DNA of 32,000 bases, taken from Nostoc punctiforme PCC 73102. GTDB taxonomy: Bacteria; Cyanobacteriota; Cyanobacteriia; Cyanobacteriales; Nostocaceae. A model generated the notes under the pieces. It worked only from the letters and a program-made list of their open reading frames with translations, was not told the origin of the DNA and did no database searches. A program made the position numbers and the translations under genes. Below, in pieces: positions 1-32,000 of this stretch. The stretch covers positions 3,450,001-3,482,000 of the forward strand of contig NC_010628.1 in assembly GCF_000020025.1 (NCBI RefSeq), in the 5' to 3' direction. Position 1 is the stretch's first letter; every line of letters begins with the position of its first letter.

Positions 1-2
1 GT

Positions 3-1319
3 GCTGGCGGTTATCTGATGAGCTTGATTTTCAAACGTGCCAGCTTTCTGTCATTTGAGCTAAAAAACTTAGTGGTGTTGGCGATACTTTGGAGCTTGTT
101 TACCTTATCGCAGATGATCCGCAGTGAATCGGGAGTTATGACGACAGTTGTTGCAGGAGCAGTCTTTGCTAACTCCTCTGTCCCAGAAGAACGACTGTTA
201 CGAAGCTTTAAGGGTCAGCTAACAATTCTCAGCGTATCGGTGCTATTTATCTTATTAGCTGCCGATCTATCTATTGCCAGTGTGTTTGCTTTGGGCTGGG
301 GTAGTTTATTCACTGTTTTGGTATTAATGTTTATCGTTCGCCCGATTAATATCCTGTTGTGTACCTGGAACAGTGACTTAAATTGGCGACAGAAACTATT
401 TTTAAGCTGGGTTGCTCCGAGAGGAATTGTTGCGGCTTCTGTAGCTTCTTTTTTTGCAATTTCCCTTACTCAGCGTGGCATTAACGGTGGTGATTCCATT
501 AAAGCTTTAGTCTTCCTGACAATTATCATGACTGTTGTCTGCCAAGGGCTAACAGCTGGCTGGGTTGCCAAATGGTTGCAAATCACCTCCAAGGACGTAA
601 CTGGGGTAGTGATTGTGGGTTGTAATCCATTGAGTCTTTTGATTGCCCGATTCTTTCAAGAACGGGGAGAAAATGTGGTCATGATTGATACTGACCCCGA
701 ATGTCTTGTTCAAGCTGAGGCGCAAAATCTGCGAGTGATTGCCAGCAGTGGGTTAGATGCTGCTGTATTGGAAGAGGCGGGACTTGCTTCGATGGGGACT
801 TTTTTGGCGATGACAAGTAATGGCGAGGTGAATTTTGTTTTGGCTCAACGAGCAGCCGAGGAATTTAAGCCGCCGCGCGTTTTAGCTGTTTTCCCCCGCG
901 ATCCGCAAGCAAGTATTTCGGTTAGTAATAAAGTTAATCAAGCTTTTATCTCAGACTTAGCGATTAAAACTTGGAATGAATATTTAAATGATGGGCGAGT
1001 CAAACTGGGGACAACTACGCTAAATGAGTTGGAATTTTCCACTCAGTGCGATCGCATTCAAGAAAAGATTCGGACTGGGGTGTTGATACCCTTATTGGTA
1101 GAACGAGAAGAACGCTTACAGGTAATGCCAGTTAACCAAGATTGGGAAATTGGCGATCGCATTATTTACCTATTGCATGACCCCAGACCTAGCCTTTTAA
1201 AACGTTTATCTGGTGCTACCCAATCCACTCCCCTCTCTCTAGAAAAGTTAGCGGAGGTTGAAGACCTATCCCTCGCCCAATTATCTCAACTTTCCACTAG
1301 TGAGGCTCCTGGGGGATGA
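3..1319 (+). CDS. Cation:proton antiporter (NhaP/CPA1-type), C-terminal part with RCK/TrkA-N and TrkA-C-like domains; 5' end lies outside the window
   Basis: The frame is open from base 3 (AGGYL precedes the track Met at 18), so the gene starts upstream. Hydrophobic TM segments are followed by a Rossmann-like VVIVGCNPLSLLIARFFQERGENVVMIDTD (RCK/TrkA-N) segment. The TGA stop at 1317-1319 lies inside a G-rich repeat. Confidence 0.8.
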   Translation, partial: AGGYLMSLIFKRASFLSFELKNLVVLAILWSLFTLSQMIRSESGVMTTVVAGAVFANSSVPEERLLRSFKGQLTILSVSVLFILLAADLSIASVFALGWGSLFTVLVLMFIVRPINILLCTWNSDLNWRQKLFLSWVAPRGIVAASVASFFAISLTQRGINGGDSIKALVFLTIIMTVVCQGLTAGWVAKWLQITSKDVTGVVIVGCNPLSLLIARFFQERGENVVMIDTDPECLVQAEAQNLRVIASSGLDAAVLEEAGLASMGTFLAMTSNGEVNFVLAQRAAEEFKPPRVLAVFPRDPQASISVSNKVNQAFISDLAIKTWNEYLNDGRVKLGTTTLNELEFSTQCDRIQEKIRTGVLIPLLVEREERLQVMPVNQDWEIGDRIIYLLHDPRPSLLKRLSGATQSTPLSLEKLAEVEDLSLAQLSQLSTSEAPGG

Positions 1320-1354
1320 GGGAGAGGGGCAGGGGAGCAGGGGAGGCAGGGGAG
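1311..1354. repeat. G-rich arm (GGATGAGGGAG...GCAGGGGAGCAGGGG...) of a dispersed intergenic repeat; pairs with the C-rich arm at 2502-2547
   Basis: The reverse complement of 2502-2547 (ggggcagagggcaggagaggcagggaggag) is similar to 1325-1354 (ggggcaggggagcaggggaggcaggggag). The same family recurs at 16905-16986. Confidence 0.75.
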
Positions 1355-1420
1355 AATATGCTGTAATTTCCCACCCAGCAATAGAGGGTTTCAAAGGAAA
1401 TAAATCTATTTATGCTTAAT

Positions 1421-2423
1421 AGACTTGTCGGGAAATAAGAGAGAATAGACAGCAGTGGTAGGGAAGAATGATGCTGAATATTGAAGGTGCGCTGAAGCAA
1501 GACCGACTGTTGAGGGCATTAACTGGGTTGAACCGGAAAGCATTTGATGCCCTTTTGCCCACGTTTACCACGATGTACCTAGATACTCAACAGGCCAAGC
1601 CTCGTCAACGTGGCCTGGGTGGAGGACGCAAAGCCCGCTTACTTACAGCCCAAGACAAATTGTTTTTCATCCTTTTCTATTTCAAATGTTATCCGACCTT
1701 CGATGTGGCGGGACTGCTCTTTGATATGCATCGCTCCCAGGCACATGAGTGGATGCATCGATTGCAGCCAATATTAGAAGCGGCTTTGGGACAGAAGATG
1801 GCGCTGCCGGAACGCCATCTCGAAAGCATTGAAGCATTTTTGTCACGCTTTCCAGGAGTGCAACGAGTGATGATTGATGGGACAGAACGCCCAATTGCGC
1901 GACCTCAAGAAAGAGAACAACAACAACAGAATTACTCCGGTAAAAAGAAACGTCATACGCGTAAACACTTGGCGGCAGTTGATGAAACCAAACGGGTCTT
2001 GATCTTAAGCAAAGCACGAGAAGGCAAACTGCATGACAAACGTTTTCATGACGAAGATGACATTGCAGGTAGTGTGCCTGATGAAATTCCGATTGAAGTA
2101 GACTCGGGCTTTCAGGGATTACAGAAGCAGTATGACAATCTCCATCTTCCTCACAAAAAGCCCAAAGGGGGCAAGTTAAGTGACCTTCAAAAAACGGAGA
2201 ATCGTCAATTGAGTCAATCCCGTGTAGTTTGCGAAAATGCCTTTGCTGGTGTGAAGCGCTACAACGCCGCCAGTGTCATTTATCGTAATCGGATTGAAAA
2301 CTTTGATGACCATTTGATGCTGACCGCAGCAGGATTATGGAACTTCTACTTGATGGCTGCTTAAGAGAATCCCAATTACAAGACCAGCATTGCCTCACTT
2401 ATCTTTTATTTCCCGACAACTCT
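1421..2423 (+). mobile_element. Insertion sequence of about 1.0 kb, IS5 superfamily (DDE_Tnp_4 / PIF-Harbinger-like transposase), apparently intact
   Basis: Terminal inverted repeats: left 1420-1443 TAGACTTGTCGGGAAATAAGAGA, and the reverse complement of the right end 2402-2424 TAGAGTTGTCGGGAAATAAAAGA (2 mismatches). Flanking AAT/TAAT occurs at 1417-1420 and 2423-2426, consistent with a 3-4 bp AT-rich target duplication. A single transposase ORF lies inside. Confidence 0.85.
1468..2364 (+). CDS. IS5-superfamily DDE transposase (DDE_Tnp_4-like)
   Basis: 298 aa. Candidate catalytic triad contexts are MIDGTE, EVDSGFQG and CENAFAGVKRY. An N-terminal HTH-like region is present and a basic KKKRHTRK patch follows the first Asp. 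The ORF is bounded by the IS inverted repeats. Confidence 0.9.
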   Translation: MMLNIEGALKQDRLLRALTGLNRKAFDALLPTFTTMYLDTQQAKPRQRGLGGGRKARLLTAQDKLFFILFYFKCYPTFDVAGLLFDMHRSQAHEWMHRLQPILEAALGQKMALPERHLESIEAFLSRFPGVQRVMIDGTERPIARPQEREQQQQNYSGKKKRHTRKHLAAVDETKRVLILSKAREGKLHDKRFHDEDDIAGSVPDEIPIEVDSGFQGLQKQYDNLHLPHKKPKGGKLSDLQKTENRQLSQSRVVCENAFAGVKRYNAASVIYRNRIENFDDHLMLTAAGLWNFYLMAA

Positions 2424-2501
2424 AATGTTAAATATTTATTTCAAGATGCATAATACAAGAAATAATGCATCCAAGATCAAGCCCATAAATAAATTTAGGG
2501 G

Positions 2502-2547
2502 CTTCTCCTCCCTGCCTCTCCTGCCCTCTGCCCCCTTCTCCTCTTCT
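2502..2547. repeat. C-rich arm complementary to the G-rich repeat at 1311-1354
   Basis: The sequence ttctcctccctgcctctcctgccctctgcccccttctcctcttc lies just downstream (minus sense) of the stop of the 2556-3218 gene. Confidence 0.7.
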
Positions 2548-2555
2548 TTGACTCT

Positions 2556-3218
2556 TTATGAGCTTTGGGAAGAAATAAATTCGCCTTCTGGTGGTTGTTG
2601 CAAATTACCAATTTCTGGCTTTGGCGCTTCTTGATACATTTCCCATTCCTGCCACAGTAAAGCAGATAAATGTACTATGGCAAGAATTAGCGTTGCCACC
2701 GAAATGAGATAACTATGTATTGTGTAAAGGTGTTCGACAGTAACTGTATTAATCGCTCCACCCCCAGTTAGGATTTCGCGCAGTTGTCCACCAATAAAAG
2801 GAATAGCTTCGATGGTTCCCAATTCAATGTTAAAACGCCAGTATCCTTCCTGAGTCCAATCTAGGATCATCGCTGTCCAGTCCAGCCCGATCGCACTTAA
2901 GGTCAACAAAATCCCGCTAATCCAAGCAGTCAGCCAACTCTTGCGGAATTGGCGACTTAAAAACATCACCACAATTTGAATCAGAGCGATCGCAATTACC
3001 GCGTTACCAGCAATGTTATGCGCTCTCCAAAACAACCACCCGTATGGCACTTGTGTATTAATCATCTTTAAGGAGTTATAAGCACCGCCTGCTGTCGGTT
3101 CATAGTAAAAAGAAAGCAAAACTCCCGTAGAAACATAAATTAAGCACAAAGTCAGAATCACGACTGACAATATCGTTGCTATTCGTCGCATAATCCTATC
3201 GAACTGGGTGCTTTGCAT
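2556..3218 (-). CDS. Cytochrome b6 (PetB)-like four-helix membrane protein, divergent paralog
   Basis: It is colinear with PetB as I recall it: SFYYEPTAGGAYNSL / FGWL..R..H / ...EAIPFIGG...GG......T..R.Y..H. The helix D His pair is kept (HSYLISVATLILAIVH, 15 apart). Helix B has His then Gln at +14 where PetB has His. Confidence 0.75.
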   Translation of the reverse strand: MQSTQFDRIMRRIATILSVVILTLCLIYVSTGVLLSFYYEPTAGGAYNSLKMINTQVPYGWLFWRAHNIAGNAVIAIALIQIVVMFLSRQFRKSWLTAWISGILLTLSAIGLDWTAMILDWTQEGYWRFNIELGTIEAIPFIGGQLREILTGGGAINTVTVEHLYTIHSYLISVATLILAIVHLSALLWQEWEMYQEAPKPEIGNLQQPPEGEFISSQSS

Positions 3219-3392
3219 AGCTCACCCCTCCTGTTCTTAACTAGGTATTTATTCTCTTCTAATTTTAACTAAGAAATATTAATAGATGTTGCACTTCTCA
3301 AAGAAAAATAAATTTTTTTAATATTTCTGATAAGTTAACCAGCCTGCCTCAGACTTAAGGCTGAGGCTAATAGCCCAAACCATGATTCTCTG

Positions 3393-3467
3393 GTAGAGGC
3401 AATTCATGTAGACGCATTCGCAAAGCGTCTCGTAGAGAAGCGGCTTCCAGCAGGGTATTGCCCCTAC
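3393..3467. repeat. Small dispersed palindromic element (nested hairpins), Nostoc-type intergenic repeat
   Basis: The outer arms are gtagaggcaat (3393-3403) and attgcccctac (3457-3467), with 1 mismatch. An inner hairpin gacgc-attcgcaaa-gcgtc is present. Confidence 0.6.
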
Positions 3468-3497
3468 ACCGTGTAGTTTTACGTAAATCCTAATTAG

Positions 3498-4211
3498 TTA
3501 AATCAAATATTGCACCCAAGCTTTTAAGGGTTCTGGTGAGCCATACCACATTCCAGGACTTCTCGGAGAATGTCTCACACCTTCAATTACCAGATTTTCT
3601 GCGCCCTCCAGGTGAGCAGCTTCAATTGGTGTGATGCCATCTCCCCAAGTGTTGCCCTTACCACAGGTTAATTGGTAACTACTGTAAGCTAACCAGCTAC
3701 CACGCCGCCTTTCCCCAAAGATAGTTTTGCCAGCCACACAAACGTAACGAACGTTTTTGTAAAAAGCTCCTGGGTAGTTATTACTAACAAAATCTAGATT
3801 TGAGCGTGTCCAGCGTTCTTGGCTAATATGGGGTGTACCCAAGGTTATGAGAGTCGCAACCAAAGGATGCGCTTTCCAAAGCGAGGGTTTAGCGTTACTG
3901 CCTACCATATAAGGCTTTTCTCCCATGTAGATGCGGGATATCCAACCTCCGGCTGAGTGACCAATTAAGTTAATTTGGGTAACATTATATTGCTCCAATG
4001 TGTGCTTGATTGTCAGGTCGAGTTTTTGTAGAATCGGTGTTACAGGTCTTCCGCCAATAGTGGGTAGCCAGTCGCGCCGTCGCAGTGGGACTGTAACCGT
4101 GGGAAAATTTAACTGCTGTAAGGATTGTTCTAGTTGGCGGTAAGCGATCGCGCTTTCTAGATATCCCGGTACAATAACTGTCGGTAACGGCATTTTAAAT
4201 TTTTGATGCAA
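3498..4211 (-). CDS. Alpha/beta-fold hydrolase (lipase/esterase-like)
   Basis: 237 aa with the nucleophile elbow GHSAGG (GxSxG) after a beta-strand NLIGHS. A downstream ..GDG..P / H motif is compatible with a Ser-Asp-His triad. Confidence 0.75.
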   Translation of the reverse strand: MHQKFKMPLPTVIVPGYLESAIAYRQLEQSLQQLNFPTVTVPLRRRDWLPTIGGRPVTPILQKLDLTIKHTLEQYNVTQINLIGHSAGGWISRIYMGEKPYMVGSNAKPSLWKAHPLVATLITLGTPHISQERWTRSNLDFVSNNYPGAFYKNVRYVCVAGKTIFGERRRGSWLAYSSYQLTCGKGNTWGDGITPIEAAHLEGAENLVIEGVRHSPRSPGMWYGSPEPLKAWVQYLI

Positions 4212-4811
4212 TGATTGAGGGTTTGAAACTTTTTTACAAAGAAGTAGTCAAAAATCAAAAGCTATAATTGCGATCGCCCAACTGAACTCCTTTTATAAAA
4301 ACCCAAATAGCCTTGGTGGTGTTTAGGACAGAATTTCAATAAAATTGTACAATTTACAACAGTTTTCGGAGCTGCTGATGTGGTACTATTCTCACATAGG
4401 CACTAGTCTCGGACAAGCAAATGTGCCATCTGTTACAGAAGCCTAGTTGACTGGAAAAGCGTAAAAAAACAAGGCGACTTCAGCAGATGTTTTGATGTAC
4501 TCAGACTTGTATCTTGACTTAAACTTTAATAAATATCCCAGATATTAATTTTAATTGTGTGCGTCATAAAAATAACAAATCAAAAGTAGTAATTTTTCAA
4601 ATATCTCTTTAGCAAGCTCAAATTTGAAGATATGAACCAGCGTTATTAAACAATTACAAACCTGAATAAATGGCAATTTTGGCGTTTTCATTGCCATGAG
4701 AGGAAATTATTATTTCCTTAGAGGGACGCATATATTGCAAAATATTGCAATATAGTCGGGAAGAGAAAATCGTTAGTCAACTGCAACTGAGCCGAGTGAA
4801 CGATAACAACT

Positions 4812-6323
4812 ATGTCTTACGTCTCCTTGTTTAAAAATATACCAGAACTCTTAAGCCAGCCAATTGGGATAGCAGCCATTGCTTCTCTTGGCATCCACGG
4901 TGCGATCGCTATGATTGTGCCATTGATGCCTATGGATTCTAGCAAACCCAAAGATACAGCATCATCAAAAAGCGTCGGGCTTTTGGAATTGAGCCAAGCG
5001 GATCAAAGTCGTTTGCCAGAAAGCACCCCCAAAATTGGTTTACAACAACTTCCTCCAATAGCGCCACTTTCTGCGTCTAACTTTAGCGCCCAAGCTGGAT
5101 TGCCCCCATTGGCAGCACCACCATCCGGCAGCCAACTAGTACTGCCTCCGCTACCCCCATCATCGAATAACTATCGAGTCTCCTCATTGCCTACAAGACA
5201 GTCTTTGCGGATGATTCCTAGTGATAATTTGCGATTTGATGCTTCTAAATTTGACAACTCTAAATTCAATAGCAGCCCCAAATTTACTCCATCAGTTCCT
5301 CGTGTAAATGTCACTGATACCAAATACGAGGCATCTAAGCCGTTAGATGTAAATAGGTTGCCAGTATTGCAGTCGCAGCAAATACCTAATGATATTCTGC
5401 AAAATGCTCAATCTCAGAACCCCTCCAACACTAACCTTATTACACCAGTACAGGGAAATATCACTCCGCAAATAACGCAGCCGGTTAATAATGCGTCTAA
5501 GCCTATGGCTCAAAACCAACTCATAAATTCTTTAAAACAAGCTCCAAGGGCTGGGGATAGCTTAACCCTAATTAGGGGAACCACGTCACAAGCACCTGAT
5601 TTTTCTGGAAAAGGGACTGAGTTGGCAATTGCACAGCTAGATTCATACGCAAACCTGAGAAAAGAAGTTCAGCAACAATACCCCAACGCAGAACAAAAAC
5701 CAGTCATTCGCCAAACATTACCCACAGATAAGCCAAATCTTCAAGGCTCTGTTTTGGGTGTATTAGTGGTAGACCCTGATGGTAAGGTCTTAGATATCAG
5801 GTTTCAAGACAAGCTAGTTTCCCCGGAATTGCAATTAAAAGCTAGGGAATACTTCAACAAGCAATCCCCAAAGGGAGATAAACGGGTCAGTTCCTATCCA
5901 TTTAACCTAAATTTCCAAAACAGTACTAGCAACAGCACTGGGACTACTCCATTATCTACACCGGGAATCAATAACAATCAGCTTATCCCTTTACCAGCAG
6001 CTACTTCTAAGCCATTTCCCGATTTGCGAATCAGAAATAACCAGATTGCACCTTCATCAACAAGTATTCTTAAACCATTAGCTGCACCGCGAGTTAATGG
6101 CAATCAGCCTGTGTTAACACCCGCAGCTACCCCCAAACCATTATCTGAATTGCAAATCAGAAATAGCCTCACACCTTCATCGGTAGCTAATACCTCGGAA
6201 CCCTTAGTGCTACCGAGAGTCAATAAGATTCAGGTCACACCCTCTACTGAATCGGATAAAAAATTAGTAGAACGGTTACGTGAAGTCAAGGAAAACAGAG
6301 ACAAGTCTAATCCAGAAAAATAA
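4812..6323 (+). CDS. Hypothetical membrane-anchored Pro/Ser/Asn/Gln-rich protein with C-terminal tandem repeats
   Basis: 503 aa. It has one N-terminal TM segment (IGIAAIASLGIHGAIAMIVPLM), a long low-complexity region, a short globular-looking block (VLGVLVVDPDGKVLDIRFQD) and two 41-aa tandem repeats near the C-terminus. Confidence 0.65.
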   Translation: MSYVSLFKNIPELLSQPIGIAAIASLGIHGAIAMIVPLMPMDSSKPKDTASSKSVGLLELSQADQSRLPESTPKIGLQQLPPIAPLSASNFSAQAGLPPLAAPPSGSQLVLPPLPPSSNNYRVSSLPTRQSLRMIPSDNLRFDASKFDNSKFNSSPKFTPSVPRVNVTDTKYEASKPLDVNRLPVLQSQQIPNDILQNAQSQNPSNTNLITPVQGNITPQITQPVNNASKPMAQNQLINSLKQAPRAGDSLTLIRGTTSQAPDFSGKGTELAIAQLDSYANLRKEVQQQYPNAEQKPVIRQTLPTDKPNLQGSVLGVLVVDPDGKVLDIRFQDKLVSPELQLKAREYFNKQSPKGDKRVSSYPFNLNFQNSTSNSTGTTPLSTPGINNNQLIPLPAATSKPFPDLRIRNNQIAPSSTSILKPLAAPRVNGNQPVLTPAATPKPLSELQIRNSLTPSSVANTSEPLVLPRVNKIQVTPSTESDKKLVERLREVKENRDKSNPEK

Positions 6324-6395
6324 TCACTTGCTGGTGATTTGGGATTAATCAGTTGAAAGGGCGGTTATAAACCGCATCTATACACAAAACAAATA

Positions 6396-6415
6396 AAACC
6401 CACTTCCGTGGGTTT
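6396..6415 (-). terminator. Intrinsic terminator hairpin shared by convergent genes (strong T-tract on the minus strand)
   Basis: The 8-bp perfect stem is aaacccac / gtgggttt with loop ttcc. On the minus strand it is followed by ttttatttgtttt, downstream of the c6 gene. On the plus strand only a weaker attttcc follows. Confidence 0.65.
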
Positions 6416-6551
6416 CAAATTTTCCTTAGCCTGCTTCCTGTGGTTAAGTTTGTGTAGCCGCGAGTTTTATTCACTTTGGCTCTAAGTTGACAGGTATGAG
6501 TATTGCTGTGCCCGTAAGAGCAATCTATATTCCATACAATTGAGAGCTAGC

Positions 6552-6896
6552 TTACCAGCCTTGTTCTGCATTCTGAAAAACGTAAGCAGCTACATCCAGG
6601 ATCTCTTCAGCACTTAACTTTCCTTTAAAGGCAGGCATAGCATTTTTACCATTTTGCACTTGGTGGATAATCGCCTCGATTGAGTCACTATTATAATTTT
6701 CTAGGTATTTTGACAATGCTTCCTTTTTCAAGGTTTTCTGGCTAATAAGGATATTACCGCCACCTATATGGCAAGAAGCGCAGTTAGCCTCGAAAATTTT
6801 AGCACCGTTGGATGTTTCGGCAGCTAGTGCTGGACTAATGAATGTCAATTTGAATAGAGCGATCGCTATCATTAAGATTAATAAAAGTATTCTCAA
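6552..6896 (-). CDS. petJ: Cytochrome c6 (soluble photosynthetic electron carrier)
   Basis: The mature part [22 protein letters not shown]...[16 protein letters not shown]...DVAAYV has the CxxCH heme site and the Met ligand context NAMPAF. The track ORF starts at a TTG (6926). A TTG at 6896, preceded by GAGGA, gives a canonical signal peptide [25 protein letters not shown] ending in an AxA cleavage site. Confidence 0.85.
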
Positions 6897-6973
6897 GAAA
6901 ATTTCCTCGCAACAAGCCTCCAGCAAGAGTATAAACGTGATTAATCCCTGATTAAGTCAAATTTGATCAAAAT

Positions 6974-7049
6974 TGGCGGTAACGAATTCATCCCTCAATC
7001 GCTACAGATTGTTTAGCGTTTTAGGGGACGAGAAGACTCGTTACCGCCA
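6974..7049. repeat. 12-bp perfect inverted repeat (tggcggtaacga / tcgttaccgcca) with a 52-nt loop, in the petE-petJ spacer
   Basis: Read directly from the sequence: 6974-6985 and 7038-7049 are exact reverse complements. It could be a petE terminator or processing structure, or a regulatory element. Confidence 0.6.
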
Positions 7050-7141
7050 TTTATCCATTTTGTGCGTCACTCTAGGAGCGTGGCGTGTTGCTATGAGGTA
7101 ATTTCACACAGAGAAATCATCTTCTGTCAACGAGGACGTTT

Positions 7142-7561
7142 CTAGCCTTGGACAGTGATTGTACCAACCATACCAGCACCACGGTGAGGTTCGCAATAAA
7201 AGGTGTAGTCACCAGCAGGTGCGTCTGCGGCGAAAGTGGTTGTTTCTTTTTGACCAGCACTCATCAGCAATTTCTTATGAGAAAGAGATTTTGCTAAATC
7301 GGCATTCTTGGAAGGGTTTTTGGCAGGATCAAACACAACGTTGTGGGGAGGAACTTTATTGTTTACCCATTCAATTGTGTCACCTGGTTTAATTGTCAAC
7401 TTTTTCGGTTCAAATGCTAGCAGTCCTTTATCAGTACCCAATTTCACCTGGTATGTTTCAGCCGAAGCGCTGGGAGTAAAAACTGCAAAGCTGCTAACAA
7501 CTAAAAGGATTGTCAACACAGCTAAACTAAAGCGTCGCAAGCTTGCCGAAATCAATTTCAT
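7142..7561 (-). CDS. petE: Plastocyanin precursor
   Basis: The mature sequence ETYQVKLGTDKGLLAFEPKKLTIKPGDTIEWVNNKVPPHNVVFD...YTFYCEPHRGAGMVGTITVQG is near-identical in pattern to Anabaena plastocyanin. The Cu ligands His (PPHN) and Cys-x2-His-x4-Met (CEPHRGAGM) are present, as is a signal peptide ending ASA. Confidence 0.95.
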   Translation of the reverse strand: MKLISASLRRFSLAVLTILLVVSSFAVFTPSASAETYQVKLGTDKGLLAFEPKKLTIKPGDTIEWVNNKVPPHNVVFDPAKNPSKNADLAKSLSHKKLLMSAGQKETTTFAADAPAGDYTFYCEPHRGAGMVGTITVQG

Positions 7562-7698
7562 GGCTCTCTCCTAACAAACAATTTTTTTTCCTTTCTCATT
7601 TTAAATAAAATCAACACCAAATATGACAATCTGTCATAGATACAATTTTTTTTTAATAAATGGGGAGCAATTTATTGCAAAAATCGGTGAAATCAGTA

Positions 7699-7775
7699 GG
7701 GAATGGGGAAGGGGAAAGGGGGAATGGATACTTCCCAATGCCCAATGCCCTATTCCCAATGCCCTATTCCCAATG
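7699..7775. repeat. STRR-type repeat hairpin: G-rich arm (gggaatggggaaggggaaagggggaatgg) plus six tandem heptamers CCCAATG/CCCTATT
   Basis: The heptamer phase was read directly from 7734-7775. The two arms are complementary in composition. The element sits between the psbV stop and the petE start. Confidence 0.8.
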
Positions 7776-7790
7776 ACTCAGTTGCAGGAT

Positions 7791-8282
7791 TTAGTAATAG
7801 ATTTTTCCGCCTCCCCACTTAGTGCCAACGATTTTGGGTTGTATGAGGATATGACCAGCGATCGCTTCCAAGTCCTCATCTGTCAGATTTCGCATTGCTG
7901 TGAAAATATCTGCACTCTTGATACTGGGGTGGATTTCGGAAATCTCTTCTTCCCCGTCGTAAGTAGTGGGATTTTTCAGATAATCCACTAAGCCTTCAAT
8001 GTTATTACGGTTGGGTGTTGCCAGCGCCAGATCCTCTGGAGTCAGCCCCACGTTTTGGTTTGTCTTGGTAACTCCCCCAGCATGACATTGGGCGCAAGCG
8101 TAATTAAATAAACGTTTGCCTTCTTTTACTTGTTTCAGGCTAAGTACAGTGGTTTCACCTTCAGCATTTAATGGCACTGTTCGGGTAGCTTTGTCTAGTT
8201 CCACTGCTGTCGCGCTACCAACAAGCAACTGAAACGAGAGTAAAACAGTGGCCACAACAACGCCAATTAGTCTTCTAAACAT
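7791..8282 (-). CDS. psbV: Cytochrome c-550, photosystem II extrinsic subunit PsbV
   Basis: 163 aa with a signal peptide, the CAQCH heme motif, and conserved LTPEDLALATPNRNNIEGLVDYLKNPTTYDGEE and GGGKIYY at the C-terminus. Confidence 0.95.
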   Translation of the reverse strand: MFRRLIGVVVATVLLSFQLLVGSATAVELDKATRTVPLNAEGETTVLSLKQVKEGKRLFNYACAQCHAGGVTKTNQNVGLTPEDLALATPNRNNIEGLVDYLKNPTTYDGEEEISEIHPSIKSADIFTAMRNLTDEDLEAIAGHILIQPKIVGTKWGGGKIYY

Positions 8283-8414
8283 GTTTCCCCTTAAAAATTT
8301 TGACGCTCAACACAGCTAAGAAAGCGGTTCTCAATCTCCAAGCTGCTAATTGCTAATGACTCATTGTTTTTTGTCATGAGCTATCAATGATTAGCTAAAG
8401 CCCAAGATCACCCG

Positions 8415-8630
8415 TTAGGTGTCCTCGTCATCACCCACCAAGTCGCTAGTACCTTTTGGGTGTGTTTCAAACGATATTTGGGAAATAATTGCCTTTGCAT
8501 CTTCTAACGCCAAACGGGTCTTTTGGTGTTTGTAGGCGATTCCCAGTTGGTTGCACAGAGAAAACACTTTTTCTACAGGTATACTGTAGTCGGCTGCTAT
8601 CTCTGCGATCGATAGGTCTGCAAAACCCAT
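8415..8630 (-). CDS. Small conserved hypothetical protein, IF2_N-like helical domain with an acidic tail
   Basis: 71 aa. SIAEIAADYSIPVEKVFSLCNQLGIAYKHQKTRLALEDAKAII resembles the short IF-2 N-terminal-type helical module. Coding status is inferred from this pattern only. Confidence 0.5.
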   Translation of the reverse strand: MGFADLSIAEIAADYSIPVEKVFSLCNQLGIAYKHQKTRLALEDAKAIISQISFETHPKGTSDLVGDDEDT

Positions 8631-8716
8631 AATGCTTGTTAACTGATAGATAGAGATTGAGTCGCTGTAATACCAATATCACGTTAGGAGTGCAATTTGT
8701 TGCCCAAAATACTGTT

Positions 8717-8780
8717 TGGGGAATGGGGAACTTGTACTGAGCGCAGTCGAAGTATGGGGAATGGGGCATTGGGAATGGGG
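8717..8780. repeat. STRR-type GGGGAAT heptamers flanking a gtactgagcgcagtcgaagtat core (dispersed Nostoc repeat)
   Basis: The sequence reads ggggaatggggaa...ggggaatggggcattgggaatgggg. It lies immediately downstream (minus sense) of nothing coding and upstream of the permease stop. Confidence 0.7.
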
Positions 8781-8781
8781 T

Positions 8782-9609
8782 TTAACCTTTTCCCCCAGTG
8801 AAGGTAACGCTTTGAATAAAGTAACGATTAAAAAAGGCGTAAATACCTAAAGCTGGTAGGGTAAAGACCATAGAAGCCGCCATAATGTAGTTCCAATAGC
8901 TGATGTATTGGCCTTTGAAGGTATTCAGCCCCAAAGGGAGGGTAAACATTTCTGGGTCAAATAGGATAACTATCGGCAGTAAAAAATTATTCCAACTTCC
9001 CATAAATACAAAAACTGCCTGTGCCGCTAATGCTGGTTTGGCTAGAGGTAAGACAATATGTCGGAAAATTCCAAAGGTATTTAAGCCATCGAGTTGAGCC
9101 GCTTCTTCTAGTTCTTTAGGAAAATTAACAAAAAACTGCCGCATCATGAAGATAAAAGTGGCATTCACCATGCTAGGCACAATCATGCCTTGGTAAGAAT
9201 TCAACCAACCGATCGCTTTTAAAATCAAAAATGTCGGAATTAGGGTGATTTGCGCTGGTACTGCCAGCACAGCCAAGATGAGAAAGAACCAAAAGCGCTT
9301 ACCTACAAAACGCAGTCTTGCCAGGGCATAACCAGCCATTGAATTTAACAACAAGTTTAAAAGCGTAACGCTAACGGCAATTACCACACTATTGAACAAC
9401 CAGCGCCAAAATAACGGTTCTTGGAGAAATATTTGCCTGTAGTTGTCAAGAGTAAAATTCTTGGGGAGAAAGTTGGGTTCACCACCGACAATCTCTGTTA
9501 GCGGCTTAAATGATGCTGAAAGCGCCCAGAGAAAGGGAATTAGGGTAACGATCGCATAAAGTGTCAGCAAGACGTATAGCAAGACTTTTAAGCCAGAGAT
9601 TTTAGTCAA
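8782..9609 (-). CDS. Carbohydrate ABC transporter permease (MalG/UgpE-like)
   Basis: 275 aa with 6 TM segments and the EAA loop EEAAQLDGLNTFGIFRHIVLPLAKPAL. The TTG start overlaps the upstream stop (TTGA at 9606-9609), suggesting translational coupling. Confidence 0.9.
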   Translation of the reverse strand: MTKISGLKVLLYVLLTLYAIVTLIPFLWALSASFKPLTEIVGGEPNFLPKNFTLDNYRQIFLQEPLFWRWLFNSVVIAVSVTLLNLLLNSMAGYALARLRFVGKRFWFFLILAVLAVPAQITLIPTFLILKAIGWLNSYQGMIVPSMVNATFIFMMRQFFVNFPKELEEAAQLDGLNTFGIFRHIVLPLAKPALAAQAVFVFMGSWNNFLLPIVILFDPEMFTLPLGLNTFKGQYISYWNYIMAASMVFTLPALGIYAFFNRYFIQSVTFTGGKG

Positions 9610-10514
9610 ATCCGTTCGCCTCCAAAAAGTCGCCGTTGAATCAAACTGATGGCAACGATCGCGGCTGCTAACAAAAATGCGATCGCAGCTGCATATCCCA
9701 TTTGTAAATTCCGAAACACAGCTTGGTAAATTAGCAGCACCACAGTTAAGGTAGCGTTGTTCGGGCCGCCAGTACCCCCAGAAAAGATGTAAGACTGGTC
9801 AAAAAGTTGAAAAGTCCCAATCACCCCCACTGCTACCACAAAGAAGGTTACAGGCTTAAGCAAGGGAAGGGTAATGTGGATAAATTGCTTCCATCCATTT
9901 GCGCCATCGAGTTCTGCGGCTTCATAAAGTGTTTTGGGTATATCTTGCAACGCCGCCAGATAAATCACCATGAAAAATGGCGCGGTTGACCAAATGTTCA
10001 TGATTATAATACCTTTGAGGGCAACAGATGGATCGCCCAACCAGTTATAAGTAGGTAGCCCTACAAAAGTGAGAAAATCGTTTAGTAGCCCATCGGTGTT
10101 ATAAATCCACATAAAGATCAGCGTCAGCACTGCTGAAGAGGTGACTGTGGGCAAAAAATAAAGGATGCGCCACCAGTTTTTACCGCGAATCCCAGAATTC
10201 AGAGTTACCGCCAGAATTAAAGCTAAGACTGTTTGAGTTGGCACAACAATAGCTACATATTGTGCTGTGTTTCTTAAAGCAATCCAAACCCTTTCATCTT
10301 CAGCTAATCGTGTGAAGTTCCGAAAACCGATGAACTCGTACTCAATACCGCCGAGAAGTCGGACTTTTTGCAAGGAAAGAAAAACGGCGTAGAGAATGGG
10401 TAAGACTACAAAAGTCCCCAAAACTAGAATGGTCGGCATCATGAACATATACCCAGCTAAGTTTTCTGTGATATTCCACCTGGGGTTACTCCGCCGCCTG
10501 TTGATTGCAAACAC
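9606..10514 (-). CDS. Carbohydrate ABC transporter permease (MalF/UgpA-like)
   Basis: 302 aa with the EAA loop YEAAELDGANGWKQFIHITLPLLKP and a multi-TM profile. Confidence 0.9.
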   Translation of the reverse strand: MFAINRRRSNPRWNITENLAGYMFMMPTILVLGTFVVLPILYAVFLSLQKVRLLGGIEYEFIGFRNFTRLAEDERVWIALRNTAQYVAIVVPTQTVLALILAVTLNSGIRGKNWWRILYFLPTVTSSAVLTLIFMWIYNTDGLLNDFLTFVGLPTYNWLGDPSVALKGIIIMNIWSTAPFFMVIYLAALQDIPKTLYEAAELDGANGWKQFIHITLPLLKPVTFFVVAVGVIGTFQLFDQSYIFSGGTGGPNNATLTVVLLIYQAVFRNLQMGYAAAIAFLLAAAIVAISLIQRRLFGGERI

Positions 10515-10746
10515 TACAGAACCTCCGTTTAATCCCGCACTAACCCGGCTGTAGAGATGGGTTGTGCATGATTATTGATCCTACTCCTGTCATTAAATTA
10601 AGTTTCTATTTTTGGAAAGCCTAGACGCAAAACGGCGATTTACGAGATGTCGGTTGTATGAGTTAGCTGCTTATGTAATTTAGGGAACTATATATCTAGC
10701 TCCCTTGGGGATGCTAATTAACCCGACTCAAGCAAGAGGACACAAA

Positions 10747-13194
10747 ATGTCATATACAGCCTACTTACGTTCGATTAAAAGTGAACTCCAGAGAACTGAT
10801 AAAACTCAAAAAAGCCTACGGTTAAAAACTATCATAGAACAGTTTGGCTACCAGCGTAGAAGTCAATCATTCATAGATAATTTTAATACTGCTCTTGGTG
10901 AATTGGGACTTTGTGCAAATCCTTGCTTGGATTTGTATATTCCACTAGATACAAAAATTGCTATTTCTATTAAAGGTGTAGAACCAATCAATAAAATAGC
11001 TGAATCTGAATCAATTTCAGTCAAACTACAAGAAGCAATTTCAGTCAAACATGATTTTTTCTACTACTTGTTTGATTTTGGCTCTGAACAAGAATATGAA
11101 CGATTTCAAGCATGTTTAGATTCTCATCAGCCAGTAGGTATTTTTTTGATTCCCCAAGTAGAAGATTTCTTCTCTGATACTGTTGTCAAAATATTTAATT
11201 ATGAACTAATTAGAAAATATCAATACGGAGGATATAATAGTATCCCAAAAGCTGCTACTAGAAAAATCCCTACAAGTCTTGCCTCAGATCAAGAGTGTGA
11301 CGATGAACAGGAAAATCCCATTTCTGATGCTAACATTTTTCAGTTTCATCGCTCAACTATGACCAGTATTATACTTGGTAATACTGGTTTAGAGTTGCTT
11401 GATTCGGAAAAATTTGATCGGCAGTTTGAACAGATATCTCTATCTGCCAATAAATATAATTCTGAACAGCTTTTTATTTTATTTCATTGTCCATCAGTAT
11501 TAGAAATCCAAGCTCATCAGCAAGAAGATGCTTTAGGATACTTGGTAGATAGAGTTGCCAGTAAAATTCCTTTTACTTTTACTCTCAGATGTAAATACCC
11601 AAATGAAGCCTCTCTTGAGCATAAAGAAGAAGTATATGCTCATTTTCGTCTACTGCTGGAACTTCCATATTATCAAATAGAGGAAGATGATGCATCTTTG
11701 CGAGATTATTTTGTAGATTTGCAAAAAGCTCAAATACAGGCTGAATCACAGTTATTGTTGAAGATAAAACCCGAACATTTTTACAGTCTGAAGTGGCAAC
11801 AAGAAAGTAAAGAATATATTTATCTCAAGTATTTTGCTATTAAAACCTTAGAAAGTCTAGGATATGAATTGTCTAATATTGGCTGTGAAGTTGAGTTGAC
11901 TTCTAAGGATGAGGAAACATCAGATGAAGATACATCAGATGATTATGAAGAGTATCAAAGCGAAATTATAGAAGTATATGTAAAAAATCAGGTAGTGGTT
12001 GAGATAGAAACTCTCAAATACCAAGAATTTCAGGATAATAATCTCTTTTTAGATCCCCTGAAAAGAGTTTTGAGGCAATCAAAAGTATGGCCGAATAAGC
12101 TAGAAAGTCTTTGGTTGGTAATTCCCGGTTTTGAGATTGCCCGTAACTATTACCAACTAAAAAAGGCTAAGGAAATCTTAGAATATAAGTTATCTGGATA
12201 TTATGGCGATCGCTTCCAGGTTGTAATCATGGCTCCTGATTATGAAAAACACCAATTAGTCCCAGTATCATTTGATTCTATTGAATATCCATCTTTTGGG
12301 TATGGGGTTAAAAAACCTAGTTTATTACAGACATATCCAGTTACTAATCGCGTTAAAGAATTTAAGCTGGACTTTAGCCAAGTAAAAGGTTTAAACGAAG
12401 AAAAAGACAAACTAGATAAACTTCTCAAGCTGCAATCTAAGGGACATAAGGGTTCAATTGGTGGAATTCTTTTCTATGGATTACCTGGATGTGGTAAAAC
12501 TCTACTGGCAAATGCTTTTGCTAATGAGTCTGGCAGATATTTCTTTAAATTCTCCCCTGCTGATATTGTCAGTGTTTGGATAGGTCAAAGTCAAAAAAAT
12601 ATTCGAGATATCTTTGCTCAAGCTAAGAAAAAAGCTCCTTCCGTTTTATTTATTGATGAGTTAGACAGTATTGGGTTTAATCGTAACGAAGACAACGCCC
12701 ATACAGACCAAAAAGCAACTATTAATCAATTACTCATAGAACTAAATAATCTTCAAAATAGTGACGTAATTGTGATAGCTGCTACTAATTATTTGAGCGG
12801 TATAGATAGTGCTTTGAAACGTTCTGGTAGATTGGATTGGAAGATTCCTATCTTTCCACCATCTCAAGTAGAAAGAATAGAACTCTTCATACACTACCTG
12901 TCAAAAATTGATATGAATCAGCTAGTTAACTTTGAAATGCTGGCAGAGAAAAGTATGAAGTTTACGTCATCAGATATCGAGTTAGTTTGTCGGGAAGTTA
13001 GAAATGCTATTCTTCTAGAAGAAATAAGTTCAGCTTTAACAACTTCCGATGTGATTACTTACATCAATAATCTACAAGATGGTGGTTTAAGTCTTAACCA
13101 AGAACAAGTCAAGGAATTTGTGGAAGAGTGTAAAAGAATGAGTGTGAAGAATCCTAAGTTAGAAACCCTGAAATTAGAATGGGCTTTGTATTAA
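10747..13194 (+). CDS. Large fusion protein: about 550 aa of uncharacterised N-terminal region plus a C-terminal classic-clade AAA ATPase module
   Basis: Motifs present: Walker A GLPGCGKT, Walker B VLFIDELD, sensor-1 IAATN, second region of homology with Arg residues SALKRSGRLD, and a helical lid. I recognise no motif in the N-terminal region. The track ORF begins at TTG 10705; the ATG at 10747 is preceded by AGAGGA. The gene is AT-rich relative to its neighbours. Confidence 0.85.
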   Translation: MSYTAYLRSIKSELQRTDKTQKSLRLKTIIEQFGYQRRSQSFIDNFNTALGELGLCANPCLDLYIPLDTKIAISIKGVEPINKIAESESISVKLQEAISVKHDFFYYLFDFGSEQEYERFQACLDSHQPVGIFLIPQVEDFFSDTVVKIFNYELIRKYQYGGYNSIPKAATRKIPTSLASDQECDDEQENPISDANIFQFHRSTMTSIILGNTGLELLDSEKFDRQFEQISLSANKYNSEQLFILFHCPSVLEIQAHQQEDALGYLVDRVASKIPFTFTLRCKYPNEASLEHKEEVYAHFRLLLELPYYQIEEDDASLRDYFVDLQKAQIQAESQLLLKIKPEHFYSLKWQQESKEYIYLKYFAIKTLESLGYELSNIGCEVELTSKDEETSDEDTSDDYEEYQSEIIEVYVKNQVVVEIETLKYQEFQDNNLFLDPLKRVLRQSKVWPNKLESLWLVIPGFEIARNYYQLKKAKEILEYKLSGYYGDRFQVVIMAPDYEKHQLVPVSFDSIEYPSFGYGVKKPSLLQTYPVTNRVKEFKLDFSQVKGLNEEKDKLDKLLKLQSKGHKGSIGGILFYGLPGCGKTLLANAFANESGRYFFKFSPADIVSVWIGQSQKNIRDIFAQAKKKAPSVLFIDELDSIGFNRNEDNAHTDQKATINQLLIELNNLQNSDVIVIAATNYLSGIDSALKRSGRLDWKIPIFPPSQVERIELFIHYLSKIDMNQLVNFEMLAEKSMKFTSSDIELVCREVRNAILLEEISSALTTSDVITYINNLQDGGLSLNQEQVKEFVEECKRMSVKNPKLETLKLEWALY

Positions 13195-13366
13195 CAATAT
13201 GCTATTACAAATAGCGAGCGCTACTTTTTTAGTGCCGAAATAAATATACTCAATTACACGATCGCTTGAACCTGATTGAGTAAATCTCTGGTTTAAGAAT
13301 GCGATCGCTTTTGATTGTGTATATTTTTGTTGAGCGATCGGCAGACTTTCAAATATTCCTATCCTG

Positions 13367-13648
13367 CTATTGTTTAGGGTCGCGTTTGACGTGAAAGCAG
13401 GCGATAATAGTAATTACATCTTGTTCCAAGATATACATCATTCCATAAGGAAATCGGCGTATTAAAACTCGTCGTACTTGTCGATAAACTTGAGGATAAG
13501 CTAAAGGGTTGCGTCCGATTAATGCCAAACTGCTATCGACAGCACGTACAAATTCTGAACCTAATCCAGAACTACGTTGCTCGTACCATTCAAAACCATC
13601 TTGGATATCAAGCTCTGCTTCTGGGCTAATAATTAACTGATAAATCAT
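13367..13648 (-). CDS. Type II toxin-antitoxin system toxin, RelE/ParE family
   Basis: 93 aa. The pattern A..D...I..Y......G...F......L..I..NP..YP......+RR.L+RRFPY...Y......+.I+...H..RDP is typical of ParE-like plasmid-stabilisation toxins. The start overlaps the antitoxin stop (ATGA at 13645-13648). Confidence 0.85.
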   Translation of the reverse strand: MIYQLIISPEAELDIQDGFEWYEQRSSGLGSEFVRAVDSSLALIGRNPLAYPQVYRQVRRVLIRRFPYGMMYILEQDVITIIACFHVKRDPKQ

Positions 13649-13866
13649 TGAGAAAAACCCAGTCTTTGCTTAACCTCTTCCCAGGTTGAACCCTGATTTG
13701 GGTTTTGACGATGTGTTTCTAAACGTCTATCCAATTCTTGTTTTTGCTCTTCGCTCAGAATTACTGCATTAGTGTCAGTTAGAATGCTATCCCATAAATC
13801 CTCTGCAAGTTGTATTCGTTCGGATACGCTTAATTGGGAAATATCAATGTTTAATAGGGGATGCAT
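13645..13866 (-). CDS. Putative addiction-module antitoxin (TIGR02574 / Unstab_antitox-like)
   Basis: 73 aa with LSVSERIQLAEDLWDSI...LSEEQKQELDRRLETHRQNP...TWEEVKQRL, the usual signature of this antitoxin family. It lies upstream of the toxin and is translationally coupled to it. Confidence 0.75.
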   Translation of the reverse strand: MHPLLNIDISQLSVSERIQLAEDLWDSILTDTNAVILSEEQKQELDRRLETHRQNPNQGSTWEEVKQRLGFSQ

Positions 13867-14068
13867 AGTTATTTACTATTGTTAACTAACATTTACAATT
13901 TTAAGTCAATTTTTTGCTAGTTGTTTTGTTTGCTTCATTATGTATCTTCGGTTGAGATAGAGTTATTAATCCCGATTTTAAGTCATTACTCATTCAGATC
14001 CCCAGATTTCTAACTTCTGCAAGAAGTCGGGTTTTGATTCGTTATGAGTACAAAAAACTTGCTATGCA

Positions 14069-15328
14069 TTACTCCATCGCCTTAATTTGCTGATTAGCTT
14101 CATTCTGTGCCTTCATCATCGCTTGCTTTAATGGTTGTTGCCCCAACAAGGCGCTGACAAACTGGTTCTCAAAGTTATTCACGATCACACTTGGATATTT
14201 ACCCACCTGCCAAGATGTAGCATAATCGACTCCCGCCACTAATGGCGATCGCAGTGCATCTTGGTCATAGCCCAAATTCTTTGCCACTGATTTACGTGTT
14301 GGCAAAGCAAATCCTGTTCCTGTCCACTTCTGCATTCCTTCTTTACCCGTGAGATAAGAAATCAACTTCCAGGCTTCGGCTTTGTGCTGTGCTTGCTTGT
14401 TCATCACATAGGCAACTGTAAAGACCATTGTGCCTTTTTTGCCGTTAATCGTAGGTACCGGCGCGGTAGCAAACTCTACTTGGGGAAAGGTTTCAGTTAA
14501 ATAAGGAATTGCCCAGTTACCCTCAATCACCATTGCTACTTTACTCTGACCAAACATTTCACTACCTGAGTTTGTTCCTACATCAGATTTTTGGGCGGAG
14601 GAACGGTCTTTTTGATACTGGTCTACTACTAACTCTAAACCCTTTAAACCTGCCTCACTCGCAAAGGTAGCAGAACCATTTTGATCGATGAGCTGCCCAC
14701 CAAAGGCTTTAATTTTATAAGCCTGACGCGCTAATTCGGGAATTTCCCCAAAGCCGTATTTATTAAGTTTGCCTATCAATTGTTTCGAGTAGTTACGTAA
14801 TTCATCCCAAGTAGCTGGCGGATTACTCAACCCTGCCGCGGCGAATGCTTTTTTGTTATAAAACAGGGCAAGGGTGGAATAGTCTTTGGGAAGACCATAA
14901 ATATGATTTTGATATTTGAAACTATCGAGTAGGGTATCTTCAAAATCCGTTAGGTCAAATTCGGGGGTAATGTAACTTTCTAACGGTTCTAGAACATTCT
15001 GACTCATCAAGAAAGGAGCTTCCAGCGCATCGAGATAAAAGACATCGGGTGCTGCTTCCCCAACCAAACGAGTTTTGATTACATCCATGTATTGGTCGGA
15101 GATTACCTCATATTTGACCTTAATAGTTGGATGTTGTACCTCAAACTCTCGCAATACCTGTCTCAAGAGTTTTTGCTCAACAGGAGAACCTCCCCAGCCA
15201 CTAAGTTTGATACTAACTGCGGTAGATGCTAAGGGTTTGCTTGGTAATTGTAGACTTTGACAAGCAATAATAGCGATCGCGATCGCCATTACTAATCCCA
15301 AAAAATTAAATAATCTTTTTTTGATCAC
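14069..15328 (-). CDS. Sugar ABC transporter substrate-binding lipoprotein (solute-binding family 1)
   Basis: 419 aa with a signal peptide carrying a lipobox-like AIIAC. Family-1 SBP patterns are present (WGG...Q...L...F....P.I.V; DVFYLD; ALFYNK; ATWDEL). Confidence 0.9.
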   Translation of the reverse strand: MIKKRLFNFLGLVMAIAIAIIACQSLQLPSKPLASTAVSIKLSGWGGSPVEQKLLRQVLREFEVQHPTIKVKYEVISDQYMDVIKTRLVGEAAPDVFYLDALEAPFLMSQNVLEPLESYITPEFDLTDFEDTLLDSFKYQNHIYGLPKDYSTLALFYNKKAFAAAGLSNPPATWDELRNYSKQLIGKLNKYGFGEIPELARQAYKIKAFGGQLIDQNGSATFASEAGLKGLELVVDQYQKDRSSAQKSDVGTNSGSEMFGQSKVAMVIEGNWAIPYLTETFPQVEFATAPVPTINGKKGTMVFTVAYVMNKQAQHKAEAWKLISYLTGKEGMQKWTGTGFALPTRKSVAKNLGYDQDALRSPLVAGVDYATSWQVGKYPSVIVNNFENQFVSALLGQQPLKQAMMKAQNEANQQIKAME

Positions 15329-15490
15329 TTGTACCTTCTGTTGTTAAGGAGTGATATTTTACTTATCTAAAATTTTTGTTGAAAATTGCAAGTTAGAATA
15401 ACGAAAACTTATTCAAAATGCTAATAAAAGCATACTGAGTTCTTCGACAACCTAATTTATGTCAGGATGCTTTACTCATAAACATACATT

Positions 15491-16912
15491 ATGGATTTTG
15501 TTCAGGTTGAAACAACTGCGCCACTGGCTCTGGAAATTCCCCAGGTTTCTTTACCACCAACAGCACTTTCTCCAACCTCTCGAATTCCCAAGGATGCGAT
15601 TCGCACAAGTTTAAAAGCCTCCACTGCGGATTCTGTCTTAGCGGCGGTTTACTCTCTTGGAACTGGCGGGATTTTACTCAGCAATTTCTTGGTGGAATTG
15701 GGTGCTAGTCCAGTGGTATTTGGGATGCTTTGCTCTATCCCCATGTTGGTCAATCTGATTCAGCCGTTGGGTGCTTACTTATCTGAACGTAGCACCAGCC
15801 GCTTTCAATATTCTCTTCGGACACACGGAATTGGTCGGCTGCTATGGCTGGCTCTAGTAATCGGTATTGTAGGCGTAAGCTTGGGAGCAATCAATACTCA
15901 CCAATTAGTGATATTGACACTCTTGATTGTCCTATTCAGCAATCTTTTGGGAGGGCTAGGAACCGCATCGTGGCTAAGTTGGGTTGCAATGATAGTTCCC
16001 CGGCGATTGCGAGGCAGGTATTTTGGGACACGCAATAGTGCCGCTAATCTCACCAATTTGGTTTGCGTACCAATGGCTGGTCTAGCTGTATCACATTGGT
16101 ATGGTGGAACTCTACAAGGCTATGGGGTGGTTCTGCTGATAAGCATTATATTGGGAATTGCGGGATTGGGGTGTCAGTATTTCCAAGTGGATATGAATCC
16201 GCGATCGCAAAATACTTATTATGGCAATTCAACTAAAATAAGTGAGATTCAGTCAGAGGTTACAAAAGATGAATCTTCTGAAGTCGCTGAATCAGTTCAT
16301 CCACCACAAAACCAGTTAACTCACAGTGTTTGGAAAAACTCTAACTTTTTGAGATTTCTGTTGTATTTCAGCTTCTGGGCGCTTGCTGTTAACCTCAGCA
16401 GTCCGTTTTTTAACCTTTATATGCTCGATACGCTCGATTTAGACGTGAGCTACGTCACTATTTACAACAGCCTTCAGGCAGGGGCAACTTTGCTAATGCT
16501 TATTCTGTGGGGAAAATTAGCAGACAAGATAGGTAATCGTCCCATCCTCATCGGTATTGGAATTTTGGTTGCAGCTACGCCACTGCTATGGCTGGGGATT
16601 GGTGCTAATCGCCTTGATATCTGGTTGTGGCTACCTCTGTTACATATCTTGGCTGGAGGTACTTGGGCGGCGATTGACTTGTGCAGCAACAATATACAAT
16701 TGGCGATCGCACCAATTAAAAATCAGTCTATTTATTTTGCGATCGCAGCTGCCGTTGCTGGAGGGAGTGGTGCTTTAGGCGCAACTATAGGCAGCTTCAT
16801 CGTCCAATTCGCTCAGTTTGGAGGCTTGCTAGGGTTGTTCGCCCTCTCTAGTCTATTTCGACTAGCAGCACTTGTTCCACTCGTTTTTGTCAAAGAGCCG
16901 ATGAGAGGATGA
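15491..16912 (+). CDS. MFS transporter
   Basis: 473 aa with about 12 TM segments in a 6+6 arrangement, a hydrophilic central loop and the loop motif PRRLRGRYFG. The stop TGA (16910-16912) lies inside the G-rich repeat. Confidence 0.8.
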   Translation: MDFVQVETTAPLALEIPQVSLPPTALSPTSRIPKDAIRTSLKASTADSVLAAVYSLGTGGILLSNFLVELGASPVVFGMLCSIPMLVNLIQPLGAYLSERSTSRFQYSLRTHGIGRLLWLALVIGIVGVSLGAINTHQLVILTLLIVLFSNLLGGLGTASWLSWVAMIVPRRLRGRYFGTRNSAANLTNLVCVPMAGLAVSHWYGGTLQGYGVVLLISIILGIAGLGCQYFQVDMNPRSQNTYYGNSTKISEIQSEVTKDESSEVAESVHPPQNQLTHSVWKNSNFLRFLLYFSFWALAVNLSSPFFNLYMLDTLDLDVSYVTIYNSLQAGATLLMLILWGKLADKIGNRPILIGIGILVAATPLLWLGIGANRLDIWLWLPLLHILAGGTWAAIDLCSNNIQLAIAPIKNQSIYFAIAAAVAGGSGALGATIGSFIVQFAQFGGLLGLFALSSLFRLAALVPLVFVKEPMRG

Positions 16913-17047
16913 GGGAGCGGGAAAGAAGCAGGGGAGCAGGGGGCAGGGAGCAGAGGAGGCAGGGGGACAAGGGGGACAAGGGGGAATTATTGAACAAGTG
17001 TCTCTCTTGTCTCCCCCCTCTTCCTTGTCTCCCTTGTCTCTTCTTCA
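16905..17047. repeat. G-rich arm / C-rich arm hairpin of the same family as 1311-1354; includes 9-mer tandem GGGGGACAA
   Basis: The shared blocks with copy A are GGATGAGGGAG and GCAGGGGAGCAGGGG. The C-rich arm 17001-17047 (cttgtctcccccctcttccttgtctcccttgtctc) is complementary. The element lies between the convergent MFS and accD genes and is probably a bidirectional terminator. Confidence 0.8.
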
Positions 17048-17079
17048 TGTTCAATGCCCAATTCCCCATTCCCCATGTT

Positions 17080-18030
17080 CTATTCAGCGGCGGTAGAAGT
17101 TAAAGACATTGTTTCCCACAAAACCATGTGAGGTGGTGTTAGTACAGGCTGGTGTAGAGCAATTAGCTGGGCTAAGGTATTCTTTAATTGGGTACGGGGT
17201 ACGATATCATCAACAAAACCGTGCTGGAGCAAATCTTCCGCAGTCTGAAAATTTTCGGGGAGTTTTTCTCGTAGGGTTTGCTCTATCACTCGCCGACCGG
17301 CAAAACCAATTGTTGCTTTGGGTTCTGCCAAAATGATATCGCCTAACATCGCAAAACTTGCAGTAACGCCGCCCGTTGTGGGATTGGTCAAAACGGGAAT
17401 ATATAATAGTCGCGCGTCTTTATGGCGCTGTAGGGCTGCGGAGATTTTCGCCATCTGCATCAAGGAGAGCATTCCTTCTTGCATTCTCGCGCCGCCGGAG
17501 GTGCAGATGATAACTACAGGATAACGTCGTTGAGTGGCTTGCTCAATCATCCGGGTGAGCTTTTCTCCCACAACCGAACCCATACTACCACCCATGAAGC
17601 GGAAGTCCATAACCCCAAGGGCAATAGGCAAACCATTGATTTGACCTAAACCAGTTCTAACTGCGTCTATTAAGCCAATTTTATCTTGTGTTTCCCGCAA
17701 GCGATCACTGTAGAGTTTGCGATCGCGAAATTCTAGCGGATCGGTTGGACGCAAATGCTCGTCTAGAGGTTTCCAGGTATTATTATCTATCAATTGACGA
17801 ATACGCTCATCGCTATCTACACGATTATGATGACCACATTCGATACAAACCATTTGATTGGCTTTCAGGTCTTTTGTGTATGCCAATACACCACACTTGG
17901 AACATTTGTGCCACAATCCATCAGCAATTTCACGTTCTTGGCGCTCAAGGCTGGTAGATCCTGATTTCCGTCGATTTGCAAACCAATCAAATAGAGACTT
18001 TAAACCACGCGATTCTTCGTTGTTAGCCAT
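17080..18030 (-). CDS. accD: Acetyl-CoA carboxylase carboxyltransferase beta subunit
   Basis: 316 aa with the N-terminal Zn-ribbon [26 protein letters not shown], the carboxyltransferase core [11 protein letters not shown] and GGARMQEG. Confidence 0.95.
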
Positions 18031-18558
18031 TTTTTATTTTATTTTAAGTGGGTATGAGGTCGAAAACATATCAAACCGTATTGGGTTGTCCTTAGTCATG
18101 AGTCATTTTTTTTTACTAATGACTAATTACTACATCGTCAAACTACGCTTTTAAGCAATTCAGACCTTAATTTTCATCTTTGGTTGCCAGCTTAACGAAA
18201 ATACTTATACCAATACAAGTCTCCTGCTCTTTATTTTCAGCAGACTTAATTATATTGACGTACTGACAAAGCCATGAGAATACCAACCTCCAAATAAGAT
18301 GCTCTCCCTCTCCCACCCAAATCAATGATTCGTATTGCTAGGTTATGAACGATCGGCATCTGTTCCAATAGTTGTGCTTGCTAACGGTTAATCGTCATCA
18401 AGAGGGTAATACAAGTCACAACCAGAATATTATCAAAATATGAAGGGGCGATGGGGTAATGTTGGTTACAGTCACGAATTATAAATCTTTCTTATGAAAG
18501 GGCATTGGATATGGGTTACTCCCCTTATCCCCCTTCTCTCCATACTCGCGACTGCAAT

Positions 18559-19449
18559 TCAAGACGCTGGAAAAAATAACCGCAGATAGATAGACAAAAT
18601 TGCTTCGCCGCTAAACAGGGTAATCAGAGATCCTAAAGCGAGAAAAGGGCCAAAAGGCATTTTTTGTCCTAACCTGTGTGTCGATGTCTGTTCATTAGTG
18701 GCTTCTCTACCAGACGCTGTGCGTAGCTTGCTTCGACCTAGGAGTATCCGTTTATGCATAATAATAGCACTGCCAATTAAGGCTCCCAGCGCACAGGCAA
18801 TAAAAGTAGCTAAAAGCAAATATTTCCAGCCTAACCAGGCTCCCATCATGGCTGCTAACTTAGCATCACCTGCGCCCATTGCAGTTTTCCCAAAGGCAAT
18901 TGAACCCAATAGGGCGATCGCATCAAATAGCCATAAGCCCAAGACTGCACCTAGTATGGCTATCATAAGGTGATTTACCAATGCGACAGAACTTCCTTCT
19001 GATAGATAACCAACCACCATTTGGAATAAAATTCCTGCCACTAAACCCGACTGAGTAAGTGGATTAGGTAAGGTCATTGTATCCAGGTCAATCAGCGATA
19101 GTGCTAATAACCAACTACAAAAAGCCCAATAGCCTATTGTTAAAATCGAAACTTGAAATACTAAAAAAATCAGCAAAAAAATTATGCCCGTCACCCCTTC
19201 TACCACAGGATAACGGACAGAAATTTTGCTTTTGCAATATCGACACCGCCCTCTTAATGAAATCCAGCCGAATACTGGTACATTGTCGTAAGCTTTTAGC
19301 TGGTTTAAGCATTTAGGACAACGAGAAGGCGGCCAAAGGATTGACAACCCAGCAGGTAGCCGATAAACAATAACATTGAGAAAACTGCCAATAGATGCAC
19401 CCAAAGCAAAGACCATTACACTCGCTGGAATAGCGAACAAAATGTCCAT
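18559..19449 (-). CDS. pilD: Prepilin peptidase / N-methyltransferase (A24 family)
   Basis: 296 aa with the Cys-rich segment CPKC...CRYC. The conserved Asp contexts (AMGAGDAKL and FGPFLA) are present along with multiple TM segments. Confidence 0.9.
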   Translation of the reverse strand: MDILFAIPASVMVFALGASIGSFLNVIVYRLPAGLSILWPPSRCPKCLNQLKAYDNVPVFGWISLRGRCRYCKSKISVRYPVVEGVTGIIFLLIFLVFQVSILTIGYWAFCSWLLALSLIDLDTMTLPNPLTQSGLVAGILFQMVVGYLSEGSSVALVNHLMIAILGAVLGLWLFDAIALLGSIAFGKTAMGAGDAKLAAMMGAWLGWKYLLLATFIACALGALIGSAIIMHKRILLGRSKLRTASGREATNEQTSTHRLGQKMPFGPFLALGSLITLFSGEAILSIYLRLFFPAS

Positions 19450-19459
19450 ACAGTCATTA

Positions 19460-19557
19460 TTCCTTTGTCATTAGTTCTGTGTCATTTGTCGTTTATCTTT
19501 TGTTCTTTGTCGAGAACTAATGACTAATGACCAATGACTAATGACTAATGACTAATA
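19460..19557. repeat. STRR heptamer array: degenerate TTTGTCA-type units followed by six ACTAATG/ACCAATG units (TGACTAA/TGACCAA phase, the STRR2 complement)
   Basis: The six tandem heptamers were read at 19516-19557. The left part (19460-19512) has the opposite polarity, so the two halves can pair. Confidence 0.85.
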
Positions 19558-19812
19558 GATGTGTGATTCAATTTGACTTAAGGGTACAAAACACTCTTGA
19601 GGTAAAAGAACTGGTTGGTTAGTAAAAATAACCTTACCTCGATGATTAACACGATTAATTGCTACACCGGAAGGTTGCCCAGCGATTTCGGGATGGACTT
19701 CACAGTGAGTATAGTATATCTGCCCAGCAGCTCTGATTACAGCAGGATCAATCAAAGGCGATTGGTTCTTGGGGGCGGTGAAATTTACTGGATTCTGTCG
19801 TAATGCGTACAC
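19552..19812 (-). CDS. Hypothetical small protein (86 aa), co-directional with leuB
   Basis: This is the only long ORF in the leuB-pilD gap on the gene strand. I recognise no motif. The stop abuts the STRR array. Confidence 0.45.
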   Translation of the reverse strand: MYALRQNPVNFTAPKNQSPLIDPAVIRAAGQIYYTHCEVHPEIAGQPSGVAINRVNHRGKVIFTNQPVLLPQECFVPLSQIESHIY

Positions 19813-19903
19813 TATCGACTGTTATTTGATTGCTAGATTTCCCTTTAGTCTACCCGAAACTTATAGCAAAGGTTGCCAAATTGGCACAGGTTGCTCCACA
19901 AAA

Positions 19904-20992
<1,089 letters not shown>

Positions 20993-21253
20993 AGCTGATG
21001 ATTACTAGGTAAATGCTTACAGATTAAATATCATACCGAGCAAGTGTACCAATGGAGTTTTTAATTTATTTGTGAGTAGGGGAAGTAATCTGACAAATAT
21101 TTCGATACTCAGCAAGTATGAGAACTTATCGCAAAAACTCAACTATATCAGCTATAGATTCATCTAAAAATTAAAAAAAACTATCTATAGGAATTTTTTG
21201 TTGAATTTAGTTGTATGTTTTTATGTTAATAAACGCAAACACAAAAAAGGTTT

Positions 21254-22108
21254 ATGAATTTTAATCAAATAGGTCAAGTTGCTCTTCAACTGTTAACTTT
21301 GTTTGGACTTAAAGTTTTAGGCGCAATTCTTATATGGCTGATTGCTCAACGCTTGATTGATTTTGCATTGAAGCTAGTACGACGTGCTTTCCGAAGCCAA
21401 CAAATTGACCCGACACTAATTAACTATCTTCTGAATATCATTGGTGTAACGCTGAAAATTGTTCTAATTGTGGCAATTCTCGGCTTCTTTGGGGTTGAAA
21501 CAACTTCCTTTGCCGCATTGTTAGCAGCAGCTGGTATTGCAATTGGTGCAGCATGGGGAGGACTGCTAGCAAACTTTGCAGCAGGCGCATTTTTAATTGT
21601 TTTTCGACCCTTCAAAGTTGGTGATTTCATTACAGCTGGAGGTGTCACAGGCACAGTTACAGAACTTGGGCTGTTCACAACTAGTATTAATACACCTGAT
21701 AACGTATTGACAATTGTTGCCAATAATAAAATCTTTTCTGACAATATCCAGAATTATTCCGCCAATCCTTACCGTCGGGTTGATCTAGTAGCTCAAATCC
21801 ATCATGATGTGAAACATAACGAAGCGATCGCACTTTTGAAAGCGAAAATTAGCCAAATTCCTAATGTCCTTCAAAATCCAGCACCGGATGTAGAAATTCA
21901 GGATTTCAACTTTGCAGGGCCTGTATTAGCAGTACGTCCTTATTGCAATAACGATCATTACTGGCAGGTTTATTTCGACACTAATAAGGCTATTCGTGAA
22001 ACCTTTAACGAAGCTGGATATCCAGTTCCCGAATACCGTTATACAGTTAACGGTTCATCTGCTCATGCAATTAATAACGTCATCCCACCACTATCGGAAA
22101 TAACTTGA
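21254..22108 (+). CDS. Mechanosensitive ion channel family protein (MscS-like)
   Basis: 284 aa with three N-terminal TM helices, the pore-helix Gly/Ala-rich AAGIAIGAAWGGLLANFAAGAFLIVFRPFKVGD, then a beta-domain GTVTELGLFTT. Confidence 0.85.
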   Translation: MNFNQIGQVALQLLTLFGLKVLGAILIWLIAQRLIDFALKLVRRAFRSQQIDPTLINYLLNIIGVTLKIVLIVAILGFFGVETTSFAALLAAAGIAIGAAWGGLLANFAAGAFLIVFRPFKVGDFITAGGVTGTVTELGLFTTSINTPDNVLTIVANNKIFSDNIQNYSANPYRRVDLVAQIHHDVKHNEAIALLKAKISQIPNVLQNPAPDVEIQDFNFAGPVLAVRPYCNNDHYWQVYFDTNKAIRETFNEAGYPVPEYRYTVNGSSAHAINNVIPPLSEIT

Positions 22109-22172
22109 TACTAGAGCAAAAAGTCAAGGTTTTATTTGCATAGATTTCCTAAATAGCATAATAAGAATTAAT

Positions 22173-22206
22173 AAGTAGGTAGGGCGTATGCCTTACCTAC
22201 TTTTGC
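22173..22206 (+). terminator. Rho-independent terminator downstream of the MscS gene
   Basis: The stem is gtaggtaggg / ccttacctac (1 mismatch) with loop cgtatg, followed by ttttgc. Confidence 0.65.
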
Positions 22207-22210
22207 TAAA

Positions 22211-22819
22211 TTATGACCTATTCCAAACCCTGATAAAGGCAATCACTGCATGTCCGCAAGCATTCATCATTACCCCGTTTACCGTACCACTGATCACAGA
22301 CCCGATAAAAGGCATCATTGTTGCTACGTTGACTAAAGTTTTCTCGCCTGCTTAGGAAATTAGCTTAATTCCCAAAGCTTTGTTTATCTCAGCAAAAGTT
22401 TTCCCAGGGATGGACATTAAAGTTTTTTGAATAGCTTGTGATCCTACTTGAGTTCCTAATTGATTAGCTAGTTCAGATACACTCACTCCAGTCGCAGCAG
22501 CTAAAACTAATACTCGTGCAGATTCGCTTCTTGTATCAATGCCATAAAGAGCAAAAAGAGCTGATGCTAGTTTTACACTGGAATACAATGTAATCGTAAT
22601 CTCAGTGGGTATTCCGGCTAGTCCTATGAATCCACTGAAAATGTCGTTGCCTACCGACCAAGCGGTTGACTCTACTATCATCAGGTTTGCGATATTATCT
22701 CTATTACCTACCCAATAGAAATTGTTGGCAAAAGATAGTCCCCATTGCCTACCATCTTCAATAGCATAAGCAATAGCTTGCCCGATAGCAGGCATATTCA
22801 TAATCGATTCAAAATCCAT
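22211..22819 (-). pseudogene. EcsC-family protein gene interrupted by a single in-frame TAA (22352-22354)
   Basis: The 155-aa ORF (22352-22819) ends ...GIKLIS*. The same frame continues AGEKTLVNVATMMPFIGSVISGTVNGVMMNACGHAVIAFIRVWNRS* to 22211. The central G..GLAGIP...L..ALYGID and the C-terminal MPFIGSVISG..N....G.A..AF match the B. subtilis EcsC pattern (..LADFP...ASIYGHD / VPGIGAVVGAYAN...G..A..AY) as I recall it. Confidence 0.6.
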
Positions 22820-23051
22820 ACAGCTTTTACCTGATTAACTGAAAAGACCTAGAGATTTCTAGCTTTAGTATTCCCAGTAGCAAAACTTAATAATTGGTAT
22901 TGTTTAAAACTTTAGTGAAAGTAGCGGTAAATAATGTCCATGACTCAAAGCAGCTTTATATAAAGTCAGTTTCAATTTCCGAAACAAGCCTGACATAAGT
23001 TGTAGAAAGAGGTTAAGTTGAGTGTTAATCACAAGCCGCACCCCAGCAGCG

Positions 23052-24002
23052 ATGGTAAAAGAATTAGCAATTTGCACCCGTGGACTAACTAAGCAATTTG
23101 ACAGACACGTTGCTGTCAATGATGTGGATTTAGAAATCCAGGCAGGGGAAGTATATGGACTGATTGGGCCCAATGGCGCAGGTAAAACAACTCTCATCCG
23201 CATGTTGGCAACTGCTGAGGAACCAACTACAGGTGAGATTTATATTAATGGCGATCGCCTACTCCGTGACAAAAGTAATCCCAAACTGAAGCGTCGTCTA
23301 GGCTACTTACCCGATGACTACCCACTATATGAGGATTTGACAGTCTGGGATTACCTAGATTATTTTGCGCGTCTCTATCGTTTACGAGAACCACGTCGCA
23401 CTCAACGTCTACATGAAGTTTTAGAACTTATTCAACTTGGAAATAAACGCCACAGCCAGATTTCTACCCTGTCGCGGGGGATGAAACAGCGCTTAAGTTT
23501 AGCGCGAACCATTATCCACGAACCGATTTTACTACTACTAGATGAGCCTGTCTCTGGGCTTGATCCCATCGCCAGAATGCACTTCCGCGAAATCATCAAA
23601 GCTTTGCAAGAAGCTGGGATGACTGTAATCATTTCTTCCCATGTTCTCAGTGATTTAGCAGAACTGTGTACATCTGTGGGAATTATGGAACTTGGCTTCT
23701 TGGTAGAAAGTACCTCTTTACAACAACTGTACGAACGTCTTTCCCACCAGCAAATTGTGATATCAACTCTGGGGAACCTAGAGACACTTTTAAGGGAGTT
23801 AAAACATCATCATTTAGTAGAAGAGTGGGAGGTGATATCAGGAAAAAATAGCGTGCGGGTGAATTTTTCGGGTAAAGATGAAGATAGTGCTGAGTTGTTG
23901 CGATCGCTGATTAAAGCAGGTATTCCTTTGACTGATTTTCACTGCACCCAAGAAGACTTAGAAACTATTTTCTTAAAATTAGGTCACAAACAAGCATCTT
24001 GA
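23052..24002 (+). CDS. ABC transporter ATP-binding protein (ABC-2 / CcmA-like subfamily) with a C-terminal extra domain
   Basis: Motifs present: Walker A GPNGAGKTT, signature LSRGMKQRLSLA, Walker B LLLLDEP and the H-loop SSHVL. The track ORF starts at GTG 23022; ATG 23052 (MVKELAI) is the more likely start. Confidence 0.9.
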   Translation: MVKELAICTRGLTKQFDRHVAVNDVDLEIQAGEVYGLIGPNGAGKTTLIRMLATAEEPTTGEIYINGDRLLRDKSNPKLKRRLGYLPDDYPLYEDLTVWDYLDYFARLYRLREPRRTQRLHEVLELIQLGNKRHSQISTLSRGMKQRLSLARTIIHEPILLLLDEPVSGLDPIARMHFREIIKALQEAGMTVIISSHVLSDLAELCTSVGIMELGFLVESTSLQQLYERLSHQQIVISTLGNLETLLRELKHHHLVEEWEVISGKNSVRVNFSGKDEDSAELLRSLIKAGIPLTDFHCTQEDLETIFLKLGHKQAS

Positions 24003-24046
24003 TTTGCCAACAAATATAACTCCCCATTTTTGGAGAATTTTTTCTA

Positions 24047-25813
24047 ATGATGCCCAACTTTATAGACAAAATCGGTGATTGGAATCCGCAACTATTGCGG
24101 GAACTCAAAGGAAGGCTGAAATTTTCTAATGTTGCGATCGCAGTTGCAACATCCTTACTACTGCAACTGGTAGTTTTTTTATATCAATTACGGGAGTTTC
24201 CTGACGATCAATACTCACTAACAAACACATACTGTCGTTTAAGTCAAGTATATCAACGGCAACAAAACCAGACTTACCAGCAATCAGATCAATATCAAAT
24301 TCCTAACTTAAATGATTTAGTCGCAAAGAATATTTGTCCCCAAAATCAAATTGATTGGCAGTTGTGGTGGCGAGATCATTGGGAATATATATTCCTGACT
24401 TTGAGTGTAATTTTTGTATTTACACTATTAGTTGCAGGAACTTATTTATTAATCAACGATTTAGCTAAAGAAGAAAGTCGCGGTACATTGAATTTCATCC
24501 GTCTTAGCCCCCAATCAGAAACTAGTATATTAACTGGAAAATTACTAGGAGTTCCGAGTTTAGTTTATCTCGTCATCCTAGTTGCAGTTCCTTTACATCT
24601 GTTGGCTGGACGTTCTGCCGAAATTGCCTTTAGTTACATTTTGAGTTACTACGCTATTCTTGCTGCTAGCTGTATTTTCTTCTACAGTGCCGCATTGCTA
24701 TTTGGTTTAATTAGTCGTTTGTTTAGCGGTTTTCAGCCTTGGTTAGGTAGTGGTGCAGTATTGCTTTTCTTGTTCACAGTAATGGGGTTTGCATCATCGT
24801 CTTCTAGTAACATTTTAAATAACTCAACTGCTTGGATAAGGCTTTTTGCTCCTTGGGATACAATAAATTATCTGTTTCCTAACTTGTTACGTGTATACAA
24901 TGGTTCTCAACTGAAAAACCTAGAGTTTTTCTATTTACCATTAGGTACTAATGTTGTTAGTATTGTTGGTTTTCATTTATTAAATTTGGGATTGTGCAGT
25001 TACGGAATCTTACAAGCTCTGAAACGTTCCTTCCGTAATCCTCAAGCCTCAATTATTAGCAAGGGACAAAGTTATGTATTAGTAGCTTTTTGTCAGCTCA
25101 TGATGTGGGGCTTTACCTTACAATCTTGGAATAATTCCAATTTTTATGAACAGGTTGGGCCGAACTTAGTTTTTCTGGCAATATACAACTTGGGGTTACT
25201 TTTCAGTTTGATTGCCATTCTTTCCCCTCATCGTCAAGATGTACAAGATTGGGCAAGATATCGACATCAAGAAGTTTCTAGCCGTAAGAGTGTTTGGCGG
25301 GATCTAATTTGGGCTGAAAAAAGCCCTGCACTTGTAGCGATCGCTATTAATCTGGCAATTGTTACTATCCCTTTGGTAGTCTGGATTTCAATTACATCTG
25401 TTTTTGATACAGACTATAGCCAAAATGGTGCGGATGACAATTTTAACAGCTTAAAATCACTTTCAGCTGTAGCTTTGTCTATCAGCATAATCATGATTTA
25501 CGCTACCATTGCCCAATTAATACTTTTGCTGAAGACTCCCAAACGTTCTTTCTGGGCAATAGGTACTATAGGTACGGTAACGTTCTTACCACCGATGATT
25601 CTAGAATTTCTTGGGATCTCCGCGTGGAAACATCCTACTGTATGGCTGTTTTCAACCTTTCCTTGGTCAGCGCTCCAATATTCTGGGGCGACAACAATTT
25701 TTATGGCATTCCTGGCTCAGTTGAGTGTTTTAGGATTGTTAAATTTCCAGTTGACAAAGCAGGTCAGATTAGCAGGTGAATCTGCTACGAAAGCATTGTT
25801 AGCAGGACGCTAG
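24047..25813 (+). CDS. Large polytopic membrane protein, probable permease partner of the upstream ABC ATPase
   Basis: 588 aa starting 45 nt after the ATPase stop, with GGAGA upstream of the ATG. There are at least 10 hydrophobic segments and a soluble insertion after TM1. The function is assigned by context only. Confidence 0.7.
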   Translation: MMPNFIDKIGDWNPQLLRELKGRLKFSNVAIAVATSLLLQLVVFLYQLREFPDDQYSLTNTYCRLSQVYQRQQNQTYQQSDQYQIPNLNDLVAKNICPQNQIDWQLWWRDHWEYIFLTLSVIFVFTLLVAGTYLLINDLAKEESRGTLNFIRLSPQSETSILTGKLLGVPSLVYLVILVAVPLHLLAGRSAEIAFSYILSYYAILAASCIFFYSAALLFGLISRLFSGFQPWLGSGAVLLFLFTVMGFASSSSSNILNNSTAWIRLFAPWDTINYLFPNLLRVYNGSQLKNLEFFYLPLGTNVVSIVGFHLLNLGLCSYGILQALKRSFRNPQASIISKGQSYVLVAFCQLMMWGFTLQSWNNSNFYEQVGPNLVFLAIYNLGLLFSLIAILSPHRQDVQDWARYRHQEVSSRKSVWRDLIWAEKSPALVAIAINLAIVTIPLVVWISITSVFDTDYSQNGADDNFNSLKSLSAVALSISIIMIYATIAQLILLLKTPKRSFWAIGTIGTVTFLPPMILEFLGISAWKHPTVWLFSTFPWSALQYSGATTIFMAFLAQLSVLGLLNFQLTKQVRLAGESATKALLAGR

Positions 25814-25831
25814 GTAAGGCGTTATCCATTA

Positions 25832-25862
25832 GAACCCCGATTTCTGTGAGAAGTCGGGGTTC
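25832..25862 (+). terminator. Terminator hairpin (member of the ccccgacttc...gaagtcgggg dispersed repeat family)
   Basis: The stem is gaaccccgatttc / gaagtcggggttc, 13 bp with one G-U, with loop tgtga followed by ttgtatt. A degenerate copy lies at 14001-14033. Confidence 0.7.
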
Positions 25863-25916
25863 TTGTATTAAGGTTAAACTTTTAATTAGCGCAAGTATAG
25901 TAATAACCTGACAATC

Positions 25917-26399
25917 ATGCTAAATCTGCCGACTCAAGACCTACGCCATACAGCCATCCAGTTTTTAGAACAAAGTCCCCTACAGCGTCTAAAAATTCTT
26001 AAGCAACTGGGAATTGCTCGTTATGAGTTTTTAACTAAAATCCGCCTAAATGAAGCAAATATCATCTGTATTATGCGGTTTTTTAAATATCCAAGTCAGC
26101 TAAAATTTCCAAATCTGATAGGAGCAGATTTATCTGGCTTAATTTTAGATGATGTAAACTTCATCCGAGGAAATTTGTCTGGAGCAAATCTGCAAGGTAG
26201 TAGTTTAGTCAATGCGGACCTCTTATTTGCAAATTTAATGAAAGCCGATTTGAGAAATGCAGATTTGCGAGGTGCAACTTTGGATGAGACTATTTGGTTA
26301 GAGACTCTAGTAGATAAGTGTCACCTGGGTCTAGGTACTGGTTTAACTCTGCTACAACGTCAAGATTTACAACTGCGCGGGGCTAGATTTAACTCTTGA
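25917..26399 (+). CDS. Pentapeptide repeat-containing protein
   Basis: 160 aa. The central run of A(D/N)LxX pentapeptides reads [54 protein letters not shown]. Confidence 0.85.
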
Positions 26400-26464
26400 A
26401 AAGACGTTAATTGAAACACAAAAAATTATAAGATTATTGGAGCGAGATTGGTCTGGATAAGTTG

Positions 26465-27628
26465 ATGAATATTAAGTTGCCCCAAAAATTGATGCTGCTA
26501 GGTTCAGGAGAACTAGGTAAGGAATTTGCGATCGCGGCTCAACGTCTTGGTAATTATGTGATTGCTGTTGACCGCTACGCCAATGCTCCCGCAATGCAAG
26601 TCGCTGATGCCTCTGAAGTTATTTCTATGCTCAGTGCTGATGATTTAGAAGCTGTAGTTAAAAAACATCAGCCAAATATTATCATACCAGAAATTGAAGC
26701 CATTAGAACAGAAAAACTGGTCGAATTTGAGCAACGAGGGATTACGGTTATACCGACTGCGGCTGCTACTAACTATACAATGAACCGCGATAGAATTAGG
26801 GAACTGGCGCATAAACAATTGGGCATCAGAACGGCTACTTATGGTTATGCAACAACCCTAGAAGAATTGATTACAATTTCTGAGGAAATTGGGTTTAGTA
26901 ATGTTGTTAAACCTGTGATGTCATCCTCTGGTAAAGGTCAGTCTGTAGTACAGGATAAGAGTGAAGTTGAGAAAGCATGGAATTATGCGATCGCTAATTC
27001 TAGAGGAGACAGTCAAAAGGTAATCGTAGAAGAATTTATTAACTTTGAAATCGAGATAACATTACTAACAATTAAACAGTGGGATGCACCGACAATTTTC
27101 TGTTCTCCTATTGGTCATCGCCAAGAACGAGGCGATTATCAAGAATCGTGGCAACCCGTACTAATTTCTGAAGATAAAATATTAAAATCTCAAGAAATAG
27201 CCATAAAAGTAACTGATGCTTTAGGAGGAGCCGGAATTTTTGGCGTTGAATTTTTCATTACCAAAGATGAAGTGATTTTTTCCGAACTTTCTCCCAGACC
27301 GCACGATACGGGAATGGTGACATTAATCTCACAAAATCTCAATGAATTTGAACTACATTTAAGAGCAATTTTAGGCTTGCCAATTCCTCATATAGAACAA
27401 CTAGGAGCCTCAGCTAGTGCGGTAATTTTAGCTTCGGAAAAATCTGATTCTATTGGTTTTACAGGCGTAGCCGATGCTTTGTCAGAAAAAGATGTCGATA
27501 TTAGATTATTTGGTAAACCTAATGCTCACCCATATCGACGAATGGGAGTAGCTTTAGCCAAGGGTCAGAATATCGAAGAGGCTAGGGAAAAAGCTACTAA
27601 AGCTGCAAGTAAAATCACCATTATTTAA
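26465..27628 (+). CDS. purT: Formate-dependent phosphoribosylglycinamide formyltransferase (GAR transformylase 2)
   Basis: ATP-grasp enzyme with the N-terminal LMLLGSGELGKE, then VKPVMSSSGKGQS, EFELHLRAILGLP and HPYRRMGVALA, as in PurT. The track start is TTG 26462; an ATG lies at 26465. Confidence 0.9.
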   Translation: MNIKLPQKLMLLGSGELGKEFAIAAQRLGNYVIAVDRYANAPAMQVADASEVISMLSADDLEAVVKKHQPNIIIPEIEAIRTEKLVEFEQRGITVIPTAAATNYTMNRDRIRELAHKQLGIRTATYGYATTLEELITISEEIGFSNVVKPVMSSSGKGQSVVQDKSEVEKAWNYAIANSRGDSQKVIVEEFINFEIEITLLTIKQWDAPTIFCSPIGHRQERGDYQESWQPVLISEDKILKSQEIAIKVTDALGGAGIFGVEFFITKDEVIFSELSPRPHDTGMVTLISQNLNEFELHLRAILGLPIPHIEQLGASASAVILASEKSDSIGFTGVADALSEKDVDIRLFGKPNAHPYRRMGVALAKGQNIEEAREKATKAASKITII

Positions 27629-27650
27629 TCACCAGTACAGCACTCACCAT

Positions 27651-27699
27651 TGACAAATGACCAATGGCCAATGACAAATGAAAAATGACAAATGGCTAA
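27651..27699. repeat. STRR heptamer array, 7 units (TGACAAA TGACCAA TGGCCAA TGACAAA TGAAAAA TGACAAA TGGCTAA)
   Basis: Read directly from the purT-cysK spacer. Confidence 0.85.
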
Positions 27700-27718
27700 A
27701 TAACTAAGGACTATAATT

Positions 27719-28681
27719 ATGCGAATTGCTCGTAACATTACAGAACTTGTTGGTCGTACACCCCTAGTTCAGTTGAACCGCATTCCTCAAACAGAAGGAT
27801 GTGTTGCGGAAATTGTGGTGAAACTGGAAAGTCTCAACCCATCGGCATCAGTCAAAGACCGGATTGGGGTCAGCATGATTAACGCTGCCGAAGAGGAGGC
27901 GCTGATTACTCCTGAGAAGACAATATTAGTAGAACCCACTTCTGGAAATACGGGAATTGCTCTAGCAATGACAGCAGCAGCTAAGGGTTATCGATTAATT
28001 TTGACAATGCCAGAGACCATGAGTGGGGAACGTCGGGCAATGTTGCGGGCTTATGGAGCAGAACTGGAACTAACGCCAGGTATGGAAGGCATGAGTGGGG
28101 CAATTAGACGAGCGCAGCAAATAGTTAATAGTACGCCAAATACCTATATGTTGCAGCAGTTCCGCAATCCAGCTAATGCAAAAGTGCATCGGGAAACTAC
28201 AGCTCTGGAAATTTGGGAAGATACTGATGGACAAGTAGATATAGTTGTGGCGGGTGTGGGCACTGGTGGTACGATCACTGGGGTAGCAGAAGTGATTAAA
28301 GCACGCAAACCTAGTTCTAAAGCGATCGCAGTTGAACCAGCCAATAGCCCTGTTTTATCTGGGGGACAGCCAGGGCCACACAAAATCCAAGGAATTGGCG
28401 CTGGGTTTATTCCCCAAGTACTCAAGCTAAAATTGATAGATGAAGTGATTACCATCACCGATGAAGAAGCGATCACTTATAGTCGGCGCTTGGCAAAAGA
28501 AGAAGGGCTACTATCTGGCATTTCCAGTGGGGCCGCTTTATGTGCAGCAATTCGCGTTGCTCAACGTGAAGAAAACAAAGAGCGTTTAATTGTGATGATT
28601 CAGCCCAGCTTTGGTGAGAGGTATCTGAGTACACCCTTGTTCCAAGATCTGGAGGCAAGGTTGCCCGCTAGCGTTGGTTAA
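27719..28681 (+). CDS. cysK: Cysteine synthase A (O-acetylserine sulfhydrylase)
   Basis: 320 aa with the PLP-lysine context [11 protein letters not shown], the substrate loop TSGNTGI and the PLP phosphate loop [10 protein letters not shown]. Confidence 0.93.
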
Positions 28682-28696
28682 CGATACATTGAATTA

Positions 28697-29398
28697 ATGG
28701 TCAATTCTAAGCACGTTTCTAACCATTACGAAACTCTCAAAGTTAGTCCAAGTGCAAGCCTTGCGGAGATTAAGCAAGCTTATCGCCGCTTGGTTAAGTT
28801 ATTTCATCCTGACATTAATCAGGATACAGCCGATCGCGATCGAATTATTCGCATTAATGCAGCTTATGAAGTTTTAGGTGACAACCATAATCGCCGCAAT
28901 TACGATCAACAACTGCAAGATGACTCTCAAAAATTAAATAGCGATCGCCAACAGCGTACAGCATCGGCGCAAAAGCATTACCAGACAAGACGAAAAACCG
29001 GACGGGAAGCTGACGAGCAAGTTGAAGAATGGCTGCGTCGAGTTTATCAACCAGTCAATCATCTACTTGATGGTATTCTCTATTCTCTAGAGGAGCAAAT
29101 AGAGCAATTAGCTGCCGATCCTTTTGATGATGAGTTGTTAGATGAATTTCAGGAATACTTACAAACCTGTCGAAATGACCTCAAACAGGCACAAATTACT
29201 TTTCGATCTCTGCCGAATCCTCCTAGTTTAGCAGGAACTGCGGCTAACCTCTATTACAGCCTCAATCAAGTAGCAGATGGACTTGAAGAGTTGGCTTATT
29301 TTCCTTTGAGCTACGATGAGCGTTATTTACACACAGGCCAAGAACTATTTCGCATAGCTACGAGATTACATTGCGAGGCACAAGCATCTGTTATATAG
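28697..29398 (+). CDS. J-domain (DnaJ-like) protein
   Basis: 233 aa with the N-terminal J-domain NHYETLKVSPSASLAEIKQAYRRLVKLFHPDIN carrying the HPD tripeptide. The remainder is uncharacterised. It starts 15 nt after the cysK stop. Confidence 0.8.
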   Translation: MVNSKHVSNHYETLKVSPSASLAEIKQAYRRLVKLFHPDINQDTADRDRIIRINAAYEVLGDNHNRRNYDQQLQDDSQKLNSDRQQRTASAQKHYQTRRKTGREADEQVEEWLRRVYQPVNHLLDGILYSLEEQIEQLAADPFDDELLDEFQEYLQTCRNDLKQAQITFRSLPNPPSLAGTAANLYYSLNQVADGLEELAYFPLSYDERYLHTGQELFRIATRLHCEAQASVI

Positions 29399-29457
29399 TC
29401 ATTGGGCATTGGGCATGGTCAAATAATAAATGACTAATGACTAATGACTACTGACAA
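29399..29457. repeat. STRR heptamer array (CATTGGG x2 then AATGACT/TAATGAC units)
   Basis: The sequence reads cattgggcattgggcatggtcaaataataaatgactaatgactaatgactactgac. Confidence 0.8.
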
Positions 29458-29523
29458 ACAAATTAGTTTATGCTGGAAATAGAAAAAGATTAAGAAATTT
29501 TAAATTCTGCTCATAGTGTACTC

Positions 29524-30396
29524 ATGCAATGTATTGTGAATCGCCGCGCCCAGTTTTCGGCAAGTCATCGCTATTGGTTGCCAGAACTGAGTGAAGCCGA
29601 GAATATTGAAAAATTTGGTGCTTGCTCTAAATTTCCTGGACACGGACATAACTATGTCTTATTTATCTCCCTTGCGGGGGAATTGGATAAGTATGGTATG
29701 GTGCTGAACTTGTCTGATGTCAAACACGTAATCAAACGAGAAGTTACCAGTCAATTGGATTTCTCTTATATCAACGATGCGTGGACAGAATTTCAACAAA
29801 CTTTACCCACCACTGAGAATATTGCCCGGATTATCTGGCAGAGATTAGCACCGCATTTGCCTTTAGTCCGTGTGCAGTTATTTGAACATCCTGAACTTTG
29901 GGCAGATTATATAGGAAACGCAATGGAAGCATACCTTACTATCAGTACTCACTTTAGCGCCGCCCATCGGCTAGCTCATCCTCATCTCAGTAACGAAGAA
30001 AACACTGAGATTTATGGTAAGTGCGCCCGTCCCCACGGTCATGGACACAACTATCATCTAGAAGTCACCGTCAAAGGAGAAATTGACCCACGCACCGGCA
30101 TGATTGTCGATTTAGGGGGTTTGAATCAAGTGATAGAAGATTATGTGGTTGAACCATTCGATCACACTTTTTTAAATAAAGACATTCCTTATTTTGCCGA
30201 AATTGTGCCCACTGCTGAGAATATCGCACTTTACATTAGTAATTTATTGCGATCGCCCATTCAAGAATTGGGAGCTAAACTTCACAAAGTGAAACTTATT
30301 GAAAGTCCCAATAACTCCTGCGAAATCTACTGCACGGAGTCAGAATCAGATTCAGTCAGCGCATCCGTGAATCAGCCAGTATTGGCACGAGTTTAG
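29524..30396 (+). CDS. Tandem two-domain 6-pyruvoyl-tetrahydropterin / 6-carboxytetrahydropterin synthase (PTPS/QueD family)
   Basis: There are two copies of the family signature: FSASHRYW...FGACSKFPGHGHNY (domain 1) and FSAAHRLA...YGKCARPHGHGHNYHLEV...DH.FLN (domain 2). Confidence 0.85.
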   Translation: MQCIVNRRAQFSASHRYWLPELSEAENIEKFGACSKFPGHGHNYVLFISLAGELDKYGMVLNLSDVKHVIKREVTSQLDFSYINDAWTEFQQTLPTTENIARIIWQRLAPHLPLVRVQLFEHPELWADYIGNAMEAYLTISTHFSAAHRLAHPHLSNEENTEIYGKCARPHGHGHNYHLEVTVKGEIDPRTGMIVDLGGLNQVIEDYVVEPFDHTFLNKDIPYFAEIVPTAENIALYISNLLRSPIQELGAKLHKVKLIESPNNSCEIYCTESESDSVSASVNQPVLARV

Positions 30397-30500
30397 CTAA
30401 TTGTAAATTTAGGCATAGGACATTTTTAATAATTACGAATTACGAATTATTAAAATTAGCCCTTTCAAAGTGACTCTTAAAATGTATTTTATTCTCTTCG

Positions 30501-30550
30501 GTTCTCTGCGGTTTAAAAGTGATTTATTTAACCGCAGAGGCACAGAGAAC
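30501..30550. repeat. Inverted repeat gttctctgcggtt ... aaccgcagag(gca)cagagaac (dispersed Nostoc-type hairpin)
   Basis: ctctgcggtt (30504-30513) pairs with aaccgcagag (30530-30539), and gttctctg (30501-30508) with cagagaac (30543-30550). It lies between the convergent PTPS and Uma2 genes. Confidence 0.7.
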
Positions 30551-30585
30551 ACAGAGTAAAGAGGATAATCGAAAAGAATCCAAGC

Positions 30586-31143
30586 CTAGAAAAGTTTACT
30601 CACTAAGCAGGTGAAACCAGGTAGCAAAGGACTTGTCAGTTCATCTTGACTAAATAGAGTAGCTGCTAACTTTAATGCAGCCTGTTCACGACGATAAACT
30701 TCAACTTTCTTCTGTATAGAATCGCAAATCCAATATTCCTGAACTCCTTGCACCGAGTAAAGCTTTAGCTTTGTTTCTCTGTCGCGTTTCTCATTCTTTT
30801 CACCGGGTGAGAGAACTTCTACTACTAACTCCGGTGCGCCTGTGAGATGTCCAGCTTCATCTAGTAAGTGTTTTAAGCGTTCATGACTTGCCCATACCAC
30901 ATCAGGGATCACATTGTCAGAATCTGAGAAAATAATTCCAGGTGCGATCGCAGCTTTACCTAAACCAGTTTCATCTGACCAATTGTTAAGAACTGTAACA
31001 ATATTGCCACAACTTGATTGATGATCCCAACTAGGTGATTTAGTCACAAATAGTTCTCCATCAATAATCTCATAGCGATTTCTGCGATCGCCAGCGAATA
31101 ACTCTAGATCATCTGTCGTCCAACGCACTGGAGTTGTTTGCAT
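30586..31143 (-). CDS. Uma2-family (DUF820) PD-(D/E)xK-like endonuclease
   Basis: 185 aa with RYEIIDGELFV, PDVVW and the APELVVEVLSPG..NEKRDRETKLKLY..GVQEYW pattern characteristic of the abundant cyanobacterial Uma2 family. Confidence 0.85.
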   Translation of the reverse strand: MQTTPVRWTTDDLELFAGDRRNRYEIIDGELFVTKSPSWDHQSSCGNIVTVLNNWSDETGLGKAAIAPGIIFSDSDNVIPDVVWASHERLKHLLDEAGHLTGAPELVVEVLSPGEKNEKRDRETKLKLYSVQGVQEYWICDSIQKKVEVYRREQAALKLAATLFSQDELTSPLLPGFTCLVSKLF

Positions 31144-31175
31144 AGAAACCCCCTAGCATTTTCTTAAATCATATT

Positions 31176-32000
31176 TTAAAAATACCGACGACGGGCGGAA
31201 TGTCGCAAATAGCGATAAATGCCCCAAGCTAAAACTCCAAAAAAGAGATTTAGCAAAAAGCGACTAAATATAAACCACAAAATATAACTGTCAAAAAGCT
31301 TTGACGGACTCAAAAAACTAATTTTATTGGCTAAGAGAAACAGCCCAAAAATAGCATTTCCACCCAGCACGAGGGCAAAAAGCACTAAACCCCTCTGCCA
31401 GTAACGTCGCTGGGGTGTACGTTCCCAAATCAGGGTAATTACAGGTTTACCTTGCACTTTTCGCAGTAATTGTTCTAGTCGCCAAAACATCCACAATAAA
31501 AACGGAAATAAACCATAATTAAGGAAACATAGCGCTAGTGAGTAACTGCAAGCACTAGATAGAATATTAACTAGGGCATGACAGATTACAGAATTCAGCC
31601 AAGCCCAAAGAATAAACTTCCTGTCTTGATATAATCGATTTTTAGACGAAATATACATTCCCAAGGCATATCCCCAAGGCGCAGAGAACATGGCATGGAC
31701 TGGCGTGCTAATAGTACGCCCAAGAATTGATCCTGTATTGTGAAAAAGATAAATCCAGTTCTCTTCGGCGGTAAATCCAAGGGCAACGGCTATGGTGAAG
31801 AGGAAAACGGTTGAGGGAAGTAATCGATACGTGCGTTGCAAATAATAGGTTGGCACAACAACCCCTGCTAACTTGCAGCCTTCTTCAATTACACCTACTT
31901 CCACAAGCTGCCGCAAGATTGCACCAGGGAGCGAGCGCTTGATCCGTTCCCAGTCTACAACCCAATTGGCTACAGTTTCAAAATTCCATTCAAGTCTAAG
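31176..32000 (-). CDS. PrsW-family intramembrane protease-like protein; 5' end lies beyond the window
   Basis: The frame is open from 31916 to base 32000 (LRLEWNFETVANWVVDWERIKRSLPGAI precedes the track start, which is a TTG). The GVIEEGCKLAG (EExxK) and FTAEENWIY / H-containing helices are typical of PrsW, followed by extra C-terminal TM segments. Confidence 0.7.
   Translation of the reverse strand, partial: LRLEWNFETVANWVVDWERIKRSLPGAILRQLVEVGVIEEGCKLAGVVVPTYYLQRTYRLLPSTVFLFTIAVALGFTAEENWIYLFHNTGSILGRTISTPVHAMFSAPWGYALGMYISSKNRLYQDRKFILWAWLNSVICHALVNILSSACSYSLALCFLNYGLFPFLLWMFWRLEQLLRKVQGKPVITLIWERTPQRRYWQRGLVLFALVLGGNAIFGLFLLANKISFLSPSKLFDSYILWFIFSRFLLNLFFGVLAWGIYRYLRHSARRRYF

Follow-up and report, generated by a model that had tools for sequence, protein, structure and literature searches.

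The segment of approximately 3.5 kb that separates the substrate-binding-protein (SBP) gene from the two permease genes of a sugar ABC transporter in Nostoc punctiforme PCC 73102 is best read, with a probability of roughly 0.78, as cargo of a long-lived variable hotspot located in the core-gene-flanked SBP-permease spacer of the Nostocaceae. The cargo comprises two independent layers, an old AAA fusion gene and a young toxin-antitoxin (TA) cassette. All coordinates refer to the window, i.e., the whole 32-kb stretch of DNA that was analysed; loci of the comparison are designated by numbers preceded by L.

Cargo in the spacer of a sugar-transporter locus

Gene layout and profile matches place the SBP gene and two permease genes around the segment 10515-14068, as the preliminary description had claimed, and its assignment of the three genes to one uptake system holds, as the locus that they make up is uninterrupted in other genomes. 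The features are as follows:

8782-9609, minus strand: PermB, permease of a CUT1-type sugar ABC transporter, 275 aa (BPD_transp_1, 4.5e-18)
9606-10514, minus strand: PermA, permease, 302 aa (BPD_transp_1, 1.1e-17; UgpA/GlcT/MalF-like)
10515-10590, minus strand: conserved permease leader, approx. 75 bp upstream of PermA (blastn homology limits)
10591-10746, plus strand: AAA upstream region, found only in AAA-bearing loci
10747-13194, plus strand: AAA fusion gene, 815 aa (approx. 113 full-length homologues)
13195-13228, no strand: AAA 3' flank, conserved with AAA-bearing loci; boundary of the old and young layers
13227-13281, no strand: 55-bp element, shared with the corresponding gap of 7 loci without the AAA gene (blastn)
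13301-14034, minus strand: mobile TA cassette, approx. 0.7 kb, the young layer (blastn against L010; dS)
13367-13648, minus strand: predicted ParE/RelE-family toxin, 93 aa (PF05016, 27.3 bits, cutoff 23)
13645-13866, minus strand: antitoxin of the PF09720/TIGR02574 'addiction module component' family, 73 aa
14069-15328, minus strand: SBP, sugar-type substrate-binding protein, 419 aa (SBP_bac_1, 1.5e-39)

PermB, whose identity is 92-100% across Nostoc orthologous loci, is the conserved left anchor of the hotspot, and the SBP gene is the right anchor. PermA and PermB, whose genes overlap by 4 bp, resemble UgpA/E or MalF/G; for PermB, the closest NCBIfam models are GlcU, UgpE, and MalG, all scoring under cutoff. 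The synteny comparison proposed earlier recovered uninterrupted versions of the locus: of 59 orthologous Nostocales loci, 10 have an SBP-permease spacing of 144-433 bp (among them those of four Nostoc genomes and of Dolichospermum, Fischerella, Scytonema, Cylindrospermum, and Aliinostoc). In the remainder, the spacer holds 0.9-9.3 kb, so that across the 59 loci PermA lies 144-9322 bp downstream of the SBP gene.

Both limits of the variable zone are sharp. On the left, blastn homology to the window stops at 10585-10592 in loci without the AAA gene, and the permease leader is kept in nearly all loci, interrupted or uninterrupted. On the right, homology stops within approximately 15 bp of the SBP stop codon (14062-14084) in nearly all of 80 loci, and the right breakpoint of the variable zone falls at the stop codon itself (14062-14069). 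The sharpness may reflect selection against insertions that harm the SBP gene or the permease leader. Searches around the segment for a tRNA gene, an Rfam match, or boundary repeats found none; likewise, no integrase was found at the segment, where the gap leaves no unassigned ORF of integrase size. The likely vehicle of cargo turnover would be homologous recombination on the conserved flanks, with incoming DNA sometimes bringing approximately 200 bp of the SBP 3' end. Direct repeats of the terminal ~200 bp of the SBP gene bracket or follow a Phd-PIN cassette or its remnant in eight loci (99% identical in L041), and no such duplicate is found in the window.

The cargo comes in 35 distinct arrangements among 60 loci. 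The earlier expectation of conflict or defence cargo is borne out across genomes by TA pairs and PADLOC candidate systems; examples at other loci include Phd+PIN, PIN, HicAB, AbiE, PDC-M36A/B, PDC-S03, and CHAT-TPR. Much of the cargo, including hydrolases, glycosyltransferases, and oxidoreductases, has no relation to defence.

Composition and age of the two layers

The segment was described as AT-rich and atypical, and it is. Its GC content is 0.350, compared with 0.421 for the remainder of the window, and no other 3.55-kb window is as low (minimum of the non-overlapping ones, 0.382); its tetranucleotide L1 distance is 0.299 versus 0.150 ± 0.017 for the other windows (maximum 0.182), i.e., approximately 9 SD away. 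The AAA coding sequence has a GC content of 0.338 versus 0.425-0.430 in flanking genes. The deficit is located at synonymous sites: GC3 is 0.245 in the AAA gene and 0.28-0.29 in the TA genes, compared with 0.40-0.46 in the transporter genes. However, AT-richness is no sign of a recent AAA arrival here, as had been proposed, because GC3 stays at 0.23-0.28 in every orthologue. The reported scarcity of HIP1 is correct as a count, with one site in the AAA gene (at 12206) and 32 in the 32-kb window, but this depletion is not significant by itself because, with approximately 2.4 sites expected, Poisson P(≤1) is approximately 0.3 by our own arithmetic. Similarly, the 9-mer TTAATCCCG is present near both edges (10529-10537 and 13966-13974) and was rightly called weak, since 20% of shuffles yield a shared 9-mer; its copies lie away from the breakpoints (approx. 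10586-10592 and 14062-14069). The pair was rejected as a target-site duplication because the left copy belongs to the permease leader, which is conserved even at uninterrupted loci.

The AAA gene adjoins the permease leader, and the two are transcribed in divergent directions. Although the mechanical ORF begins at TTG 10705, the start is likely ATG 10747, which is preceded at 8-14 nt by the Shine-Dalgarno sequence AAGAGGA, agrees with homologue N-termini, and gives 815 aa, the length estimated previously. Homology over 10300-13216 is unbroken only in AAA-bearing loci and stops at 13193-13229, mostly at 13212-13228. When the window was compared with 18 loci, AAA dS tracked that of the flanking transporter genes at equal magnitudes from 0.14 to approximately 1 (e.g., 0.14 vs. 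0.14-0.18, 0.42 vs. 0.30-0.42, and 0.93 vs. 0.89-0.99), with a Pearson r of 0.97 that overstates the statistical support because the 18 loci are phylogenetically non-independent. The dN/dS of 0.09-0.13 indicates that the gene is kept by purifying selection. It has co-diverged with its flanks at synonymous sites at least since the Nostoc radiation, and probably since the split from Cylindrospermum stagnale, whose strain PCC 7417 carries it at the same position. Within Nostoc (dS ≤ 0.66), the case for vertical inheritance is at its strongest; it is weaker for Cylindrospermum because dS near 1 approaches saturation.

The gene also decays. In-frame stops occur in L001 and L007, and remnants persist in L010, L017, L043, L044, L046, and L059; in L010, the gene is deleted and a piece matching 13128-13228 remains. 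In Aliinostoc and N. linckia FACHB-104, copies at 75-79% identity occupy different loci; therefore, the gene moves on longer time scales. Paralogues adjoin a HaeIII-type restriction-modification system and an integrase, or else HigB and a CHAT-TPR gene, whereas in Cytophagales and Leptospiraceae the neighbours of the homologues are housekeeping or sensory genes. Next to the AAA 3' flank, the 55-bp element is 85-90% identical in L011, L016, L021, L022, L026, L031, and L037.

The TA cassette, alone among the segment genes, looks recently transferred. Its left end coincides with a HIP1 site at 13301; positions 13301-13908 are 96% identical to L010, and 13975-14034 are 78% identical after a 66-bp indel. 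Against L010, which has the only other intact copy, TA dS is 0.10 versus a flank dS of 0.28 (P = 2e-4), a comparison based on only approximately 107 synonymous sites. The closest relatives of the window (L001 and L002) lack the cassette, and other cargo stands there. The antitoxin scores 65.7 bits (3.9e-18) against PF09720 and 82.2 bits (1.9e-23) against TIGR02574. On the conjugative plasmid pANACY.01, a homologue 70% identical in nucleotides to the toxin gene and annotated as a RelE/ParE toxin sits in a TA cluster.

These layers would thus have separate histories. The AAA gene has probably been inherited vertically with the transporter genes, with a stable low GC3 and sporadic loss by nonsense mutation or deletion. 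The TA cassette, enclosed by the AAA 3' end and the SBP stop codon, is probably a much later arrival or an inter-lineage exchange, and the pair may act as a selfish or stabilising addiction module. Turnover probably combines insertion, replacement, and decay within a zone bounded by the 3' ends of two convergent genes.

The AAA protein and its putative role

As judged from the sequence, the N-terminal 545 aa of the protein, which have no family match, are joined to a classical Cdc48/FtsH-type ATPase. The AF2 model (mean pLDDT 80), Foldseek, and alignments delimit the following domains, all on the plus strand:

10747-10971, plus strand: aa 1-75, small alpha-beta-alpha-alpha-beta-beta domain (AF2 secondary-structure order; alignment consensus)
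11029-11781, plus strand: aa 95-345, alpha/beta domain and helical bundle (Foldseek, hhalign)
11782-12291, plus strand: aa 346-515, restriction-endonuclease-like module, alpha-beta-beta-beta-alpha-beta (alignment columns; Foldseek)
12379-13191, plus strand: aa 545-815, classical-clade AAA ATPase (PF00004, 1.6e-37)

The topology of aa 1-75, which contain an RRSQ motif conserved in the homologue consensus, appears winged-helix-like in the model. The region aa 95-345 weakly resembles P-loop/AAA+ lid-containing proteins at the level of the predicted fold, its best Foldseek matches in the PDB being ORC4, Hda, and DnaC (E 5e-3 to 8e-2). It has no Walker motifs, no family match, and no PDB sequence match, and hhalign against the protein's own AAA domain gave a probability of 1.5%. 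The module of aa 346-515 carries E356, E380, D/E407, and E419-x-E421-T422, together with the invariant motifs PGFEIARNYYQ and PDY. Position 407 belongs to a PD in most homologues and to IE in the Nostoc clade; the module lacks the canonical lysine and, in that clade, also the PD dipeptide. Its Foldseek match in BFVD is a 'Restriction endonuclease' of Synechococcus phage S-CAM7 (prob 0.97, E 6e-3); comparison with Pfam and PDB sequences gave no match.

The ATPase has Walker A (GLPGCGKT), a W-I-G pore loop, Walker B (FIDELD), sensor-1 (ATN), and the second region of homology (ALKRSGRLD), and all AAA motif columns are invariant across the aligned homologues. Profiles of VAT/Cdc48-D2/p97 match it at E ~1e-103 and FtsH at 1e-52. 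A defence role is plausible: the protein would most likely be a single-gene conflict system in which an N-terminal DNA-binding and restriction-endonuclease-like module would be coupled to a hexameric motor of the classical AAA type that keeps its pore loop intact.

Alternative readings and related systems

It was first proposed that all three genes arrived recently and horizontally, as one AT-rich islet, in an intact operon. The atypical composition, the existence of uninterrupted loci, and the apparent recent transfer of the TA cassette accord with this proposal, and its description of the cargo as foreign in type stands. The single unit and the recent AAA gene do not. The three genes are intact together solely in the window, and the 3.5-kb segment is not one unit. 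L010 combines the TA genes with an AAA remnant, L013 the AAA gene with decayed TA genes, and the closest relatives L001 and L002 have the AAA gene with other cargo instead of TA. Moreover, AAA dS equals flank dS and TA dS is approximately three-fold lower, the relatives of the two lie on different plasmids, and terminal repeats and an integrase are absent. This proposal is largely refuted already and can be considered extremely improbable. An unlikely, somewhat better alternative holds that the AAA gene is native to the locus (e.g., a regulator of transporter or envelope, or a quality-control factor), that the 'uninterrupted' loci are secondary deletions, and that only the TA genes were inserted. 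Long co-inheritance with the flanks at dN/dS ~0.1, the constant divergent position next to the permease leader in 19 loci and C. stagnale, and the fact that classical AAA proteins are usually protein-remodelling enzymes fit this account. However, nothing occupies the site in the outgroups Dolichospermum, Fischerella, and Scytonema; the same holds for Aliinostoc, whose copy lies inside an xisF/xisH/xisI element. Plasmid homologues stand between transposases (e.g., on the conjugative plasmid pCC7120gamma), and those in Bacteroidota and Spirochaetes have no transporter nearby. GC3 differs from that of native genes, the gene is pseudogenised or deleted in at least eight lineages in which the transporter is still intact, and the family is very small and patchily distributed, with 31 cluster representatives in a set of 1.84e9 proteins.

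A third account, very improbable as well, regards the AAA protein as the ATPase component of a two-component system, IetAS-like or otherwise, that has lost its partner or had it replaced, leaving an orphan in the window. IetAS, an anti-phage and plasmid-stabilising system with an unknown mechanism, consists of the AAA ATPase IetA and the subtilase IetS (PMC13069673). IetA is of the same classical AAA clade and is the best PADLOC match (E 4.7e-36), confined to the ATPase domain (aa 570-812). A candidate partner also exists, namely a co-directional alpha/beta (S9/S15/S33-type) serine hydrolase gene 14-84 bp downstream of the AAA gene in L002, L003, L007, L009, L048, L049, and C. stagnale, a position that the TA cassette occupies in the window. 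Nevertheless, the hydrolase is missing at most intact AAA loci (the window, L005, L013, L015, L020, L029, L035, L038, L045, and L067) and from all paralogue and distant-homologue contexts, and the window copy of the AAA gene is under the same purifying selection. Membership in the IetAS family was rejected: the NCBIfam IteA score is 112 bits versus a cutoff of 510, no IetS protease gene is present, and the protein has 545 N-terminal residues that IetA lacks.

For the two-layer hotspot, the closest counterparts are the core-gene-flanked integration hotspots of E. coli defence islands (PMC10121019) and the core defence hotspots of Pseudomonas aeruginosa (PMC10250203). They share conserved core flanks, an empty-site allele, occupied sites that often have no integrase, and many alternative cargo sets among close relatives, including TA and defence-type genes. 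In contrast, the Nostoc site lies within a transporter cluster rather than between unrelated core genes, its AAA cargo has stayed in place throughout the divergence of the flanks, and much of its cargo is non-defence. The protein itself can be compared with the SpoVK/CDC48-like ATPases associated with Type III-A CoCoNuT systems (PMC11090510). Both are classical AAA ATPases with Walker motifs only in the C-terminal ATPase domain and appear in the context of conflict systems with a divergent or inactivated PD-(D/E)xK-fold protein. Unlike in CoCoNuT, the Nostoc protein carries the endonuclease-like fold within its own chain, and no McrBC/CoCoNuT operon is present; the putative degenerate N-terminal P-loop-like domain has weak Foldseek matches that profile comparison does not support.

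McrBC-type (Type IV) restriction combines a DNA-binding domain, a hexameric AAA+ motor, and a PD-(D/E)xK nuclease. The predicted DNA-binding N-domain, endonuclease-like module, and ring NTPase of the Nostoc protein are alike by functional analogy only; its ATPase, which has an aromatic pore loop, falls in the classical (protein-unfoldase) clade rather than the McrB GTPase clade, and all parts, including a putative nuclease, lie in one chain. As in other Type II TA systems, the window TA pair consists of two small co-oriented genes, with the antitoxin gene upstream and a 4-bp overlap; both predicted genes score above curated family cutoffs, a homologous pair occurs in a conjugative-plasmid TA cluster, and nothing about this ParE/PF09720 pair is unusual.

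The split transporter locus

In the window, the substrate-binding protein (SBP) gene of a CUT1-type sugar ABC transporter is separated from the permease genes PermA and PermB by a segment of approx. 3.5 kb (10515-14068), which carries an AAA ATPase gene and a toxin-antitoxin (TA) cassette. The gene coordinates of the preliminary description agree with the ORF map, and its family identities were upheld by family scans.

Features of the split locus (window positions)
8782-9609, minus strand: PermB, permease (BPD_transp_1; UgpA/E, MalF/G, GlcT/U type)
9606-10514, minus strand: PermA, permease (BPD_transp_1; UgpA/E, MalF/G, GlcT/U type)
end at 13194, plus strand: AAA ORF, PF00004 AAA domain at residues 588-715
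13367-13648, minus strand: ParE toxin (PF05016, score over cutoff)
13645-13866, minus strand: antitoxin (PF09720/TIGR02574, scores over cutoffs)
14069-15328, minus strand: SBP (SBP_bac_1)

The true start of the AAA gene is most likely the ATG at 10747, which gives a protein of 815 aa, as this codon is preceded by AAGAGGA and agrees with the N-termini of homologues. The segment is compositionally atypical, as had been claimed: its GC content (0.350 vs 0.421 in the remaining window) is the minimum among all 3.55-kb windows, and its tetranucleotide distance is 0.299 vs 0.150 +/- 0.017. The GC deficit is located at third codon positions, with GC3 values of 0.245 in the AAA gene, 0.28-0.29 in the TA genes, and 0.40-0.46 in the transporter genes. 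The supposed depletion of HIP1 in the AAA gene (1 site per 2.45 kb vs approx. 2.4 expected) is not significant. A 9-mer that had been noted at both edges was rejected as a target-site duplication because its left copy belongs to the conserved permease leader and a 9-mer is shared by chance in 20% of shuffles. Directly downstream of PermB lies a 71-aa ORF (8415-8630, minus strand), which is 82-100% conserved in most Nostoc loci and has a weak IF2_N-like match (E 9e-4) under the cutoff.

A scan with one genome per species yielded 80 orthologous SBP loci in Nostocales (L numbers denote SBP-orthologue or AAA-homologue loci in other genomes, and numbers after a colon are positions in that locus). 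In 59 of these, PermA follows downstream in the same orientation as SBP, at distances from 144 to 9322 bp, and the flanking order MFS-SBP ... PermA-PermB-71-aa ORF is kept in these 59 loci across many genera, which is the conserved frame that marks a hotspot. The spacer is effectively uninterrupted (144-433 bp) in 10 loci, four of them in Nostoc genomes (L008, L034, L036, and L040) and the others in Cylindrospermum FACHB-282, Aliinostoc, Fischerella, two Dolichospermum, and Scytonema. Thus, the SBP and the permeases belong to one locus, an empty-site allele exists, and the operon is split in the window, as had been proposed. On the SBP side, nucleotide comparison places the end of homology at most approx. 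15 bp from the stop codon (window 14062-14084) in nearly all 80 loci. Toward the permeases, almost every locus, occupied or empty, retains approx. 75 bp upstream of PermA (to window 10585-10592).

The ATPase subunit gene is absent from the transporter locus; CUT1 sugar transporter loci that lack this gene are common. Judging from the gene order petE, psbV, small ORF, permeases, PermB may correspond to GlsP/All0261 of Anabaena. GlsP/All0261 is a 276-aa permease of a glucoside transporter (PMC12421839). In three complete or near-complete genomes, Cylindrospermum NIES-4074 (L054), Tolypothrix tenuis PCC 7101 (L057), and Calothrix NIES-2100 (L063), no PermA was detected in the 10 kb that follow the SBP orthologue downstream. 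As the SBP and permeases of these genomes are either more than 10 kb apart or unlinked, the transporter may tolerate complete separation of its genes.

A long-lived hotspot with variable cargo

The site is a long-lived hotspot and not one insertion. ORFs from the 59 gaps were clustered and then annotated, and 35 different ordered cargo strings were distinguished among 60 loci (the 59 and the window); L001 and L002, at a dS of approx. 0.15 to the window, are unlike it in the AAA-to-SBP zone. The cargo of TA type comprises Phd+PIN pairs (14 loci), further PIN toxins, HicAB, an AbiE fusion, and the ParE pair, and the PADLOC candidates comprise PDC-M36A/B (DUF8370 and a 135-aa protein) and PDC-S03 (Uma2). 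Further cargo includes CHAT-TPR and trypsin-like proteins, two alpha/beta-hydrolase families, an FAD monooxygenase, methyltransferases, glycosyltransferases, and a transposase. TA genes are present in 20 of the 60 loci and PADLOC candidates in 12, these being counts at the hotspot alone.

In its overall pattern, the Nostoc site is like the core-gene-flanked hotspots of E. coli (PMC10121019) and P. aeruginosa (PMC10250203); unlike these, it sits within a transporter gene cluster, where the SBP-to-permease distance provides a simple comparative assay. A core-gene-flanked hotspot is thereby documented in multicellular cyanobacteria, in which defence-island organisation is little charted.

The segment was also considered as an integrase-mediated genomic island. 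No ORF left unassigned in 10515-14068 is large enough for an integrase, and a search for tRNA, tmRNA, and Rfam elements revealed no tRNA gene or Rfam element tied to the segment and no tmRNA or other integration target. Direct or inverted repeats at the segment boundaries do not rise above chance; promoter-like sites there number 11 vs 14 expected, and no terminators were found. With the integrase, the tRNA/att target, and flanking direct repeats all missing, the genomic-island explanation was rejected.

In AAA-bearing genomes, the replaceable zone runs from the AAA stop plus approx. 22-34 bp through to the SBP stop codon, that is, between two convergent 3' ends. Insertions at such a position would be harmless, and selection on the flanking genes would best explain the sharp edges. 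In eight loci (L001, L007, L011, L019, L027, L028, L032, and L041), the last approx. 200 bp of the SBP gene are repeated 0.3-0.9 kb downstream, for example at L001:11057-11258 and 11966-12193, and at L041:11054-11253 and 11978-12177 (99% identical). The repeats have a constant starting position in SBP, are mutually 80-99% identical, and bracket or follow a Phd-PIN (VapBC-like) cassette or a remnant thereof. Campbell-type integration via a short SBP-homologous arm would leave such repeats and may admit some of the cargo. A decayed SBP 3' duplicate in the TA-SBP spacer of the window is not supported (alignment score 13 vs a shuffle mean of 11.7, with 80 of 300 shuffles as high); since the repeat is missing in the window, its footprint does not explain the route of the ParE cassette.

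Several minor features recur at the site. The candidate defence system PDC-M36 occupies the hotspot in L005 (11404-13557), L004, L024, and L081 (11583-13745; Cylindrospermum stagnale PCC 7417). Besides a DUF8370 protein (458 aa, E 9e-249 to PDC-M36A), it comprises PDC-M36B (135 aa) and one more small ORF. In several genomes the system has decayed to fragments, and L006, L029, and L032 retain remnants. The gaps of L011, L016, L025, L031, and L061 (e.g., L061:11772-12122) contain a stretch of tandem repeats, which on either strand can be read as repetitive pseudo-ORFs (…SCSELET…, …FQVLSTKF…) and is probably a Nostoc short tandem repeat array, not genes. A 55-bp sequence just past the AAA 3' flank (window 13227-13281) recurs with 85-90% identity in the same gap of seven AAA-less loci (L011, L016, L021, L022, L026, L031, and L037), usually directly upstream of the alpha/beta-hydrolase C1 gene, and may represent either a small repeat or the scar of a deletion.

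Different ages of the AAA gene and the TA cassette

Intact or decayed, the AAA gene is found at 18 of the 59 loci (19 of 60 with the window), and it always adjoins the permease leader on the opposite strand. Its position is the same in Cylindrospermum stagnale PCC 7417. In pairwise Nei-Gojobori comparisons of each genome with the window, the dS of the AAA gene equals that of SBP, PermA, and PermB (the flanks) in the same genomes (Pearson r = 0.97 across 18 loci).

Synonymous divergence (dS) from the window of the AAA gene and its flanks
L001: AAA 0.14; flanks 0.14-0.18
L003: AAA 0.42; flanks 0.31-0.38
L045: AAA 0.66; flanks 0.55-0.88
C. stagnale: AAA 0.93; flanks 0.89-0.99

The dN/dS ratio of the AAA gene is 0.09-0.13 (0.10-0.17 in the N-terminal part and 0.04-0.12 in the ATPase). 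Moreover, GC3 is 0.23-0.28 in the window gene and all 18 orthologues, compared with 0.40-0.46 in neighbouring genes, and this low value, for which selection or a gene-specific mutational bias may be responsible, persists, with no amelioration, at a dS of up to approx. 1 substitution per site shared with the neighbours. Equal dS, a dN/dS of approx. 0.1, and constant GC3 together indicate that the AAA gene has been inherited with its neighbours under purifying selection, and that its AT-richness is a stable property and not the unameliorated trace of a recent transfer.

The gene is also dispensable. Single in-frame stops interrupt it in L001:12399-14888 (codon 568; Nostoc sp. LEGE 12447, the closest relative of the window) and L007:14563-17022 (codon 230); these genes are otherwise 90-97% identical, and the stops may reflect fresh pseudogenisation or assembly errors. 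The C-terminal half alone is kept in L017, and short remnants are found in L010, L043, L044, L046, and L059. On deeper time scales, the gene also moves. A 76%-identical copy lies on the conjugative plasmid pCC7120gamma between TnpB, ISL3, and ISAzo13 transposases, and N. linckia FACHB-104 carries the gene at yet another locus. In Aliinostoc sp. HNIBRCY26, whose transporter hotspot is empty (L056, 433 bp), an orthologue (75% aa identity) occupies an xisF/xisH/xisI-type element on the chromosome (L089:2253-10436); as its neighbours are serine recombinase, XisH, XisI, and Uma2 genes directly beside nifS/nifU, it seems to be carried by a DNA excision element of the heterocyst type. Paralogues of 55% identity neighbour a plasmid-borne HaeIII-type RM system that has an integrase and, in another context, HigB together with a CHAT-TPR gene.

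The history of the TA cassette is different. The pair is predicted to be a type II TA system of a ParE/RelE toxin (27.3 bits to the ParE_toxin model, cutoff 23, full-length 1-89/89) and a PF09720 antitoxin (65.7 bits, cutoff 23.3; TIGR02574, 82.2 bits, cutoff 31.9), with the antitoxin gene upstream, co-oriented, and overlapping the toxin gene by 4 bp (13645-13648). The cassette is intact only in the window and L010, where window 13301-13908 is 96% identical; a broken copy exists in L013, and none in L001 or L002. Between the window and L010, the dS of the TA genes is 0.10 vs 0.28 for the flanks (binomial P = 2e-4). The AAA gene, with equally low GC3 and no such dS deficit, serves as an internal control; thus, the cassette was exchanged after the two lineages split. 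Anabaena cylindrica carries a 70%-identical TA pair on its conjugative plasmid pANACY.01, where it forms part of a TA cluster that also includes PIN and HicAB genes.

What stands of the original proposal of a horizontally acquired islet is that conflict-type, compositionally foreign cargo splits the operon; in place of one recent islet, there is an old, selected AAA gene and a young, mobile TA cassette. Nor does the 3.5 kb travel as a unit, since the AAA and TA genes never occur together outside the hotspot. With respect to a phage origin, blastn gave no match in 50,697 phage records, and IMG/VR holds relatives at the ATPase-domain level only. The AT-rich, "foreign-looking" AAA gene has co-diverged with its neighbours as far back as the comparison reaches and the truly young gene is the less deviant one, so that composition-based calls of recent transfer would fail at this locus. 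The locus is valuable mainly for this caution against dating genes by composition, for its tractability as a cyanobacterial hotspot, and for one rare candidate system.

Architecture and possible function of the AAA protein

The C-terminal part of the AAA protein (aa 545-815) is assigned by profile matches to the classical AAA ATPases of the Cdc48/FtsH/proteasomal clade (PF00004, 129 bits; VAT, Cdc48-D2, and p97 at E of about 1e-103; FtsH at 1e-52). Walker A, Walker B, sensor-1, the arginine-finger region (second region of homology), and a W-I-G pore loop 1 are present, and 40 homologues show little or no variation in the motifs GLPGCGKT, FIDELD, ATN, ALKRSGR, and WIG. The best PADLOC match is IetA, in the ATPase domain only. 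Membership in IetAS was rejected: the NCBIfam IteA_antiphage score is 111.8 bits vs a cutoff of 510, and no ORF for the IetS subtilase-type serine protease is found in or next to the gap or beside AAA homologues.

The N-terminal region (aa 1-545) has no match in Pfam, NCBIfam, PADLOC, or PDB sequences, and profiles of its subdomains yielded nothing credible against PDB and Pfam. A phmmer search of 1.84 billion proteins retrieved 31 cluster representatives (50% identity), nearly all with the same architecture or fragments of it. Proteins homologous over the full length come from Nostocales, Bacteroidota (Microscilla, Cytophagales), Leptospiraceae, and further Spirochaetota, and their genes have no conserved neighbour. 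The AlphaFold models are confident (mean pLDDT approx. 80; pTM 0.71 for the N-terminal part) and suggest that the region comprises three modules. Residues 1-75 may have a winged-helix-like topology, judging from the order of secondary-structure elements alone. Residues 95-345 form a predicted alpha/beta domain that could be a degenerate AAA D1 domain: Foldseek relates it weakly to P-loop folds of the ORC, Hda, and DnaC type (E of at least 5e-3), but Walker motifs are absent and there is no profile similarity to the protein's own ATPase (hhalign probability 1.5%).

The third putative module (aa 346-515) has a predicted alpha-beta-beta-beta-alpha-beta core, as in the PD-(D/E)xK superfamily (H355-370, E378-385, E405-412, E416-420, H435-445, and E454-458; pLDDT about 90). 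It carries E356, (C)E380, PD407, and E419-x-E421-T422; the PD ... E-x-E-T pattern is found in most homologues, with IE in place of PD in the Nostoc clade of the window. BamHI uses D94/E111/E113, with Glu in place of the usual Lys, and the PD...ExE pattern resembles this arrangement. The best structural match is a cyanophage 'restriction endonuclease' (probability 0.97, E 6e-3, TM 0.43). Nuclease activity of the AAA protein is plausible on the basis of these models. Kinship of the module with the PDDEXK-type ORF of the same hotspot (L029) was rejected, as the two have no similarity.

[quoted passage not shown] As a tentative working model, the AAA protein would act as a single-chain conflict system, in which the N-terminal modules would recognise, and perhaps cut, nucleic acid and the AAA ring would provide ATP-driven remodelling or gating. 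In its fullest form, to which we give a probability of about 0.3, the 815-aa protein would be an undescribed single-gene immune or conflict system that unites in one polypeptide a DNA-binding winged-helix-like domain, an endonuclease module of BamHI-like (PD...ExE) type, and an AAA unfoldase ring of the classical Cdc48/FtsH type, and that has been kept very long at one Nostoc chromosomal hotspot while also travelling on conjugative plasmids and developmentally excised elements. If so, the persistently low GC3 would be a selected property, e.g., for tight low-level expression, and not a trace of recent transfer. Both the hotspot and the TA pair belong to known kinds, and the AAA fusion family can tentatively be placed, as an uncharacterised variant, with conflict proteins of the ATPase-nuclease type. 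This rare family, with its unmatched 545-aa N-terminal region, is a candidate for anti-phage testing, as are co-resident cassettes such as PDC-M36, in Nostoc/Anabaena.

In seven genomes (L002:11664-12581, L003:6012-6962, L007, L009, L048, L049, and L081:10468-11385), the AAA gene is followed after 14-84 bp by a co-directional alpha/beta hydrolase gene (S9/S15/S33-type). The hydrolase is unlikely to be an obligate partner, since it is missing from most other AAA-bearing genomes. In the window, this slot is taken by the TA cassette.

Follow-up and report, generated by a model that had tools for sequence, protein, structure and literature searches.

The gene at positions 10747 to 13194 of the window (the whole stretch of 32,000 nucleotides of Nostoc punctiforme PCC 73102 DNA that was analyzed, NC_010628.1:3450001-3482000) encodes a stand-alone protein, apparently of mobile origin, in which structure models resolve four modules: an N-domain, an AAA-like domain, a domain with a restriction endonuclease fold and an AAA module. 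Its likeliest role, which we propose tentatively, is to act alone, as a single protein, in conflict with mobile elements or phages. The features of the gene and of the adjoining gap are as follows.

10747..13194, + strand: complete ORF of the four-module AAA protein (ORF, common start, 120 homologues, dN/dS 0.09-0.13)
10747..10980, + strand: D1, small alpha/beta N-domain, aa 1-78 (AF2 secondary structure)
10981..11046, + strand: variable linker 1, aa 79-100 (low pLDDT, variation within the family)
11047..11790, + strand: D2, probable AAA+-like alpha/beta domain with a helical lid, aa 101-348 (Foldseek)
11791..12282, + strand: D3, domain modelled with a PD-(D/E)xK fold, aa 349-512 (AF2, fold matches, motif conservation)
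11902..11964, + strand: acidic low-complexity loop, aa 386-406 (pLDDT <50, between D3 strands 1 and 2)
12382..13191, + strand: classic-clade AAA module, predicted active, aa 546-815 (Pfam, NCBIfam and PDB matches, invariant residues)
12478-12501, + strand: Walker A of the AAA module (GLPGCGKT, K584/T585)
12577-12585, + strand: pore loop W611-I-G613 of the AAA module
12643-12660, + strand: Walker B of the AAA module (VLFIDE, D637/E638)
12808-12837, + strand: SRH arginines R692/R695 of the AAA module (SALKRSGRLD)
13195..14068, no strand assigned: cargo gap, variable among loci, from the AAA gene to the ABC substrate-binding-protein gene (cross-locus comparison)
13367-13648, - strand: ParE in the cargo gap (ParE_toxin, E 5e-6)
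13645-13866, - strand: antitoxin in the cargo gap (Unstab_antitox, E 4e-18)

The start-to-stop ORF (10747..13194, + strand) encodes 815 amino acids plus the stop. Two alternative start codons, TTG 10705 and ATG 10747, open the frame ending at 13194; ATG 10747 is likely the true one because the homologues begin with MSYTAYL or MTYTAYL and because a Shine-Dalgarno-like sequence (AAGAGGA, 10734-10740) precedes it. That the gene is genuine and maintained by selection is seen from 120 homologues with the same N-terminal region and from a dN/dS of about 0.1 in each domain. Values of 0.04-0.15 were obtained for every folded domain, and the value of about 0.1 over all domains at the Nostocaceae locus indicates strong purifying selection. 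A promoter and terminator scan gave no excess over the shuffled expectation. The architecture proposed in a preliminary description of this DNA was partly supported. The AAA motifs that it quoted, GLPGCGKT (aa 578-585), VLFIDELD, IAATN and SALKRSGRLD, were all located where reported, and the ORF also contains KEYIYLKYFAIKTLESLGYELSNIGCEVELT (from aa 355, nt ~11809), the acidic insert SKDEETSDEDTSDDYEEYQSE (aa 386-406, nt 11902-11964), EIIEVYVKNQVVVEIETLK at its reported place and the N-terminal LRLKTIIEQFGYQRRSQSFIDNFNTALGELGL.

The C-terminal module is an intact AAA ATPase of the classic clade, as had been claimed, and its sequence predicts activity. Pfam AAA (PF00004) matched aa 574-701 with an E value of 1.6e-37 (129.3 bits against a cut-off of 21.2), the Pfam match to AAA_lid_3 was weak, and NCBIfam gave partial matches to FtsH, CDC48 and PAN. 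The closest PDB sequence matches, on aa 572-765, were the ATPase domains of p97/Cdc48/NSF. Walker A and B, the sensor-1 asparagine N681 (in IAATN) and arginines R692 and R695 are unchanged across 70 orthologues, as is the pore loop W611-I612-G613 with the exception of one I-to-L replacement. The module shares with the classic AAA proteins (Cdc48/p97, NSF, FtsH and PAN; PF00004) both Walker motifs, the sensor-1 asparagine, the two SRH arginines, an aromatic pore loop 1 and the AAA lid. However, the Nostoc protein has no Cdc48-type N-domain, protease domain or membrane anchor, its full-length NCBIfam scores are far under the cut-offs (156 bits against 803 for CDC48) and the sequence of its first 540 residues is unlike anything in the classic AAA families. 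Among the defence systems in PADLOC, the sole families matched were IetAS (Gao_Iet) and TRIP13/Cap6 of CBASS, both with a classic-type AAA; the matches are confined to the AAA module (positions 108-343 of the IetA profile), and NCBIfam IteA scored 112 bits against a cut-off of 510. No IetS protease or HORMA partner was found nearby, nor any conserved protease neighbour, and membership in IetAS or TRIP13 was rejected because the AAA module alone matches and the partners are absent. PADLOC has no model for the N-terminal region.

Residues 1-540 matched nothing in Pfam, NCBIfam, PADLOC or PDB (the last by sequence profile), and the N-terminal ~545 residues were rightly described as uncharacterised. 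The AF2 model of this region (pLDDT 79.7, pTM 0.70) places at its start D1, with elements H3-17, E21-25, H26-32, H40-52, E55-58 and E70-75 at a pLDDT of 75-90. A small helical module had been proposed here; the N-terminal ~78 aa do form a small module, of alpha/beta structure. From the order of the elements alone (helix-strand-helix-helix-strand-strand) we infer a winged-helix-like topology. Linker 1, with a pLDDT <50 at aa 79-89, differs in sequence and length across the family, shows a dN/dS of 0.3-0.7 and contains a direct repeat of 19 nt (repeat D2, 11008-11026 and 11032-11050, 24 nt apart).

The second domain, D2, is probably a degenerate and dead AAA+-like domain, which was missed in the preliminary description, where ~550 aa matched nothing nameable. 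When aa 1-540 were compared with PDB by Foldseek, the 50 best matches consisted almost entirely of AAA+ ATPases, with a few other P-loop NTPases. Those on D2 (aa ~100-348) included NSF, ORC/Cdc6, Hda (3bos, prob 0.84), spastin, Msp1, DnaC, ClpB and Rpt, and were weak (E 8e-3 to 0.1, target-normalised TM <=0.43). The domain lacks a Walker A motif (IPQVEDFFS) and the DE of Walker B (FILFHCPS), and its invariant residues are D103, F109, F111, Q121, P129, P136, F141, E153, F246, C248, P249, H299, E305 and P307. An hhalign comparison of D2 with the protein's own AAA domain returned a 21-column local match, over beta2 plus the pore-loop region, that was non-significant (prob 2%), and sequence homology between the two was rejected on this result. 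Therefore, the dead-AAA call for D2 comes from fold matches and collinear motifs only.

D3 was modelled with a pLDDT of 84.8 and a pTM of 0.80 in the topology a-bbb-a-b-a-bb, which includes the alpha-beta-beta-beta-alpha-beta core (H7-22, E30-37, E57-64, E68-72, H87-99, E106-110). Its fold matches were all weak. The best, in BFVD, had an E value of 4e-3 (prob 0.98, TM 0.50) and was annotated "Restriction endonuclease, Synechococcus phage S-CAM7"; others were Exo8-PDDEXK, MmcB-like and Csr/MutH/HJR nucleases and, in PDB, YaeQ, the bunyavirus endonuclease and XPF. At the sequence level, the D3 profile search against PDB sequences was empty, Pfam PDDEXK_3 was recognized in 2 of 24 members at E ~0.01, below threshold, and sequence profiles did not place D3 in the Pfam clan. 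The catalytic D ... (D/E)-x-K motif was not found in D3, the family consensus being without the lysine. The residues of the domain include E353 and E356 in helix 1, E409 in strand 2 and E419-I-E421-T422-L in strand 3, followed by E463/R466/N467 and P497-D498-Y499, and the signature E-x-x-E(H) ... P-D ... E-x-E-T-L is kept in distant relatives. E409 stands where the PD aspartate of the family sits. Within the Nostocaceae clade this position is E in 51 members, Q in 8 and P in 4, while D355 is changed to K, T or S and H357 to Y. Since the PD aspartate is E, Q or P in the window's clade, catalysis by D3 is doubtful there. The PD-(D/E)xK-like core that had been suspected was recovered as a modelled fold around nt 11800-12280, without the ExK lysine, and its PD aspartate is replaced.

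The acidic stretch, first read as an insert in this core, was indeed modelled as a disordered loop between strands 1 and 2. It contains a 15-nt tandem duplication (DEETS/DEDTS; direct repeat D6, 11908-11922 and 11923-11937), and whereas it varies outside the Nostocaceae clade, it reaches its greatest length and acidity within it. As to the site itself, the P-D ... E-x-E of the family, in which a glutamate replaces the usual lysine, would resemble the D...E-x-E variant of BamHI (D94, E111 and E113). The searches showed no detectable sequence similarity or significant structural similarity between the two proteins, and the aspartate is E, Q or P in the clade of the window.

McrBC combines an AAA+ motor with a PD-(D/E)xK nuclease and an N-terminal DNA-reader domain in ATP/GTP-dependent restriction. 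In the Nostoc protein a reader domain would likewise be joined to a ring NTPase and to a module with the restriction endonuclease fold, a functional analogy only; McrB is of another AAA+ clade and requires the separate McrC subunit, and the McrB and McrC profiles of Pfam, PADLOC and NCBIfam did not match the protein. In type II tandem AAA proteins (NSF/p97) the comparison fails at the N-terminus: profiles found no Cdc48/NSF-type N-domain, and D1, of 78 aa, differs in the order of its secondary-structure elements. An inactive N-terminal and an active C-terminal classic AAA domain occur in tandem in predicted conflict systems. Such proteins are the FtsH-type component of the ternary MoxR-vWA systems (Kaur et al. 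2020, PMC7159879) and the SpoVK/CDC48-like ATPases that type III-A CoCoNuT loci carry beside an inactivated PD-(D/E)xK protein (Bell et al. 2024, PMC11090510). The Nostoc protein probably has the same layout, with a dead domain ahead of the live classic AAA, and, as in CoCoNuT, an associated restriction-endonuclease-fold module; its dead AAA was assigned from weak fold matches only. In contrast to these systems, its nuclease fold is fused between two ATPase-like domains in one polypeptide, and the contexts of the family include no MoxR, vWA, McrBC or CoCoNuT neighbours.

The family is very small, with 61 clusters among 1.84 billion representatives and 88 matches among 185,579 species genomes. 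Its members are scattered over Cyanobacteria, Bacteroidota, Ignavibacteria and Spirochaetota, and the cyanobacteria that carry the gene are a minority. Plasmid copies were found on the conjugative pCC7120gamma (WP_010994073.1), adjoining ParA/ParB, an integrase, TnpB and IS elements, on pNSMS103 of Nostoc MS1, where the copy is decayed, and in Nostoc NIES-2111. The GC content of the gene (0.31-0.34) and its GC3 (0.20-0.28) compare with 0.40-0.55 in the flanks in all cyanobacterial hosts, whereas gene and flank GC are similar at the Bacteroidota loci. Plasmid copies, patchy spread across phyla and foreign base composition thus point to a mobile origin. No relative was detected in 2.9 million viral contigs, and a phage origin of the family was rejected for that reason. 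Some copies are pseudogenised; the gene is truncated or split in several strains, including the 96%-identical L004. A second Nostoc clade, about 50% identical, keeps the canonical motif. Among the "AAA-less" relatives, P0163 and P0136 are complete genes, and P0133, whose cluster includes a 679-aa protein, may have lost part of its sequence at a contig end. No experiment and no paper on the family was found in the literature; the PCC 7120 homologue was absent from it when searched as alr8015, a tag derived from accession numbering and possibly wrong.

The gene occupies the same site inside a sugar ABC-transporter operon in about 55 genomes of Nostocaceae (Nostoc, Desmonostoc, Dendronalium, Calothrix and Tolypothrix), in the order psbV-orf71-perm2-perm1-AAA-[gap]-SBP-MFS, and it was kept at four loci that lost flanking ABC genes (L016, L030, L036 and L057). 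It appears to have entered this operon in an ancestor of many Nostocaceae and to have been kept since; the recent acquisition implied by the term "acquired islet" in the preliminary description is at odds with the shared site across genera and the strong purifying selection. Of the two findings that, together, had been said beforehand to refute a conflict role, a conserved chromosomal context was found, and homology of the N-terminal region to a housekeeping adaptor domain was not. The gap that follows the gene varies from about 0 to about 6.6 kb and differs in contents among 25 loci, and its cargo turns over even between strains with flanks 96-99% identical. Instead of ParE and antitoxin it may hold VapBC, PDC-M36 (E 6.6e-247), a KAP/QatA-like NTPase, CHAT-TPR plus trypsin, hydrolases or nothing. 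Apart from the window, ParE and/or its antitoxin occur in 4 of about 55 syntenic loci, and all non-syntenic contexts lack them; the pair, once taken as a link to the gene, is one of many alternative cargoes. At 13 syntenic loci the gene is followed immediately by an alpha/beta-hydrolase, which was rejected as a partner because neither the window, nor most syntenic loci, nor any non-syntenic context contains it.

Across at least 12 independent contexts no neighbour is shared, and since a partner gene is conserved nowhere, the earlier notion of a single-protein unit is reasonable. Two contexts are rich in conflict genes, one with HsdM, REase-ARP and ADP-ribosylglycohydrolase (L101) and the other with PIN, HerA/TrwB-like and dynamin-like genes (L090), and the second Nostoc clade adjoins HigB and CHAT-STAND. 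The contexts L055, L056, L076-L078, L089, L100 and L102 are mainly housekeeping, and neighbours in the many plainly housekeeping contexts are MFS, GST, HPP, hemA, chorismate synthase, dNK and TrmB. The picture for an association with defence islands is mixed: the gap is a hotspot of toxin-antitoxin and defence cargo, but elsewhere the independent contexts are mostly housekeeping. Co-location at the hotspot is one evolutionary locus, which counts once and not as independent evidence, and the gene itself is at most a candidate defence gene.

As a conflict factor, the protein would form a hexameric ring by analogy with other classic AAA proteins. The C-terminal tier would burn ATP and thread or remodel a substrate via the W-I-G pore loops, and the tiers of the dead AAA, the nuclease fold and the N-domain would recognize a nucleic acid or nucleoprotein target, which in clades keeping the P-D...E-x-E site they would also cut. 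With its nuclease site remodelled (D to E/Q/P) and its acidic, possibly DNA-mimicking loop, D3 of the window's clade may bind or gate instead of cleaving. Classic-clade AAA motors are known for threading proteins and not DNA, so an ATP-driven nuclease is not the default expectation.

Synteny over about 55 species and a dN/dS of about 0.1 make the gene resemble a domesticated or housekeeping gene more than a fast-turnover immune gene. Somewhat unlikely, in our judgment, is that the protein is a domesticated housekeeping remodeller with no conflict role, that is, a nucleic-acid-targeted segregase or unfoldase whose nuclease-fold and N-domains would bind DNA, RNA or a nucleoprotein complex without cutting while the AAA ring extracts or unfolds a bound protein, for example in repair, chromosome maintenance or RNA quality control. 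The fixed chromosomal position, kept even without the ABC genes, the selection on all domains and the many housekeeping contexts agree with such a role, as do the intact aromatic pore loop, typical of protein-threading classic AAA, and the changes of D409 to E/Q/P, D355 to K/T/S and H357 to Y, which suggest that cleavage was lost and binding retained. Yet most cyanobacteria lack the gene, which is extremely rare on the whole, it has plasmid-borne and duplicated copies as well as truncated or split ones (L004 among them), its foreign GC3 persists, and a core function is unlikely to be so dispensable or patchy.

Copies on three Nostoc plasmids, among them a conjugative one that carries ParA/ParB, an integrase, TnpB and IS elements next to the gene, could also be read as those of a selfish or element-maintenance gene, serving for example plasmid or island stabilisation, competitor exclusion, or the generation and processing of DNA ends at the insertion hotspot, with the chromosomal copy of the Nostocaceae as the persistent founder of the islet. 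We consider this quite improbable. The gene always borders the gap with its cargo turnover between flanks 96-99% identical, and a serine recombinase or a transposase lies nearby at L089 and L064; nevertheless, consistent linkage with a recombinase was not seen, the gene has no inverted or direct repeats at its flanks (transposon-like ends were rejected accordingly), many copies are in ordinary chromosomal contexts, and long vertical persistence with strong purifying selection would be unusual for a purely selfish gene. Finally, that the AAA protein and the ParE/antitoxin pair 170 bp downstream in the window form one abortive-infection unit can be practically dismissed. The two genes of the pair are read from the opposite strand, about 50 of 55 syntenic loci have other cargo or nothing in their place, and no non-syntenic context includes them; the partnership was rejected by this synteny comparison.

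The boldest form of the conflict-factor reading, and an unlikely one, is that this is the first single-polypeptide nuclease machine powered by a classic AAA, with a reader domain and tiers of dead AAA, endonuclease fold and live AAA, acting as a lone anti-phage or anti-plasmid factor and, in Nostocaceae, as the long-lived founder of a defence-cargo hotspot within a transporter operon. Motors of the classic AAA clade are known to unfold proteins, and their natural combination with an endonuclease fold and a dead ATPase tier would represent a new way of coupling ATP to nucleic acid recognition or cleavage; if the protein were a housekeeping remodeller, its interest would be modest. A natural comparison is offered by the clade with the canonical site, in variable contexts and plasmids, and the clade with the remodelled site, long fixed at one chromosomal position. 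The cargo gap is a well-defined Nostoc hotspot for finding toxin-antitoxin and defence genes.

The AAA gene is real and was accurately described in the preliminary description, with Walker A, Walker B, sensor-1 and both SRH arginines at the positions assigned to them there.

10747-13194, + strand: AAA gene, 815 aa counted from its ATG.

This ATG agrees with the N-termini of the homologues and is preceded by a Shine-Dalgarno-like motif (AAGAGGA). Residues 574-701 match Pfam AAA (E 1.6e-37), and the closest solved sequences are the ATPase domains of p97/Cdc48/NSF. The motor is intact, its ATPase and pore-loop residues being invariant in 70 orthologues. Residues 1-540 found no match in Pfam, NCBIfam, PADLOC or PDB by single-sequence or profile searches. 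With residues 1-545 as query, 120 proteins were retrieved; nearly all are about 800-850 aa long and share the C-terminal AAA domain, and their annotation is solely 'ATP-binding protein'. They fall into a Nostocaceae clade (69-96% identity), a group at about 47-50% comprising a second Nostoc clade and Leptolyngbya (including a plasmid copy in NIES-2111 and a second copy in N. linckia NIES-25), and a group at 30-40% from Bacteroidota (Microscilla, Cytophagales), Ignavibacteria and Spirochaetota/Leptospiraceae. When 1.84 billion representatives were searched exhaustively with a profile, just 61 clusters emerged; 185,579 species genomes gave 88 matches, and a viral contig search found no member. 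The protein belongs to a genuine, very rare and uncharacterised family with an unusual fusion architecture.

The protein comprises four modules, the first two (D1 and D2) less certain than the third (D3) and the AAA module. An AlphaFold2 model of residues 1-540, built from a 24-sequence alignment, reached pLDDT 79.7 and pTM 0.70; the linkers at 79-89, 179-190, 388-400 and 518-540 are disordered. D1 (residues 1-78) is modelled as helix-strand-helix-helix-strand-strand, an element order by which it may be winged-helix-like. Within the N-terminal region, conservation is highest in D2 (residues ~100-348). When the 540-residue model was compared with PDB by Foldseek, almost all of the top 50 matches were AAA+ ATPases (NSF, ORC/Cdc6, Hda, spastin, Msp1, DnaC, ClpB, Rpt, RFC) and a few were other P-loop NTPases, at weak E-values (8e-3 to 0.1). 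D2 is probably a degenerate AAA-like domain because inspection shows its motifs to be collinear with those of the AAA domain in the same protein: strand 1 is followed by IPQVEDFFS where the P-loop would be, FILFHCPS stands opposite VLFIDELDS, LLLELPY stands opposite WKIPIFPP, and IFQF...IILG aligns with FFKF...VWIG (strand 2 and pore loop), the sole stretch also paired by hhalign (E 0.02, prob 2%).

The suggestion that a nuclease-like fold is joined to the AAA module was largely right. A separate model of D3 (residues 349-512) reached pLDDT 84.8 and pTM 0.80 with topology a-bbb-a-b-a-bb. In BFVD it best matches a 'restriction endonuclease' of a cyanophage (E 4e-3, prob 0.98, TM 0.50), followed by Exo8-PDDEXK, MmcB-like, Csr/MutH/HJR and other nucleases; among the weak top PDB matches are YaeQ, bunyaviral cap-snatching endonucleases, XPF and Zip2-Spo16, and Pfam PDDEXK_3 is touched by two of 24 members (E about 0.01). 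In the core family as well as in distant relatives, the D3 signature reads E-[SN]-x-E-H (helix 1), P-D (strand 2) and h-E-h-E-T-L (strand 3), with an acidic residue at the position held by lysine in most PD-(D/E)xK enzymes; it resembles the D...ExE variant of BamHI. Two distant relatives, P0163 (1561-3366 of its locus, L103) and P0136 (4443-6119 of L104), are about 560-600 aa long and end directly after this fold with neither an AAA module nor an adjoining AAA gene; therefore the nuclease-fold module occurs outside the AAA fusion too. Each of their genes is preceded, in an apparent operon, by a small or mid-sized gene of no known kind.

Among the 63 Nostocaceae orthologues E353, E356, E419, E421, T422, E463, R466, N467 and P497-D498-Y499 are invariant or nearly so. 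Position 355 has changed from D to K, T or S, position 357 from H to Y and position 408 from P to I or V, and the motif aspartate site (position 409) carries E in 51, Q in eight and P in four. This clade also bears a long acidic loop between D3 strands 1 and 2, disordered in both models. These alterations, together with the loop, make cleavage by the window protein doubtful. Purifying selection is nevertheless strong on all folded domains, with dN/dS of 0.07-0.15 for D2, 0.06-0.10 for D3 and 0.04-0.11 for the AAA domain. The gene contains two short in-frame repeats, one of 15 nt in tandem in the acidic loop (11908-11937, coding DEETS/DEDTS) and one of 19 nt with copies 24 nt apart in linker 1 (11008-11050, coding ESISVKL/EAISVKH), which suggests that the disordered segments grow through local duplication.

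The gene had been placed in an acquired islet beside a TA pair, a reading that the neighbourhoods call on us to revise: a recent acquisition is wrong.

8415-8630, - strand: 71-aa ORF between psbV and the permease genes; 58-100% identity, position kept at almost every syntenic Nostocaceae locus.
8782-10514 and 14069-15328, - strand: sugar ABC-transporter operon (substrate-binding protein, SBP, and two permeases), interrupted by the + strand AAA gene together with the cargo gap.
13195-14068, and equivalents in loci L001-L068: gap and insertion hotspot; cargo varies between near-identical strains.

Of 65 Nostocaceae loci, about 55 share the order psbV, 71-aa ORF, two permeases (all -), AAA gene (+), gap, SBP gene (-) and MFS gene (+), which is conserved in Nostoc, Desmonostoc, Dendronalium, Calothrix and Tolypothrix alike. 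The AAA gene is therefore an old insertion that split the transporter operon and has been inherited vertically since. In four loci (L016, L030, L036, L057) the permeases and SBP are gone and the AAA gene is kept beside psbV. The gap ranges from almost nothing to about 6.6 kb, and its content varies even among strains with flanks 96-99% identical, so that the AAA gene stands at the fixed edge of a hotspot for TA and defence cargo. This cargo includes PhD/PIN (VapBC) pairs, present in 10-16 loci, along with other PIN pairs and ParE/antitoxin. It also comprises the PADLOC candidate system PDC-M36 A+B (E 6.6e-247 and 2.2e-57), a KAP NTPase of 1040 aa whose matches are QatA/PifA-like, a TPR-CHAT protein accompanied by a trypsin-like protease, and two alpha/beta-hydrolases. 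In 13 syntenic loci an alpha/beta-hydrolase (Hydrolase_4/S33/S9-like, ~305-330 aa; for example 12476-13468 in L058 and 12532-13449 in L002, with 11 others) lies directly downstream of the AAA gene on the same strand; these are 64-76% identical in hosts spanning the whole clade, and the hydrolase gene was probably an ancestral neighbour that the window and most lineages have lost.

Mobile ancestry preceded this long residence. The AAA gene has GC 0.31-0.34 and GC3 0.20-0.28, lying 6-16 points under its flanks (0.40-0.55; window and L002-L080) in every cyanobacterial host; at two Bacteroidota loci it roughly equals them. Its composition has not ameliorated, since the low GC3 is kept despite synonymous divergence between hosts that reaches about 1. 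At least a dozen independent contexts occur outside the Nostocaceae home locus, and neighbourhood comparison found no neighbour common to them.

NC_003267.1 10436-12871 (L080): PCC 7120 copy WP_010994073.1, on conjugative plasmid pCC7120gamma, 69% identical to the window protein.

This copy is flanked by a nuclease-A-inhibitor-family gene, a DUF4112 gene and IS elements, in a context with an integrase, ParAB and TnpB, and offers a tractable system for genetics in the model strain Nostoc/Anabaena PCC 7120. It shares a conflict- or mobile-element-rich setting with L101 (HsdM, REase-ARP, ADP-ribosylglycohydrolase), L090 (PIN, HerA/TrwB-like and dynamin-like genes) and the second Nostoc clade (HigB, CHAT-STAND-TPR); further independent contexts are ordinary housekeeping surroundings. 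Copies with premature stops, split at the D3-AAA linker or fragmented were found at L004, L008, L060, L061, L072, L075 and L089, that of L004, whose strain is 96% identical to the window, stopping after 553 aa, and a decayed copy lies on a Nostoc MS1 plasmid (L081).

We tentatively read the protein as a conflict factor. It would assemble as a ring, with the upper tiers targeting it toward nucleic acid, and substrate would be threaded through the W-I-G pore by ATP; its biological role may be conflict-related. The defence role proposed earlier is neither confirmed nor disproved by these comparisons: the TA/defence cargo of the adjoining gap and the conflict-rich contexts speak for it, the housekeeping contexts against it, and adjacency to the hotspot is suggestive but counts as a single evolutionary locus. 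A domesticated remodeller targeted to nucleic acid is a somewhat less likely alternative, and a role in element maintenance is improbable. That the protein is tied to the ParE/antitoxin pair beside it is scarcely credible, as this pair, whole or partial, occurs in only four of the approximately 55 syntenic loci. The closest published parallels are the FtsH-type tandem ATPase of the predicted MoxR-vWA ternary systems, with dead and live domains (PMC7159879), and the SpoVK/CDC48-like tandem ATPases predicted in some CoCoNuT loci, encoded beside an inactivated PD-(D/E)xK protein (PMC11090510). None of the partner genes of either was found in the neighbourhoods examined, and the organisation is stand-alone. 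The family fits best within a known theme, in which AAA motors are coupled to modules of endonuclease fold, and would gain sharply in importance if an ATP-dependent nuclease or anti-phage activity were demonstrated.
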